This document shows, one piece after another, positions 1 through 64,000 of a DNA stretch of 64,000 nucleotides. Position 1 is the stretch's first letter; each line of letters opens with the position of its first letter. Origin of the DNA: Planctomycetia bacterium. Lineage in GTDB: Bacteria; Planctomycetota; Planctomycetia; Pirellulales; UBA1268. Both the position numbers and the translations under genes were made by a program. The notes under the pieces are model-generated. The model was given only the letters and a program-made list of their open reading frames with translations, ran no database searches and was not told the origin of the DNA. The DNA lies in NCBI GenBank assembly GCA_014192425.1, contig BJHK01000010.1:82089-146088 (forward strand), read 5' to 3'.

Positions 1-1803
1 CATGTCTACCCGCGGCACTACCGGCTCTGGGACGCCTCCAGCAAGCAGATGGCGACCCTCTCCGGCATGCTCTCGGGCATTCGCGTGGTCAAGGCGTTCG
101 CACAGGAGCCGCGGGAGAGCGACCGGTTCCACGGCGCCAGCGACCACCTGCGCCGCTGGCGCGAGTGGGTCGAGCACACCAACACCACCTACACCGCGTC
201 GATGCAGATCGTGTTCGGGCTCGGCGGACTGATCGTCTGGTATGTCGGCGGCCGGGACGTGATCGGCGGGAGCATGACGCTCGGCCAGTTGATCGCCTTT
301 CTCGCCTACCTGGCGATGTTCTACGCCCCACTCGGCGCGCTGTCGAACTTCACCACCTGGCTGACGAGCTTCCTGTCGGGGAGCAAGCGGGTGCTGGAAC
401 TCCTCGACACGCCCACGCTGATCGAGGAACCGGCGGCACCGGAGCCCTGGGACGACGTCCGCGGCGAGATCCGCTTCGAGAACGTGACCTTCGGCTACGA
501 CCGCAACCAGCCGGTGCTGCACGACGTCTCGTTCACCGTCGCCCCAGGGGAGATGATCGGGATCGTGGGGCGTTCCGGCTCGGGGAAGTCCACGCTCGTC
601 AGCCTGCTGGCCCGGTTCCACGACGTGCATGAGGGGCGGATCCTCGTCGATGGCCGGGACATCCGCGGCCTCGCCACGAGTGACCTGCGCCGGCGTCTCG
701 GCATCGTGTTCCAGGAATCGTTCCTGTTTCGCGGCACGATCTGGAAGAACCTCTCCTACGGCCGCCCCGCGGCCACGATCCGCGATGGCCTCGCGGCCGC
801 CAAGGCCGCCGGAGCCCACGACTTCCTCTGCCGTCAGCCGCTGGCCTACGAGACGCTGCTCGGAGAGCAGGGCGCCGGCCTCTCGGGAGGGGAGAAGCAG
901 CGGCTGTCGATCGCCCGGACGCTGCTCTACGATCCGCGGGTCCTCGTTCTCGACGAGGCCACGAGCAACATCGACGCCGAGGCGGAAAGGAGCATCCAGG
1001 AGGCGCTCGCCGTCCTCGTCCGCGGCCGGACCACGATCGCCATCGCCCACCGGCTCTCGACGCTGCGGAACGCCGACCGGATCCTGGCCTTCGACCGGGG
1101 CCGCCTCGTCGAGCAGGGCACCCACGCCGAACTGCTCGCCGCCGACGGCATCTATGCCCGGCTCGTGCGCATCCAGACGCAGGTCTCCAAGCAGCCGACC
1201 GTCGACACGCTGCTCGGCGAGCCGGCGGCGCCGGCCGGCGCCGCGGCCGTCCCGGCGGTGCCCACGGGCGAATCCGCCCCACAGGCCGAGGTCATCGACT
1301 GGCTCGACCCGGCGACCCGCAGGTTCACGGTCGGAGATCACGGCCGACTCGAGCTCCACGCCAGGGCCGGCGCCGGGACGCGGATCGCTGCCGGCCTCTT
1401 CGTGCTCCCCACCTTTCCCGCGTCGCATCCGCAGGGCTACCTCTCGGTCCGCGGTTGGAACGAGGCGGGAGACGAGTGCGAACTGGGGATGATCGAGGCT
1501 CTGGCCGACTGGCCGGAGGCCGACCGGGATGTGATCCGGGCCGCCGTCCGCCGTCGTGCGCTCGTGCGGTCGATCCGCCGCGTGCACGGGGCCACGCTCG
1601 CCCATGGCTACCTCGACCTCGATGTCGAGAGCGACGTCGGCCGCCGGCCCGTGACCATTCGCTGGACGCAGTCCCAGGTCGTGGACTTCGGTGCCACCGG
1701 CAAGATGCTGATCGACACCGAGGAAAACCGCTGGGTGATCCCGCGGCTGGACGACCTGCCACCCGCCGATCGGGAGCAGTTCCTGCGGTACGTGTACTGG
1801 TGA
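1..1803 (+). CDS. ABC exporter, fused permease/ATPase (5' end cut by window edge) with C-terminal DUF1854-like domain
   Basis: Frame 1 is open from base 1 (HVYPRHYRLWDASSKQMATL...), so the listed 49..1803 ORF is the tail of a longer gene. Walker A GRSGSGKST, ABC signature LSGGEKQR, Walker B VLVLDEAT. The last ~170 aa (VIDWLDP...FLRYVYW) resemble the DUF1854 domain known at C-termini of such transporters. Confidence 0.9.
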   Translation, partial: HVYPRHYRLWDASSKQMATLSGMLSGIRVVKAFAQEPRESDRFHGASDHLRRWREWVEHTNTTYTASMQIVFGLGGLIVWYVGGRDVIGGSMTLGQLIAFLAYLAMFYAPLGALSNFTTWLTSFLSGSKRVLELLDTPTLIEEPAAPEPWDDVRGEIRFENVTFGYDRNQPVLHDVSFTVAPGEMIGIVGRSGSGKSTLVSLLARFHDVHEGRILVDGRDIRGLATSDLRRRLGIVFQESFLFRGTIWKNLSYGRPAATIRDGLAAAKAAGAHDFLCRQPLAYETLLGEQGAGLSGGEKQRLSIARTLLYDPRVLVLDEATSNIDAEAERSIQEALAVLVRGRTTIAIAHRLSTLRNADRILAFDRGRLVEQGTHAELLAADGIYARLVRIQTQVSKQPTVDTLLGEPAAPAGAAAVPAVPTGESAPQAEVIDWLDPATRRFTVGDHGRLELHARAGAGTRIAAGLFVLPTFPASHPQGYLSVRGWNEAGDECELGMIEALADWPEADRDVIRAAVRRRALVRSIRRVHGATLAHGYLDLDVESDVGRRPVTIRWTQSQVVDFGATGKMLIDTEENRWVIPRLDDLPPADREQFLRYVYW

Positions 1804-2015
1804 CCCCGTTCTTGCCGCGAAATCAAGCCTGATTCTTGCGGCCGGCCGAACCGGCATCTAGAAAGAAGATTCGGGAACACCGACCCGAATCCGGGTTGGT
1901 GCAGGGCGGTCCCGCATGCTGCTCGTCAGGGACGACGGGAACATACTGCTCCGCCTCGTGCGCGGAAGCGGTTTTCGTTGTTCTGGTTTTCTATTCCCAT
2001 TTTTGGAGACGAGTG

Positions 2016-3155
2016 ATGAACCTTGTTGATCTCATTGCCGGCCAGCTGTCGTCGGGCGACGTGCTCGGGAAGCTCAGCGGCCTCATCGGTGCCAACGAGT
2101 CGCAGACCAAGTCAGCCACGGCCGCGGCGGTGCCCGCCCTGCTCGGGGTGTTCGGCAAGCTGGCCTCGACCAACAGCGGTGCCGACCAGCTCGCCAAGGC
2201 GATGGGCGGCCTCGACCTGGGGATGCTCGGCAACCTCGCCGGCGCCCTCGGGGGAAGCCAGGCCCAGGGCATCGGCAGCCTCGGCGGCAACCTGCTCGGC
2301 TCGCTGCTCGGCGGCGGCAACGGCTTGCAGAGCATCGTCGGCGCGTTGGCTTCGTTCGCCGGCATGCAGCCCGGCATCATGAAGACGCTGCTCACCTACC
2401 TGGCCCCGATCGTGCTCGGCATGGTCGCCAAGCAGTTCACCGGCAAGCCCGACGCGGCCGGCGTCGCCCGGCTGTTCTCCGAGCAGGCCGGCAACATCCG
2501 CGGCGGCCTGCCGAAGGGCTTCTCGCTGCCCGACCTGGCGTTGGGCGCCGTCTCGGGCGGCCGGCCGAGCGAGCCGGTCCGCAGCAGCCATGGCCACAGC
2601 CACGCGCCGGAGAAGTCGGGCATGCCCGGCTGGCTCCTGCCGCTGCTCGTGCTCGGGGCGCTGGGCCTCGGCTACTACCTCTGGCAGCAGAGTCAGAAGA
2701 ACAAGCCCGAGGAGCGGGCCGTGGTCGTCGAAGAGCGGGTCAAGAAGGGCCCGGTGACGGTCGACCGCAGGGAGGTTATCGACACGAACGGCAAGACGGT
2801 CACCGACACGGTGCTCGAGACGTTCTCGATCGACCCGAGGTTCCTCGAGGCGGGCAAGACCGCCGGCAGCCTGTTCACGGGCCTCGCCAAGACGCTCGGC
2901 GGAGTCAAGGACGCGGACTCGGCGAAGGCCGCGATCCCGGAACTGGAGAAGTTCGGCCCGCTGCTCAGGACGCTCGAGGACGAAGCGGGCAAGTTGCCCG
3001 CCGACGAGAAGCCCGCGTTCGCCAAGGTGATCGGGGACAAGCTCGGCCTGCTCGGCAAGATCGTCGAGACGGTGATGGCGCTGCCGGGGGTCAGGGACCT
3101 GCTCGGCCCGATCGTCACGCCGATGGTCGAGACGCTCACCAAGATGAGCAAGTAG
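2016..3155 (+). CDS. DUF937-like protein with central transmembrane segment
   Basis: Internal ATG at 2016 preceded by GGAG. N-terminus MNLVDLIAGQLSSGDVLGKLSGLIG...AAAVPALLGVFGKLA with Gly/Leu-rich repeats is typical of DUF937. Hydrophobic segment GWLLPLLVLGALGLGYYLW. High GC3. Confidence 0.7.
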   Translation: MNLVDLIAGQLSSGDVLGKLSGLIGANESQTKSATAAAVPALLGVFGKLASTNSGADQLAKAMGGLDLGMLGNLAGALGGSQAQGIGSLGGNLLGSLLGGGNGLQSIVGALASFAGMQPGIMKTLLTYLAPIVLGMVAKQFTGKPDAAGVARLFSEQAGNIRGGLPKGFSLPDLALGAVSGGRPSEPVRSSHGHSHAPEKSGMPGWLLPLLVLGALGLGYYLWQQSQKNKPEERAVVVEERVKKGPVTVDRREVIDTNGKTVTDTVLETFSIDPRFLEAGKTAGSLFTGLAKTLGGVKDADSAKAAIPELEKFGPLLRTLEDEAGKLPADEKPAFAKVIGDKLGLLGKIVETVMALPGVRDLLGPIVTPMVETLTKMSK

Positions 3156-3194
3156 GCGGCTGACCGGGCTTGCGGCCCGGCACAAGCGATTGTT

Positions 3195-3238
3195 CACCGG
3201 CCCGGGGCGGCACCACCGTCCCGGGCCGGTGCTTTTTG
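3195..3238 (+). terminator. Rho-independent terminator downstream of the DUF937-like gene
   Basis: Perfect 12-bp stem caccggcccggg (3195-3206) / cccgggccggtg (3220-3231), followed by a TTTTT run at 3233-3237. Confidence 0.6.
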
Positions 3239-3382
3239 TGGCGGAGCGACCGCCGCTTTTTGGCCGGCACACTTCCCGCGGCCTGTCGGCATGCCGGACG
3301 GCTGTCCGGTCCGCCAACTGCCCGGCACGTCGAGGGCCGTTTGCTATTCTTGACGTTCCCCGTCCCGGCAGGCACGAGTGCG

Positions 3383-4327
3383 ATGCAGACACCGCTCGAA
3401 TTCCTCGCCGACTTCCGCTCCATGCTGCGGGCGGCCGGCATTCCGTTCGCCATCACCAGCGGCATGGCATGCATCCGCTACGGACTCCAGCAGACGACGA
3501 AGGACTCCGACTGGATCGTGCCGGTCGCGGAGCTGCCGCGGCTCCGCGGCCTGCTCGAGCAGTGCGAACGGCGTCTCCCGGCATGGGTCGTGCAGTACCG
3601 GCCGATTTTCGGCGCTCCTTTCGAGCCCGCCTGGATGGCGGGTGGATGGTCGACCCATATTTTCATCCGCACGACGGGGGGCGGACCCGATCATCATCTC
3701 GACTTCTTTTGCCGTCCGCCGCGGGCGCCGGCCTGGCGTTGCGATCAGGAGGAGCCCGATTTCGCCGATCGCGACACCGTCACCAGGATGAAGAAGACCG
3801 ATCGAGACAAGGACTGGCCGGTCGTCGGGGGGCTGGCGGCGCAGGCATTCGCCCGGGGCGAGTCGCCCGCGGTGCTGCATCTCCGCGACGTCTCGGTGCT
3901 GCGCCGTGCCTGGGCCATGACGCCGGTGGAGGAACGGGACGCGGCGGTCGCCGTGCGGCCGCTGCTCGGGACGCTGGCAGACGGTTGCGAGGATCTGCGG
4001 CTCGAATTTTTTCTGCGGGCGGAGCGCATCGTTTGGGAGGCCGTGAACCGGCGTCGTCACGCGGTCTATCAGGACGCCTGGAAGGCCTGGTATCGACGCT
4101 GGCAAGCGGCCGCGGACTGGCCCTGGCCGGTGTCGGAACCGTTCGCCGCGCAGCACGCACGGATCGTGACGGCGGCCGGTGAATACGCCCTGCCGCCGGA
4201 GCCGCTGGCGGGTGGTGTTCGTGAAGAGGTGTATGCGGCCGGCGTGGCCGACGCTGCGATCCTTGCGAACATGGAACCGGAACGGCTGGCGACCATCGTG
4301 CCGCCGATCGCGGAGGTGCTGCCGTGA
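3383..4327 (+). CDS. Hypothetical protein with N-terminal minimal-nucleotidyltransferase-like motif
   Basis: Start moved to ATG 3383 (MQTPLEF...); the upstream ORF extension is Arg/Pro-rich noise. Motif ITSGMACIRYGLQQTTKDSDWIV fits the G-[SG]...D-x-D pattern of the NTase fold, and a later KKTDRDKDW resembles the second conserved block of MNT/DUF2204-type proteins. The rest is unrecognised. Confidence 0.6.
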   Translation: MQTPLEFLADFRSMLRAAGIPFAITSGMACIRYGLQQTTKDSDWIVPVAELPRLRGLLEQCERRLPAWVVQYRPIFGAPFEPAWMAGGWSTHIFIRTTGGGPDHHLDFFCRPPRAPAWRCDQEEPDFADRDTVTRMKKTDRDKDWPVVGGLAAQAFARGESPAVLHLRDVSVLRRAWAMTPVEERDAAVAVRPLLGTLADGCEDLRLEFFLRAERIVWEAVNRRRHAVYQDAWKAWYRRWQAAADWPWPVSEPFAAQHARIVTAAGEYALPPEPLAGGVREEVYAAGVADAAILANMEPERLATIVPPIAEVLP

Positions 4328-4545
4328 ACCAGTCGAATGACGCGCGGGATACCCGGCCTGATGGCTACCCGGAGTGGTACTACGAACTGCTCGCACGCAC
4401 GATGGGCGACGCCAAGGCGGACTGGGCGCGGCTGCCACGCCGGGACCGCGAGGCGGAGTTGACGGCGCTGCATCGCAGTTTCGACACCCCCGACGACCTC
4501 TCGGTCTGGCCGGCGGAACTCGACGGCGGTGCCGATCGGGCTTGA
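4324..4545 (+). CDS. Small hypothetical protein (73 aa), translationally coupled to the upstream gene
   Basis: GTG start overlaps the upstream stop as GTGA (4324-4327). GC3 by eye is about 80%, consistent with real coding. No recognisable domain. Confidence 0.45.
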   Translation: MNQSNDARDTRPDGYPEWYYELLARTMGDAKADWARLPRRDREAELTALHRSFDTPDDLSVWPAELDGGADRA

Positions 4546-4705
4546 AATGAACACGTTCGTGGCAGGCTCCCGGGAGTTCTGGCAGGCAGAAGGTTTTCGC
4601 GGCCGCTGTGCAGTCGCGCTTCAAGTGCCGTGTGCCGCGACTTGCAATTCTCCGTGAGCACTGGTCGGATCGGCAGCCAGGATCGCGGCGACGGCACACG
4701 GCCCC

Positions 4706-7237
4706 TCAGAGCACGGCCAGCGGGTTGCGTCGCTCCTCGAGCGTGCCGCGGGTGACGCCGACCCGGTTCGTGGCCTTGAGCGCCGTCCACACCGCGCGGC
4801 CGGTCGTCCGCCCCGCGAGCAGATCGCGGTAGGCGCCGATCACGCGGCCGACCTCCGCGACCGGCTCGTCGAGGAGTTCGATGCGGTACTGGCCGACGCC
4901 GCGTGCCAGCAGCATGGGCACCACCTCGGCCGCGCTCTGCGGCACGGCGTTGAAGAGCGTGTTGCGGCAGCCGACATCGGCAGTGAGCGGATGCTCCATG
5001 CCGATCCGGTCGCGAAGCTGGACGACGTGCCGGTCGCAGGGGCGGCCGCAGTTCGTCTTGTCGGTGCCCGGCGAGAGGACCGCGCAGAACACGCAGTGCT
5101 CCATGTGGAACAGCGGCATCCGCTGGTGGATCACCACCTCCAGCCAGGCCGGCGGCGTCGCCGCCACGAGGCCGAGCAATTGCTCCCGGTTCAGGTCGTA
5201 GGAGGCCGTCACCCGGCCGCAGCCGGCGGCGCGGAAGAAGTCGGCCGTGAACTCGTTGGTGACGTTGAGCGAGAAATCGCCCACCAGCGGCAGGCCTGCC
5301 GCCTGGAAGAATCGCAGGCCCGCATGGTTGCGGACGAGGATCCCGTCTGGCTCCTGCCGGGCGAGGAGCTTGAAGATGCCGAGCTCGTCCGGCTTCTGGA
5401 TCCGGGGCGTGGCGAGGTGGATCGTCGCGCCGGCCGCGCGGCACTCCGCCACGGCGTCACGGTACTGGCGGATGTCGGCGAAGTCGGCGTACAGGCTCCG
5501 GGCCCCGGCGGCGATCGCGCCGTGGAGGTGGTCGAGGGAGCGGACGAGGACGTGCAGCACCGGCCCGCCGGCAGCGGCGCTGGCCGGCGGGGGCATGAGG
5601 AACGGCGGGTACGGCCGCGGTGCATCCGGCGGTGCCAGCCGTGCATTCACGCCATGCCTCTCCGCCACGGCCCGCTCGAGCGTCGCCACGAGCTCGTGCC
5701 GCAGGCTTCCCAGGACGCTGAAGGGCACGAGCGGGCCACCGCTGATCTCCGCTGTCAGCGTGCCGAGCGTGAACGGCGTGCCGCCCAGGCGGCCGAGCTG
5801 TTCGCGCAGCGTGTCGAGCGTGAGCGGGTGCCGGGTCGCTTCCCGTGCCGGCTCCGCCGCCGTGATCGTGCAGGTGGCGCCATCGGCCGTGCGGGCCGTG
5901 ATCTGCACGGCCGCGCCGACGGCGGCCTCGACGTGGAGATCAACCGACTGGCGGCGCTGCGGTAACTCACCGTTGAACGAGCGGCGCAGCCGGGCCGTGA
6001 GTCGCGGGTCGTCGGTCTTCCAGACCGTCTGGCCCGGCCGGACCGCGGCGAAGTCGATCGCGCCGCTGGCGAACGCCAGTTCGACGCGGCCCGCCGTCAC
6101 CGCGTCGGTCACCGACCGCCCTGCAGCAAAGATCTCGTAGACGCGGCCGCCGGTCGCCTCGTCGCTCGTCGACCCGGAGGCGATCGCCACGCCGTCGCCG
6201 CGCTGCACGCCGCCGACGAGCCCGGGGGCAAGGTCGACTACGACCCGGCCCCGACCCGTGCCGACGACCGTGCCCAGTCGCACGCCGCGTTTGGCACTGC
6301 TCGTCGCGGGCACCAGCATCTTGTGGTCGCAGCCCTGCAGCCAGCCGGGAGAGAAGCCGCGCGAGAAGGAAAGCTCCATCTCCTCGACGTCGCGGGGCGT
6401 GACGGCCGCCGGCCGGCCCGCCATGGCCGCGTCGATCGCCCGGCGATAGTGTCGCGTGATGTTCGCCACGTATTCGGGCGTCTTGAGCCGACCCTCGATC
6501 TTCAGCGACGCCACGCCGGCGGCCACGAGATCGGGGACGAGGGCGTAGGCGGCGAGATCCTGCGGCGAAAGCAGGTATTTTTGTGCTCCGAGATCGACGT
6601 CCTTGCCGTCGCAGACGAGGTCGTAGGGCAGCCGGCAAGCCTGGGCGCACTGGCCGCGGTTGGCGCTCCGCCCGCCGAGCGACTCGCTCGTCAGGCACTG
6701 TCCCGAGTAGGCCACGCACAACGCGCCGTGGACGAACACCTCCAGCGGCATCGTGGTCTCGCGCCCGATCGCCACGATCTCCCCGAGCGACAGTTCGCGG
6801 GCGAGCACGACCCGCTCCATCCCCAGTTCCACGGCCAGCGCGATGCACTCGGCGCTGGTGAGCGTCATCTGCGTCGAGGCGTGGAGCGGCAGTTCCGGGC
6901 AGGCGGCACGGAGCAGCCGAGCCGCCCCCACGTCCTGCACGAGCGCCGCATCGACGCCCGCGGCGGCGCAGGCCCGGGCGACGCGGATGAACTCCGCCAG
7001 TTCGTCGCTGAACACCAGCGTGTTGAGCGTGACGTAGCCGGCGACGCCGTGGCCGTGAAGCAGGTCCATGAGCCGCGGCAGGTCGGCGGGCGAAAAATTG
7101 GCGGCCCGGGCCCGGGCGTTGAAGCCGGTGTCGATGCCGAAGTAGACGGCGTCGGCGCCATTGGCGATCGCGGCGCGCGCGCAGTCCTCGTCACCGGCCG
7201 GGGCGAGGAGTTCGGGCTTGTGCGGTGGCTCAGGCAT
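4706..7237 (-). CDS. Peptidase U32 family protein (long form)
   Basis: N-terminus ELLAPAGD...AIANGADAVYFG and the U32 signature region EVFVHGALCVAYSGQCLTSESLGGRSANRGQCAQACR. Length 843 aa, consistent with the long U32 architecture. Confidence 0.9.
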   Translation of the reverse strand: MPEPPHKPELLAPAGDEDCARAAIANGADAVYFGIDTGFNARARAANFSPADLPRLMDLLHGHGVAGYVTLNTLVFSDELAEFIRVARACAAAGVDAALVQDVGAARLLRAACPELPLHASTQMTLTSAECIALAVELGMERVVLARELSLGEIVAIGRETTMPLEVFVHGALCVAYSGQCLTSESLGGRSANRGQCAQACRLPYDLVCDGKDVDLGAQKYLLSPQDLAAYALVPDLVAAGVASLKIEGRLKTPEYVANITRHYRRAIDAAMAGRPAAVTPRDVEEMELSFSRGFSPGWLQGCDHKMLVPATSSAKRGVRLGTVVGTGRGRVVVDLAPGLVGGVQRGDGVAIASGSTSDEATGGRVYEIFAAGRSVTDAVTAGRVELAFASGAIDFAAVRPGQTVWKTDDPRLTARLRRSFNGELPQRRQSVDLHVEAAVGAAVQITARTADGATCTITAAEPAREATRHPLTLDTLREQLGRLGGTPFTLGTLTAEISGGPLVPFSVLGSLRHELVATLERAVAERHGVNARLAPPDAPRPYPPFLMPPPASAAAGGPVLHVLVRSLDHLHGAIAAGARSLYADFADIRQYRDAVAECRAAGATIHLATPRIQKPDELGIFKLLARQEPDGILVRNHAGLRFFQAAGLPLVGDFSLNVTNEFTADFFRAAGCGRVTASYDLNREQLLGLVAATPPAWLEVVIHQRMPLFHMEHCVFCAVLSPGTDKTNCGRPCDRHVVQLRDRIGMEHPLTADVGCRNTLFNAVPQSAAEVVPMLLARGVGQYRIELLDEPVAEVGRVIGAYRDLLAGRTTGRAVWTALKATNRVGVTRGTLEERRNPLAVL

Positions 7238-7280
7238 GGTGCGCTTTTACGCGGCGGGGCGGGGTTGCCCGGACCCCGAT

Positions 7281-7417
7281 CGCCGAACGTTCGCTTCGGG
7301 CATCCTGCCCTCGCTCACTCGGACCTGCCTGCGCTTCGCCATCCTGGCTCCGCTTGGCAGCTCACGCCGGCTCTCGGGGTCCGGGCAACCCCTCGTGGAT
7401 GCACCGAGGGCAGAGGG
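7281..7417. repeat. Copy A of a structured intergenic repeat family (related copy at 19141-19268)
   Basis: Shares cgcc[ag]gacgttcgc, tgcgcttcgccatcct, cacgccggctctc and gggc[ag]acccctc blocks in the same order with 19141-19268. Flanked by a 9-bp inverted repeat ctgccctcg (7305-7313) / cgagggcag (7405-7413). Confidence 0.6.
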
Positions 7418-7496
7418 CTACAAGCAGATCCGTCGAGGTGCAGTACGGAACCGACTCGGACTGATTTCTCGCGATTTGTGGGGGGGGAACCGGAAA

Positions 7497-9431
7497 TCAC
7501 TCGTCGTTGCCGCGGAGGCTGGCGAGGACCGTGTAGTCCTCCAGCGTCGTCGTGTCGCCGACCGTCTCGCGTCCGGCGGCGATGTCGCGGAGCAGCCGGC
7601 GCATGATCTTTCCGCTGCGGGTCTTGGGGAGGACCGCGGCGAAGTGGACGTCGTCGGGGGCCGCGAGGGCGCCGATCTGCTGGCGGACGTGCTTCCGCAG
7701 GGCGTCCTTGAGGGCGTCGTCGGGCGTGCCGGAGCGGAGCGTGACGAACACCGCCACCGCCTCCCCCTTGACGTCGTGCGGCCGCCCCACGGCCGCCGCC
7801 TCGGCGACCGCCGGATGACTGACCAGCGCGCTTTCGATCTCGATCGTCGATAGCCGGTGGCCGGCGACGTTGAGGACGTCGTCGATCCGCCCCATGATCC
7901 AGTAGTAGCCGTCGGCATCCTGCCGGGCGTTGTCGCCGGCGAGGTATTTTCCAGGGACTCGAGACCAGTAGGTCTCGACGAACCGCTCGTCGTCCCCCCA
8001 GATGCCGCGGAGCATCCCCGGCCAGGGCTGTTGCATGACGAGCCAGCCTCCCTCCCCCGGCTCCACCGGCGTGCCGGCGGCGTCGACGATCTGCGGGACC
8101 ACGCCCGGCAGGGGGAGCGTGCAGCTCCCCGGCTTCGTCGGCGTACAGCCCGGCAGCGGGCTCATCATGATCCCGCCCGTCTCGGTCTGCCACCACGTGT
8201 CGACGATCGGGCAGCGGCCCCCGCCGATCACCTCGTGGTACCAGATCCAGGCCTCGGGATTGATCCCCTCGCCGACGCTGCCGAGGAGCCGGAGGCTGGA
8301 CAGGTCGCGGCCCTCGATGTGCTGCAGGCCCCACTTCATGAACGAGCGGATCGCCGTCGGCGCGGTGTAGAAGATCGTCGGCCGCTCCTGCTCGATGATC
8401 TCCCAGAACCGGCCCTCGTGCGGGGCGTTGGGCGCCCCCTCGTAGATGAGGATGCTGGCGCCGGCGGCGAGCGGGCCGTAGGTGACGTAGCTATGGCCGG
8501 TGATCCAGCCGCAGTCGGCGGTGCACCAGAAGAGGTCGTCGTCTTGCAGGTCAAACACCCACTCGGCCGTGGTCTTGGCCCAGAGCAGATAGCCGGCCGT
8601 CGTGTGCTTGATGCCTTTCGGCTTTCCGGTGGAGCCGCTGGTGTAGAGGATGAACAGCGGCGCCTCGGAATCCATCGGCGTGGGGGCCTTGTCGGCGGGC
8701 ATGCCGGCGACGAGGTCATGCCACCAGACGTCGCGGCCCGGCACCATGTCCACCGGCTGCCCGGTGCGGCGGAGCACGACCACGTGCTTCACGGTCGTGG
8801 GCGGATGGCTCGTCGAGGCCAGTGCCGCGTCGACGTTCTTCTTGAGCGGCAACTGGGCCCCGCGGCGCCAGCCGCCGTCGGCGGTGATCACGGCCACGGC
8901 CCGGGCATCGTGATTGCGGTCGGCGATCGCCTCGCTGGAGAAGCCGCCGAAGATCACCGAATGCACGGCACCGATCCGGGCGCAGCCGAGCATGGCGATG
9001 ACCAGTTCCGGCGTCATCGGCATGTAGATCGAGACCACGTCGCCGGCCTTCACGCCGAGCGACTCGAGGCCGGCGGCAAACCGGCAGACTTCGGCGAGGA
9101 GTTCCGCGTAGGTGAGCGTGCGCCGCTCCCCCGTCGGTTCACCGACCCAGACGATCGCCGTCTTGTCCCCCTTGCCGGCGGCGACGTGCTGGTCGAGACA
9201 GGCGGCTGAGGCGTTCAGCTGCCCGTCGGCGAACCAGCGGGCCAAAGGCGGCTGCCAGTCGAGGACGCACGAATAAGGCTTCATCCAGGGGAGCGCCCCG
9301 GCCCGTTCGTGCCAGAAGGCCTCGGGATCGGTGGCCGCGGCGTCGTACAGGCGGCGATACTCGTCCAGCGACCCGATCCTGGACCGCTGCGCGAACGCGG
9401 CCGGAGGGGGGAAGACCCGCGCCTCCTGCAT
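7497..9431 (-). CDS. acs: Acetyl-CoA synthetase
   Basis: Full-length match by eye to Acs: DPEAFW N-terminus, AMP-binding motif [20 protein letters not shown]-terminal [11 protein letters not shown]. Start placed at ATG 9431 ([10 protein letters not shown]...) with AAGGTG upstream; ATG 9476 or 9566 are possible alternatives. Confidence 0.93.
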
Positions 9432-9592
9432 GACGCTCGACACCTTCCCAGCCGCTCCGCTCCCCTCTGCCGCCATGCATCCGCTCCTGCACGAGACCGT
9501 GTGACTTCCTGCCGCGCCGCTCGGCGGCGCACCGTGGTTGTACTTCGCTCCCGCCCCGGCCGCCATCGCCGGCCGTGCCGTCCGCAGCCGCC

Positions 9593-10726
9593 TCAGTTCC
9601 GTTCGCCGGCCGCGAACGGGCTGACGTCGTCCGCCTCGTCACCGAAGGCGATGCCCAGCGCGCGGGCCGCCGCCACCGCCGACCCCCGCGGATCGACCGT
9701 CGACAGCGCGCGGATCGCCTCGGCGATCGGCACGCTGTCGATTCGCGGGGGCTGGTAGCAGACCATCTCCCCGAACCGCCCCTCGTGCACAAGCCGCACC
9801 GCGTGGGCGCCGAACTGGGTCGCCAGCACGCGGTCGAAGCTGGTCGGGCTGCCGCCGCGCTGCAGGTGGCCGAGCACCACGGTCCGCACCTCGCGGTCGA
9901 GCCGGCGGGCGATCTGCCCGGCGACGATCTCGCCGATCCCGCCGAGCTTCACCTGCCGCCGCTCGCCGGCGCCGCCGTCGTGGACGAGGCCGCCGTCCGG
10001 CAGTGTGGCCCCCTCGGCGACGACGACGAGCGTGTAGCGCTTCCCCTCCGCCTCGCGCCGCTGCACCGCCCGGCAGAGGCCGGCGAACGTCCAGGGAATC
10101 TCCGGGATCAGGATCACGTCGCCGCCCCCGGCGATGCCGGAATGGACCGCGATCCAGCCGGTGTGCCGCCCCATCACCTCCAGCACCATCACACGCTCGT
10201 GGCTGGCGGCCGTGGTGTGCAGCCGGTCGAGGGCGTCGGTGGCGCAGGCGATGGCGGAGTCGAAGCCGAAGGTGAAGGCGGTGCAGCCGAGGTCGTTGTC
10301 GATCGTCTTGGGAACGCCGACCACGGGGATGCCGTGCTCATAGAGCTGCTGGGCGATGGCGAGCGAGCCGTCGCCGCCGACGCAGACGAGGCCGCAGACG
10401 CCGAGCCGGCGCAGCGTCTCCCCGGCCTGGGCGAGGAGCCCGGGGTCGATCCGCACCCGGTCCCCCTCGCCAACGAGCGCCGCAAAGCGGCCCTTGTTCG
10501 TCGAGCCGAGGATCGTGCCTCCCTGAAGGAGGATGCCACCGGTGTTCTGCGGCGTCAGGGGCATGTAGCTGACCGGGTCGGCCAGTCCCTCGTAGCCGCG
10601 CAGGAAGCCGACGCACTCATAGCCGAGGCGATGTGCCGATTTGGTCGCCGCCCGGATGACGGCGTTGAGGCCGGGGCAGTCGCCGCCGCCGGTGAGGATG
10701 CCGATCGTCGGTTTGCAGGCTGTCAT
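9593..10726 (-). CDS. pfkA: 6-phosphofructokinase (PfkA family; phosphoryl donor ambiguous)
   Basis: [24 protein letters not shown] and PKTIDNDL motifs of the PFK-A family. Confidence 0.92.
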
Positions 10727-10844
10727 GGGAGGGGAGTTCGCGGCGGCACGCGAAGTCTAACGTGGTGTTCGGATTCGAGGATATAGTGCGGGCTCTGGGC
10801 AGGCCGGGACTGGGTGGGCCGCCGGGTGACGCGCTGGAGTCGAC

Positions 10845-12692
10845 GTGAACATGGGTGGCAGCGACACGGGGGTGGACTGCAGGCGGGACGATTCCTCGAC
10901 GGGCGGCCCGCTGCCGGCCTGGCTGGCGGCCCGCTGGCCGGCACGGATCGACGCCCTTCTGCTCGGCGTGCTGCTCGTGGTGGTCGGCTGGTCGTGGTGC
11001 GATGCGTATGGCATCCGCTCCGAGGCAGACTGGGCGCAGCCGCTGGCCTACACCGAGGACCCGGAGAAGTCGGACGTCATCGGCACGTATGCGGGGCTGA
11101 AGGCGGCGGCGGCGGGGAACATGCTGCCGCTGGTCTGGAAGCGAGTCGACGAACTGGGGGCGCCGTTCGGTTCCGAATGGTCCGACTGGCCGATGATCGA
11201 GGAACTGCAGTTCGCCTTCTTCGGACTGCTGGCCCGGATCTTCGGGGTCTTCACGGGGCTCAACCTGGGGATGCTCAGCGGGCACCTGCTCGCGGCCGCG
11301 ACCTGCTACGTGGTCGCCCGCGTCGGCGGCTGCCTGCCGAACTGGTCGTTCGTCGCCGGGCTGGCCTATGGCCTGGCGCCGTTCCTGTTCGCGCAGAGTC
11401 CCCATCACTTTCAGGTGCAGTGGGCCTGGCACGTGCCCCTGTTCGCGCTCGTGTGGCGCTGGGTGGCCACGGCCCCCGGGCTGGAATGGGGCACGTCGCG
11501 GTTCCGCTGGGCCATCGGGATCGGATTTCTCACCGGGCTGATGTTCATCTACTACACCAACGTCTTCTGCCAGCTGGTGCTCCTCGGGGCGCTGGTGCTG
11601 TACGCCCGAGGCCGGAGCCGGCCGGCACTGCTGGCCGCCGCTGCCGTCATCGGTGCGGCGGCCGCAGCCGTCGTCCTCATGAGCCTCGACACCTGGACGT
11701 TCGGCTGGTGGCACGGGCCGAATCGGGGGGCGCTGGTTCGCGAATACAAGTGGCTGGAGATCTACGGGCTCAAGCTCGTGGACCTCGTCGTGCCGCCGGT
11801 CACGCACCGTTCGGGCATCGTGGCCGCACTGGCGCGGGGGCATCACCAGGCGGCTCCGCTCCTCGACGAACAGGCGTCGTATCTCGGGTTCGTGGGTCTG
11901 GCCGCGGTCGGCTGGCTTGCCTGGTCCGCGGTGTCGGCGCTCGTTCGGCGCAGGCAGGAAGCAGTGCCGATGGAGGCCTGGCAGGTGCTGTGGATCGTGC
12001 TCATGTTCACGACCGGGGGGCTGAACGCGATCGTCGGTGCGTTCGGGATCACGATGTTTCGCGCCAGCTGCAGGTATAGCGTCGTGATCCTCGCCATCGC
12101 CCTCATCTGGGCCGCGCGCCGGCTGTCGGACATGCAGGCTGCCCGCGGTCGGCCCGTGAGCGGCGCCGCCGGCGCCGGCGGCGGTGAACTGGCCTGGATC
12201 GCCGCGCCGCTGGCGTGCTGCCTGATCGTGCTCTGGGACCAAGTGCCGCGACCGCCGACCCGGGAGCTGCGCGAGCATGTCGCGCGGTTGGTGGCGGCCG
12301 ACAGGGAGTTCACGGAAAAGATGGAGGGCAGCCTGCCCCCCGGCGCGATGGTCTTCCAGTTGCCGATCATGGAGTATCCCGAGGCGCCGGTGCCGGGCAT
12401 CCCGCCTGCCGACCACCTGCGGCCGTACCTGTTCAGCCGGCAACTCCGCTACTCGTTCGGTGCGATGAAGGGGCGCGAGCGAGACCGTTGGCAGCGGCAG
12501 ATCGCCACCATCGACCTTCCCCAGTCGCTCGCCGAACTGCGCCGCCGCGGGTTCGCCGCCCTGCTCATCAACCGCAACGGGTTCCCCGATCGTGGCCGCG
12601 CGATCGAGGACACGCTGCGCGGTCAGCGGGGGACGGGGCCGGCGATCGAGTCGGCCGCAGGGGATCTCGTCTGCATCCCGATCGGCCCGTGA
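10845..12692 (+). CDS. Polytopic membrane protein with C-terminal soluble domain (possible GT-C-like transferase)
   Basis: About 10 hydrophobic segments followed by a ~190-aa soluble tail. High GC3; the opposite-strand 608-aa ORF is Arg/Pro-rich shadow. No family recognised with confidence. ATG 10851 is an alternative start. Confidence 0.6.
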   Translation: MNMGGSDTGVDCRRDDSSTGGPLPAWLAARWPARIDALLLGVLLVVVGWSWCDAYGIRSEADWAQPLAYTEDPEKSDVIGTYAGLKAAAAGNMLPLVWKRVDELGAPFGSEWSDWPMIEELQFAFFGLLARIFGVFTGLNLGMLSGHLLAAATCYVVARVGGCLPNWSFVAGLAYGLAPFLFAQSPHHFQVQWAWHVPLFALVWRWVATAPGLEWGTSRFRWAIGIGFLTGLMFIYYTNVFCQLVLLGALVLYARGRSRPALLAAAAVIGAAAAAVVLMSLDTWTFGWWHGPNRGALVREYKWLEIYGLKLVDLVVPPVTHRSGIVAALARGHHQAAPLLDEQASYLGFVGLAAVGWLAWSAVSALVRRRQEAVPMEAWQVLWIVLMFTTGGLNAIVGAFGITMFRASCRYSVVILAIALIWAARRLSDMQAARGRPVSGAAGAGGGELAWIAAPLACCLIVLWDQVPRPPTRELREHVARLVAADREFTEKMEGSLPPGAMVFQLPIMEYPEAPVPGIPPADHLRPYLFSRQLRYSFGAMKGRERDRWQRQIATIDLPQSLAELRRRGFAALLINRNGFPDRGRAIEDTLRGQRGTGPAIESAAGDLVCIPIGP

Positions 12693-12842
12693 CCCGTTGG
12701 CAGCTCACATTGCCGCAGCCCGCGACGAGCTTCGCGCACCGATTTTGTGCCGCTGAAAGCTGGCTATACTGGATGGTTTGGGGACCTCTTCGCCGCGGTG
12801 ATTGAGCCGCCGATGGAGCGTTCTTTGGAGGGTCGTCATCGC

Positions 12843-15032
12843 ATGTCAACCGGTCGTCGCCCAGGCACGTTCCGATCCGCCAAGTCCGGCGATGACGCTC
12901 CGCCCCCGCCCCTTCCCCGTGGGGAAACCGCGGCCGCGGCGGGCGTCGGGCCGGCGCAGGTCGTGACGGCCGGCGCGACGTGGGCCGACGCCCTGATCAA
13001 GGCGGCCGTGATCGCCTTCGCGTGTGCCTGGATGTACTCGCCGTCACTCCGCGGTGACTGGCTGTGGGACGACGATACGTCGATCACGAAGAACGCCGTC
13101 GTCCAGAATCCAAACTACGACTTCTGGAAGATTTGGGTCGCCCCGGAAGGCGCCGACTACTTTCCCCTCACGGCCACCGGTTTCTGGCTCCAGTGGCAGC
13201 TCTTCGCCCCTGCGCCGAACACGCCCCCCGAGCAGATGCCGGCCGCGGTCGAGCGGCTGAAAATGGGCTATCACGCCGTCAACATCGTGCTGCACACCGT
13301 CGCCGCCCTCCTCCTCTGGCGGCTGATGAATGTCATGAAACTCCCCGGCGGCTGGCTCGCCGGGATGCTGTTCGCCGTGCATCCGATCGGCGTCGAGTCG
13401 GTGTCCTGGGTCTCCGAGCTGAAGAACACCCTCTGCCAGCCGCTGTTCCTCCTCGCGGCCATCCACTTCGTCCTCTTCGACGACGCGGAGCGCGAGATGG
13501 GCGACTGGGATTCGCGCCGGGTCTGGGGCAATTACGCATTGGCGGTCTTCTGTTTCCTGCTCGCGATGCTCGCCAAGACGTCCGTCGTCATGTTTCCCGT
13601 GGTCATCCTCCTGTATGCGTGGTGGAAGCGCGGCCGCATCGGGCCGCTCGACATCGTCCATTCGGCGCCGTTCTTTCTCGTCTCGCTGCTGCTCGGCCTG
13701 ATGACGATCTTGTACCAGCACGGCCGGGCCGTCGGCCAGGAGAGGATGCCGATCGAGGGGATCCTCCCCCGGGTGGCGATCGCCGGGATGGCGATCCCGT
13801 TCTACCTCTGGAAAGCGGTCTGGCCCTTCGACCTGCTCCCGATCTATCCGCAGTGGCAGGTCCTGCCGCCGAAGTGGTGGCAGTTTCTTCCCTGGCCGCT
13901 GATGGCCGCCGTGTTTGCCTGGCTGTGCACGCGGCTCCAGCCGGCGGGCCGGCCTTGCTGGGCGCGAAATGTCCTCTTCGCCCTCGGCTTCTTCGTGCTC
14001 ATGCTCCTGCCGATCCTCGGCTTCATCACCATCTCCTACATGCGGATCACCTGGGTCTGCGACCACTTCCTGTACCTGCCGATGATCAGCCTGATCATGC
14101 TCGGCACCGCGGCGGCGACCGTCTGGGCCGCCCGGGCCGATGCCACCGAGCAGCGGATGACGATCTCCGCCGCCGCAATGCTGATCGTGCTGCTGGCTTT
14201 CTCGACCTTCCGCTACGCCCACGTCTGGTTCAACGAGGACGCGCAGTGGACCCACACGCTGGCGTCGAATCCCGACGCCTGGCAGGCGCACAACCGGCTC
14301 GGTGCCTGGAAGGCGGGCCTGGGCAACACCAAGGGGGCGCACGAGCACTTCAAGAACGCCTCGCGGCTCCGCCCCGACCTCGGCGAGACCCACAACAATC
14401 TCGGCACCACGCACCTCCAGCAGGGACACGTCGACGAGGCGATCGCCGCCTTCGCGAAGGCCGCCGAGGTCACGCCGCACGTGCCGCTGTTTCGCGTCAA
14501 CCTGTTGAACGCGCTCCTCGAGAGCGGCCGGATGGAGCGGGTCGACGCCACGTTCCTCGCCATGCTCGAGAAAGAGGATCCTGCGGCGCTGCAGTTCCTG
14601 GTCGCGCTCGGTCAGCAGGCGATGGCCTTGGAGAACGCCGCCGTGCAGGCGGCCGCGGCCAACCGGCCCGAGGAGGCAGAGCGGGTGGCGGCCGTCGCCA
14701 GGAGCCGGTTCGCGCTGGCTGCCGCCAAGTACAAGTTGGTGCTCGACAGGCAGCCGCGGAGCGCCGTCGGCTGGAACAACCTCGCTGTCATGCTCATGAA
14801 GCTGGGCCGGCGCGAGGAGGCCGTCGCGGCCTTCGAGCAGGCGTTGGCGATCGCCCCGGAACTGCTGGACGCCCGCATGGGGCTGGAGGCCGCCCGCCAG
14901 GAACTGGCTGCCACGGGCACCCAGCAGGCGGCACCCGGCGGCCCGCGGCCGGCCCAGCCGCCGGAGATGCAGCCGGAGATGCAGCCGCCATCGTCGCCGA
15001 CGCTCGGGTCGCCGCCCGGGTTCGGCAAGTGA
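12843..15032 (+). CDS. TMTC/PMT-like membrane protein with C-terminal TPR repeats
   Basis: Start at ATG 12843. N-terminal multi-TM region (YFPLTATGFWLQWQLF, HAVNIVLHTVAALLLWRLM) is typical of TPR-containing O-glycosyltransferase-like proteins. C-terminal TPR units (AWQAHNRLGAW..., THNNLGTTHLQQGHVDEAIAAFAKA...). Confidence 0.7.
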   Translation: MSTGRRPGTFRSAKSGDDAPPPPLPRGETAAAAGVGPAQVVTAGATWADALIKAAVIAFACAWMYSPSLRGDWLWDDDTSITKNAVVQNPNYDFWKIWVAPEGADYFPLTATGFWLQWQLFAPAPNTPPEQMPAAVERLKMGYHAVNIVLHTVAALLLWRLMNVMKLPGGWLAGMLFAVHPIGVESVSWVSELKNTLCQPLFLLAAIHFVLFDDAEREMGDWDSRRVWGNYALAVFCFLLAMLAKTSVVMFPVVILLYAWWKRGRIGPLDIVHSAPFFLVSLLLGLMTILYQHGRAVGQERMPIEGILPRVAIAGMAIPFYLWKAVWPFDLLPIYPQWQVLPPKWWQFLPWPLMAAVFAWLCTRLQPAGRPCWARNVLFALGFFVLMLLPILGFITISYMRITWVCDHFLYLPMISLIMLGTAAATVWAARADATEQRMTISAAAMLIVLLAFSTFRYAHVWFNEDAQWTHTLASNPDAWQAHNRLGAWKAGLGNTKGAHEHFKNASRLRPDLGETHNNLGTTHLQQGHVDEAIAAFAKAAEVTPHVPLFRVNLLNALLESGRMERVDATFLAMLEKEDPAALQFLVALGQQAMALENAAVQAAAANRPEEAERVAAVARSRFALAAAKYKLVLDRQPRSAVGWNNLAVMLMKLGRREEAVAAFEQALAIAPELLDARMGLEAARQELAATGTQQAAPGGPRPAQPPEMQPEMQPPSSPTLGSPPGFGK

Positions 15033-15042
15033 GCCGCGCCGC

Positions 15043-16461
15043 TCAGGCGCCCCAGTTGCCGCGCCGCAGCCGGGCGAACAGGGTGCGGTAGTCCCCGGTT
15101 CGCACCGGGACCACCGTCTGGGCGGCCGTCTGCTCCGTCAGGTCATCCTCGATCACGAGCATGTCTGCATCCACGTCGCCGCTGGCGGCCGGAGCCTGCG
15201 CACCGCGCGGCATGTCGTCGGCCGCCGGGGCGACGGCGACCGGTGCTGCGGGGAGGGCGGGCAAGGCCACCCGCCCCAGCGCATCGAGCTCCCTGGCAAG
15301 CGCGGGACCATCCCGGCTGGTCACCCGCGTCCAGCCGGTGAAGTCGTCCGGGCCTTCGATCTGCAGCCGCTCGACGGCCTCCCGCTCCTGCTCGAAGAAC
15401 TCGGCGAACGGGTCGGCACCCGTGTCGAACACGAGTTCCACGTCGGGCCCGTTCCACGGATCGGCGGCCGCCTGCCGCCCGCAGCCGCCATCCTCCCCGC
15501 CGCCGACATCGCGATCGGCGGACGGCGCGCCGAACTCGATGACCGTGGTGTCGCCGCTCTCCCGCCCGGAGTCCCCGCCATGCCACAGGCCGTCATCCAG
15601 GTCGGCATCCGCCGGCCCAGCGTCCTGCTCCTCGTCGTGGCCGTGCCGGGCCGCGACTGGAAGCCGCTGCATCTCCCGCCAGGCCGTGGCTATGTCGGCG
15701 GCGGAGATGCGCCGCCCTGCGCCGGCCGCACCGAGCAGCGCATGGTCGCAGAGCTGGTTGACGGGCCGCGGCATGCCATCCGTGGCGCTGAACACGGCAT
15801 CGTCGCAGCCGGCCTCGAACACCGCGTCCCAGTCCATGCCGGCGGTCCGCATCTGCGACCGCACGTAGGCCGCGGTCTCCGCATGGTCGAGCGGCTCGAG
15901 ATAATTGCGGACGGCGATCCGCTGCGACAGGCTCTCCATTCGCGGTAGCGCGAGTAACTCCTCGAGCTTCGTCGAGCCGGCGAGGACGATGTGCACCGCA
16001 GGCAGCGGCGTGGGCACGTTGGTGAGCAGCCGCAGTTCCTCGATCAGCCGGGTGGGCAGCGTGTGTGCCTCGTCGACGAGGATCACGAGCCCCGATCCGG
16101 CGCCGGCCAGGCTCCGGATCCGCTCGACCAGCGCGATCCGCAGTTCGACCTCGTCGATGCCCCGGTAGGGCTCGCCGATCTCGGCGTGGATCGACTGCCA
16201 GAGGGCACGCCGGGTGCAGATCCGGGCCCCGGACAGGAGGGCGACGTCGAAGTCGTCGCGAACGTGCTCGGCGATCATCGCCAGGAGAAGCGACTTGCCC
16301 GTCCCCGGCTGGCCGACGACGATCGAGATGCCTTCGGCGCGGCGGATCGCCCGTTCCGTGTCCTGGAGGGCCGCGTCGATGACCTTGGCGGGATGGTAGA
16401 ACTGCGGTCGCGGCGCGGCCATGAACGGACGGGACGAGGGGTGCCGGCGTGGGGGGTGCAT
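15043..16461 (-). CDS. ExeA/GspA-like AAA ATPase with acidic C-terminal extension
   Basis: Walker A VVGQPGTGKS, Walker B LVILVDEAH, general ExeA (AAA_22) layout. ATG 16422 is an alternative start. Confidence 0.8.
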   Translation of the reverse strand: MHPPRRHPSSRPFMAAPRPQFYHPAKVIDAALQDTERAIRRAEGISIVVGQPGTGKSLLLAMIAEHVRDDFDVALLSGARICTRRALWQSIHAEIGEPYRGIDEVELRIALVERIRSLAGAGSGLVILVDEAHTLPTRLIEELRLLTNVPTPLPAVHIVLAGSTKLEELLALPRMESLSQRIAVRNYLEPLDHAETAAYVRSQMRTAGMDWDAVFEAGCDDAVFSATDGMPRPVNQLCDHALLGAAGAGRRISAADIATAWREMQRLPVAARHGHDEEQDAGPADADLDDGLWHGGDSGRESGDTTVIEFGAPSADRDVGGGEDGGCGRQAAADPWNGPDVELVFDTGADPFAEFFEQEREAVERLQIEGPDDFTGWTRVTSRDGPALARELDALGRVALPALPAAPVAVAPAADDMPRGAQAPAASGDVDADMLVIEDDLTEQTAAQTVVPVRTGDYRTLFARLRRGNWGA

Positions 16462-16718
16462 CGCGGACGGGATCTCCAGGGGGCGGCACCATCCGCTGCG
16501 GACGGCTGCTTCTGATTTCGACCGCTGGACGCGACTTCCTCCACCATGTGCCAGCCCCGTAGACTCTGTCGATGGCGAAGGCGGGGTTGCCCGCGACGGG
16601 TGGCGACGATTCTGCCGCGCGTTTCGGCGCGGCCTCCGGGAGTGGACACGATTCGCGAGTCCCCGGCGGCGACGACGATCCGGACGGTCGCTTCGGGCCT
16701 CGAACTTCCGGCAGCATA

Positions 16719-17426
16719 ATGTTTCACGTGAAGATCTGCGGCATAACGACGGCGGTCGATGCGCTCGCCGTCGCGGCGGCAGGAGCGGATGCGGTCGGCC
16801 TCAACTTCGTGCCCGGCTCCCCGCGCTGCCTCGACCGCGATCGTGCGCGGGCCGTGGCTGCCGCCGTTCCCTCCGGCGTCCTCCGGGTGGGCGTCTTCGC
16901 CGGCGCGTCCCCGGCGGACATGCTGTCGCTGGCCCACGACGTGGGCCTGGATGCGATCCAGTTGCACGGCTGCCTCCCCGGCAGCGGGGCGGCCGGACTC
17001 CCGACCGAGGCGCCGGAAATCTGCGCGGCCCTCGCCGGCCTGGGCGTGATCAGGGCCGTGCGGCTCGAGACGGCTGGCCTCGAACCGGCCCGCCTTTGGC
17101 TCGAGGCAGCCGGACGTTGCGGCCGGCTGCCCGACCTCGTCCTCGTCGATGCCAGCCTGCCACGGGGGGCCGTGGCCGGCCGCCTCGGCGGCACCGGTGC
17201 CACGGTCGATTGGGATGCGCTCGTCGCCGCGGGGCCGCTGCCGGTGCCGCTCGCCCTGGCCGGCGGGCTGACCCCCGACAACGTCGCCGAGGCCATCGAA
17301 CGGACCGGCATCGGTGCCGTGGACGTGGCCAGCGGGGTCGAATCGGCTCCGGGCGTCAAGGACCCGGCCCTGCTGCGGGCCTTCGTCGCCGCCGCCCGCG
17401 CGGCCCGCGCCGGCCGACGGGGCTGA
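16719..17426 (+). CDS. trpF: Phosphoribosylanthranilate isomerase
   Basis: [10 protein letters not shown]...[15 protein letters not shown]...IQLHG, typical TrpF. Start at ATG 16719 rather than the upstream ORF start. Confidence 0.85.
16720..16735. promoter_or_regulatory. Weak parS-like box inside the trpF start
   Basis: tgtttcacgtgaagat matches the parS consensus TGTTTCACGTGAAACA at 13/16, with a perfect left half. Confidence 0.3.
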
Positions 17427-17523
17427 TCGCGGCACCCTTTGCCAACCAGCCGGGACGGCTAAGATGGGTCGTCTAGGGCGGTCGTCTTCCGCCCGCCTGC
17501 CCGTCTCACATCAGGAGGTTCCC

Positions 17524-18837
17524 GTGGCCCACGTCGAAACGCGTCTCCCCTATAAGGTCGCCGATCTCTCGCTCGCGGAGTGGGGCCGCAAGGAGATCAT
17601 GCTGGCCGAGAACGAGATGCCAGGCCTGATGGCGCTGCGGCAGAAGTACGCCCGCTCCAAGCCGCTCGCCGGTGCCCGGATCGCCGGCTGCCTCCACATG
17701 ACCATCCAGACGGCGGTGCTCATCGAGACGCTCAAGGAACTCGGGGCCGAGGTCACCTGGAGCAGCTGCAACATCTTCTCAACCCAGGACCACGCCGCCG
17801 CCGCCATCGCCAAGGCCGGCTTTCCGGTCTACGCCTGGAAGGGGATGACGAACGAGGAGTTCGACTGGTGCATCGAGCAGACGCTGTTTTTCCCCGACGA
17901 CCAGCCGCTGAACATGATCCTCGACGACGGTGGTGACCTGACCGCCATGGTCCATACCAAGTATCCCGAACTGCTCGGCGGCATTCGCGGTCTGTCTGAG
18001 GAGACGACCACGGGCGTCCACCGGCTGTACCAGATGCACGAGCACGGCGAGCTCAAGCTCCCCGCGATCAACGTCAACGACTCCTGCACGAAGAGCAAGT
18101 TCGACAACCTCTACGGCTGCCGTGAGAGCCTCGCCGACGGCATCAAGCGGGCCACCGACGTGATGGTGGCCGGCAAGGTGGTGGTGGTGGCCGGCTACGG
18201 CGACGTCGGCAAGGGCAGCGCCCATGCCATGAAGGCCCTCGGGGCCCGGGTGATCGTCACCGAAGTCGACCCCATCAACGCCCTGCAGGCCGTCATGGAG
18301 GGCTACGAGGTGACGACGATGGAGGAGGCCGCTTCGCGGGGCCAGATCTTCATCACCGCCACGGGCTGCCGCGACGTGATCCTCGGCCGGCACATCGAGA
18401 AGATGCCGAACGACGCCATCATCTGCAACATCGGCCACTTCGACCTGGAGATCGACGTCGCCTGGTTGGAGGGCACGAAGGGGATCAAGAAGGTGGAGAT
18501 CAAGCCGCAGGTGGACCGCTACACGCTCCCCTCGGGCAGCAGCGTGATCGTGCTGGCCGAGGGCCGGCTCGTGAACCTCGGCTGCGCGACCGGTCACCCG
18601 TCGTTCGTGATGAGCACGAGCTTCACCAATCAGGTGCTGGCGCAGATCGCCCTCTGGACGGAGACCGACAAGTACGACGTCGGCGTCCACATGCTTCCCA
18701 AGAAGCTGGACGAAGAGGTTGCCCGGCTGCACCTCGAGAAGTTGGGCGTCAAGCTGACGAAGCTCACGCCGGCGCAGGCTGAGTACCTGCATGTGCCGGT
18801 CGAGGGGCCGTTCAAGCCGCCCTATTATCGCTACTGA
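17524..18837 (+). CDS. ahcY: Adenosylhomocysteinase
   Basis: [29 protein letters not shown] and NAD-binding GYGDVGKG motifs. GTG 17524 lies 6 nt after AGGAGG. The longer listed ORF would overlap trpF. Confidence 0.93.
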
Positions 18838-18869
18838 GCCGCCTCCGGCGGCTCAGTGCGGGGCTGCGA

Positions 18870-18940
18870 AGCCATCCCTGGCCTTCGCAGCCCCGTCGGT
18901 CGCGGGCAACCGACGGTTGCCTGGGACCGACGCGTCGCCC
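18870..18940. repeat. 71-bp perfect direct repeat, copy 1
   Basis: agccatccctggccttcgcagccccgtcggtcgcgggcaaccgacggttgcctgggaccgacgcgtcgccc is identical to 19062-19132. Contains internal palindromes (ccgtcgg/ccgacgg, ggcaacc/ggttgcc). Confidence 0.9.
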
Positions 18941-19061
18941 TCCCGGCGACGCGTGGCGAGCATGGCGTTGATCCAGCCGCCTGGATGGCGGCCTGGAGGG
19001 GCGGGCGGAGCCCGCGTAAGGCGTCGCCGGCCACGACGGCGGCGACGCCGCGATATACGGC

Positions 19062-19132
19062 AGCCATCCCTGGCCTTCGCAGCCCCGTCGGTCGCGGGCA
19101 ACCGACGGTTGCCTGGGACCGACGCGTCGCCC
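19062..19132. repeat. 71-bp perfect direct repeat, copy 2
   Basis: Identical to 18870-18940, offset 192 bp. Confidence 0.9.
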
Positions 19133-19140
19133 CGCCCCGT

Positions 19141-19268
19141 CGCCGGACGTTCGCGGATGCCATCGTGGCATCCGCTCTCTCGATGCCGACTGCGCTTCGC
19201 CATCCTCGCTGGTCTTGTCGGCACACGCCGGCTCTCATGGCATGGGCGACCCCTCCTTGACGAGGACT
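19141..19268. repeat. Copy B of the structured intergenic repeat family (see 7281-7417)
   Basis: Same ordered conserved blocks as copy A. Hairpin gcggatgcca/tggcatccgc at 19152-19174. Stem tgccgac (19184-19190) / gtcggca (19217-19223) encloses a conserved 26-nt loop. Confidence 0.6.
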
Positions 19269-19288
19269 CACGAACCCGGGCTTTGGGC

Positions 19289-19304
19289 CGTTTCACGGGA
19301 AACG
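19289..19304. promoter_or_regulatory. parS-like box
   Basis: cgtttcacgggaaacg matches TGTTTCACGTGAAACA at 13/16. Confidence 0.4.
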
Positions 19305-19562
19305 AAATCGTGAGGCTCCGTGGTCGCGACACGGAGACGGAGCCGGGCAGTCGGCTGCTCGACGAGCGTTGGAGATTTCGCCTCCACCGGGAGAGGCGTG
19401 AGCTGCCATCGAACGTCGAGGCGAAATATCCCAGCGAGGAGACAGCCGCCAGCCCGGCGGCAGCAGCATACGAGACCTCGACGGGCAGTCCGCCGGGCAC
19501 TTTTCTGCTACTATCGCGGGCTTGAAATCGATCCCGGATACACGCCGAAAGGAAGCTTCCCC

Positions 19563-20885
<1,323 letters not shown>

Positions 20886-20925
20886 CAGGGCGGGTGGCAC
20901 AGCGGTCGGAGTCCACCGCTCTGGC

Positions 20926-20941
20926 CGTTCCACGTGAAACT
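20926..20941. promoter_or_regulatory. parS site
   Basis: cgttccacgtgaaact matches the B. subtilis-type parS TGTTCCACGTGAAACA at 14/16. Lies 163 bp upstream of parA. Confidence 0.7.
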
Positions 20942-20990
20942 CGGCAGTCCGCGCCGCCTGGGCAGGCTATGGGCTCTGGGTAAACGCTGT

Positions 20991-21006
20991 CATTTCACGT
21001 GAAACG
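20991..21006. promoter_or_regulatory. parS site
   Basis: catttcacgtgaaacg contains the perfect 12-bp palindrome tttcacgtgaaa; 13/16 to consensus. Confidence 0.65.
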
Positions 21007-21103
21007 GCGGCGCCGACCTTGCGCGCTGAGCCGGTTCTGGCGGAGCGGCGGTCGCGGCCTGACGGTTCCTCCTGCGCGCGCCGATATTCCGTGAGCACCG
21101 CTC

Positions 21104-21883
21104 GTGCGCGTGCCAACGACGGAAGGGATTCTGCGCGTGGGAAGGATTCTCTGCGTGGCCAACCAAAAGGGAGGCGTCGGCAAGACGACCACCGCGTCGA
21201 ACCTCGCGGCGGGCCTGGCCCGGGGCGGGATGCGAACGCTGCTCGTCGATCTCGACCCCCAGTGCAACGCCACGACCGGGTTCGGGATCGCCCCCGCCGT
21301 CACCCACCCGCTCGTCTCCGAGCTGCCGCTTCGCGAGTCACTCGTGGAGACGACCGTTCCCGGCCTGGCGGTCCTGCCCGGCAGCCGGAGCGTCCGCGAC
21401 GTGGAGCGGATCGTGGCCCAGGCGCGGGCCGGGGCCGCCGTGCTCGAGGGGCACCTCGCCCGCGGGCTGGCCGCCTGGGACTACTGCCTCATCGACTGCC
21501 CGCCCTCGGTCGGGGAACTGACGCGGACGGCGCTGGCCGGGGCCACCGAGGTGCTGATGCCGATCCAGTGCGAGTACTTCGCGCTCGAGGGGCTGACGCA
21601 GATGATCGAGGTGATCCGCGACGTGATGGCGGAGCGGCCGGGCCGGCTGTCCTTCAGCGGCATCGTGCTCACGATGCACGACGCGGCGCTCGAGCTGACG
21701 GCCGAGGTCGAGGCCGAGGTCCGCGACTTCTTCGGCGAGATCGTTTTCGAGACGGTCATCCCCCGCGACGTGGCGGTGGCGGAGGCCCCCAGCCACGGCC
21801 GGAGTGTCATCGATTACGCGCCGCGCTCACCGGGAGCGCGGGCCTATACGGAGCTCTGCATGGAGGTGCGCGACTGTGAGTAG
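21104..21883 (+). CDS. parA: Chromosome partitioning ATPase ParA/Soj
   Basis: Deviant Walker A NQKGGVGKTTT and ParA-like body. GTG 21104 as listed; GTG 21137 (VGRILCVANQKGG) is an equally plausible start. Confidence 0.9.
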   Translation: MRVPTTEGILRVGRILCVANQKGGVGKTTTASNLAAGLARGGMRTLLVDLDPQCNATTGFGIAPAVTHPLVSELPLRESLVETTVPGLAVLPGSRSVRDVERIVAQARAGAAVLEGHLARGLAAWDYCLIDCPPSVGELTRTALAGATEVLMPIQCEYFALEGLTQMIEVIRDVMAERPGRLSFSGIVLTMHDAALELTAEVEAEVRDFFGEIVFETVIPRDVAVAEAPSHGRSVIDYAPRSPGARAYTELCMEVRDCE

Positions 21884-22946
21884 GGAACGACGACTGGGAC
21901 GCGGACTGGAAGCCCTGCTCGGCCGGGCGGGCCTGGAGCCGCAGACGCCGGCACCGGCGGTGCAGGGGACGGCGGCGCTGGCGAGCCAGCCCGCCGCGCG
22001 GCCCGCGGCCGGACTCGGCTCGGGCGCGGCCCGGCTGTTCCTCCACGCTCCGGAGGAGCTGGAGAAGTCGGCCGCCGACCTGCCGGTCATGGAGGCCCGC
22101 GCCGACCGCATCGACGCCAATCCCTGGCAGCCGCGGAGCGTGGTCGGCGCTGCCGACCTCGAGGAGCTCGTGGCCAGCCTGCGGGAGCACGGGCTCGTGC
22201 AGCCGATCGTCGTCCGTGCCAAGGCCGACCGCTACCAGTTGATCGCCGGCCAGCGTCGGCTGGCGGCGGCCCGCCGGCTCGGCTGGGAGAAGGTGCCGGT
22301 CCGCGTCCTCGACGTGGACGATCGCGGCATGGCGGAGATCGCGATCGTCGAGAACCTGCAGCGCCGAGATCTCGATGCCCTGGAGAAGGCAGCCAGTTTC
22401 CGGCAGTATCTTTCCACCTGGGGCTGCACGCAGGAGGAACTGGCGAAGCGGCTGTCGATCGACCGCTCGCACGTGGCCAATCTGATCAGACTGCTCGAAC
22501 TCCCCGAGGGGGTGCAGGGCCGACTCCGGTCAGGCTCGATCTCGATGGGGCATGCCCGCGCCCTCCTCCCGCTCGGCGACGAGGCGGAGCAGGTCCAGCT
22601 CGCCGACCGCGTGGCCGCCGAGGGGATGTCGGTGCGGACGCTGGAGGGGGAGATCCAGGAGATCCTGCGGCGCGACGACGAGGGCCTGGCGGACGACGAC
22701 ATGCAGGTCGGCGATGTCGGCAGCGACGAGGCAGCCGGCGAGCGGCCTGCGGTGCCGGCGAAGCGCCGGCCGGGGCGGCCGGCGACGCGGCGGCCGAGCC
22801 AGGTGGTGGCGGTGGAGAACCAGTTGCGGCGGGCGCTCGGCGTGAAGGTGGTCGTGCACGCCAACGGCCGGGGGGCGGGGCGGATCGTAATCCCGTTCGC
22901 CGACCTCGACGAGTTCCAGCGGCTGCTCGACCAGCTTTCGGAGTGA
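21876..22946 (+). CDS. parB: Chromosome partitioning protein ParB/Spo0J
   Basis: GTG 21876 gives VSRERRLGRGLEALLG, the canonical ParB N-terminus. LVQPIVVR, LIAGQRRLAAARRLG and ENLQRRDL boxes. Overlaps the parA stop by 8 nt. Confidence 0.9.
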   Translation: MSRERRLGRGLEALLGRAGLEPQTPAPAVQGTAALASQPAARPAAGLGSGAARLFLHAPEELEKSAADLPVMEARADRIDANPWQPRSVVGAADLEELVASLREHGLVQPIVVRAKADRYQLIAGQRRLAAARRLGWEKVPVRVLDVDDRGMAEIAIVENLQRRDLDALEKAASFRQYLSTWGCTQEELAKRLSIDRSHVANLIRLLELPEGVQGRLRSGSISMGHARALLPLGDEAEQVQLADRVAAEGMSVRTLEGEIQEILRRDDEGLADDDMQVGDVGSDEAAGERPAVPAKRRPGRPATRRPSQVVAVENQLRRALGVKVVVHANGRGAGRIVIPFADLDEFQRLLDQLSE

Positions 22947-22999
22947 CGTGAGAGACGTGCATGGCCGGGGCCGGTCGGCCGCGGTACACTCGCACGCCT

Positions 23000-23072
23000 C
23001 GGAGCGTAGCGCAGTTGGTAGCGCGCTTGGTTTGGGACCAAGAGGTCGAGAGTTCGAATCTCTCCGCTCCGA
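23000..23072 (+). tRNA. tRNA-Pro (anticodon UGG)
   Basis: Folded by hand. Acceptor cggagcg/cgctccg, D arm gcgc-agttggta-gcgc, anticodon arm cttgg-ttTGGga-ccaag, variable loop aggtc, T arm gagag-ttcgaat-ctctc, discriminator a. CCA is not encoded. Confidence 0.93.
23027..23072. repeat. attL core (3' half of tRNA-Pro)
   Basis: 46-nt ttggtttgggaccaagaggtcgagagttcgaatctctccgctccga is identical to 30123-30168. Confidence 0.9.
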
Positions 23073-23142
23073 TTCATTTTCGCCCTTGAAAACAAGGCGT
23101 TTGCGAGCGCGGCCGAAAATGCTCGCCCGGCCGATGCCCGCC

Positions 23143-23165
23143 CGGCGCTACCCCGGCGCTACCGC
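23143..23165 (+). repeat. Tandem 10-mer pair near attL (candidate integrase arm-type site)
   Basis: cggcgctacc-c-cggcgctacc-gc. The same 23-mer with one mismatch is at 29971-29993, in the same orientation. Confidence 0.6.
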
Positions 23166-23408
23166 AGGACGGATTTCGCGGCCCCGCCGCCCGGCCGCAC
23201 TGCGCCCGCGGGGTGGGGACCGCAACGAACGTGCCGGACGATCCGAGACCCCGCGACCCCTCGCCCCGCGTTTCCGGCGGTTTCGTTTGGGGGGGGGTGG
23301 GGTCCGCGAGAAATCGGACGTGCGGACGAAGACCCCATGCCCCCTTCACGCGAGAACGTGCCGGGTTTTCGAAAATCGCCGGGCGATCGTGGCGCAAGAA
23401 AGTCTGTG

Positions 23409-23803
23409 CAGGGCAGCGGATTTCGCAGCCGGGGGCCGGGGCGAGGGCCGACAAGGAAGGACCCGTCGCCCGACCGCTGCCGGACCGGGGGGCGGCGGGG
23501 CGAATCACGGCAGGATCGGCGACGGTCCGCCCCCGGCCCGCGGTTCGCACACTGGCGGGTCCTCCCGAGCGTTGTGGTCGGAACGCCGGCCTACGGATCG
23601 CCGACCGTGTCCGGCAGACTTGTCCCACCGCGAAAAGCGGGCACCCGTGCGACGGGTCCTTCCCAGCGGTCGCATCCAGCCCCACGGCCTACGGATCGAC
23701 CGCCCGCCGACACACTGTTTGTTTTCCCGTTCCGCCGGTGTCGCGGGTCCTTCCGCCGGGCCGGCCGGCCGCGCCCCCGGCTGCGAAATCCCCCCGTGCC
23801 CTG
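23409..23803. repeat. Imperfect ~57-bp inverted repeat pair enclosing ~280 bp with internal direct repeats
   Basis: Arms at 23409-23465 and 23744-23803 share, in inverted orientation, blocks of 11 bp (cgggtccttcc), 18 bp (cccccggctgcgaaatcc) and 7 bp (tgccctg). A 14-bp direct repeat cggcctacggatcg occurs at 23588 and 23686 between the arms. Confidence 0.7.
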
Positions 23804-23970
23804 ACTCTCTCCCTCAGTCCGGCCGCCCGTGCTCGGCTGGGAAATCCATGGCCATCCTGAGCCGTAGTTCGCGATTCGCTTTTCGGGCGACCGGCTGCAA
23901 TTCGTTGTGATCCCCTCTGTAAGATGGTAGCCTCCCCTCGTCAATCGCCTTCAATCAAAAGGGACAACAA

Positions 23971-24522
23971 ATGCGGATTGTAAAATTCTTCGTCGGACTT
24001 GTTTTTTGCGTCGGTCTGGCACAGGTCTTCATGGCGAGCGGTAAGCAGCGACCGCAAAACATTGAAGCGCCCGCGAAACGCCAGCAGCCGCAAGCAGTCA
24101 CGCCGGCTCCGCCAGAGAAGCCCTTGCCAAAGCCATCAACTGACACGGCCGAGACTCGGGAAAAGTTGGTTGACGCACTAGTTGAGCAGTTCAATCCGGC
24201 GCCCGCCGGATGGGCCGGGTTTGCGGTTCGCAAAGTCGAATTGAAAAACGTTGGCCAAGTAGCCGTCACGCTCAACTATTCAAAACAACCCAGTGGCTAC
24301 CCGCAGGTTCAGGCCGACACAAAAAAGGTCGTCCGCGCGTGCTTGAAATGGATTCAGGAACAAGGCCACGATCCTGCAAAGGAATGGATCACGGTCATCG
24401 CTTCGGCTCACCTTCCAGAAAAGGGCGAGACTGGTAAGGACTTGGTGCGGATCATGGGCCGGAGTACCTACAACTTCAACAACGACCAGATCGAGTTCAA
24501 GAAAGATGCGAACCTGTGGTGA
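23971..24522 (+). CDS. Secreted/membrane-anchored hypothetical protein (island cargo)
   Basis: Clean ORF in an otherwise ORF-poor region, about 50% GC. N-terminal signal-like MRIVKFFVGLVFCVGLAQVFMASG, Pro/Gln-rich linker, then a ~110-aa globular part. No family recognised. Confidence 0.7.
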   Translation: MRIVKFFVGLVFCVGLAQVFMASGKQRPQNIEAPAKRQQPQAVTPAPPEKPLPKPSTDTAETREKLVDALVEQFNPAPAGWAGFAVRKVELKNVGQVAVTLNYSKQPSGYPQVQADTKKVVRACLKWIQEQGHDPAKEWITVIASAHLPEKGETGKDLVRIMGRSTYNFNNDQIEFKKDANLW

Positions 24523-24803
24523 CTCGCTTCCTTGACGCCGTTGGGCGAGCACCTCAAAAAACAATCCTGCCCCCTCGCCGGCGAAATGGCGAAATTCGAG
24601 AAACCGAGCGAAAGCCGCTGTTTTCAAGGGCTCGAATTTCACCGGCCGCGCCGGATTGAAATTCGGCGGAAATGCCGAAACTCCCCGCCACGTCCTCGCC
24701 AGCGGGGCCGGCCGGGCGAATTTGTGATTTTCTCCGAATTCCGCCAGATCGACCGCCGGCGAAATTCACCGGCCCGAAACCGGCGTTTCACTCGGCGATT
24801 CCG

Positions 24804-26363
24804 CTACCTCGGCTTGCCCGGCGGGAATTTCTCCATTTCTTGCGCCGCCGCCCCGGGGAACATTTCTTCCACCGGCGGGAGAACCCGCTCGCCGTCCGCG
24901 TCCCGCCCGGTCGGCTTCCATGCTTTCGGCGGACGACCGCGGCCGGCCGGGGCCGGGTCGGCTCGATCGAGGCACCCTTTGTCTTCCAGTTCGGCGAGGT
25001 ACCCGTTCGCCGTGGACTGCCCCGTCTTCAGCCGGCGGCGCACGTCCTTCGCCGAGAACGGGACGGGAAGGGCGTCGAACGGGTCGTCCACCTCGGCGAG
25101 CAACCGCTCGAGGAACCGCCGCGCCGGGTCGGACAGGGACTCGCCGATCGTCCTCGCCAGCGGTCCCGACAGCAGCCGGGCGGCGACCGCGTAGTCCGCC
25201 GGCTCGGCGATCAGTCGTCCGTCCTGGTCCGTCTTCCGCTGCCGTTGGTGCAGCAGGGCGGAAGCCTGCACGATCGAGAGGACCATCGGGAGGGCGCGGC
25301 GACACTCGACCCGATCCGCGAACGCCTCGAGTTGTTCGACAAGCCGCTCGGCGAACGGAATCACGATCGCCCGCCGCTCGAGCAGCCGTTGCATGGCATG
25401 GTGCCGCGCCACGACGGGCGACACGTCCGAACGAACCTTGCCGCTCGCCACGGCCGCCAGCCGTCGCATGATCGTCTTCGTCTGCACTCGCCGTTCGTCC
25501 GTCGAAAGCATGATGCACCGGTTCGCGTCTTCCTCGAACACCCGCGCCGCAGTCGTGGATTCCACGAACGCGATCGGTCCTTCCTGCTCGATCGTCACGG
25601 TCTGGATTTCGCCGTCCACCTTGCAGGGCATCATCTTCGTGAGCCGGCCGGCGGACAGCATTTCCCGCAGCGCCCGCGTAGCCTCGGCTTTGTCGTCGTT
25701 CTCGATCCGCGACCGCTCGCCCGCCACGACCCAACGGTGCGACAGGCTCCCCGGCCGCGCATGGAACAGGGCTTGCGGCGTCATCGTCGTGGCGAGCACG
25801 ACCGATTCGTTCGGGAACAGGCTCGCCACCTTTTCGACGGTGTGGGACTTCCCCGAGGACGATTGCCCCTGGACGATCGCGGCGAGGGGGCGCGGCAGCA
25901 GCCGGGAGGTCCCGACCAAATACAGGGTCAGCCGCAGGTCGTCTTCGCCGGCGACCCCGGCGGCTTCAATGTCGTTTCCGATTCGGTCGATCAGCGCCGG
26001 GTCCTCGAGCAGTCGCGCCGCTTCCTCGAGCACCGCGGGGTCGGTCTGCTCGAGCGCGGTACGGGTCTGCTCGGCGAGGTCGTCCGGCGGTGCCGCGTCC
26101 GTCTGCGGGGCGTTCTCGGCGGACCGCTCGCTCGCGGCGCGCAGTAGTTGGGCTTGCACGTCCTCGGCGGGAATCCCGTGTTCATCGGCGAGCCGCGCCG
26201 CGTATTCGTCCCGTTTCGTTTTCTTCGCCAGATCGACCGTATCGGTGTCGATCAGTTCGCCGCTCGCGCAGTCGAGAACCTCCACGATGGTCCGCCTTTG
26301 CTTCCCGAGCGGAGTGAATCGGAATTCGACCGGCGCGGCGGCGGTGTTCTCGGGGCTGCTCAT
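24804..26363 (-). CDS. Walker-A NTPase, putative replication/helicase-type protein of the element, with probable C-terminal winged-helix
   Basis: Start at ATG 26363 (MSSPENTAAAP...). P-loop VQGQSSSGKSHTV, hydrophobic strand plus acidic residue IAFVESTT. C-terminal GQSTANGYLAELEDKGCL looks like a wHTH. The function assignment is inference. Confidence 0.6.
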   Translation of the reverse strand: MSSPENTAAAPVEFRFTPLGKQRRTIVEVLDCASGELIDTDTVDLAKKTKRDEYAARLADEHGIPAEDVQAQLLRAASERSAENAPQTDAAPPDDLAEQTRTALEQTDPAVLEEAARLLEDPALIDRIGNDIEAAGVAGEDDLRLTLYLVGTSRLLPRPLAAIVQGQSSSGKSHTVEKVASLFPNESVVLATTMTPQALFHARPGSLSHRWVVAGERSRIENDDKAEATRALREMLSAGRLTKMMPCKVDGEIQTVTIEQEGPIAFVESTTAARVFEEDANRCIMLSTDERRVQTKTIMRRLAAVASGKVRSDVSPVVARHHAMQRLLERRAIVIPFAERLVEQLEAFADRVECRRALPMVLSIVQASALLHQRQRKTDQDGRLIAEPADYAVAARLLSGPLARTIGESLSDPARRFLERLLAEVDDPFDALPVPFSAKDVRRRLKTGQSTANGYLAELEDKGCLDRADPAPAGRGRPPKAWKPTGRDADGERVLPPVEEMFPGAAAQEMEKFPPGKPR

Positions 26364-26469
26364 TCGGACTTTCTTTCGGGTTGTCGTGGGTCTGCGGCTT
26401 CCTGCCGTTGGTCCAATCGAAGGGTCGTTTTCTGGAACGTGTCGAAGGTCGGGCGAGGGCGTGAACTGG

Positions 26470-26754
26470 TCACAGATCGCAAATGTCGAAGCCGTTTTTC
26501 GTCGTCGCGTCCGATTTCCGCAGCGCGGCTTGCGAACGTTCGATTTCCACAGTGACAGCCGAACAGGCATCGTCCCCGCCGAGGTCCCGCAGTCGGTCCC
26601 ACAATTCAGAATCGAACGTGAACCCATGCGGCAAATGCTGCCGGCGGATCGCGTGAGACAGGACCGCCACGACCGCCAGCCGCAGCCGGCCGGCGAGGTC
26701 CTCGAGGTCTACGGCCCGGCCGCGCACGTCCGCGTCGGTGTCGTCCTTCGTCAT
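26470..26754 (-). CDS. Small hypothetical protein (94 aa)
   Basis: ATG overlaps the stop of the upstream ORF as ATGA (26751-26754). Acidic, non-repetitive sequence. Confidence 0.5.
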   Translation of the reverse strand: MTKDDTDADVRGRAVDLEDLAGRLRLAVVAVLSHAIRRQHLPHGFTFDSELWDRLRDLGGDDACSAVTVEIERSQAALRKSDATTKNGFDICDL

Positions 26755-27269
26755 TCCGCACCCCCTCGCGCCCGCCGGCGCACGTCCCGCGCGAGGTCGT
26801 GGAAGCCGGCTTGCATGAACTGCCGCGCGGCCCCCCGCAGGATCGCCCGCCGCTGCGGCCCTTGCAGCCGCGCGGCTTCCTGCACGTCCTCCCGCGCCCT
26901 GGAAAGGTGTCGCCCGAGCCGGCTGTTCGTGTTCGTCAGTCGGTTGGCGTTCACGACCGGACCCCCTTCCTGCCGGCGGTCCACCGGCTCGAGCGGATCG
27001 TCCTGGTCGGGTTCGTCTTCGCCGGTGCAGCCGTCCCCGGGGGGGTCGGTCGCCGGTTCGGGTTCGTCTTCGCCGGCGGCGGCTGCACGTCCTGCCGATC
27101 GACCGCCGGCTCGAGCAGTTCGGCGGACGACACGAACCGGCGGCGGAACGAATCGAACGACCCGACAGCCCCGCCGCCGGCGGCGGCGTATGCGATCACG
27201 GCGGCGGTACTCGCCCCCGAGCACCGCGACCCGACCGGCTCGAGGTCCACGTCTTCGATCCGCTGGCAA
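26751..27269 (-). CDS. Hypothetical ORF; only the C-terminal ~100 aa look protein-like (possible 3' part of a frameshifted gene)
   Basis: The C-terminal part GEDEPEPATDPPGDGCTGEDEPDQDDPLEPV...FMQAGFHDLARDV is plausible. The N-terminal part is Arg-rich and overlaps the better-looking frame of 26951-27469. Confidence 0.35.
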   Translation of the reverse strand: MPADRRRGPRAGRVAVLGGEYRRRDRIRRRRRRGCRVVRFVPPPVRVVRRTARAGGRSAGRAAAAGEDEPEPATDPPGDGCTGEDEPDQDDPLEPVDRRQEGGPVVNANRLTNTNSRLGRHLSRAREDVQEAARLQGPQRRAILRGAARQFMQAGFHDLARDVRRRARGGAE

Positions 27270-27469
27270 GCCGAATCGACCATGCGACCGATCAGTAGCC
27301 GGTCGTCCGGCCCGATCGGGACTTGCCGGCCGACCAGGGCGAGCACCTTCCCGCCGAGGTCGATCCGGCGGAACTGGTCCGCCAGCGTCCGAGCCGGGGC
27401 CGGGCGGCGGTCCAGGGAAGCCGGGCTTGCCTCCAGACCGTAGGATTCAAGAGCGACGACAATCGCCAT
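26951..27469 (-). CDS. Hypothetical ORF; the N-terminal ~125 aa look protein-like (possible 5' part of a frameshifted gene)
   Basis: MAIVVALESYGLEASP...GRMVDSACQRIEDVDLEPVG...SSAELLEPAVDRQ is plausible. The tail (PPPAKTNPNRRPTPPG...) looks like an out-of-frame reading of the acidic repeat. Confidence 0.4.
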   Translation of the reverse strand: MAIVVALESYGLEASPASLDRRPAPARTLADQFRRIDLGGKVLALVGRQVPIGPDDRLLIGRMVDSACQRIEDVDLEPVGSRCSGASTAAVIAYAAAGGGAVGSFDSFRRRFVSSAELLEPAVDRQDVQPPPAKTNPNRRPTPPGTAAPAKTNPTRTIRSSRWTAGRKGVRS

Positions 27470-27531
27470 TTGCAGCCCCGGCGCGGGGCAGTAGATTCCG
27501 TCCATTCGACCCGCCTCCCAACGGGTTCACC

Positions 27532-27577
27532 GCGACCCCCGCCGAATCTCACCCCGGCGGGGGTCGCAGCATTTTTG
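27532..27577 (+). terminator. Strong hairpin with T-run on the plus strand, between the alpA-like gene and the next minus-strand ORF
   Basis: Perfect 12-bp stem gcgacccccgcc (27532-27543) / ggcgggggtcgc (27556-27567), followed by attttt. On the minus strand the run is upstream of the hairpin (A-run). Confidence 0.4.
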
Positions 27578-27580
27578 GGG

Positions 27581-27811
27581 TTAGGTCCTCGGGTTCCTGG
27601 TCCTGGTCGCGCCGCCGGTCGATTCGCCGCGCTCGGCGATCCACTGGGACAATTCGCTCGCGCGGTACCTCACCGCACGGCCAACCCGCACCTCGGGCGG
27701 GCGATCCTCGCGTCCCTGCCACTTCCAGCGGGCGAGGGTCTGCGGCTGGAAGCCGAGAACCTCGGCGGCTTGCTTGCGGGTCAGCAGCCGGTCGTCCGTT
27801 GCCGTTGCCAT
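27581..27811 (-). CDS. AlpA/excisionase-family helix-turn-helix protein
   Basis: LLTRKQAAEVLGFQPQTLARWKWQG...VGRAVRYRASELSQWI matches the AlpA / MerR-like excisionase DNA-binding pattern. Confidence 0.8.
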   Translation of the reverse strand: MATATDDRLLTRKQAAEVLGFQPQTLARWKWQGREDRPPEVRVGRAVRYRASELSQWIAERGESTGGATRTRNPRT

Positions 27812-27922
27812 TCGTCACGTCCTTTCGGTTTCGTGTTCGTCGCACGTCGTCCACGACGGACGATTGATTGCGACAACAGGAAACCTACGGGCGATTGACG
27901 ACCCGGGAAACGACGAACCAGC

Positions 27923-27961
27923 GGGTTTGTCGTGCGATTCGACAAACCCCGGGGTTTGTCG
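27923..27961. promoter_or_regulatory. Operator-like triple box upstream of the alpA-like gene
   Basis: gggtttgtcg occurs at 27923-27932 and 27952-27961, with its inverse cgacaaaccc at 27940-27949. Positions 27940-27961 form a perfect 22-bp palindrome cgacaaacccc|ggggtttgtcg. A related cgggttgtcgtg lies at 26377-26388, upstream of the NTPase gene. Confidence 0.6.
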
Positions 27962-27985
27962 TCAGCCGCTCGAGCAGCGGCTTTT

Positions 27986-28684
27986 TCAGTCGATTCCGTC
28001 CACGATCCGCGCAACGTGGCGTTCCGAAATCTGAAACTCTTCGCCGACCCGCATATACCGCACGGTTTTCTTCGGGGTCGTCTTTCGCAGTTCGCGGAAC
28101 CGTTTGCGGATCGCTTTATGGATCGGCGCGGCTTGTGCTCGGCGAGCCGCTCCACCCTTGCGGGCGGCTTCCCTTAGCCCCTCGATCACCGGCGCGGCTT
28201 CGGCGGACTGTTTCAGATCGTCTGCGTATCGCCACATGGCGAGAAAGAATCCCTGCGCCATCGCCGTGTTTATCGCCGCATGCAGCACCATCAATTCGGC
28301 ATATGAAAAATCCAACTGGTCCCACTTCCAATACTCAGGATCGCCGAGGTCATCGCCGCAAGGTGTGAATCGGTTGTATGATTCGCTTGGGAAATGATCG
28401 AAGAACCGCCACGGCTCAGATACGATCATTTCGACTACCCACAAGTACGTTTGCTCGCCGTTGGCGGCGATCGCTTTTTCGATGTCAGGCGGGACGGCAA
28501 TTCCTCTAATCTTCGTCCCGTTGGTCCAGCACGGTATTCCATCAGCGGGCCTGAATCGCGGATAGTCTCCGGTGTCGGACCATAGCGGCGGAATCCGCTG
28601 GCCGTTTTCGTCCGGTAGCACCAGTGGCTTCGCCGGCAGCGCCGGCGTCTTCCTCTTGTTCCGGCCGGCTTTCTTCCGTTTCAT
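27986..28684 (-). CDS. Hypothetical protein with basic N-terminus and C-terminal HTH
   Basis: ATG 28684 overlaps the integrase stop as ATGA (28681-28684). MKRKKAGRNKRK... start. C-terminal VRYMRVGEEFQISERHVARIV looks like a resolvase/sigma-region-4-type HTH. Lower GC (~57%). Confidence 0.65.
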   Translation of the reverse strand: MKRKKAGRNKRKTPALPAKPLVLPDENGQRIPPLWSDTGDYPRFRPADGIPCWTNGTKIRGIAVPPDIEKAIAANGEQTYLWVVEMIVSEPWRFFDHFPSESYNRFTPCGDDLGDPEYWKWDQLDFSYAELMVLHAAINTAMAQGFFLAMWRYADDLKQSAEAAPVIEGLREAARKGGAARRAQAAPIHKAIRKRFRELRKTTPKKTVRYMRVGEEFQISERHVARIVDGID

Positions 28685-29949
28685 CCATGCCCCTTCCGTT
28701 TCTGTTTCCGTTCCTCGGCTTTGCGCCGCTTCCGGTCGGCGTGAACGACCGACCGCATAGCGTCCGTCGCACGTTCGACCGATTCCCGAACCGGGTCCAG
28801 GGTCAGCCGCGCGTAGACCGCCGTGGATCGCGTGTTCCGGTGCCCGAGGGACTTTCCGATCAGCAGTTCGGACGACCCGTTCGCGGCTTGCCACGACCCG
28901 AACGTGCGCCGCAGATCGTGCAGCCGCACGTCCTCGAATCCCGCCGCCTTGAACACCTTCGCCAGCGGTTTCCGAACGTCCTTCAAGTGTTCCTTGCCAT
29001 GCCGGCCGGGGAACACCCATTCCCGCCCGCCGGCGGCGAACAGGCGCGACCGAATCACCTCCACCGCTTCGGCGACCAGGGGAACGTAAACCGGCGACTT
29101 GTTCTTCGAATCGGTCTGCGGAATCGTCCAGACCGCTCGAGGTAGGTCAACGTCCGCGAACCTCATTCGCATGAGCGCCGTTTTCCTCGCCCCCGTCAGC
29201 AGGGCGAGCCGCAGGAAATCGGCGATCCGCACGTCCTCGGCGGCGTCGATCGCGTCGAAAAGCCGGGGTAGTTCCTCGGGGGTCACGAACCGTTCGCGTT
29301 CGTGCTCCGTGAACGGCTTCACCTTCCTCACCGGGTTCCCGCCGGCGAAATTGAAATCCCCGGCGGCAACCTCGAACAGCCGGTGCAGGACCCCGCGCCA
29401 GCGGTTCGCAAGGTAGGGGCCGTTTTCCTTGCCGAGCCGGCGGTGCATTTCGAGCACGTCCATCTTCGTCACGGCGGACAGCCGGCGGGACTTCCAGGTC
29501 GGGGAATTCGCCTCGAACAGCCGTTCCATATGCGCCCACGTCCGGCAGTTCGGCTTCCAGTGATGTTCGACCGTGTGGGCGAGGACTTCGCCGAGGGTCG
29601 GATCGGACCGGTCGGGTTGCCGGCGGCGGCGGCGTTCGGCGTTCGGGTCGCGCCCCTCGGCGATTTCGCCGGCGGTTTTCTGGACCAACCGCCGGGCCGC
29701 TTCCGGGGTCAGGTCGGGATAGCCCCCGAGCCGGACCCGGCGGGGCCGGCCGTTCACCTTGCGGTAGAGGTAGAACGACCGCGCGCCGCTCGAGGTCGTT
29801 TCCAGGTAGAAGCCGCGCACGTCCTGGTCGAAGACGACCGTGCGGCCGGTCGCGGGAACCGGAATCGCGTCGATGGTCCGTTTGGTCAGCCGTGTTCGTG
29901 TCGGCGGGGTTCGTTTCTGGCGGTTCGGTTGTGCGGTCATTTTGAACAC
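28681..29949 (-). CDS. int: Tyrosine recombinase/integrase (P4-like, with N-terminal DUF4102-type arm-binding domain)
   Basis: N-terminus LTKRTIDAI...DQDVRGFYLETTSSGARSFYLYRKVNGRPRRVRLG. Catalytic residues in LLTGARKTAL (R), HDLRRTF (HxxR) and LGHRNTRSTAVYARL (H..Y). Adjacent to attR. Confidence 0.92.
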   Translation of the reverse strand: MFKMTAQPNRQKRTPPTRTRLTKRTIDAIPVPATGRTVVFDQDVRGFYLETTSSGARSFYLYRKVNGRPRRVRLGGYPDLTPEAARRLVQKTAGEIAEGRDPNAERRRRRQPDRSDPTLGEVLAHTVEHHWKPNCRTWAHMERLFEANSPTWKSRRLSAVTKMDVLEMHRRLGKENGPYLANRWRGVLHRLFEVAAGDFNFAGGNPVRKVKPFTEHERERFVTPEELPRLFDAIDAAEDVRIADFLRLALLTGARKTALMRMRFADVDLPRAVWTIPQTDSKNKSPVYVPLVAEAVEVIRSRLFAAGGREWVFPGRHGKEHLKDVRKPLAKVFKAAGFEDVRLHDLRRTFGSWQAANGSSELLIGKSLGHRNTRSTAVYARLTLDPVRESVERATDAMRSVVHADRKRRKAEERKQKRKGHG

Positions 29950-29970
29950 CTATGGGAACCAAACGTTCCT

Positions 29971-29993
29971 CGGCGCTACCTCGGCGCTACCGC
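29971..29993 (+). repeat. Tandem 10-mer pair near attR (candidate integrase arm-type site)
   Basis: cggcgctacc-t-cggcgctacc-gc; 22/23 identical to 23143-23165. Lies between the int start (29949) and the attR core (30123). Confidence 0.6.
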
Positions 29994-30122
29994 CGGGGTC
30001 TACTCGGGTCCATGAACGTCAACGAACGTCCACGGCCAAATATCGCCATTTTCTACGGGTAAATCAACAGAAAAGCCGTCCCGAGGGGGGCGTCTTCAAT
30101 CCCCGTCCATCCCCCCCGAAAT

Positions 30123-30168
30123 TTGGTTTGGGACCAAGAGGTCGAGAGTTCGAATCTCTCCGCTCCGA
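30123..30168. repeat. attR core (displaced copy of the tRNA-Pro 3' half)
   Basis: Identical to 23027-23072; flanking bases differ on both sides. Confidence 0.9.
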
Positions 30169-30377
30169 CTCGATGGCGACGAACCAGTCGACGCTGGATC
30201 GTCGAGCGGCGGAATTGTATGGTTCCCGGGAGTACGGTACGCTCCCGAAGTCAGTGCCTGGGCAGCGGCTCGACTCGCGGTAAACCGCGGCGCAGCCGCG
30301 GGGTTCCGGTGCCTCGAAATTCCCGGCACCGCAGCATCGACGGCGCCGTGCAACAGGGAGCCGATGCAGGATCATCA

Positions 30378-31223
30378 ATGGCTCGACTCGACAGGCATAT
30401 GCAGAGGCTCGAGTCGCTCCGCAGGCGACTTGGGTTCATCATCGATGCGTTGTGCATTCGTCAAATTGCGAGTTGTGTATTGTCGATCATCCCCGTCCGC
30501 CGGACCGCTGACGGAGCTTCGGTTCGAATCCGATGCTGGTCGGACATCCTGGCTTACGAGGAGATTTTCACTGGCGGAATCTACGATTCCGTGTTCGACG
30601 CGGCCCCCGTCGCGACGTATTGCGACCTGGGTTGTCAGAGCGGCATGGCGATCTTAAGGCTTGTGAACCGGTCTGGGCCGCCGGCATGTAGCCTGCTGAT
30701 CGACGGCAATCCGCGGGCCGTGGCCCGCTGTCGGGAAAACGTGCGCGAAGCGGGGATCAGGCACGCGGTAGTCGTTCACGGCGCCGTCGGCTGCGGCGCC
30801 GGCGATGCTCATGATGGCACAGTGCATTTCAAGATTGTGCCCAATGAACTCGAGTGCTGTGTGGCGGAGATCGGGGCGACGCCGATGGTTGCGCTCACCT
30901 TGCCCGTCCCAGCCATCGATCTGGAGGCCGCGTGGCGCGAGCATTGCGGCGACGTTTCGTGTGAGTTGCTGAAGATGGACATCGAAGGAGCCGAGCTGAA
31001 TGTGCTTCGCACGGAGTCAAGGTTCCTGAAGCGCGTGCAGCGATGCGTGCTCGAATGGCATGATCCACCGGCTTCGCTTGCCGAGATAACGAACATGCTT
31101 CGCACGCACGGGTTTGTGGACATCGAGTCGATCTGGCAACGTGATTCCACGGGCGTGTTGACCTGCCGGCGTAGTCGTTGCGACGACGAGACACGGTCCG
31201 GGGCCGATGCGTGCGGCCAGTAG
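30378..31223 (+). CDS. FkbM-family methyltransferase
   Basis: Start at ATG 30378. YCDLGCQSGMAILRL (SAM-binding loop) and the hallmark LKMDIEGAELNVL. The listed longer ORF starts inside attR and is rejected. GC about 55%. Confidence 0.8.
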   Translation: MARLDRHMQRLESLRRRLGFIIDALCIRQIASCVLSIIPVRRTADGASVRIRCWSDILAYEEIFTGGIYDSVFDAAPVATYCDLGCQSGMAILRLVNRSGPPACSLLIDGNPRAVARCRENVREAGIRHAVVVHGAVGCGAGDAHDGTVHFKIVPNELECCVAEIGATPMVALTLPVPAIDLEAAWREHCGDVSCELLKMDIEGAELNVLRTESRFLKRVQRCVLEWHDPPASLAEITNMLRTHGFVDIESIWQRDSTGVLTCRRSRCDDETRSGADACGQ

Positions 31224-31234
31224 CCTTTAATGTC

Positions 31235-32551
31235 GGTTCTTCGGGACTTTCAGTGGCACCGTAGCTGCGGTTTCAGATCCAGTTTCCCGCAAAAGAACAA
31301 GATTCGCGTTTGGTAGTTCGGGAACGAGCGAAAGCCGCGAGCCGCGTACTTCAAGGACTGGATGACGCTGTTGAAGCCCTCACTCGCCGCATTCGTGATT
31401 CGATAGAGGAAGTAGCTCAAAAGATTCGGGAGGTGCCGCTTGAGCATCTTGGCCACCTTGACCATAGGCCGGAGGCGGCATCTTGCTCCCCATGCGTACC
31501 ACCGCTTGAAGAACTGCTCGGCACTCGTCGAGTAGACATGACGCCAGAACCAGCGGAAATCTTCCTTGATTGCCCAGGCTCGGGCCGTTTTCAGCCCTTT
31601 GCGGCGGATGGCTGCGAATCTACGGCGCTGCTTCCATGAGAGGTTGGACTTGTTGAGGAGCCAGAGTTGGCGTGTGCCCTTCAGCCGGTCATCGTCTTCC
31701 GCTTGGAGAGCCTTGTTTTCTGATCGCCGCACTTGATCTACAGCTTCACCGAGGTGCTTGGCCACATGGAACTTGTCGTGCACCAACTTGGCATTCGGAG
31801 TCTGTTTCGCCACGGCATTTGCATACGCAGGAAGCATGTCGGCCGCCACGGCTTGGACCTGCTGCCGCTGCTCGGGCGTCAGGGTCTGGAGGATCGCCTC
31901 TGCTGCGACCTGCGTTCTGTCTGGAACGACGTCCAGGACGCGGGAACCATTGAGATCTGTCAGCACAGTGATGTAGTCGTGGCCTCTTCCGAAGCTCTTT
32001 TCATCGATTCCGAGATGGGGAATCGGCGTTGCCTCACGCCGCTCCAGGCCCCGCTCGACAGCTCGGTTCATGATCGTCTGCAAGGAATCCCAGGAGAGTC
32101 CAAGAAGGGCAGCAGCGGCTTTGACGTTGCGGCACGCCTGCAACACTTCGATGGCAAAGGCTTCGAAGAGCAGAGTGAATCGACTATGCTTTCCGGCCCA
32201 CGGAGGTATGATCGTCTTCACTCCGTGTTCCGGGCAGCGGGATCGAGGAAGTCCGGCGACCAGCTCCGTCGTGACCTGCATGGTGTCGAGGTGTCGCCAA
32301 CGCCGTTCATCGGCATGATCGGCAAGGCCACATGCACGGCCAGATTCAGGACAGGCGATGCCCGAGCCGACGTGCTTCAAGCGGATTTCGACTTGGCGGT
32401 CCTCGAGCCGTAGGTCAACCGCCTCAACCCGCCAGGATTCGTCGGTTCCCAGCAGTCGGGCGTAGTGGGTGGCAAGTGTTTCCATCCCCCCATTTTAAGC
32501 CTCGCCCGTCCGAACTCTGCCAGCTCGTGCCACGAAATTCCCCGAAGAACC
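31235..32551. mobile_element. ISL3-family insertion sequence (1317 bp, apparently intact)
   Basis: Imperfect ~25-bp terminal inverted repeats: ggttcttcgggactttcagtggcac (31235-) and the reverse complement of gtgccacgaaattccccgaagaacc (-32551). Single transposase ORF. Flanking 8-mers are ttaatgtc and ttaatatg (5/8 identical). Confidence 0.85.
31250..32485 (-). CDS. ISL3 family transposase
   Basis: N-terminal zinc-finger-like CPESGRAC...CPEHG, then LGIDEKSFGRGHDYITVLTDL and HDKFHVAKHL, typical of DDE_Tnp_ISL3. Confidence 0.9.
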   Translation of the reverse strand: METLATHYARLLGTDESWRVEAVDLRLEDRQVEIRLKHVGSGIACPESGRACGLADHADERRWRHLDTMQVTTELVAGLPRSRCPEHGVKTIIPPWAGKHSRFTLLFEAFAIEVLQACRNVKAAAALLGLSWDSLQTIMNRAVERGLERREATPIPHLGIDEKSFGRGHDYITVLTDLNGSRVLDVVPDRTQVAAEAILQTLTPEQRQQVQAVAADMLPAYANAVAKQTPNAKLVHDKFHVAKHLGEAVDQVRRSENKALQAEDDDRLKGTRQLWLLNKSNLSWKQRRRFAAIRRKGLKTARAWAIKEDFRWFWRHVYSTSAEQFFKRWYAWGARCRLRPMVKVAKMLKRHLPNLLSYFLYRITNAASEGFNSVIQSLKYAARGFRSFPNYQTRILFFCGKLDLKPQLRCH

Positions 32552-32699
32552 TTAATATGTCGGAGCCAGGTGAAAAGCCTGATATTCCCGTGTGCTCGCG
32601 AGGTGCGTCGCCTTACCTTTTCCACGCGATCCACGGGGCAGGTTCTCTTCCGCACCTCACGTGCTCTCGGAAAACCGTCCCAACGCACATCCATAAACC

Positions 32700-33872
32700 A
32701 TGAAAATCGCGATTCTCTATGACGTTTTGTATCCCTTCTCCATTGGGGGCGGTGAGAGAACCAACTGGGAGCTTGCCCGCCGCCTGGTGGCGCGGGGTCA
32801 CGAGGTAACCCTTGTGTCTTCGCGGATGTGGGCGGGAAGGTCGGATATCGAGCGTGAGGGGGTTCGGTGCGTGGGTGTGTGTCGATGGCACGCGCGAGCC
32901 AACGGGCTCGGAAACCGGAGCATCGCGCAGCCGGTCCTCTTCGCATTCGGAACGTTTCTGTTTCTTCGGCGGGAGAACTTCGACGTCGTCGTATGCTGTG
33001 CGTTTCCATACCTCGCCGCGCTGGCAGCCAAAGCCGCTCTGGCGTTCACGCGCACGCCGCTCATGCTGATGTGGTTCGAAGCCAGGGGTCTTGCCGCATG
33101 GATGAGACAAGCAGGACCGGTTCTCGGCGCGTGCGCGGCTTTTTTCGAGAAGTGGGCAAGCTGCCTTTCGTCGTTGAATCAAGCCAATTCCTCGTTTACG
33201 GCCGGTCGCATGGTTCGGCTGCTCGGGATGCGGCCGGAATCGATCACGATCATCCATTGCGGCGTCGACAATGCATCACTGGCCGCGCTGACGGAAAATC
33301 GCAAGGAACCGGCGATTCTCACGGTCAGTCGCCTGGTGCCGCACAAGAGAATAGACACCCTCATCCGCGCATTCAGGAATCTGGCTGGCGAGTTTCCGGA
33401 TCTCATGCTGTGGATAGTCGGTTCTGGCGTCGAGCGCGCTGCGCTGGAGAGCGAAGTGCGGGAGTCTCGCCTCGTGGAGCGGGTGGTGTTCATGGAGCAT
33501 GTGCCGGAAGAATCGCTTCAACGACTGCTTGGGACAGCGCGGGTGTTCGTGCTGCCATCGGAACAGGAGGGGTTTGGCATGGTGCTCGTCGAAGCCATGG
33601 CCGCCGGCGTGCCTGTGATTGCCAGACGATCTCCGCTTTCCGCCGCGCAGGACATCATCGAAGACGGCCGCGATGGCCTGCTATTCGACAGCGATGAAGC
33701 ACTGGTGTATCTGTTGCGCCGCGTGCTTACAAACGACGATCTGGCAGCAACGCTGATCGCAGCCGGCAAGGTCAAGGCTGCCGAGAATGACTGGGATGGT
33801 TCGATTGTCCCGGCTTTTGAAGCGTGGATGGCAAGCGCGACTCGCCGGCACGGATTCGGCCGGGTGTCGTGA
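32700..33872 (+). CDS. Glycosyltransferase family 4 (GT-B)
   Basis: MKIAILYDVLYPFSIGGGERTNWELARRLVARGHEV and the EX7E region LPSEQEGFGMVLVEAMAAGVPVIA. Confidence 0.85.
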   Translation: MKIAILYDVLYPFSIGGGERTNWELARRLVARGHEVTLVSSRMWAGRSDIEREGVRCVGVCRWHARANGLGNRSIAQPVLFAFGTFLFLRRENFDVVVCCAFPYLAALAAKAALAFTRTPLMLMWFEARGLAAWMRQAGPVLGACAAFFEKWASCLSSLNQANSSFTAGRMVRLLGMRPESITIIHCGVDNASLAALTENRKEPAILTVSRLVPHKRIDTLIRAFRNLAGEFPDLMLWIVGSGVERAALESEVRESRLVERVVFMEHVPEESLQRLLGTARVFVLPSEQEGFGMVLVEAMAAGVPVIARRSPLSAAQDIIEDGRDGLLFDSDEALVYLLRRVLTNDDLAATLIAAGKVKAAENDWDGSIVPAFEAWMASATRRHGFGRVS

Positions 33873-34058
33873 TGGTGGGACACGTTGTGATGGCGGGGCA
33901 GGCAGGCCGTGTCAGAATCGAAGAGTGGGGCGTCGCCGAATCTCAGAACACTGGTGCCAAAGTGTGGAGCCTGTGCCGGGGTCTGTCTGAAAGCCGGGCC
34001 GGATTGGCTGCGTCGCGGATGTGTGAGCGGACGGCCGAGCAAAGGTTTCTGACAGAGC

Positions 34059-35042
34059 CTAGGGCGCCGTGTCGTTCGTTCGATTATCCGGCTCACTACC
34101 TCGCGAACGCCTCATGTCCGCGACGACGTAGATCGGCCGCTGCTTGGCCTGGAAGTAGATGCGGCAGACGTATTCCCCCACCACAGACGTCGCTACCAGG
34201 TTCGCACCCCCGAGCATGAAAGCCAGTACGAGCAGCGATGTCCAACCACGGACGGTGACGTCCTTGAACAACATCTGCGTGATCAGTGTGTTGGCCAGGT
34301 AGACGCCCGCCACCAGGCAGACCACGATCCCGATCAGCAGCGCGATCCGGATCGGGAGCCGCGAATAGCCGAACAGGCCGTCAAGGGCGCCCTCGACGCG
34401 GCGCAGCACGCTGTACCGTGTCACGCCGGCATGGCGACCGGGCCGGTCGTAGGGGACGCCGATCTGCTTGAACCCCACCCAGCTCCGCATGCCCCTGATC
34501 AACCGGTCGCGCTCCGGCATCTGCGCGATCAGCTTGGCGACCCGCTTGCTCATCAGCCCGAAGTCGCCGGCGTCGAGCGGGATTGGCCGCTCTGCGATGG
34601 CATTGAAGGCACGGTAGAAGGCGGCGAAGCAGAACCGCAGCCAGAGCGGCTCCTTGCGGTTCCTGCGCACGCCGTAGACCACGTCGTGCCCGGTGCGGAA
34701 ATGATCGAGGAACGTGGCGATCAGTTCCGGCGGATCCTGCAGGTCGGCGTCGAGGAAAATCAACGCGTCCCCCGACGCGTGGGCCATGCCGGCGGTGATC
34801 GCCGCCTGGTGGCCGAAGTTCCGCGACAACCGGACGACGAGCCACGAGAGCCGGTCGTCGGCCGGCAGGGCGGCGATCCGCTCGACCGTGTCGTCGGTGC
34901 TGCCGTCGTCCACGAACACCGCCTCGAAGCGGGCATCGGCGATGCCCGCGGTGACCTCCCGGAGCCGCGCCCAGAGCGCCGCAACGTTGTCGGACTCGTT
35001 GAGAACGGGAATGACGAGGGAGACGAGCATCGCGGATGGCAT
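34059..35042 (-). CDS. GT2 polyprenyl-phosphate glycosyltransferase (GtrB/ArnC-like)
   Basis: VSLVIPVLNE, VFVDDGSTDDT and FLDADLQDPPE motifs, plus two C-terminal TM segments as in GtrB/ArnC/DPM1-like enzymes. Confidence 0.85.
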   Translation of the reverse strand: MPSAMLVSLVIPVLNESDNVAALWARLREVTAGIADARFEAVFVDDGSTDDTVERIAALPADDRLSWLVVRLSRNFGHQAAITAGMAHASGDALIFLDADLQDPPELIATFLDHFRTGHDVVYGVRRNRKEPLWLRFCFAAFYRAFNAIAERPIPLDAGDFGLMSKRVAKLIAQMPERDRLIRGMRSWVGFKQIGVPYDRPGRHAGVTRYSVLRRVEGALDGLFGYSRLPIRIALLIGIVVCLVAGVYLANTLITQMLFKDVTVRGWTSLLVLAFMLGGANLVATSVVGEYVCRIYFQAKQRPIYVVADMRRSRGSEPDNRTNDTAP

Positions 35043-35133
35043 GGGTACGACGAAGGGACCCCACTCTCGGAGCTGGGCCGCCTTCCAAATCTACCATCCT
35101 CCGGTGGCGGCTACCTGGCGGCCGCGAGGGGCT

Positions 35134-36783
35134 TCAATAGGCCGGCAGTCCCTTGATGTTCAGAACCGGGACCGTGAAGCCAGCCGCGGCCAATTGCTGC
35201 TTGGCCCGCTCCGGCGGATAGGCCGTGGGCTCGATCACCACCAGGGCCGCGACGTTCTCCCCCTTCAGGTTCGCCAGGGCCGCGTCGACGAGTGCCGGGT
35301 CCATGCCCCCGTCCACCGGCAGCATCAGCGCCCGCCGCCGGGCGTAGTAGCAGACGAGGCTCGACCAGTCCTGGCCGACACAGACGATGACCGAGCCCTC
35401 GGGCGTCGCCGACCGAATGTATTCCGCCACGCGGAGCACCTGCGTGTCGCCGAGTGTTTGGCGCGGCAGATGCATGGCCCGATGGCCCGTCACGGCGGCG
35501 AACGCCGCGAGTCCCAGCAGGATCAGGCCCGCCCGGCGGGTGCGGGTCTCCTCCAGCAGGGCCACGAAGGCGAATCCCAGCGCCATGATCAGGAACACGC
35601 CGTTCGCGTTCATGTAGTAGTCGTGGACCATGTGCAGGTTCGTGAACACGGCCGGCGCGAGAAGGTAGCAACCCAGGCAGGCGAGGGTCTCCCGCCGCCG
35701 CCGGGGCACGATGAGCGTGATGACGAGCGCCGCACCGAGGAGCATCCAGGCGAGCGGCGGGTAGCCGATCAGTTCCACGAACCGGTCGGTGATGATCGTC
35801 CACACCCGGAGGGAGAATTTCTGCGGCCACGTGCCGAAGAGCCACGCATCGTGCCTGGCACCGCGGAGATAAAGGGCGGCGATCGGGTTCGCGGCCCGGA
35901 CTCCATCCGCGAACGCCGACCAGACGACACCCGCGAGCAGCGGCAGCGCCGGGATTGCCAGCCACCACGCTGCCCGCCGCCATCGTTCGCGGGCCACTCC
36001 ATCCGGTTTCACGTCTCGCCACGCCGCGGCCGCCGCCAGCAGGCCGCAGGCCGCGAACGGCACCACGAACGTGGTGATCTTCAGCAGCGCACAGAGGGTG
36101 CCACAGAAAATGGCGACACCCCAGGTGAGCCAGGAGCGGTTCCGCACGGCCTCTAGCGTCGCGGCCAGAAACGCCATGCCGAAGAACGTGGTCATGAGCT
36201 CGATCATGAACGTCCGCCCCCAGAAGATGTAGAAGGGGCTGATGACGAACAGTGTCGCCGGCACCCAGGCGAGCCCCGGGGAAACGCCGCAGGCCCGGGC
36301 GATCCGCCAGATGGGGATCGTGGTGAGCAGGAAAAACACGAGCGAGACGAACCGGCCGGTCTGGTCGAGCGGCGTGCCGAACAGACCCACGATCCGGGCG
36401 ACGATCCATTGGTAGAGCGGGAACTCGAGCGGGATCGACCACGGCTTGCCGAGCACCGGCGTCTCGTAGGCCAACCGGAACGGCTGGCCGATCATGAACT
36501 GCGCCGTCATCGCGGTCTGCGACTGGCGAAACGAATGCCGGTCATTGAGCGTGTTGGCCCAGCCGATGCTCGCGGTCCAGACGGCGTACAGGAGACCGAC
36601 CACGAACAGGCCGAAAAAGAGACGACTGAGAAGCTGGTCCGCGTCGAATGCGGAGCCGATGGCTCCGGACAGCGGTCCTGCTGTCTGCGGTCCCGGCGCA
36701 CCGGGTGCCGCCGCCCGGCGCCTCCCGGTCCGGGCCTCCGCCCCGCGGTCGGCACGGTCGCCATCGGAAAGCATCTGATTCAT
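35134..36783 (-). CDS. GT-C-like polytopic membrane glycosyltransferase (ArnT/PMT-like)
   Basis: About 12 hydrophobic segments and a C-terminal soluble domain, sitting directly upstream of the GT2 gene in the same orientation. Start at ATG 36783 (MNQMLSD). The family assignment is tentative. Confidence 0.55.
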   Translation of the reverse strand: MNQMLSDGDRADRGAEARTGRRRAAAPGAPGPQTAGPLSGAIGSAFDADQLLSRLFFGLFVVGLLYAVWTASIGWANTLNDRHSFRQSQTAMTAQFMIGQPFRLAYETPVLGKPWSIPLEFPLYQWIVARIVGLFGTPLDQTGRFVSLVFFLLTTIPIWRIARACGVSPGLAWVPATLFVISPFYIFWGRTFMIELMTTFFGMAFLAATLEAVRNRSWLTWGVAIFCGTLCALLKITTFVVPFAACGLLAAAAAWRDVKPDGVARERWRRAAWWLAIPALPLLAGVVWSAFADGVRAANPIAALYLRGARHDAWLFGTWPQKFSLRVWTIITDRFVELIGYPPLAWMLLGAALVITLIVPRRRRETLACLGCYLLAPAVFTNLHMVHDYYMNANGVFLIMALGFAFVALLEETRTRRAGLILLGLAAFAAVTGHRAMHLPRQTLGDTQVLRVAEYIRSATPEGSVIVCVGQDWSSLVCYYARRRALMLPVDGGMDPALVDAALANLKGENVAALVVIEPTAYPPERAKQQLAAAGFTVPVLNIKGLPAY

Positions 36784-37011
36784 CGCATTCCACTCGCTGC
36801 AGAGGCACGCCCCACTGATCCGCATTTCATGAGCGGCAGCCGGGAATTCATGAGCATACTACTGGGAGCACGTTCTTGTAGACATCTGTCGTCGATGCAT
36901 CCGTGAGGGGCTGCTCATGCCCTGAGAGGCGGCGTTGCTGGCACGTGAAGGCAGGAAGCCGAAACGCAGCCAGCATCGAGTGAACGAAGGCCTGGAGGGC
37001 CGGAGTGAACG

Positions 37012-37048
37012 TCCGACGGTTCGGGGCGTGGGCAGCCCCGAACCGTCG
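37012..37048 (-). terminator. Strong hairpin downstream of the small secreted-protein gene
   Basis: Perfect 15-bp stem ccgacggttcggggc (37012-37026) / gccccgaaccgtcgg (37034-37048) with a 7-nt loop. No U-tract. Confidence 0.4.
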
Positions 37049-37232
37049 GCTCGTTGTGTCAACTATTGGATGCTCTCGGTTGTAAGCCCGGCAGGCGCAC
37101 TCTCAACGGTCCCTGGATTGGAGCCCGGATTTCCCCAGCCTCGGACCTGCGACGGCGACTTCGGGGGCAGCGATTCCGCTGGGCCGGGCGGCCGGGCCGG
37201 ATGGCCTGGCCGCCCGACACCACCACGGGCAA

Positions 37233-37652
37233 TCAGCGGACGAACGCGGCCATGCCGCTGAACGCCTTCAGCATGCCGACGAGCACGGCGGCCCGCGGCG
37301 ACAGGATCGTCAGGCCGTACATCAGCCGGGCCTGCCGCGTGACCGGTGGCTTGCGCACCAGCGCCACCGCCGGGCTGATCCGCGGCGAGACCAGGCCGAT
37401 GCCGGCGAGCCGGCCGGCCTGCGTCTTCAGGCCGCCGAGTTGGCCGATCTGGGCGAGCATGCTCAGCCGCGGGGCGATCAGGCCGAGCGGGCTGGCCGTC
37501 GGCAGGCCGGGCAGCGTGGGAACGAGCGGCTTGTTGAGCCGGGCCAACAGGCCGCCACCGGCGGACGAACCGCCCCACTGCGCCTGGCAGGGGGTGATGG
37601 AGGAGATGGCAAGCGCGAACGCGACAGCCATGACCGGAAGAGAACGAGTCAT
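37233..37652 (-). CDS. Small secreted hypothetical protein (139 aa)
   Basis: ATG 37652. Signal peptide MTRSLPVMAVAFALAISSITPCQA. Leu/Gly/Pro/Arg-rich mature part. High GC3. Confidence 0.55.
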   Translation of the reverse strand: MTRSLPVMAVAFALAISSITPCQAQWGGSSAGGGLLARLNKPLVPTLPGLPTASPLGLIAPRLSMLAQIGQLGGLKTQAGRLAGIGLVSPRISPAVALVRKPPVTRQARLMYGLTILSPRAAVLVGMLKAFSGMAAFVR

Positions 37653-37953
37653 CGTCAGGGTCCTCTGGGGATGGGAAACACGCGGGCCGGAGTCGTTCCG
37701 GCCTTGTCCCGACGCTAGTTGGGCAAGCCGGGGTCGCAATGCGTGTTCACGCTCCCTGGCAACGCATGCCGATGCCGGGCTACCGAACGTGACGGCTGGC
37801 GCGGTCGTAGGGCGGCTGGCGGCGGAGCCGCCCCTCCGCGGTCACACCACGAGCTTTCGAACGAGCCTTAGCAGACTGTGGAACAAGTCTGCCGCCGCAC
37901 GATGGAGCGACCGTCGACCCAGGAAACCCTCGGCGTTTCCTGCGGTCGACCAA

Positions 37954-37984
37954 GTGGAAAAAGGCCATGGATGGCTTTTTCCAC
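37954..37984 (-). terminator. Bidirectional-type intrinsic terminator after the amidohydrolase gene
   Basis: Hairpin gtggaaaaaggcc / ggctttttccac with loop atggat, a few nt downstream (minus strand) of the TAA stop at 37991-37993. A/T runs are embedded in the stem. Confidence 0.5.
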
Positions 37985-37990
37985 GGACGT

Positions 37991-39724
37991 TTAGGGCCGG
38001 TCATCGCCGGCGGCCCGCCGCCAGACCGTCTTCCCTTCCTTGATCGTCTCCACGACGCGGATCGACTCGATCGTCCCCGCCGGCACGGTGAGCGGGTTCG
38101 CGGAAAGCACGACGAGGTCCGCCAACTTTCCGACCTCGATCGAGCCCTTCTGCTTCTCCTCGCCGTACATCCGGGCCCCGTCGATCGTGATCGCCTCGAG
38201 TGCCTCGAGCGGCCCGACCCGCTCGGCCTCCCCCAGCGTCTTCCCCGACCGCGTGACGCGGTTGACGGCGGTGTGGATCGTGAACAATTGGTCGAGCGGC
38301 GAAACGTTGAAGTCGGTGTGGTTCGCCGGCCGGAGGCCGAGCGCCCGGGCCGACCGCATCGGGCTGATGAACGAGGCCTGCTCGGGGCCGCGGTTCGTGA
38401 CGTGCGTGTCGCCAAAGTAGAAGCAGTGGAGCGTGAAGAAAGACGGAGTGATCTTCCAGGCCGCGAACTTTTCCAGCTGGTCGCGGCGGATGAACTGCGA
38501 GTGGATGCCGACCGTGCCGCGCGGCTTCGCCGGGTCGTCGCCAGCCGCGAACCGATGGGCTTCGAGGACCGCATCGATCGCAGCGTCGCCGTTGCAATGA
38601 ATGAACAGCGTCGCGCCGCCGTCGTAGACCTGCTTGAACCAGTGGTTGAGCATCGCCTGCGGCACCGTCGGCTCACCGCGCCACTCCTTCTGCCCCGACG
38701 GCCCGCCGGTGAGATAGGGCCTGGTGAAGAAGGCCGTTCGCCCCTGCGGTGAGCCGTCGGCCAAAAGTTTCACGCCGCCGATTCGCAGCCGGTTGCGATA
38801 CTCGGGCTCGTTCCGCGGCGGCCGCCCGGCGAAGATCGTGTCGATCTCAGCGATGAATGGGAGAGCGACGACGTCGAGTTTCAGAAGGCCGCGATCGGCG
38901 GCGACCCGCATCAGGTCGAGCTGCCGCTTCATCGTCGCCCCCTCCTGGGCCGTGGTGGTGCCGGCGCGGAGGTACAGGTCCTGGCCACTGCCCAGCAGTT
39001 CGACGAACTCGTCGTCCGTCGGGCCAGGGAGGTTGGAGAAGATCGGCAGAAATGCGGTCTCGAAGAGCAGGCCGCTGGGCTCGTTGCCACCCGGCTCACG
39101 ACCAATCACGCCCCCGGAGGGCGTTGGCGTGGCGGCGCTGATGTTGAACCGGGCGAGGGCCCGCGAATTGAGCATCGCGCCGTGGCCGGAGACGTGGACG
39201 AGGATCACCGGGTTGTCGGGGAAGGCAGCGTCGAGTTCCTGCCGCGTTGGGCCGCGCTTCTCGGCGAGCAGGTCGGGGTCGTAGCCGAAGCCGATGACGA
39301 AGCCGCCCGGTGCGATCGTGCGCCGGGCGCGGAGCTTCTGGAGTTGCGCGACCACATCGGCCACGCTCGCGCACGGACCCGCGGGCGGCGACGCGCAGAG
39401 GGCCTGCACCTGCACGTCCACCGCACTGGCGAAATGACTGTGGCCGTCGACGAAGCCGGGGACCAGCGTCCGGCCCCCAAGGTCGCTGACCTCGGTGTTG
39501 GGCCCCTTGAGCCGAAGCACGTCGGCCTCGTCGCCGACGGCGATGATTTTCCCATCGGCGATCGCCAGCGCTGCGGCCGTCGGCTGTGCCGGATTGACCG
39601 TCACGATCGAGCCGCCACGGATGATCCGTTCCGGCGGGGCGGCAGGGACCGCCCGCTGGGGGGCGATGCCGAAGCAGAGCAGGAGAACTACGCCGGGCAG
39701 GATCCGAAAGAGGAAAAGGGGCAT
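37991..39724 (-). CDS. Amidohydrolase family protein (YtcJ-like, Amidohydro_3), secreted
   Basis: ATG 39724 after GAGG. Signal-like MPLFLFRILPGVVLLLCFGIA. Metal-binding GFVDGHSHF, HCNGDAAID, IHSQF. Confidence 0.8.
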   Translation of the reverse strand: MPLFLFRILPGVVLLLCFGIAPQRAVPAAPPERIIRGGSIVTVNPAQPTAAALAIADGKIIAVGDEADVLRLKGPNTEVSDLGGRTLVPGFVDGHSHFASAVDVQVQALCASPPAGPCASVADVVAQLQKLRARRTIAPGGFVIGFGYDPDLLAEKRGPTRQELDAAFPDNPVILVHVSGHGAMLNSRALARFNISAATPTPSGGVIGREPGGNEPSGLLFETAFLPIFSNLPGPTDDEFVELLGSGQDLYLRAGTTTAQEGATMKRQLDLMRVAADRGLLKLDVVALPFIAEIDTIFAGRPPRNEPEYRNRLRIGGVKLLADGSPQGRTAFFTRPYLTGGPSGQKEWRGEPTVPQAMLNHWFKQVYDGGATLFIHCNGDAAIDAVLEAHRFAAGDDPAKPRGTVGIHSQFIRRDQLEKFAAWKITPSFFTLHCFYFGDTHVTNRGPEQASFISPMRSARALGLRPANHTDFNVSPLDQLFTIHTAVNRVTRSGKTLGEAERVGPLEALEAITIDGARMYGEEKQKGSIEVGKLADLVVLSANPLTVPAGTIESIRVVETIKEGKTVWRRAAGDDRP

Positions 39725-39801
39725 CGATTCCTCGCCTCTCGGGCAGGGGGCATGTCGCGGCGGGCTGCCCGCCGTGGACCGCGATGGTACACTCGCGCGA
39801 T

Positions 39802-42054
39802 ATGAAACCGACATCGCTGTCACTGGTCCGTCTGGTCCTCATGCTCCTCTGGTCCGTCGGCGGAGCCGCCACCTGCGGCCGCGCTGCCGCCCCCACGCCG
39901 CCGACGTTCGCCGGCTGGCAGGGGATGCGCGTCATCCCGCTCGACGGCCGGGCCGAGCGGCTCACGGTCGCCGATCTGGGCAACGACGGCCGCGACGACG
40001 TGATCGTCGTCAACCCGCGGCAGGCCCGGATCGACCTCTACCGCTGGCTCGATCGCGCCGACCGCGTCCGCGAGGACGCCAAGGATCCGGAGCGGCCCAA
40101 CGAACTGCCGCTGGCACCCGAATGGTCCCACGGCGAGGTGGCGATCGATGAGCTGCCCGTCGATGCGGTCGCCCACGACATCGACGGCGACAAGCGGCCC
40201 GAGCTGCTCGTGCTCACCACGCCCTCGAACCGGATCGCCATCTACTCCCAGGCCGCCGACAAGGCGATCGATGCCAAGAACGCCTGGAAGAAGACCGGCG
40301 AGTGGAGCCTGCTCGCCGCCGCTGCGGGGGGCAAGAGCGGCAGCCTCCTCGTCCGTGACCTCCCCGGCGGGAAGCACGAACTGCTCGTGACCTGCGAGCA
40401 GGGCATCCAGCAACTGCCCCTCGTCCGGGGCAGCCGGGCACAGTGGCTCGCGCCCCGCGAGACCCGGGGGCGAGTTGACTGGCGGCTCGCCGACCTCGAC
40501 GGCGACGGCGACGACGACCTCGTCGAGTGGTCGAACGTCGCTCGGCAGGTGGTTCGCTGGTATGCCTGCGCCGCCGACGGCAGCCTGCTCCCTGCCCAGA
40601 CGATCCACGACCAGACGGTCGACGGCTTCGCCACCTGCGTCCCGAAGTCGGGCAAGGCCGATCTGCTGCTCCTCGGCGGCAGTGACAAGGGGGTGCTGCG
40701 GCGCTACGGCCTCGTCACCGGCGAGCCGACGCTGATCGGCCGGCAGGACGCGCTGCCGATGGCCGGCGCGGCCCGGCGCGGCTGGTGCGGGATCACGATC
40801 GGGACGGACGGCAAGGCGACGCCGGCGATCGTGGCCGTAGACTCGACCCAGCCCAGGCTCCGGGTTCATCGCCTCGCCGAGACCGGCTGGCAGGCGGAGG
40901 AGACCTTTCCCGCCATCGGTGGCATCAAGGCCGTCGCCGGCCCCGTGGGCAGTCCCGGCCTGCTGCTGGTCTGGGCCAAGGACGCCGCCGACCTGCACCG
41001 GGCCCGCTGGGAGAACGGCCGGCTGACCTACCCGCAGCCCTGGGAGCAGGAGGGAAAGGACCGCAAGATTCTCGCCCTCGACTCGGTCGGCTCGACCGTC
41101 TGGTGGGCCCAGCGGGTGGGGAACGACGTCGATCTCTTCACGTGGCCCGCCGGCGTGCCGGAGCCCAAGCGGACCCGCTACGCGGAGCTCGGCGGCAAGG
41201 TGGAGCAGGTCGTCTGGCTCGGCGGCGACACGCTGCTCGTGCAGGATGCCTACGCCACCGGCGGCAGGCTGGTGCGGCTCCAGGACGGCAAGCCGGTGGT
41301 GACGTCGCCGGCGCTCCTTGCCAAGCTCGACCCGGCGGAGTATTTCGCGGTCGACGTCGGGGGCACGCTGCGCAAGGCCCGGCTCACCGACGGCGTGCTG
41401 CAGTGGCTCGGTGACGACCTCCACCCGGTCGACCAGGTGATGCTCACCGAGGGGCAGAAGATCGCCTCCTACCTGCCGATCGCCGGCGAGCCGGGGACGC
41501 CCGCGCAGGCCTGGGCGCTGGAGCAGGGGGGCGGTTTCATGCACCGCCTGCAGGCCGACGCCGCCGGCGTGATGCGGGTCGTGGAGAGCGTGAAGCCGCC
41601 GGCGGGCGCGGTGCTGCGGAGCGACCCGGTGCTGGGAATGGTGCTCGTCGACCAGGAGCGGATCGTGCGGCTGTCGCGCGGCCGCCCCTGGGAGCTCAAG
41701 TTGCTCGAGAGCATCGACGGCCGGGTCGGCCGGCGCAGCGGCGTCAGCGAGTCGACGATCCACCGCATCCTCGTCACCGACCTCGACGGCGACGGCAGCG
41801 AGGACGTCACCCTGTGCGACGACCGCAAGCACCAGCTGACGGCGCTTGTGCGCACGCCCGACGCCCTGCAGCGGTCTGTCTCCTGGAAGGTCTTCGAGGA
41901 CCGCAAATACCCCTACGACGGCGGCGAGTCGAAGGACATGGTCGCCGAGCCGCGGCGGATCGCCGCCCTCAACGCGGACGGCGACGCCGCCCGCGACCTC
42001 GTCATGATCAGCCAGGACCGGCTGGTCGTGTATCTCGGAAAGGACAAGCCATGA
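39802..42054 (+). CDS. FG-GAP/VCBS repeat protein, secreted
   Basis: Signal peptide MKPTSLSLVRLVLMLLWSVGGAA. Repeated Ca-binding-like motifs ADLGNDGRDDVIVV, DIDGDKRPELLVL, DLDGDGDDDLVEW, DLDGDGSEDVTL, NADGDAARDLVMI. Confidence 0.75.
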   Translation: MKPTSLSLVRLVLMLLWSVGGAATCGRAAAPTPPTFAGWQGMRVIPLDGRAERLTVADLGNDGRDDVIVVNPRQARIDLYRWLDRADRVREDAKDPERPNELPLAPEWSHGEVAIDELPVDAVAHDIDGDKRPELLVLTTPSNRIAIYSQAADKAIDAKNAWKKTGEWSLLAAAAGGKSGSLLVRDLPGGKHELLVTCEQGIQQLPLVRGSRAQWLAPRETRGRVDWRLADLDGDGDDDLVEWSNVARQVVRWYACAADGSLLPAQTIHDQTVDGFATCVPKSGKADLLLLGGSDKGVLRRYGLVTGEPTLIGRQDALPMAGAARRGWCGITIGTDGKATPAIVAVDSTQPRLRVHRLAETGWQAEETFPAIGGIKAVAGPVGSPGLLLVWAKDAADLHRARWENGRLTYPQPWEQEGKDRKILALDSVGSTVWWAQRVGNDVDLFTWPAGVPEPKRTRYAELGGKVEQVVWLGGDTLLVQDAYATGGRLVRLQDGKPVVTSPALLAKLDPAEYFAVDVGGTLRKARLTDGVLQWLGDDLHPVDQVMLTEGQKIASYLPIAGEPGTPAQAWALEQGGGFMHRLQADAAGVMRVVESVKPPAGAVLRSDPVLGMVLVDQERIVRLSRGRPWELKLLESIDGRVGRRSGVSESTIHRILVTDLDGDGSEDVTLCDDRKHQLTALVRTPDALQRSVSWKVFEDRKYPYDGGESKDMVAEPRRIAALNADGDAARDLVMISQDRLVVYLGKDKP

Positions 42055-43031
42055 GGCTCGCTCGCCCGACGTGTTGCCTGCTCGTCATCGTCGCGATCGC
42101 CTGTGCCGTGCATCGGCAGGCCGTGGCCGCCGAGGTCGTCACCGTGACGCTCGTCGGCGGTGGACGCGTGACCGGGCCGCTGCTGCGGAAGAACGACGAC
42201 GGTGTGGTTCTCGACCTCGGCTTCGAGGTCGTGCAGATTCCCGCCAAGAAGGTCCTCGACGTCCGGGCCGCCGATGCGGGCGAAGACCAGCGATCTGACC
42301 GGGAGACCGACCGGGGCGTGTTCCGCACCGGTCGGCTCGAGGCTCGCGACGTTCCCGAACTCGTCAGGCGGTTCGGAGACTCCGTGGTCATGATCCGCAA
42401 CCCGGGCGGGCTCGGCACGGGGTTCATCACCAGCCGCGACGGGCACGTCGTCACCAACTACCACGTCGTGGAGAACCACACCCGCATCCAGGCGACGCTG
42501 TTTCGCAAGACCGACAAGGGGTTCGAAAAGGTCGAACTCCGCAAGGTGAAGATCGTCGCCCTCCAGCCGCTCCGCGACCTGGCGCTCCTGCAGCTCGATC
42601 TGGAGGAGGCGAAGGGGAAATTTCCCGAGCCGGTCGTGATCAACGACCGCGACGACCTCCGGGTGGGGGACCTCGTGTTCGCGATCGGCAACCCGCTGGG
42701 CATGGAGCGGACCGTGACGCAGGGGATCGTCTCCAGCACCACGCGGACGATCGACCAGATGCGGCTCATCCAGACCGACGCCGCCATCAATCCGGGCAAC
42801 AGCGGCGGGCCGATCTTCAACGCCCGCGGCGAGGTGGTGGCGGTGGCCTGTGCTGGCGCGGCGATCTTCGACGGCCTGGCATTCGGCATCCCGGCCAACG
42901 AACTGATCGACTTCCTCGTCCACCGCGACACCTATCCCTACGACGAGTCGCAGCCGCAGAACGGGGTGACGTACCTGCCGCCTCCCTATCGCCCGGCCCA
43001 GCCGGGCGAGAAGGCCGCCGCGACGAAGTGA
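42051..43031 (+). CDS. Trypsin-like serine protease (S1C/HtrA-like catalytic domain, no PDZ seen)
   Basis: ATG 42051 overlaps the upstream stop as ATGA. Signal/anchor MRLARPTCCLLVIVAIACAV. Catalytic triad contexts VVTNYHVV, RDLALLQL, NPGNSGGPIF. Confidence 0.8.
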   Translation: MRLARPTCCLLVIVAIACAVHRQAVAAEVVTVTLVGGGRVTGPLLRKNDDGVVLDLGFEVVQIPAKKVLDVRAADAGEDQRSDRETDRGVFRTGRLEARDVPELVRRFGDSVVMIRNPGGLGTGFITSRDGHVVTNYHVVENHTRIQATLFRKTDKGFEKVELRKVKIVALQPLRDLALLQLDLEEAKGKFPEPVVINDRDDLRVGDLVFAIGNPLGMERTVTQGIVSSTTRTIDQMRLIQTDAAINPGNSGGPIFNARGEVVAVACAGAAIFDGLAFGIPANELIDFLVHRDTYPYDESQPQNGVTYLPPPYRPAQPGEKAAATK

Positions 43032-43146
43032 TGCGGCCCCGCGGCGCGGCATCGCCGCCGCGCGGCGTGGGTGAGGGGCAACCTTTTTCCCCGCGGGGCC
43101 GTACGCCATACTGCCGTCTCCCGCTGCCCTTGCCAGGAGTCGTGCC

Positions 43147-45267
43147 ATGCCCGCATCGTCGGTCCATTCCATGAGCCCGCGCGGTCTTTTTGGCCGTCAT
43201 GTGCGTCGGCGGTCCGTGCTCGGTGCGGCCCTCGGGCTCGCCGTGATCGGCGCCGCCGGACTCCCCGCCGCTGCGGCCGCGGCCGACCTGCGGCCCGCCT
43301 GGGAATGCCTGCCGGAGAACACGGCCGCGGTCGTGCGGCTGCCGCAGCCGACGGCGTTCCTGGAGACCCTGCGTGCGAAGACGAAGTTCGGCGCGGTCCT
43401 GCTCACCCCACGCCGCATCGAGATGGTCCGCAAACTGCTCGACAAGTCGCAGCCATACCTGTCCCTGATGGGGGTGGCGCCCGATTTCCTGCCCCTGTTC
43501 GAAGCGGGCAACCGCGATGATCTCGAGACCACGCTCGGCACCTACGGCCTCAAGCCGGCCGACATCGAGGCGATCTTCAAGAACGAGATCGGGCTCGCCG
43601 TCGTCGTGGAGCCGCGGCCGGAGAAGCAGCCACCGCTGGTGATGACGCTCGTCTGGGTCGAGCCGGGTGCCGACGAGGCCGGCCGCATGCTCGCGGCGGC
43701 GAAAAAGTCTTTCGAGGACGGGGCCAAGGAGGGGGGCGACGACGGCCCGCGGCCGCGCCGGATCGACCTCGAACTGGCCGGGCACGACGTGATGTGGGTG
43801 ATCGCACCACAGGCGAGCGCGGACCTGGGGGGCCTGATCATCGACGACGTCGGCGAGGAGAACGACCCGGCCGCGGCACGGAAGAAACTCGAGGAGCGAC
43901 TCCGCGATGCGCCACGGACCGTGATCGGCCACGGGCACAGGGCCATCACCCGGGTGGGGCCACGGCTCGTGATGGCCAACCTCCAGACGCCGGCGCGGTC
44001 GGACGCCGCCGGCCAGCCGCCGGAGAGCCCAGGCGACGAGGACGCGGAGCGTGACCTGGACGTGGCCCGGGGGATCCTCCAGCGGTTTCTCGCCGCCCAT
44101 GCGGCCGACGGCAAGCCGGCGCTGGCCGACCTGCTGCAAAGCCACGGGCTGCGGGCCAACCTCCCGGCGGGGCAGCAGCTCCTCGACGTCGTCGTCGAGC
44201 CGCAGGTCGTGATCCGTGCCCTCGCCGCCGCCGGTGGCGACGAGACTCGCGAGGCGCTGAAGCGGCTCAAGGGCATCGGCCTCGCCGACATTGGCCCCTG
44301 CGGATGGCGGCATGCATTCGCCGAGGGGCGGTACCAGAGCGCGATGGTCGTCTCGCTGCCAGCCCCCCGGACCGGCCTGATGCGGATCCTCGACCTCGAG
44401 CCAGACACCGCCGAGCCGCCGTCATTCGTGACCGGCGACGCGGTCGATTTCACGCAGGTGTCGCTCGACCTCGGCAAGGCCTACGGGATCGTCCGCGAGT
44501 ACGCGACGGCAGAGTTCGGCGATCAGGCGAGCAATCTGTTCGCGGTCGGGGAGGCCAATGCCCAGGCGGTGTTGGGTGTCGACGTGCAGCAGGTCCTGTC
44601 GGCGTTCGGCAGCCGGCACTGGACGGTCAACTACCCGGCGAAGATCGCGGAGGCGGTCGCGGCCGGGCGGCAGGCGGGCGGCGTGCTCGCCGCGCTGGGC
44701 CAGGCCAACCGGGGCGCCATGGCCTGGAAAGTGGATGACGAGCCGCTGATCCTCAGGATCCTGCAGCGGGCGGCTCCGCTGGCCGGGGGTGAACTCAATG
44801 AGGAGCAGGGCTTTCGCGGCGTGCGGATTCCGAACGGCCCGGCCGTGTTCCTCGGCCGCGACCACCTCGTGGTCGGCGTCGGCGCGGAGTCGCTGGAAAA
44901 GACGCTGGCCGCGATCCGCAATCCGCCGGCGGCGGGTGCGTCGTTCCGGGAGGGGGAGGCGGTCCGCCGGGCCCGCGAACTCCAGCCGCTCGACCCCGCG
45001 CTCGCCGTCACGATCAGCGACGCCACGAAAGCCGGCGGCATCTTCGGCAACCTCCGCGAGATCGTCGCGGCGATGAAGCCGGAGGACGTGGCCAAGGATC
45101 AACCGGAGGAGCTCGCGAAGGGGTTTCGGGAGCTGCTCGCTCAGGCGCAGCAGGCGCTGCCGACGGCCGAGGAGATGGAGGGTCTGTTCGGCGTCGGCGT
45201 CGACACGATCCGCATGACCGAGCACGGGCTCGTCTTCCGGTCGGTGTGGGAGTTGCCCGCGCCCTGA
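43147..45267 (+). CDS. Large hypothetical exported protein with possible Tat signal
   Basis: N-terminus HVRRRSVLGAALGLAVIGAAGLPAAAAA (twin-arginine-like). 706 aa, high GC3, no domain recognised. Confidence 0.65.
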   Translation: MPASSVHSMSPRGLFGRHVRRRSVLGAALGLAVIGAAGLPAAAAAADLRPAWECLPENTAAVVRLPQPTAFLETLRAKTKFGAVLLTPRRIEMVRKLLDKSQPYLSLMGVAPDFLPLFEAGNRDDLETTLGTYGLKPADIEAIFKNEIGLAVVVEPRPEKQPPLVMTLVWVEPGADEAGRMLAAAKKSFEDGAKEGGDDGPRPRRIDLELAGHDVMWVIAPQASADLGGLIIDDVGEENDPAAARKKLEERLRDAPRTVIGHGHRAITRVGPRLVMANLQTPARSDAAGQPPESPGDEDAERDLDVARGILQRFLAAHAADGKPALADLLQSHGLRANLPAGQQLLDVVVEPQVVIRALAAAGGDETREALKRLKGIGLADIGPCGWRHAFAEGRYQSAMVVSLPAPRTGLMRILDLEPDTAEPPSFVTGDAVDFTQVSLDLGKAYGIVREYATAEFGDQASNLFAVGEANAQAVLGVDVQQVLSAFGSRHWTVNYPAKIAEAVAAGRQAGGVLAALGQANRGAMAWKVDDEPLILRILQRAAPLAGGELNEEQGFRGVRIPNGPAVFLGRDHLVVGVGAESLEKTLAAIRNPPAAGASFREGEAVRRARELQPLDPALAVTISDATKAGGIFGNLREIVAAMKPEDVAKDQPEELAKGFRELLAQAQQALPTAEEMEGLFGVGVDTIRMTEHGLVFRSVWELPAP

Positions 45268-45313
45268 CGCTGGCCAGCGACCGGCCCGAGCCGGGTCCGA
45301 GCCGGCCCGTGCT

Positions 45314-45691
45314 TCAGCCGCCGAACCGCATCCCAGCCCAGACGGCGGCGATGCCGAGCAGGTTGGTGCCGCCGACGTAGGCCGCCGCCGTGAGCAGCCG
45401 CCCGGCGGAGAGCATCTCCGTGGTTTGCAGGGCGAAGCTTGCATACGTGGTGAAGCCGCCGAGCAGGCCGACGAGCAGCACCTGCTCGACATCCGCCGGC
45501 ACGACGCCCCGGCGGTGGACCAGTGACCAGAGCAGGCCGCAGGAGAAGCAGCCGAGGAGATTGACCGCCAGCGTGCCCCAGGGAAAATCCGCCCCGCAGA
45601 GACGGGTCGCCAGGGCGGTCAGCCCGGCGCGGAGGACGGCGCCGGCGGCGCCGGCGAGGCCGATGAGGAGCAGGGACGTCAACGACGACAT
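45314..45691 (-). CDS. crcB: Fluoride ion channel CrcB/FluC
   Basis: 125-aa four-TM protein with GTLAVNLLGCF and LGGFTTYSF-like (LLGGFTTYASF) motifs. It is only the terminal part of a 1553-aa shadow ORF. Confidence 0.88.
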   Translation of the reverse strand: MSSLTSLLLIGLAGAAGAVLRAGLTALATRLCGADFPWGTLAVNLLGCFSCGLLWSLVHRRGVVPADVEQVLLVGLLGGFTTYASFALQTTEMLSAGRLLTAAAYVGGTNLLGIAAVWAGMRFGG

Positions 45692-45808
45692 GCGGGCTGC
45701 GGGAAGAAGGAGCGGACCCCGGGTTGGATCATACCCTGCGTCGGTGCTCCTGCGGCCCCGTAGAATGCCCGGTTTCCGGACACCAGACACGCCGCGGAGG
45801 TGAAGCCG

Positions 45809-46516
45809 ATGCCCGTGCCCGCGTTCACTGCCCGCGGCCTGACCCGCATCTACCGGATGGGGGAGGTGGAGGTCGCGGCGCTCCGCGGGGTCGATCTCGA
45901 CATCGCCCAGGGGGAATTCATCGTCCTCCTCGGCCCCTCCGGCAGCGGCAAGTCGACGCTGCTCAACATCCTCGGCGCCCTCGACGCCCCGACCGCGGGC
46001 AGCGTGCGGTTTCACGACCATGACCTCGCCGCGGCCGACGATGCCCAACGGACCGCCTACCGGCGCGACCATGTCGGCTTCGTGTTCCAGTTCTACAACC
46101 TGCTGCCGGCGCTCACGGCGCTGGAGAACGTGGCGGTGGTGGCCGAGATCGCCCGGGCGCCGATGCCCGCCGCGGCGGCGCTCGAGCTCGTCGGCCTCGC
46201 CGACCGGGCCGACCACTTTCCCGCCCAGCTCTCCGGCGGCGAGCAGCAGCGGGTGGCGGTGGCGCGGGCGATCGTCAAGCGGCCCGAGGTGCTGCTCTGC
46301 GACGAGCCGACCGGGGCCCTCGATGCCGCCACCGGCGTCGTCGTGCTCGACGCGCTGGCCCGCGTGACCGCCGAACTCGGGGCGACGACCGTGCTCATCA
46401 CCCACAACGCCGGCATCGCCGCCATGGCCGACCGCGTCCTGTTCATGTCGGACGGCCGGATCGCCGGCGAGCGGGTCAACGCTACCCGCATGCCTCCCGA
46501 CCAGTTGCACTGGTAG
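45809..46516 (+). CDS. ABC transporter ATP-binding protein (MacB/LolD type)
   Basis: ATG 45809, 8 nt after [42 protein letters not shown]. Confidence 0.92.
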
Positions 46517-46522
46517 GTCGCC

Positions 46523-48994
46523 ATGCCCACCCAACCAGCCCCTCCGGCGTTCGAGGTCGCCCATGCCGCGGCGCCCGGACGTCCGCTCCGCCCCTCCCCC
46601 CTTGACCGCAAGCTGCTCCGCGACGCCATACGGCTCGGGCCGCAGCTCGGCGCCGTCGCCCTGGTGATGGCCTGCGGCGTGGCGGTGCTCGTCATGGCCT
46701 GGAGCATGCTCGACTCGCTGGCCCGCACGCAACGGGACTACTACGCGGAGGCCCGATTCGCCGACGTTTTTCTGCAGCTCGAACGGGCGCCCGACGTGGT
46801 CGGCCGCGGCCTGCGGACGATCCCCGGCGTGGCCGACGTCGAGACCCGCGTCGTCGCCGACGTCACGCTCGACCTCTCCCGGGACGCCGCCGGCCGGCAC
46901 CTCGAGACCGGCGCCGTGCCCGCGGTCGGCCGGCTGATCTCGCTCCCCGACCGGGCGACCGCCGCCGAGGGGGGCGGCCTCAACCGGCTCCACCTTCTGC
47001 GCGGCCGGCTCCCCGACCCCGCCCGGCGCGACGAGGCCGTGGTCGGTGCCGGGTTCGCCGCGGCCCATCGGCTCGCACCGGGGGACCGGGTGTACGCCGT
47101 GCTCAACGGCCGGCTGACGCGGCTCAATCTCGTCGGCGTGGCGACCAGCCCTGAGTACGTCTACACGATCGGCCCCGGGGGCCTGTTTCCCGACGACCGG
47201 TCGTTCGGCGTCTTCTGGATGGACCGGCGCGGCCTGGCGGCAGCCTTCGACATGGAGGACGCCTTCAACGACGTCCTCGTGACGCTCGCCGCGGACGCGT
47301 CGCCCCGCGACGTCTGCCGCGAGCTCGACCGTCGGCTCGACCGCTACGGTGGCCGCGGCGGCTACGGTCGTGAGTACCAGTCGTCGCACCGCTACCTGAC
47401 GAACGAGCTCCGGGAACTGCGGAACATGGGCCGCATCGCCCCGCTGGTGTTCCTGGCGGTGACGGCGATCCTCATGCACCTCGTCGTCTCCCGGCTCGTG
47501 GGCACGCAGCGCGAACAGATCGCCACGCTCACCGCCTTCGGCCATCCGCCCGGCAGCATCGGCCGGCACTACGCGAAACTTGCCCTGGTCGTGCTCGCCG
47601 TCGGGGGCATGCTCGGCGTGGCCCTCGGCTGGTGGCTCGGCGTCGAGCTGACGGCGATGTACGGCCGCTTCTTCCGCTTTCCGCTGCTCACCTTCCGCCT
47701 CGACGCGGCGGCGATCGGCTGGTCGCTGGCGGTGGCGGCGACGGCCGCCCTGGCGGGCGTGGCGCAGGGCGTGTCGCGGGCCGTGCGCATCCACCCGGCG
47801 GCGGCGATGCAGCCGGAGCCGCCGGCCCGCTACCGCCTCTCCGTCGTCGAGCGGCTCGGGCTCGCCCCGCTCCTCTCGCCAGCGGCACGGATGATGCTCC
47901 GCCACCTGGAGCGGCGGCCGCTCGTCACGGGACTGTCGGTCCTCGGCCTCGCGCTCGGCGCGGCCGTGATGGTGCTGGGGATGTTCGTGGGGGACGCGGT
48001 CAGCGATCTCGGCGACTTCCAGTTCACCGAGGTGCAGCGGTTCGACCGCACGGTGACCCTCGTCGAGCCGGCCGGGCCGGGCGCGATCGCCGCCTTCGCG
48101 CGACTCCCCGGGGTGTGGCGGGTGGAGCCGTTTCGCGCGGTGACCGCGACGCTTCGATTCGGCCCGCGCGAACGCCGCCAGGAGATCATGGCCCTCGCCG
48201 AGCAGGGGGAGCTCCTTCGGCTCGTCGATCGTCGCGGCACCGTCCACGACGTGCGCCGCGAGGGGCTCGTCGTGAGCACGAAGCTCGCCGACCTGCTCGG
48301 GGCCCGGCCCGGCGACGCCCTCGAGGTCGAGGTGCTCGAGGGCCGTCGACCCCGTGTCACGCTCCCGATCGTCGCCACGATCGACGACATGGTCGGCACG
48401 GCGGCCTACCTCCACATCGACGCGCTCCGCGGCCTGCTCGGCGAGTCGGGCACCGTGTCCGGGGCGTTTCTCGCCATCGACACCGCCTGCTCCGGCCTTC
48501 TCGACCGGGCGCTCGCCGACACTCCGCAGGTGTCCGGCGTCGTGGCCCGCGACGTGCAGTTGCGGACGTTTCGGGAGACGATCGCGGCGACCTTGCTGCG
48601 GATGCGGACGGTCAACGCCCTGTTCGCCGCGGTGATCGCCTGCGGCGTCGTCGCCACCACGGCCCGGCAGAGCGTCATCGAGCGGTCCCGCGACCTCGCC
48701 AGCCTGCGGGTCTTGGGCTACACCCGGCGCGAGGTGGCGGCGATTCTCCTCGGCGAGCAGGCGATCCTGACGCTTGCCGCCGTCCCGCCGGGACTGCTGC
48801 TCGGGGCGGGGTTCGTGGTCGTCACGACGTGGGGGTACGATACGGAACTGTTCCGCGTGCCGGCGCGGGTGCATCCGCGCACCTACGCCATCGCGGCCGG
48901 CACGTTGCTGCTGGCGGCGGCGGCGGCAGCCGTTCTCGTCAGGCGGCAGCTCGATCGGCTCGACCTCGTGGCGGTGTTGAAGGCGAGAGACTGA
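46523..48994 (+). CDS. ABC transporter permease with duplicated FtsX-like domains
   Basis: 823 aa, with two TM bundles separated by large periplasmic domains. Sits between the MacB-type ATPase and the HlyD adaptor. Confidence 0.8.
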   Translation: MPTQPAPPAFEVAHAAAPGRPLRPSPLDRKLLRDAIRLGPQLGAVALVMACGVAVLVMAWSMLDSLARTQRDYYAEARFADVFLQLERAPDVVGRGLRTIPGVADVETRVVADVTLDLSRDAAGRHLETGAVPAVGRLISLPDRATAAEGGGLNRLHLLRGRLPDPARRDEAVVGAGFAAAHRLAPGDRVYAVLNGRLTRLNLVGVATSPEYVYTIGPGGLFPDDRSFGVFWMDRRGLAAAFDMEDAFNDVLVTLAADASPRDVCRELDRRLDRYGGRGGYGREYQSSHRYLTNELRELRNMGRIAPLVFLAVTAILMHLVVSRLVGTQREQIATLTAFGHPPGSIGRHYAKLALVVLAVGGMLGVALGWWLGVELTAMYGRFFRFPLLTFRLDAAAIGWSLAVAATAALAGVAQGVSRAVRIHPAAAMQPEPPARYRLSVVERLGLAPLLSPAARMMLRHLERRPLVTGLSVLGLALGAAVMVLGMFVGDAVSDLGDFQFTEVQRFDRTVTLVEPAGPGAIAAFARLPGVWRVEPFRAVTATLRFGPRERRQEIMALAEQGELLRLVDRRGTVHDVRREGLVVSTKLADLLGARPGDALEVEVLEGRRPRVTLPIVATIDDMVGTAAYLHIDALRGLLGESGTVSGAFLAIDTACSGLLDRALADTPQVSGVVARDVQLRTFRETIAATLLRMRTVNALFAAVIACGVVATTARQSVIERSRDLASLRVLGYTRREVAAILLGEQAILTLAAVPPGLLLGAGFVVVTTWGYDTELFRVPARVHPRTYAIAAGTLLLAAAAAAVLVRRQLDRLDLVAVLKARD

Positions 48995-48995
48995 C

Positions 48996-50207
48996 ATGCA
49001 GGGCCGCTGGATCGCCTCCCGACTCCCCGCGGTCGCGGTGCTTTGCGGCATCGTGGCTGCGGTCTTCTGGGCGCTCCTCCCGGAGCGGGTGCCGGTCGAG
49101 GTCCGGCCGGTCTCGCGCGGGCCACTCGCCGTCCGCGTGTCCGACGACGGCGTGACGCGGATCAAGGAGCGGTACATCGTCTCCGCGCCGCTGGCCGGGC
49201 GGATGAGCCGCGTCGAGCTGCATGCCGGCGACCCGGTCGTGGCCGGCGAGACGACGATTACGGTGATCGAACCGACCGACCCCGCGCTCCTCGACCCGCG
49301 GGCCGAGGCGGAGGCGCTGGCCCGCGTCGCGGCGGCCCGCGCCGCCCGCCGGGCGGCCGAGCCGCTCCATGCCCAGGCTCTGGTGGCCGTCGAGTACACG
49401 GCGGCCGACCTGCAACGGGCCCGGGACCTGGCCCCGAGCCGGGCGCTGTCGCACGAGCAGCTCGACGCCGCCGAGCGGGCCTGGAAGACGGCCGTCGAGG
49501 CGGAGAAGGCGGCGGCGGAGCGGGTGCAGATCACGCAGTACGAGCTGCTGCTCGCCGAGGCGGCGCTGCTGCGGACCCGGCCGACCGACGGGTCCGGCCG
49601 GCCCGAGGACTGGCGGATGGAGATCCGCTCCCCGGTGGGCGGCAGGGTGCTGCGGCTGCTCAAGGAGAGCGCCGCCGTCGTGGAGCCGGGGACGCAGATC
49701 GTCGTCGTCGGGGAGCCGACCGACCTGGAGATCGTGATCGACCTCGTCTCCGAGGACGCCGTCAAGGTGCAGCCGGGCAACCGCTGCGAGATCACGGCCT
49801 GGGGGGGCGAGCGGCCGCTCGCCGGCCGCGTGCGGCTGGTGGAGCCGCGCGGGTTCACCAAGGTGTCGCCGCTCGGCGTCGAGGAGCAGCGGGTGAACGT
49901 GATCGTCGATTTCGAGAGCGCCGCCGCCGACCGGCCGACCCTCGGCGACGACTTCCGCGTCGAGGCGGCGATCACGGTGGACGAGCTGGACGACGCCGTC
50001 CGCGTGCCGCTGGCCGCCCTGTTCCGCCACGGCCGGGGCGAGGCGGTGTTCGTCGTCGTGGCCGACAGGGCCCGATTGGTGCCGGTACGGACCGGGCGGC
50101 GCGGCGATCGCGACGCCGAGGTGCTCGAGGGGCTCGCCGGCGGCGAGGCGGTGATCGCCTACCCGAGCGACCGGGTGGCCGACGGCGTGGCCGTGATCGG
50201 CCGCTGA
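48996..50207 (+). CDS. HlyD/membrane-fusion-family periplasmic adaptor
   Basis: N-terminal anchor, lipoyl-like SAPLAGRMSRVELHAGDPV, long Ala/Glu-rich coiled-coil hairpin, beta-barrel IRSPVGGRVL. Confidence 0.85.
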   Translation: MQGRWIASRLPAVAVLCGIVAAVFWALLPERVPVEVRPVSRGPLAVRVSDDGVTRIKERYIVSAPLAGRMSRVELHAGDPVVAGETTITVIEPTDPALLDPRAEAEALARVAAARAARRAAEPLHAQALVAVEYTAADLQRARDLAPSRALSHEQLDAAERAWKTAVEAEKAAAERVQITQYELLLAEAALLRTRPTDGSGRPEDWRMEIRSPVGGRVLRLLKESAAVVEPGTQIVVVGEPTDLEIVIDLVSEDAVKVQPGNRCEITAWGGERPLAGRVRLVEPRGFTKVSPLGVEEQRVNVIVDFESAAADRPTLGDDFRVEAAITVDELDDAVRVPLAALFRHGRGEAVFVVVADRARLVPVRTGRRGDRDAEVLEGLAGGEAVIAYPSDRVADGVAVIGR

Positions 50208-50311
50208 CCGCGCCGGCCACGCGCCGCCTCCCGCGCGGTTGAACAAACCGGGCCGTTTCGCGTAAACAACATCCTTCCGGCACCGTTTTTTCCTCCAGCC
50301 CCAGGACCGCG

Positions 50312-51772
50312 ATGCTCCCGTTCCAGAACCGCATCCTGTTCGTCGGCTTCGGCGCCGTCGCCCGCTGCACGCTCCCCATCCTCCTCGACCACGTCCGCGT
50401 GCCGCCGGACAAGATTACGATTCTCGAGTTCCAGCCCGACGAGCAGGCGCTGCGGCCGTGGATCGAGCGGGGCGTGAACTTCGTCCGCGGCAAGGTCGAG
50501 CCGGGCAACCTGGCGGAGATCCTCGGCCGGCACGTCGCCGCCGGCGACATCCTCATCGACCTCGCCTGGAACATCGACTGCTGCGAGATCGTGCAGTGGT
50601 GCCACGACCACGGCGTCCGCTACCTCAACACGTCAGTCGAGCTTTGGGACCCCTACGAGCACGCCAAGGGGGCGCACCCGACTCACCTCACGCTCTACTG
50701 GCGGCACATGAAGCTGCGCCAGATGATCGCTGGCTGGAAGGAGCCCGGCCCCACGGCCGTGCTCGAGCACGGCGCGAACCCCGGCCTGATCAGCCACTTC
50801 ACCAAGCACGCGCTCCTCGACATCGCCCGCGTCTGCCTGGAGGAGCGGGCCTTCGCCGGCGCGCAGGCCGAGCGGATCGCCCAGCACGCCAAGTCGCAGG
50901 CCTTCAACCACCTGGCCCACGAGCTGGGCGTGAAGGTGATCCATTGCAGCGAGCGGGACACGCAGATCTCCGACCGCCCCAAGGAGGTGGACGAGTTCGT
51001 CAACACCTGGAGCGTGGAGGGCTTCCGCGAGGAGGGGACGACGACCGCCGAGATGGGCTGGGGCACGCACGAGAAGGAACTGCCCCCGTTCGCCTACGAG
51101 CATGCCGACGGTCCGCGGAGCCAGATCTGCCTGGCGCGGATGGGGATCAACACGCAGGTCGCCAGCTGGGTGCCGAACCATACGATCGTGGGGATGGTGG
51201 TCCGGCACGGCGAGGCGTTCAGCATCACGGAAAAACTCTCCGTCCGCGACGGCAACGGCCGGACGATCTACCGGCCCACGGTCCACTACGCCTACTGCCC
51301 CTGCGACGCGGCCATCGCCAGCCTCTGGGAGCTGCGCGGCAACGACTACCGGCTCCAGCCCCGGGTGCGGATCATGACCGACGAGATCACCAGCGGTGCC
51401 GACATCCTCGGGGCCCTCGTCATGGGGCACCCGCTGACGTCGTGGTGGTGCGGCACCGACCTGTCGATCGAGGAGTCGCGGCGGCTGGTGCCCCACCAGA
51501 ACGCGACGACGATGCAGGTGGCGATCTCGGTGGTGGCGGCGACGATGTGGCTGATCGAGAACCCGGCCCGGGGCGTCGTCCTCCCCGACGACCTGCCGCA
51601 CGAGTACGTCCTCGACATCGCCCGCCCGTACCTCGGCAAGTTCATCTCTGAGCGGAGCGACTGGACGCCGCTCAAGAACTACTCCAACGCCTTCCACGGC
51701 TACAACCGGCCCGCCGTCGATCCGGCCGATCCGTGGCAGTTCAAGAACTTCCTCCTCACCGACGGCGACTGA
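50312..51772 (+). CDS. hss: Homospermidine synthase (bacterial type)
   Basis: 486 aa. Rossmann start ILFVGFGAVARCTLPILL, and overall similarity by eye to bacterial HSS (saccharopine-dehydrogenase-like). Confidence 0.8.
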   Translation: MLPFQNRILFVGFGAVARCTLPILLDHVRVPPDKITILEFQPDEQALRPWIERGVNFVRGKVEPGNLAEILGRHVAAGDILIDLAWNIDCCEIVQWCHDHGVRYLNTSVELWDPYEHAKGAHPTHLTLYWRHMKLRQMIAGWKEPGPTAVLEHGANPGLISHFTKHALLDIARVCLEERAFAGAQAERIAQHAKSQAFNHLAHELGVKVIHCSERDTQISDRPKEVDEFVNTWSVEGFREEGTTTAEMGWGTHEKELPPFAYEHADGPRSQICLARMGINTQVASWVPNHTIVGMVVRHGEAFSITEKLSVRDGNGRTIYRPTVHYAYCPCDAAIASLWELRGNDYRLQPRVRIMTDEITSGADILGALVMGHPLTSWWCGTDLSIEESRRLVPHQNATTMQVAISVVAATMWLIENPARGVVLPDDLPHEYVLDIARPYLGKFISERSDWTPLKNYSNAFHGYNRPAVDPADPWQFKNFLLTDGD

Positions 51773-51830
51773 CCGCGGCGGTCCCGCCGTGCCTTCCGCA
51801 ACCGCCCGCCCAGCCAACAACCGACAGGCC

Positions 51831-52964
51831 ATGCACCAGAAGACGCTCCTCGACCTCGCCCGCAAGCACGGCACGCCGCTGTTCGTCGTCGACCACGCCG
51901 AACTGCGCCGCAACTACGCCCTCTTCCGCCGGCATTTTCCCCGCGTCCAGGTCTACTACGCGGTCAAGGTCAACGCCGACCCGGCGATCGTGCAGACCTT
52001 CTACGAGCTCGGCGGCAGCTTCGACGTGGCGAGCATCCAGGAGTTTCGCACCGTCCACGCCAACATCGCCGATCTGCCCGCCAAGGAACGGCAGGACTTC
52101 ATCTGGGACAAGATCATCTACGCCAACCCGATCAAGCCGATCGAGACGCTCCGCGAGCTCGACCGCTACAAGCCGTTGGTGACCTTCGACAACGAGGAGG
52201 AGGTGCGGAAGATCGCGGCCCACGCGCCGCACGCCGGCCTCTGCCTCCGGCTGCGCGTCCCCAACACCGGATCGATGGTGGAATTGTCGAGCAAGTTCGG
52301 CGCCCTTCCCGGCGAGGCGGTGGACCTGATCCGCTGCGCCCACGACCACGACCTGGTCGTCGAGGGACTGTCGTTTCACGTCGGCAGCCAGTGCACGAAC
52401 CCCGAGAACTACATCCAGGCGCTGCATCTCTGCGCCGGCATCTTTGCCGAGGCCAAGACGGGGGGCTTCGACCTCCGGCTCCTCGACATCGGCGGCGGCT
52501 TCCCGGCCGCCTACGACGCCTCGGTGCCGAAGCTCTCCGCCCTGGCCCGGAAGATCAACCACGAGATCGACCGGCTGTTTCCCGAGCCGATCGAGATCCT
52601 CGCCGAGCCGGGCCGGTTCCTCGTCGCCTCCGCCGGCTCGGCCGTCAGCAAGATCATCGGCAAGGCGTTCCGCAACGACAAGACCTGCTACTACGTCGAC
52701 GACGGCGTCTATCACACCTACTCGGGGGTGATCTTCGACCACTGCACGTACCACATGAAGAGCTTCAAGCGGGGCAAGACCAGGCTGTGCGCCGTCTTTG
52801 GCCCGACCTGCGACGCCCTCGACACGATCAGCCTCTCGGAGCAGCTGCCTGACCTGGAGATCGGCGATTATCTCTACAGCGAGAACATCGGCGCCTACTC
52901 CGCGGCGAGCAGCACGCACTTCAACGGCTTCCCGCCGGCGACGGTCGTCCACGTCAACCGCTGA
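51831..52964 (+). CDS. Ornithine decarboxylase-like PLP enzyme (alanine-racemase fold, group IV)
   Basis: ATG 51831. GTPLFVVD, PLP-lysine context YYAVKVNAD, DIGGGFP, CDALD. Ornithine versus lysine/arginine specificity is not resolvable by eye. Confidence 0.85.
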   Translation: MHQKTLLDLARKHGTPLFVVDHAELRRNYALFRRHFPRVQVYYAVKVNADPAIVQTFYELGGSFDVASIQEFRTVHANIADLPAKERQDFIWDKIIYANPIKPIETLRELDRYKPLVTFDNEEEVRKIAAHAPHAGLCLRLRVPNTGSMVELSSKFGALPGEAVDLIRCAHDHDLVVEGLSFHVGSQCTNPENYIQALHLCAGIFAEAKTGGFDLRLLDIGGGFPAAYDASVPKLSALARKINHEIDRLFPEPIEILAEPGRFLVASAGSAVSKIIGKAFRNDKTCYYVDDGVYHTYSGVIFDHCTYHMKSFKRGKTRLCAVFGPTCDALDTISLSEQLPDLEIGDYLYSENIGAYSAASSTHFNGFPPATVVHVNR

Positions 52965-54147
52965 AGGACGCGTGCCCGCCGGCGGCCGGAGCCGCGAGCA
53001 GGTCGCGGGTGGCCCGCAGTTCGTCGGCGATCCCGGTGACGATCGGCGTGGCGGCCCCGCCGGCCATGACGGGCCAGGTGTAGGTCTCGATCTCCAGATG
53101 GGGCGGCTCGGCGAGCCCGCCGATCGCATCGATCGCGGCCCGCAGATCGGCGCGGGTCGTGCCGAGCGGTCCAAGTTGCTCGGCATCGACGGGGACATGG
53201 TAGTGGATCCGCCACGGCCGGGCGGCCAGCCATGCCGCGGGCGGATCCGCCACGAGCGCGGCGGTCAGGTCGACCGCCCGGAGGATCGAGCCGTCGGCGG
53301 CGCGAGCCATCGTCTGGTGGAGATAGCGGGGCTCGACGTAGGCGGCGAGGGCCGCGCGCTGGGCCGGGTCACGCGGGTCGGCGACCTCGATGGCGCAGCT
53401 GATCTGGACCTTGTTGATCCTGACGCCGGCGGCCGTGAGCGTGGCCAGCGCCGTTGCCGGATCCTCGAACTCCACCGCCTGGTGGCAGACGTCGTAGCAC
53501 AGGCCGACGTGCCGGCGGACAAACTCCTCGCTGCCTGCCGCGGACGCGGCGACGAACAGCCGGCCGAAGAAGGCCACCGTCTCGGCGGTCGTCTCCAGCA
53601 GGCAGAACGGCTCCGGCTCGATCGCCAGCCGGATCAGGCGGCCGGTCTCGGCGTGGATCGTGGCCAGCCCGCGGGCACAGTCGAGCAGCGTGGCGATTGC
53701 CTCGGGCTCGAACGTGGGCCGCGTCGCGGCGGCCTTGAAGCCGAGCGGCAGCGTCGAGATGCTCCCCTCGGCCCCGGCGGGGAGGATCGCGGCGAGCAGC
53801 CGGCCGCAGGCGAGCGTGTAGTCGAGCCGCCGGGGGTCGGTCCAGTCGGGCAGATAGACGCTTTCCTTCACCCGCGTGCCGTGGAAGTCGCCGTAGGGAA
53901 AGGCATTGAGCGTGTGGCAGGTGAGGCCGCGGTCCGAGAGCGCGGCCGCGAGGTCGGCGACCGCGGCGGGAGAGGCGACGGCCTCGGCGGCGGCCGCGGC
54001 CGGCAGCCAGAGCCCGGCCGCGATCGCGAAGCCGCAGCGGTCGCGGATCGGCACGGCGAACCGGTCGAGCAGCGGCGCGACGTCGGCCAGCGTCCGGCAG
54101 GGATGGACGTTGGTGCAATAGCCCAGCGGCAGATGGGAAAAGGCCAT
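52954..54147 (-). CDS. Xylose-isomerase-like TIM-barrel protein, EboE-like
   Basis: N-terminus LGYCTNVHP and FPYGDFHGTRVKESVYLPDWT match my recollection of the EboE family. Its 3' end overlaps the decarboxylase 3' end by 11 nt (convergent). Confidence 0.65.
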   Translation of the reverse strand: MAFSHLPLGYCTNVHPCRTLADVAPLLDRFAVPIRDRCGFAIAAGLWLPAAAAAEAVASPAAVADLAAALSDRGLTCHTLNAFPYGDFHGTRVKESVYLPDWTDPRRLDYTLACGRLLAAILPAGAEGSISTLPLGFKAAATRPTFEPEAIATLLDCARGLATIHAETGRLIRLAIEPEPFCLLETTAETVAFFGRLFVAASAAGSEEFVRRHVGLCYDVCHQAVEFEDPATALATLTAAGVRINKVQISCAIEVADPRDPAQRAALAAYVEPRYLHQTMARAADGSILRAVDLTAALVADPPAAWLAARPWRIHYHVPVDAEQLGPLGTTRADLRAAIDAIGGLAEPPHLEIETYTWPVMAGGAATPIVTGIADELRATRDLLAAPAAGGHASFSG

Positions 54148-54307
54148 CGATCGATTTCGTCTCGCTGCCGGTCCCGCCGGTGGACCGGCTCCACGCGGGT
54201 CGCCAGCACCCTACTCCACCGTCGTGTACGCCGCCACCCGGGAGCGGGTAGGATGACGGAAACAAGACCGGCAATGCCACGGTCCGTCAGCCCGGGAGAT
54301 CCCCTGC

Positions 54308-54658
54308 ATGCAGGTCGAGCGCGTGAAGTACGTGATCTGGGCCGCCGACATGGACCGGGCCGTGCGGTTTTGGAGCGACACGTTCGCGGGGCGGCTCCTC
54401 AAGCGCAACCCGGTGATCGCCGAGGTCGAGATCGAGGGGGCCGTGATCGGCATCCATTCCGGCGGCGAGGGGAAGCGGACCTGGACCGGCCTCAGCCTCC
54501 AGGTGGCCGACGTCGTCGCCGGCGGCCGGGAGGTGGTCGCGGCCGGGGGCGGGATGCCGCGCGAGCCCGAAGCGGAGAATGGGGAGCCGCCGCACCTGGC
54601 GATGTGCATCGACCCGGAAGGGAATGAGTTCATGCTCACGCGCCGGCGCGGGGGCTGA
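54308..54658 (+). CDS. VOC/glyoxalase-family protein
   Basis: 116 aa. [21 protein letters not shown]...DPEGNEFML pattern. Confidence 0.7.
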
Positions 54659-54702
54659 CCGCCAGGGCAGGGGTTCGCGCGGCACGGCAGTTCCTGCGAA
54701 GA

Positions 54703-56691
54703 GTGGCCTCCATGTCGAGCGCGACCATGCATTCCCAGCCAGCCCGTGTCGAGGAGCCGGTCGCCCGCCAGTGGCCGGTCAACGAGTGGATCGCGGTCGG
54801 GGCCGTGGCCGGGCTCGCCGCCTGGGCCGTGCTCTGGTTCGGAACCGCCTGGGGTCGGCTCCCCGTGCCCTCGGTCGCGTTCGACGCCGCGTTGCCGTTT
54901 CGCCCACCGATGTGGGCCGATCTGCCCCTCGTCGCCGTGCTCGTGGCCGGCGGCCTGCCGCTGGTCGCCGACCTGGCCATGAAACTCGTCACCGGCCGCT
55001 TCGGCTCCGACCTCCTCGCCGGGCTGTCGATCGTCACGAGTGTGATCCTCGGCGAGTACCTCGCCGGCGCACTCGTCGTCCTCATGCTCTCCGGCGGCGC
55101 GGCGCTCGAGGCCCGGGCCGTGAGCCGGGCGGGGGATGTGCTCCGGGCCCTTGCCCGGCGCATGCCGACCCTCGCCCACCGGAAGACGCCCGCCGGCCTC
55201 AGCGACGTGCGGCTCGTCGAGGTCGCGATCGGCGACGAGATCGTCGTCCTGCCGCACGAGATCTGCCCGGTGGACGGCACGGTGATCGCGGGTCGCGGTT
55301 CGATGGACGAGAGCTACCTCACCGGTGAGCCCTACCGGATGGCGAAGGCGCCCGGATCGACCGTCCTGTCCGGCGCCATCAACGGCGAGGCGGCCCTCGA
55401 GATCCGCACCGACGCGGTCGCCGGCGACAGCCGCTACGCGAAGATCATGGGGGTGCTCGCGGCGAGCAGCGAGCGCCGGCCGCGGCTGCGCCGGCTGGCC
55501 GACACGCTCGGGGCGTTCTACACGCCACTGGCTGTGGCGGTGGCGGCCGCGGCCTGGTTCGCCAGCGGCGACGCCACCCGGTTTCTCGCCGTGCTCGTCG
55601 TCGCCACACCCTGCCCGCTGTTGATCGCGATCCCGGTGGCGATCATCGGCGCCGTCTCACTGGCGGCGAAACGCGGGATCGTGATCCGCGACCCGGCGAT
55701 CCTCGAGCGGCTCGACTCCTGCCGGACCGCGATCTTCGACAAGACCGGGACGCTCACGTACGGCAGCCCGCGGCTCACCGAGGTCGTGCTGCTCGGCCGG
55801 CTGGCGGAGGCCGACGTGCTGGCGATTGCCGCCAGCCTGGAGGGTTACTCGAAGCATCCGCTGGCAGCGGCGGTCGTCGCGGCCGCGGCCGAGCGGTCGC
55901 TGCGGCTGTGCGAGGTCGAGGCCCTCGCCGAGAAGCCGGGGCAGGGGCTGACCGGCGTGGTCCACCGGCTCAACGGCACGCATGGCCCGCACGCGGTGGC
56001 GATCACGAGCCGGCAGAAGCTCGCCGCCACGGGGCCGGACGCGGCCGCGCGCCTGCCGCCGATGGCGGGCGGACTGGAGTGTGTCGTGGTCGTCGATGGG
56101 GAGCCGGCGGCGCTGCTCCGCTTCCGTGACGCACCGCGGGCCGATGGCCGGTCATTCGTCGACCACCTGCGGCCCGCTCACCAGCTGTCGCGCGTGATGC
56201 TCGTCTCCGGTGATCGCGAGGCCGAGGTCCGCTGGCTGGCCGATCTCGTCGGCATTCGCGAGGTCCACGCCGGCATCCAGCCCGAGGGGAAGCTGGCGAT
56301 CGTCGAGGCCGCGACCGCCGAGGCGCCGACCGTGTTCGTCGGCGACGGCATCAACGACGCACCGGCCCTGGCCGCGGCTACCGTCGGCATCGCGATGGGG
56401 GCGGCGAGCGACGTGACGAGCGAGGCTGCCGGGGCGGTGGTGATGGATTCGGCGCTGGAGCGGGTGGACGAGCTGTTTCACATCGGCAGTCGGCTGCGGT
56501 CGATCGCCCTGCAGAGCGCCGTCGGCGGCATGATCGCGAGCCTCGCCGGGATGGGCCTGGCAGCCGCCGGGTACCTGCCGCCGGCGGCTGGAGCCCTCCT
56601 CCAGGAGGCGATCGACGTGATCGCCGTGGTCAATGCGCTGCGGGTTTCGTGGCGGCCCGGGACACTCTCCGACTACGGCGGCGGCGGCTGA
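54703..56691 (+). CDS. P1B-type heavy-metal P-type ATPase lacking N-terminal metal-binding domain
   Basis: LTGEP, TM motif [22 protein letters not shown]. No CxxC/HMA domain in the N-terminal ~90 aa. Confidence 0.88.
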
Positions 56692-56808
56692 CCGGCGTGC
56701 CGGGGCGGGGCGAAGCCCGCTGGTTGAAGCCCGGCGGGCCGTCGGGTCGAATGGCGGCCCGGCCGGCGCGCGGCGCTGCCCGTCTCTGCACTCCCGGAGC
56801 ATCCCACC

Positions 56809-58014
56809 ATGGCCAAGAAGTCAGTCGCCGACCTCGACCCCCAGGGCAAGACGATCCTCGTACGGGTCGACTTCAACGTCCCGCAGGACGAGGCCGGGGC
56901 GATCACCGATGATCGGCGGATCCGCATGGCCATCCCCTCGATCCGCTCGATCATCGACCGGGGCGGCAAGGCCGTGCTCATGTCGCACCTCGGCCGGCCG
57001 GCCGGCAAGGGGGTCGAGCCGGAGTTTTCCCTGGCCCCGGTCGCAAAGCGGCTCGGCGAGCTGCTCGGCCGTCCGGTGGCACTGGCCGCCGACACCGGCG
57101 GCGCCGACTCCCACGCCAAGGCCCGATCGCTGCCGGCCGGCGGCGTGCTGGTGCTGGAAAACGTCCGCTTCAACAAGGGGGAGAAGAAGGGGGACGACGC
57201 GGCCTACGTCCAGGGTCTGGCGACCATCGCCGACGCCTACGTCAATGACGCCTTCGGCACCTGCCACCGCACCGAGGCGAGCATGCATGCCGTGCCGGTG
57301 GCGATGAAGGCCCTGGGCAAGCCGGCCGTGTCGGGCTTCCTCGTCGAGAAGGAGATCCAGTACCTCGCCGACGCCGTTGCCCGGCCGAAACGGCCCTTCG
57401 TGGCGATCCTCGGCGGCAAGAAGGTGTCGGACAAGATCGCCGTCATCGAGAACCTGCTCTCGATCTGCGACCATGTCCTGATCGGCGGTGCCATGGCATA
57501 CACGTTTTCCCTGGCGCAGGGGGGCAAGACAGGAAAGTCCCTCGTCGAGAAGGACAAGCTCGACCTCGCCCGCGATCTGCTCGCCCGCGGGGGCGGCCGC
57601 CTCGTGCTCCCGAGCGACACGCACTGTGCCGCCGATTTCTCCGCCACGGCGGCCCGGCAGGTGGTGCAGGCCGGCACGATTCCCGACGGGTTCGAGGGGC
57701 TCGACATCGGCCCGGAAACGGCCCGGGCCTACGCCGAGATCATCCGCTCGGCCGGCACGGTCGTCTGGAACGGGCCGATGGGGGTGTTCGAGATGCCCCC
57801 CTTCGACGAGGGCACGAAGGTCGTGGCCGCGGCCGTCGCCGACGCGACCGCGCACGGCGCGATCACCATCATCGGCGGCGGCGACTCGGCAGCGGCAGTG
57901 GAGCAGCTCGGCTATGCCGAGCGTGTCAGCCACGTCTCCACCGGAGGCGGGGCGTCGCTGGAGATGCTCGAAGGCAAGGCCTTCGCCACCGTGGAAGTTC
58001 TCGACGACAAGTGA
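56809..58014 (+). CDS. pgk: Phosphoglycerate kinase
   Basis: RVDFNVP, MSHLGRP and GGGDSAAA motifs; 401 aa. Confidence 0.95.
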
Positions 58015-58052
58015 CCGGTGTCGTCCGCTGACCGTGTCAGGAACGATGCGTA

Positions 58053-59447
58053 TCAGCGCCCGGCGGTGGTCTCCGGCGCGGGCAGCGGTCGCTTTGCCGC
58101 CACCTGACGCGCGGCAGCCTCGGTCGCGTATGACCGGTCGATCGCGCTCAGTCTTTGGAACGGCACCACGAGCGTGCGGCTGTCGGGCGTGAGGAGTTCC
58201 ACGCCATCCACACCCGCGGCCACGAACCGGCCCACCGCGGCATGCCTGCCGGTGTCGTCGATCCAGCGACGCAGCGGCTCGACGGCGCTGAACGGATCGA
58301 AGGCCGGCTCCGCGCGGGCGGGCTCCTCCTTCGTGGCCGGTGTCGCCTTTTCGGTCTCGCCGGCTTGCTCACCGTTCGTCTCCGCGGCGTTCTCCGCGGC
58401 CGGTTCCTCGTCGGCCGTGGCCTTCGATTCCTCGGCCGGATTCTCGGCCGGTTCCTCGGCCGGATTCTCGGCCGGTTCCTCGGCCGACGGTTGTGCCGCG
58501 GGCTTGTCATCGACCGGCGGCTCGATCGGGGGCTGTGGTTCAGGTTGCGCGTCCGTGGCGGGCGTGCCCTCCGGCGCATCCGCCTGCGGCTGTGCCTGCT
58601 TTGCAGCTGACGGGGCGTCGAACAGGTTCTCCTCGGCCGGCTCGGCGGGAGGCTCTGGCGCGGGTTCGGGCCCCTTCTCCTCGGGCAGGGGAGGCTGCGG
58701 CGCCGGAGCAGGCTCGTCCTCCGCGACGGGATCGGCAGGCGGGACAGGATCCTTCGCCGGCAGCGGTGCCTTCTCGGAGGCCGGTTCCGTGGGGACAGGC
58801 TTCTCCGCCGGCGCCGGATCGGCGAACGGATCGATGGCCGGCGGTTCCGGCTGCTTCTCGGTCAGCGGCGCCGGCCCCTCCGCGGGGGCGACGGGCTTGA
58901 CCTCCACGGGCTTGACTTCGACCGGGGGCTGCTCCTGAGTGACGGGCTGGACATTCGCCGCAGGCGATACCGGCTGGAGGTCCGGCACGGGTGCCGGCAC
59001 CGGAGTCGGAGCGACTGTCAGTGGCAATGTGAGGAGCGGATCCTGCTGGGCGATGGCGGGCAAGGACCGCGGCGTCTCGCGAACGACGTCGGGCCGGGCC
59101 GCTCCCGGGGCCGGAGTCGGGACGGCGATGACCGCCGACTGTTTGATCGCGTCGGCCACCGGCATGCTCGCGTCGCCGCAGCAGGCGACCGGCGGTCCGC
59201 ACGGGATCTCCTCATAGGCGAATCCGTACATCGCGCCGCCGAACTCGCCCGGCCCGCCGCAGCCCGCCGGCGGGATCACGATCACCCGGATCGGCTCCGG
59301 TGCGTGCCGGAGAACAGGGGGCGGGCAGGCGGGGCGCACGACGCACGCGGCACGCCCCTGCCGCAGATACCAGCAGGCCTTTGCGGTGTCGACCGAGAAG
59401 GAGAGCGTCAGCAATCCGACCAGGAACGCGTGCAGGGAGCGGCGCAC
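58053..59447 (-). CDS. Secreted Pro/Ala/Glu-rich protein with C-terminal SHD1 domain
   Basis: GTG 59447 after GAGG gives signal peptide VRRSLHAFLVGLLTLSFSVDTAKA. Long low-complexity region with tandem repeats. C-terminal RRWIDDTGRHAAVGRFV...VELLTPDSRTLVVPFQRLSAIDRSY fits SHD1. Confidence 0.65.
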   Translation of the reverse strand: MRRSLHAFLVGLLTLSFSVDTAKACWYLRQGRAACVVRPACPPPVLRHAPEPIRVIVIPPAGCGGPGEFGGAMYGFAYEEIPCGPPVACCGDASMPVADAIKQSAVIAVPTPAPGAARPDVVRETPRSLPAIAQQDPLLTLPLTVAPTPVPAPVPDLQPVSPAANVQPVTQEQPPVEVKPVEVKPVAPAEGPAPLTEKQPEPPAIDPFADPAPAEKPVPTEPASEKAPLPAKDPVPPADPVAEDEPAPAPQPPLPEEKGPEPAPEPPAEPAEENLFDAPSAAKQAQPQADAPEGTPATDAQPEPQPPIEPPVDDKPAAQPSAEEPAENPAEEPAENPAEESKATADEEPAAENAAETNGEQAGETEKATPATKEEPARAEPAFDPFSAVEPLRRWIDDTGRHAAVGRFVAAGVDGVELLTPDSRTLVVPFQRLSAIDRSYATEAAARQVAAKRPLPAPETTAGR

Positions 59448-59883
59448 GGGATACCTCGAGAATGGAAGGCGGTGGGGGGTACCGGGCGAGGGGCGGGTGC
59501 CGAATCGGTCGCCACTCGCCTGTCCCCTGAAAATGTAATTCCACAGGGCCGTCACCGCAAACGGCCCGAAAGCGAAGAGGGCCGCGGCGTCGTGCGACAC
59601 CGCGGCCCTTCCGTGATCGATCCTGTCAAACGCCTGCGAACGGGGTAAAGCACTGCGAGAATGAAGCGGATCGGGCCGCGGAACGCGAGGGTCCGGGGCT
59701 GTCAGGGGATCCGGTTCAACGCAAAGGGTTTGGCACCTCCGACGGAATGCGATGACAGGTCGAAATCGTTGCAGGGACATTCGACCCCTCGCTCCGCCGA
59801 CCTGCAGTCCCGGGACCGCACCCCGCACAACCGGACCGGTCAGCCCGATGGGTGACCGGTCCGGCGGCTGTTTCCGGGGAAGC

Positions 59884-62800
59884 TCACGAACAGCCCATGC
59901 TGTTGCCGCAGTTGTGGCACAGGTAGCAGTTGCCGTTCCGCACCGTGATCGACCCGCAATTATCGCAGGCGGGGGCATCGATCTGGAACTTGGCGAACTG
60001 GCTCTGCCGGTCGGCCGGGCTGGCGTGCGGATCGACGGCCATCTTCAGGCCCGCCCGCTCCAGCATCGCCGCCGAGGAGATCACCGCGGAGACGGGCACC
60101 GTCCCCGTCGCAGCGGTCGAACGCCCTGCCGGCTTCGTCACGGCCGGTGCGGCCTGGGCAGTTGCATGGCCATTCGAACCGGGGTGCCGGCCGCGGCTGG
60201 TCGTCTGCTCACCGTTCGTGCGGGCCTTTCCCTGCCCATCGGCCAGCCCGCTCGCCATCGTGGCGGCGGGCTTGCGCTCCGTTTCCGTGTCGTCCCCCGC
60301 GGCGGCCTCCCCGCCGCCGCCATATCCGCCGGGCCGATTCGCCTCGCGATATCCGGGAATGAACTCGGTGCCCATCCAGCGGAACAGGTAGTCAACGAGG
60401 CTCTTGGCGACCGGAATGTCGGGGTTCTTCGTGTAGCCCCAGGGCTCGAACCGGGTGTGCGAGAACTTCTTCACGTACACCTCCAGCGGCACGCCGTACT
60501 GCAGGCTCATCGACACCGCCGTGCCGAAGGCGTCCATCAGGCCGCCGATCGTGCTCCCCTCCTTGGCCATGGTGATGAACAGCTCGCCGGGGCGGCCGTC
60601 GTCGTAGAGTCCGACGGTGATGTAGCCCTCGTGCCCGCCCACGTTGAACTTGTGGGTCACGCTCCGGCGCGTGTCGGGCAGCCGCTCCCGCCGCGGCGCG
60701 GCCGTCACCTTGGCTGCCGTCTTGTCGGCCTCGGTGCCCGTGTTGAGGGGTTGGCTCTCCTTGGAGCCGTCGCGGTAGATGGCCAACGCCTTGAGCCCGA
60801 GCCGCCAGCCCTCAATGTAGGCGCCGGCGATGTCTGCCGGCGTGGTCTCGCGCGGCATGTTCACCGTCTTGGAGATGGCACCCGAGATGAAGGGCTGCGC
60901 CGCGGCCATCATCTTCACGTGCGCCTGCCAGGCGATGCTTCGCTGACCGAGCCGCGGCTTGAACGCACAGTCGAACACGGCGAGGTGCTGATCCTTGAGG
61001 CCCGGGGCGCCCTCGATCGTGTCGCTCTTGTCGATGGCGGCCAGGATCCCCTCGACCGCCGGCTCGTCGTAGCCGAGCGTCCGTAGGGCCAATGGCACGG
61101 TCTGGTTCACGATCTTGAGCATCCCGCCGCCGGCGAGTTGCTTGTACTTCACGAGCGCGATGTCGGGCTCGATGCCCGTCGTGTCACAGTCCATCAGGAA
61201 CGAGATCGTGCCGGTCGGGGCGAGGACCGTGGCCTGGGCATTGCGGTAGCCGTGTTGGCGCCCGTGGTCGAGGACCTCGTCCCAGATCCGCCGGGCCGCC
61301 TCATGGAGATGCCGCGGGCAGGCCGGATCGATCTTCTCGACGGCCGTGCGATGCATCTGCATCACGCCCAGCATCGGCTCGCGATTGGCCGCGAAGCCCT
61401 CGAACGGACCAACGGCCGCGGCCAGTTCCGCGCTTGTCCGATTGGCGGCACCGTGGAGGATCGCCGTCAACGCCCCACACAGGCCACGGCCGGCGTCGCT
61501 GTCGTAGGCCAGACCGTCGGCCATCAGCAGGCTGCCGAGGTTCGAATAGCCCAGGCCCAGCGGCCGGAAGAGGTGGCTGTTGCGGGCGATCCGCGGCGTC
61601 GGGTAGCTCGCGTGGTCGACGAGGATCTCCTGGGCCACGAAGAAGATCCGGCAGGCGGCCACGAAACGCTCGACGTCGAAGCTGCCGTCCGGACGGCGGA
61701 ACTTCATCAGGTTGATGCTCGCCAGGTTGCAGGCCGTGTCGTCGAGGAACATGTACTCCGAGCACGGATTCGAGGCGTTGATCCGGCCCGAGGTGGGGCA
61801 GGTGTGCCAGCGGTTGATCGTCGTGTCGTACTGCACGCCGGGATCGCCGCACTGCCAGGCGCACTCGGCCATCCGGTTCATGACCTCGCGGGCCTTGTAG
61901 GCGGGGCCGGCCTTCGCCGGGTCGGTGACCCAGCGGGTCGTCCAGGTGTCGTCCCGCTCCGCCGCCTCCATGAAGTCGTCGGTGAGGCGCACGGAGAGGT
62001 TGGCGTTCTGGAACAGGATCGAGCTGTAGGCCTCGCCGTTGAAGTTGGAGTCGTAGCCCCCCTTTTCGATGAGGATCCGGGCCTTCTTCTCCTCCTTCGA
62101 CTTGCACTCGATGAATTCCATGATGTCCGGATGCGTCACCTTGAGCGACTGCATCTTGGCGGCCCGGCGGGTCTTGCCGCCGCTCTTCACCACGGCCGCG
62201 ACCTGGTCGTAGACCCGCATGAACGACAGCGGGCCCGACGGCTTGCCGCCGCCGGCGAGTTTCTCACGCTGGCTGCGGAGCGTGGACAGGTCGGTGCCGG
62301 TGCCGGAGCCGAACTTGAAGAGCATGGCCTCGCTCCGGGCGAGGTCCATGATGTCCTCCATGTTGTCCTTGACGCTCTGGATGAAGCAGGCGCTTCCCTG
62401 CGGATACTCGTAGGGGTTGTCAGGCATCACGACGTCGCGCTTCGCCTCGTCCCAGCGCCAGTTGCAGGCCGCGCCCTTCACGCCGTACTGATGGAACAGG
62501 CCGACGTTGAACCAGACCGGAGAGTTGAAGGCGCCATGTTGGTGGACGCAGAGCCAGGCCAGGTCGCGGTAGAAGTTCTCCGCATCCTGCGGCGTCTTGA
62601 AGTAGCCGTCGGCCTGCCCCCAGTCGGCGATCGTGCGGGCGACGCGGTGCACGAGTTGCTTGACGGAGTGCTCGCGCTCGGGCGTGTGGATCTCGCCGTA
62701 AAAATACTTGCTGACGACGACGTTGGTGGCGAGCTGGCTCCAGGCCGCCGGGATCTCGCAGGCCGGCTGCTCGAACAGCACCTTGCCATCCTCCCCCTTG

Positions 62801-62970
62801 ATGGCCGCGGTCCGCAGTTCCCATTCGGTCGTGTCGAAGGGGCTGTCGACGTCGGCGGGGCAGAAGGTGGGCTGAATCTCGAGGGCCGCACGCCCGGGGG
62901 ATGTCGAGGCCGGTCCGGCCAGGGGGGCCGAGGCACCGGAGAGCGTTGCGGACGCGTCGAATTCAGCCAT
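59884..62970 (-). CDS. nrdJ: Class II (adenosylcobalamin-dependent) ribonucleotide reductase with C-terminal zinc ribbon
   Basis: ATG 62970. Characteristic blocks AFNSPVWFN, NPCSEYMF, TVNMP. C-terminal CDNCG...CHNCG Cys4 finger. Confidence 0.92.
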   Translation of the reverse strand: MAEFDASATLSGASAPLAGPASTSPGRAALEIQPTFCPADVDSPFDTTEWELRTAAIKGEDGKVLFEQPACEIPAAWSQLATNVVVSKYFYGEIHTPEREHSVKQLVHRVARTIADWGQADGYFKTPQDAENFYRDLAWLCVHQHGAFNSPVWFNVGLFHQYGVKGAACNWRWDEAKRDVVMPDNPYEYPQGSACFIQSVKDNMEDIMDLARSEAMLFKFGSGTGTDLSTLRSQREKLAGGGKPSGPLSFMRVYDQVAAVVKSGGKTRRAAKMQSLKVTHPDIMEFIECKSKEEKKARILIEKGGYDSNFNGEAYSSILFQNANLSVRLTDDFMEAAERDDTWTTRWVTDPAKAGPAYKAREVMNRMAECAWQCGDPGVQYDTTINRWHTCPTSGRINASNPCSEYMFLDDTACNLASINLMKFRRPDGSFDVERFVAACRIFFVAQEILVDHASYPTPRIARNSHLFRPLGLGYSNLGSLLMADGLAYDSDAGRGLCGALTAILHGAANRTSAELAAAVGPFEGFAANREPMLGVMQMHRTAVEKIDPACPRHLHEAARRIWDEVLDHGRQHGYRNAQATVLAPTGTISFLMDCDTTGIEPDIALVKYKQLAGGGMLKIVNQTVPLALRTLGYDEPAVEGILAAIDKSDTIEGAPGLKDQHLAVFDCAFKPRLGQRSIAWQAHVKMMAAAQPFISGAISKTVNMPRETTPADIAGAYIEGWRLGLKALAIYRDGSKESQPLNTGTEADKTAAKVTAAPRRERLPDTRRSVTHKFNVGGHEGYITVGLYDDGRPGELFITMAKEGSTIGGLMDAFGTAVSMSLQYGVPLEVYVKKFSHTRFEPWGYTKNPDIPVAKSLVDYLFRWMGTEFIPGYREANRPGGYGGGGEAAAGDDTETERKPAATMASGLADGQGKARTNGEQTTSRGRHPGSNGHATAQAAPAVTKPAGRSTAATGTVPVSAVISSAAMLERAGLKMAVDPHASPADRQSQFAKFQIDAPACDNCGSITVRNGNCYLCHNCGNSMGCS

Positions 62971-63203
62971 GGGGTCGTGCTCCTTGCGGGGGAAAATCCT
63001 GTCCTTGAAATATACTTCCGTACAGTTCTCTGTCAATCCAACCATCGGCCGGCCGGGGGGCGTTCCTTCAGGGGCCGGTCACGTTGTTCGGGCGGATGCC
63101 GAAGGCCGGGTGCGATTTGGCGGGGAAAGCAGCTCCTTCTGCATGCTATCGCAAGATGTTGTGGTGGTCGTCCCGTTGACCCCTGCCTATTGGCCGGGGC
63201 GTG

Positions 63204-63231
63204 ATCGTAGCGTGAGCGTGAGGAGCGTCAA
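63204..63231 (-). promoter_or_regulatory. Candidate sigma70-type promoter of nrdJ
   Basis: Minus strand reads TTGACG-16 nt-TACGAT (63231-63226 / 63209-63204), implying a leader of roughly 225 nt. Prediction by eye only. Confidence 0.3.
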
Positions 63232-63458
63232 GCCTCTTTTTTCGTTCCGTGAAAACCGTCGGGAATCGCCCGCCAAGGATCTCCTCCGGGAGGCTGCCAG
63301 GCCGTCCGAGGGTCCCTGGTGGTGCCTCCACGCAGGGGGGGATTTGGTCACGGTTCGCCTTTTGTCCACTCGGGGGCGACAATACGCCTCCGGAGTGCGG
63401 GTGTCCGCAGTTCCGGAAGCGCGGCCGTTCGATCTCCCTCTCGCGTGCAGGAGGTTTT

Positions 63459-64000
63459 CATGTCGCTCCCTTCCCGCCCACTGTCCGGCGTCCGTGTGCT
63501 CGCGCTCGTCGGCGACGACTACGAGGATCTGGAGCTCTGGTACCCGAAGCTGCGGCTGGAGGAGGCTGGGGCGCACGTGACCGTGGCCGGCGCGATGCAG
63601 GGGCGCACGTACGCAGGAAAACATGGCTATCCCTGCACGAGCGATGCGGCGATCGGCGACATGGAGGGGAGCGACTTTCACGGCATTCTGCTCCCCGGCG
63701 GCTGGATGCCAGACAAGCTGCGTCGCGACGAGAAGGTACTCGCGCTGGTCCGTGACTTCGCCGCCCGCGGTCAGCTCGTCGCCGCGATCTGCCACGGCGG
63801 TTGGATCGCGATCTCCGCGGGTGTCTACCGTGGAGTGCGTGTGACCGGCAGTCCCGGCATCAAGGACGACCTGATGAACGCCGGGGCGATCTGGGAGGAT
63901 ACGCCGGTCATCGTCGATCGGCATTTCGTCTCCAGCCGTAAGCCGGCCGACCTGCCCGCGTTCATGGCGGCGATCGTCGAACTGCTTGCCGGAGTCTCGG
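63459..64000 (+). CDS. DJ-1/PfpI family protein (3' end cut by window edge)
   Basis: ATG 63459 after AGGAGG. Translated by hand: MSLPSRPLSGVRVLALVGDDYEDLELWYP...ILLPGG...VAAICHGGW (nucleophile elbow Cys-His)...VDRHFVSSRKPADLPAF. Not in the ORF track because no stop occurs before the window end. Confidence 0.85.

Follow-up and report, generated by a model that had tools for sequence, protein, structure and literature searches.

Organization of the integrated element

The window (the whole 64-kb stretch of DNA that was analysed) contains an integrated element of 7,096 bp in total, inserted in a tRNA-Pro gene. The 3' 46 bp of this gene recur at 30123-30168, and the earlier note was thus right to place the region studied here (23073-23970) at the attL side of a compact 7-kb element. 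The main features are as follows:

22999-23073, plus strand: tRNA-Pro(TGG), the integration target (ARAGORN; Rfam tRNA, 73 bits)
23027-23072, plus strand: attL core, the 3' 46 bp of tRNA-Pro (46-bp identity with 30123-30168)
23848-23970, plus strand: lower-GC upstream region of the cargo gene (GC 0.56), in a ~0.7-kb insertion
~24560-24840, no strand: region C, a dyad-symmetric block of GAAAT-type iterons, outside region 23073-23970
24804-26363, minus strand: 519-aa P-loop protein with a C-terminal winged helix and a predicted MCM-like fold (AlphaFold model, pLDDT 74)
27581-27811, minus strand: 76-aa HTH protein, excisionase/AlpA-like (PHROG 66 'excisionase and transcriptional regulator', E 2e-10)
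28681-29949, minus strand: tyrosine integrase with an N-terminal arm-DNA-binding domain (Pfam Phage_integrase 1.9e-23, Arm-DNA-bind_3 (PF13356) 4.5e-15)
30123-30168, plus strand: attR core, a 46-bp copy of the 3' part of tRNA-Pro (identity with the attL core)

The 519-aa protein is predicted to be MCM-like: in PDB it matches archaeal and eukaryotic MCM proteins best (E 2.5e-7, TM ~0.4), and its C-terminus gives a weak match to MarR_2. Some sources name it 'DNA primase'. The 76-aa HTH protein is 73-90% identical across relatives. None of the element's ORFs matches a capsid, tail, portal or other virion structural gene. The cargo gene (23971-24522) encodes 183 aa with a signal-peptide-like N-terminus, and a weak, putative promoter (TTGTGA-N17-TAGCCT) lies in 23848-23970. 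Homology to the related element L105 ends at 23847 and restarts at region C; in L104/L105 this slot holds a Terminase_4 small terminase gene of its own, and the element in the window has none.

No other non-coding block is as conserved as region C (72 nhmmer matches on both strands, E-values down to 1e-46), which abuts the MCM-like helicase gene. Its iterons differ between elements, with the left and right halves staying matched. Judged by this sequence pattern, it is the likely origin of replication and the foremost candidate for that role. An origin was also among the roles proposed earlier for 23073-23970, but that role fits better the separate and far more conserved region C.

The element family is widespread in Planctomycetota, with 778 homologues of the helicase, many of them on contigs of 6-8 kb. 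It also occurs as circles of 5.9-6.8 kb: L036 (5.9 kb), L105 (6.8 kb) and L104, which is a permutation of L105 from another sample. The arrangement does not vary and reads core-b1-[b2]-[units]-region C-helicase, where b2 and the units are two types of module described below. Nearly every relative carries at least one of the two types, and which one varies; both are undetectable in four relatives (L040, L004, L029 and L030).

The P' arm of attP

At the start of the region, ~110 bp almost certainly constitute the P' arm of attP with arm-type sites for the integrase, as judged from the repeats listed here and their mirrored counterparts near attR:

23081-23102, plus strand: terminator hairpin of the tRNA gene, CGCCCTTG-AAAA-CAAGGCG + TTT, supplied by the element (covariation)
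23144-23163, plus strand: P' arm, two tandem arm-type integrase sites GGCGCTACC (starts 23144 and 23155), 11-bp period
23171-23183, plus strand: conserved box GGATTTCGCGGCC (CGRTTTCGCCGG in relatives) beside the arm-type sites
29972-29991, plus strand: P arm, mirrored tandem arm-type sites, GGCGCTACC twice (starts 29972 and 29983), between the int start and the attR core

Direct repeats at the helical-repeat period are found on both arms, and the sites co-vary with the N-terminal domain of Int: loci with GGCGCTACC show 81-94% identity in the Int N-terminus, against 54-60% for loci with GGGGCTATGC/GGGGCAACC. The spacing of the arm sites in the reconstituted attP is 268 bp, compared to 265 bp in the circular relative L036. 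The P' arm identity of this stretch was missed in the earlier note.

The hairpin at 23081-23102 is the intrinsic terminator of the reconstituted tRNA gene. It adjoins the core in 21/21 aligned relatives and its T-run is conserved; both sides of the stem change in 6 of the 7 pairs, and the covariation score is reached by none of 500 shuffles. A simple terminator scan did not flag it because just 3 T follow in this window. The TTTCGC core of the box at 23171-23183 is nearly invariant across 21 relatives, and the box remains constant while the arm-type repeats or the origin iterons change; its putative binder would be an excisionase or accessory factor.

In its tandem direct repeats of ~11-bp period on both arms, its tRNA-derived core and its integrase with an arm-binding N-domain with which the repeats co-vary, the site resembles attP of the lambda/P4 type. 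Unlike there, no IHF or Xis sites can be assigned, and the likeness explains just the first ~110 bp of the region.

Repeats in a non-coding region

The region had been described as non-coding, and this description holds. Codon-position GC is flat over ~22,940-23,750 (max-min 0.02-0.14), against 0.4-0.6 in the parB and primase-like genes on either side. Pfam returned nothing at E<=0.1 for the region's four long ORFs, and tblastn of the ORF translations with the composition correction off gave scattered low-complexity noise in all frames. Region 23073-23970 is the non-coding, cis-acting arm of a 7.1-kb tRNA-Pro element able to excise and replicate.

The inverted repeat reported earlier is real, with arms of 26 nt at 23418-23443 and 23766-23791 that are 88% complementary; in addition, GGAAGGACCCG (23455-23465) pairs with CGGGTCCTTCC (23744-23754). 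When allowing up to one mismatch, all four matches of CGGGTCCTTCC in the window lie inside 23455-23754. The arm core, said to recur at 23171, does so: GGATTTCSCRGCC occurs exactly four times in 64 kb, always inside the region (23171+, 23418+, 23779- and 23835-), and the 6 matches found with one mismatch allowed are equalled in 0/100 shuffles. The 14-bp direct repeat CGGCCTACGGATCG is likewise present, at 23587-23600 and 23685-23698, one position away from where it had been placed. The palindrome TTTTCGAAAA is found at 23366-23375 but is not conserved as a palindrome, since relatives carry TTTTCAAAAA.

In the window alone these repeats are just modestly above chance: the best inverted-repeat score is reached in 3 of 300 dinucleotide shuffles and the best direct-repeat score in 5 of 300. 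We judge them to be real because they are conserved in related elements and phage contigs. The earlier note had made its reading depend on such conservation of the repeat architecture in related elements. Its wording, a long imperfect inverted repeat with internal direct repeats, is correct as to the repeats, but the structure is more aptly seen as an array in which a ~68-nt module recurs in diverged copies, one of them inverted. It is this inverted copy that gives rise to the 'long inverted repeat'. In L105, a gap of 8 nt separates the inverted copy from the direct ones, which adjoin it. Overall, the ~650 bp after the P' arm form an array of two kinds of DNA module, b2 and a tripartite unit.

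That the region is instead a structured non-coding RNA or a decayed protein-coding gene is barely credible. The long-range complementarity (26 nt, 88%), a fold z-score of -1.96 on the plus strand (the other value is -1.17) and the long open frames present in this GC-rich DNA could be read in that way. Nonetheless, the Rfam scan proposed in the earlier note, run at the gathering threshold and at E<=10, revealed nothing beyond the tRNA, and a consensus fold of 15 unit copies with RNAalifold reaches -2.2 kcal/mol with 0 compensatory pairs. No compensatory change that would keep the long inverted repeat is seen in L036. The homologous blocks vary by indels of 1-2 nt and are found in both orientations, and the codon-position signal is absent and Pfam empty, as described above. 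The structured-RNA option thus goes unsupported (no Rfam match, modest z-scores, no covarying pairs). The modules are conserved as sequence, not as RNA structure, and very probably act as DNA rather than as RNA or coding sequence.

Module b2 resembles phage HNH-terS intergenic sequence

Module b2 measures ~85 nt and is present in two copies within 23210-23375:

23210-23283, plus strand: b2 copy a, GGGGTGGGGAC-N26-GACCCCGCG...TTTCCGGCGGTTTCG (viral-only profile, E=6e-8)
23291-23375, plus strand: b2 copy b, GGGGGGGTGGGGTCC-N26-GACCCCATG...ACGCGAG...GGGTTTTCGAAAA (viral-only profile 23293-23370, E=3e-11)

The palindrome TTTTCGAAAA falls inside copy b. The profile in question was built from 46 viral copies only and searched against the 64-kb window, where besides copies a and b the sole further match has an E-value of 0.37; the test is not fully independent, as patterns taken from the element family had served to find the viral copies. 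Copy b is 50-69% identical to 14 phage copies over ~95 columns without indels, and an alignment of 20 b2 copies is gap-free.

The viral copies share a distinct gene context. An HNH endonuclease gene lies just upstream in 45/46, and a recognisable P27-type small terminase gene (terS) follows downstream in 28/46; in L174 the order is HNH (PF01844)-b2-TerS (Terminase_4)-TerL-portal. Just three of these copies are within 200 nt of the end of their locus, and none is at the end itself. Judged by sequence and context, b2 resembles the phage HNH-terS intergenic (cos-region) sequence, and its viral homologues occupy the position of an HNH-dependent (HK97-like) cos, between HNH and terS. Kala et al. 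and Quiles-Puchalt et al., both in 2014, are said to have placed the HK97 cos in the interval that separates the HNH gene from terS. In HK97, the binding site of the small terminase is 15-29 bp away from where cos is cut, beside an A-tract, and cos cleavage is stimulated by the HNH protein gp74 (PMC11331095). The conserved GGGTTTTCAAAAA tract at the end of b2 recalls the A-tract near the HK97 TerS site, an analogy that is suggestive only. From this context we lean slightly towards b2 acting as a packaging signal. Upstream of terS in L105, a search for a b2 remnant gave a degenerate alignment.

The tripartite unit and its phage homologues

The second module is a tripartite unit of ~68 nt with boxes X, Y and Z, of which four to five copies lie in 23397-23847:

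23397-23465, minus strand: inverted copy, X GCGGGTCCTTCC, ~N21, Y CCCGGCTGCGAAATCC, ~N15, Z CAGACTTTCTTGCG (unit HMM, E=3.7e-9)
23556-23626, plus strand: unit A, variant type, X' CGGGTCCTCCC, Y' GGCCTACGGATCG, Z' CAGACTTGTCCC
23653-23725, plus strand: unit B, of unit A's variant type and more decayed, X CGGGTCCTTCC, Y' GGCCTACGGATCG
23743-23813, plus strand: unit C, canonical, X 23743-23754, Y core CTGCGA 23781-23786, Z GACTCTCTCCC 23803-23813
23819-23847, plus strand: partial unit D, Y box CGGCTGGGAAATCC and its upstream spacer only (aligns with the second direct unit of L105)

The inverted copy (23397-23465) and unit C correspond to the left and right arms of the inverted repeat, respectively. 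Unit C matches the unit HMM at E=3e-11. A viral-only unit profile matches the window at 23745-23799 (unit C, E=9.5e-7) and 23464-23418 (inverted copy, E=1.4e-4) and nowhere else, in a reciprocal test that is not fully independent, the viral copies having been found with patterns derived from the element family. The relative L028 has a variant unit homologous to unit A, with identical GGCCTACGGATCG and CAGACTTGTCCCACCG.

Two contexts are seen for the viral units. At four loci a lambda gpA-type TerL gene, followed by a lambda-family portal, begins 30-31 nt after the unit. At 9 loci it faces a convergent XerC/D-like integrase gene at 65-1190 nt from the 3' end of that gene. One sample (JGI 3300034061) yielded the circular L104 together with viral contigs carrying the unit (L139) and b2 (L165). 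Considering the TerL-proximal copies, the unit may tentatively be taken for a packaging signal as well, at odds somewhat below even.

The integrase-proximal copies are the starting point for a different explanation, in which the units are att or target sites, or scars, of mobile elements with XerC/D integrases and the array is the record of a cargo hotspot that saw repeated insertions and losses. Such a position, near the 3' end of an integrase gene, is usual for att, the placement of cargo genes relative to the modules varies, and the unit copies are diverged and partly truncated. We nevertheless regard this explanation as very unlikely: the cargo of the window comes without a XerC/D-like integrase or flanking direct repeats, no integrase is nearby at the four phage loci where the unit lies beside TerL, and b2 is left unexplained. 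The related proposal that Xer-integrase elements insert between unit and TerL was rejected, as it failed in L147, where the gpA-type TerL gene is preceded by another gene and not by a unit.

Promoters or binding sites as alternatives

The main rival reading, although still unlikely, is that the modules are helper-type (late) promoters. A promoter of this kind would open the terminase operon of the phage, and through its copies in the element a helper-encoded activator would turn on transcription of the element. Such a situation is known from P4, whose Psid and PLL promoters resemble P2 late promoters. In phage contigs each module immediately precedes the first packaging genes, and in the elements all cargo genes are downstream of the modules and co-directed. 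The units have the geometry (C/T)TGCGA, 16 nt (15-18), (G/C)AnnCT, comparable to the TAnnCT -10 box shown by host tRNA genes, and b2 has ACGCGA-N17-GAAAAT. In addition, a dyad in the viral units (e.g. CCCCGCG-GCA-CGCGGGG) is centred near -51 and might be an activator site. However, none of the units has T as the first -10 base, and a sigma-70-like consensus scan of 22800-24200 is empty. The HNH stop and terS start bracket b2 tightly, leaving little space for a start site and leader, and 9 viral units point into the 3' end of the convergent integrase gene. Moreover, the cargo genes seem to have promoters of their own, and neither the inverted copy nor the tandem redundancy is explained by promoter function. 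Identities of the units as sigma-54, ECF or canonical sigma-70 promoters were rejected (no fit by eye, empty consensus scan), with a weak -35/-10-like geometry remaining.

Alternatively, the modules might serve as accessory sites for a DNA-binding protein of the element itself (the MCM winged helix, the 76-aa HTH protein or a 233-aa protein ending in an HTH), with a role in copy-number control, in origin enhancement like P4 crr or in excision control. We consider this improbable. It would agree with the fixed spacing of the boxes, the variable spacer sequence and the absence of RNA covariation, and with a copy number and orientation that vary as in auxiliary iterons. Where cargo is absent, the array is 44-90 bp from region C. 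The Y-box core GCGAAAT equals the iteron core of region C in this element, 6 of its 16 occurrences in the window are found inside the 1.7 kb of 23073-24803, and a Y-like box lies beside the arm-type sites in all relatives. On the other hand, the Y box is still GCGAAAT where the origin iterons are ACAAAT or CAGAAAT, and thus does not follow the presumed specificity of the initiator; the modules are present in phage contigs that have none of the element's helicase, integrase and HTH proteins, and they are absent from some relatives. A role of the Y box as auxiliary iteron was therefore rejected as the main reading, there being no co-variation with the iterons of region C: the box is constant while these vary between elements. 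The same distinction applies to the comparison with P4 ori/crr and plasmid iteron origins, which are similar in having repeated ~95-bp units with short boxes in both orientations near a helicase gene. Here the repeating box does not co-vary with the origin iterons, and the true iteron palindrome is region C.

Regarding the 233-aa protein, phylogenetic profiling of its gene against unit presence failed, as it forms one fast-evolving family present in all relatives; likeness to a sigma factor is limited to a weak HTH_32 hint.

A packaging-signal interpretation

Both module types are homologous to DNA just upstream of phage terminase genes. We therefore interpret them as mimics of helper-phage packaging signals in a cos-type satellite, an interpretation drawn from sequence comparison to which we assign a probability of roughly 0.5. 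A packaging site was one of several options listed in the earlier note, which had not chosen between them, and it is the one that gains from these homologies. The element is probably a phage satellite with helper packaging signals. The assignment to cos argues from position, and a promoter or the translation-start region of terS could also lie in this DNA.

The proposed mechanism would be as follows. Upon infection by a helper phage, Int and the HTH protein would excise the element, and the MCM-like helicase would replicate it from the iteron palindrome at 24560-24840. The helper's TerS/TerL/HNH would then recognise b2, the units or both, and the element DNA would be packaged into helper capsids, probably as multimers. 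Several diverged copies of two module types might allow the use of, or interference with, more than one helper lineage. A more far-reaching proposal, which we regard as doubtful, is that the element represents an undescribed family of 6-7-kb Planctomycetota satellites that combines MCM-like replication with a 'multi-cos cassette' derived from HNH/P27-TerS (HK97-like) and lambda gpA-like systems, and that would serve or titrate several helpers.

The identity between modules and phage copies (50-69%) counts against packaging, given that known satellites carry a near-identical helper cos; the true helper may be unsampled, and the identity low for that reason. No relative of the element's helicase was found in IMG/VR and encapsidation therefore has no support there, although IMG/VR was selected for viral hallmark genes, such that this result says little.

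Other observations also weigh against packaging. Several copies within 650 bp, one of them inverted, are unusual for a cos site. Furthermore, 9 viral units face an integrase instead of a terminase, the TerL gene of L147 has no unit before it, and both module types are undetectable in the four relatives named above.

Significance and comparison with known satellites

If the modules are packaging signals, the b2 and unit subtypes would pair satellites with helper phages in metagenomes and supply two groups of uncultured phages with candidate cos sites, and the element would exemplify how a satellite hedges between terminase systems. Under the helper-type promoter reading, too, the shared cis-modules would link the elements functionally to phages. 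For annotation, the case illustrates that an attP arm, phage-derived modules and a cargo slot can be made out in GC-rich 'empty' DNA beside a tRNA gene. In the literature searched, no phage satellite was found described in Planctomycetota.

With regard to size, the element is similar to PICMI and the minimal marine satellites (~5.5-6 kb), which are also very small and have a reduced set of int, regulator and replication genes without capsid remodelling. PICMIs are packaged as concatemers in full-size capsids, and a 7-kb cos element would need the same. They differ in their hosts (Vibrionaceae) and virulent helpers, and we know of no cos-like module arrays described for them; the likeness drawn here is one of size and gene content. 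PICMIs are reported to lack capsid-remodelling genes (PMC10803314).

The closest comparison is with the cos-type satellites (SaPIbov4/5 with phi12/phiSLT; P4 with P2; cos PICIs, e.g. EcCICFT073). Cos-type satellites such as P4 or SaPIbov5 spread by packaging into helper capsids. The element differs from them in its host phylum (Planctomycetota), its size of just 6-7 kb and its replication protein, which is MCM-like rather than Pri-Rep or P4 alpha. Its modules are 50-69% identical to sampled phages instead of near-identical, and are of two unrelated types in several copies, one inverted. Genes for capsid size or redirecting (Sid, Ccm, Rpp) are not recognised in it, and in contrast to these satellites it is known from sequence. 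The shared properties are the small size, an int gene, an excision/regulatory HTH protein, an own replication module and the lack of capsid and tail genes, together with homology to the terminase-proximal (cos) DNA of phages and, in some relatives, a small terminase. In line with this, the element family combines an integrase and att sites, circular relatives (L036, L105), an MCM-like helicase and an iteron palindrome with an absence of virion genes. Cos-type SaPIs, in which a cos site of the helper is conserved, have their DNA packaged by cos phages (PMC5052747), and the HNH-dependent cos packaging of the SaPIbov5 helpers matches the HNH-terS context of b2 (PMC5052747; PMC11331095).

An integrative element at the tRNA-Pro gene

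The region studied here (window 23073-23970, about 0.9 kb) lies directly 3' of a tRNA-Pro(TGG) gene at 22999-23073. The 3' 46 bp of this tRNA (23027-23072) are repeated at 30123-30168; this pair of att core copies (attL and attR) therefore bounds a 7,096-bp insert, whose backbone genes are all on the minus strand.

Genes of the element (window coordinates, strand, description)
28681-29949, minus: tyrosine integrase (int) with an arm-binding domain
about 27986-28687, minus: 233-aa protein with an HTH-like C-terminus
27581-27811, minus: 76-aa excisionase-like HTH protein
26951-27505 and 26470-26754, minus: two unknown ORFs
24804-26363, minus: 519-aa P-loop protein with a C-terminal winged helix ('DNA primase' in some sources), here called the helicase
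23971-24522, plus: cargo gene, 183 aa, signal-peptide-like N-terminus, lower GC, convergent with the helicase gene

No Pfam family matches the 519-aa protein, whose predicted fold most resembles that of the MCM helicases (AlphaFold model, pLDDT 74; best match E 2.5e-7, TM about 0.4). Homologues (n = 778) are mostly from Planctomycetota, many on contigs of 6-8 kb, and 108 related loci from Planctomycetota MAGs and metagenomes were compared. Free circles of the family exist, because the ends of two loci overlap (123 bp in L036, 5.9 kb; 141 bp in L105, 6.8 kb) and L104, from another sample, is a rotated copy of L105. The 10.8-kb locus L047 likewise has a 127-bp overlap. In L024 and L027 two family members stand in tandem around an attP-like junction (b1, core, P arm), which suggests tandem accretion or multimers.

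The 183-aa cargo protein has no family match; the cargo of relatives also comprises small secreted or membrane proteins, always oriented towards the helicase gene. Upstream of the HTH gene (about 27830-27960, minus) a terminator-like hairpin is followed by two 22-bp palindromes of the CGACAAACCnnnnGGTTTGTCG type, which are also conserved across L104-L107 and resemble operators of the replication operon. Outside attR we note a 411-aa ORF, by appearance a putative transposase (31250-32485, minus), and an FkbM-type methyltransferase ORF (30123-31223, plus), the true start of which is probably further downstream since the listed one overlaps the att core.

Coding status, repeats and module layout

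The genome has a GC content of about 70%, and genes flanking the region show a codon-position GC difference of 0.4-0.6 with strong third-position GC. Between about 22,940 and 23,750 this difference is only 0.02-0.14, and none of the long ORFs of the region has a Pfam match. Both results agree with an earlier note, based on the sequence alone, in which the region was called non-coding. All repeats named there are present, with coordinates corrected by one base. Judged alone, they exceed chance only modestly: within the window the best inverted repeat was equalled in 3 of 300 shuffles and the best direct repeat in 5 of 300. They become more convincing because all four exact matches to GGATTTCSCRGCC in the 64 kb fall within the region and all four near-matches to CGGGTCCTTCC lie inside 300 bp. 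The long inverted repeat is real as well, and resolves into an inverted unit facing a canonical one; in L105 the two abut with a gap of 8 nt.

Relatives share a constant order: core, b1, b2 (0-2 copies), units (0 to at least 3), cargo, region C and the helicase 3' end, though the position of the cargo gene varies. Homology to L105 ends at 23847 and returns at region C.

Non-coding modules of the element (window coordinates, strand where assigned, description)
23074-23185: block b1, the first module after the core
23144 and 23155: arm-type repeats GGCGCTACC, two copies 11 bp apart, in b1
29972 and 29983: second GGCGCTACC pair, adjoining int
23210-23283 and 23291-23375: b2, two copies
23465-23397, minus: unit, inverted copy
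23556-23626 and 23653-23725: units of a variant type with GGCCTACGGATCG, also found in L028
23743-23813, plus: unit, canonical copy
23819-23847: unit, partial copy
23848-23970: cargo upstream region, part of the cargo insertion
about 24560-24840: region C, a GAAAT-type iteron dyad between the cargo gene and the helicase 3' end, running into the latter

Block b1 opens with a hairpin and T-run in which 6 of 7 stem pairs covary (0 of 500 shuffles equal the score), the element-supplied terminator of the rebuilt tRNA gene. The two GGCGCTACC pairs are 268 bp apart in the rejoined attP against 265 bp in circular L036, and identity of the Int N-domain is 81-94% in GGCGCTACC loci against 54-60% in loci with GGGGCTATGC or GGGGCAACC. 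By these comparisons the GGCGCTACC repeats are very probably arm-type integrase sites, and the first 110 bp of the region is very probably the attP P' arm. A GGATTTCGCGGCC box found in every relative follows the arm-type sites.

Three boxes (X, GCGGGTCCTTCC; Y, CCCGGCTGCGAA; Z, GAnTCT) recur in the unit copies at fixed spacing, with spacer sequences that vary and carry 1-2-nt indels. RNAalifold gives no consensus fold for the units (-2.2 kcal/mol, 0 compensatory pairs), an Rfam search of the region found nothing, and fold z-scores for the whole region are -1.96 and -1.17. This speaks against the structured RNA that the note listed as one possible role; such an RNA, or a decayed coding sequence, is among the less likely explanations. 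The modules appear to act as DNA rather than as RNA or protein.

Replication origin

An origin was another possible role listed in the note for the 0.9-kb region. Region C together with the adjoining MCM-like helicase seems the better candidate, and is likely an origin for double-hexamer loading. No other non-coding DNA of the family is as conserved (72 profile matches, E down to 1e-46). Region C fits its own profile on both strands; its left half has direct iterons and its right half inverted ones. Iterons vary by element (CGAAAT, ACAAAT, CAGAAAT, ATAAAT), yet the two halves agree; the Y box of the unit does not track these changes. In the P arm (30039-30067, minus) a sigma-70-like TTGATT-N17-GATATT points toward int and is kept in L105, with a spacer similar to the iterons of region C (GGCGGAAATGGCGATATT).

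Phage homologues of the modules

The X+Y box pattern retrieved 43 IMG/VR loci, of which 16 hold the whole unit including Z. In four viral loci the unit ends 30-31 nt upstream of a 704-aa lambda gpA-type large terminase (GpA_nuclease 8.8e-24), followed by a lambda-family portal. In nine viral loci the unit points at a XerC/D-like integrase in convergent orientation. That the modules are att sites of other elements, or accessory binding sites of element proteins, is less likely. Six IMG/VR contigs with one integrase-facing unit each (L116, L123, L110, L109, L134, L143) share a conserved hairpin, GCCGCCGC-TGATC-GCGGCGGC, between unit and integrase. With a length of just 6-13 kb, some of the six may be small elements of another kind and not phages. 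Upstream of phage units in L114 (1860-3335) and L147 (9723-9800), G/C-run palindromes (such as GGGGGGGTACCCCCCC and GTACCCCCACAGCAGGGGGTAC) and a tandem ATGAACACGTGCACGC repeat may represent a nicking site or operators.

The b2 pattern retrieved 96 IMG/VR loci, and at least 46 matched the b2 profile. About half of the 80 listed among the 96 have a 26-nt gap as in the window. In L171, L174 and L153, b2 occupies the short intergenic space that separates the genes for an HNH endonuclease and a P27-type small terminase (in L174: HNH, b2, Terminase_4, TerL, portal). HNH lies immediately upstream in 45 of 46 viral copies and a recognisable terS immediately downstream in 28 of 46. Twenty copies from element and phages form a gapless alignment of about 95 columns, and the 3' ends of the window copies each resemble a different phage subtype. 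Reciprocally, profiles built from viral copies only were run against the 64-kb window: b2 matched at 23293-23370 (E 3e-11) and 23210-23283 (E 6e-8), the unit at 23745-23799 (E 9.5e-7) and 23464-23418 (E 1.4e-4), and the sole match beyond the region has E 0.37.

Packaging signals or late promoters

In HK97-like phages cos is flanked by the HNH gene, at the right end of the genome, and by terS, at the left end. Cleavage at cos is stimulated by HNH, and the TerS binding site is 15-29 bp away from the cut (PMC11331095). A conserved cos site of the helper is present in cos-type satellites such as SaPIbov5, which cos phages package (PMC5052747). In gene content the element matches a satellite: it has int, an excision HTH and a replication module of its own, and it lacks structural genes. 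Its close relative L105 (86% helicase identity) has a Terminase_4 (P27-family) gene as cargo, and this L105/L104 small terminase is 29% identical to the L174 phage terS.

Terminase_4 small terminase of relatives, between attP arm and unit array
L105 3901-4341, minus
L104 6160-6600, minus

Almost all relatives carry b2, the unit or both, though the module type differs among them. One metagenome sample contained a circular element together with viral contigs bearing each module. Given the homology to terminase-proximal phage DNA, satellite gene set, terminase of the relative, module distribution and co-occurrence, we put at about even odds that the array mimics packaging signals and belongs to a cos-type phage satellite. 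The packaging site listed as a possible role in the earlier note gains homologues of b2 and unit upstream of terminases; the argument is a positional one, from where the modules lie relative to phage genes. Against it, identity to the sampled phage copies is 50-69%, multiple copies with one inverted are unusual for cos, the integrase-facing units and L147 break an 'always before terminase' rule, and the helicase family was not found in IMG/VR. The chief alternative takes the modules for late promoters of the helper type: the unit reads (C/T)TGCGA-N16-(G/C)AnnCT, host tRNA promoters have TAnnCT, and b2 carries ACGCGA-N17-GAAAAT. Under both the packaging and the late-promoter readings the element would depend on a phage.

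Comparison with known systems

Attachment arms of attP and cos-carrying satellites are known kinds. What is new here is the host phylum, the MCM-like replication module within a 6-7-kb element, and an array joining modules of two unrelated terminase systems.
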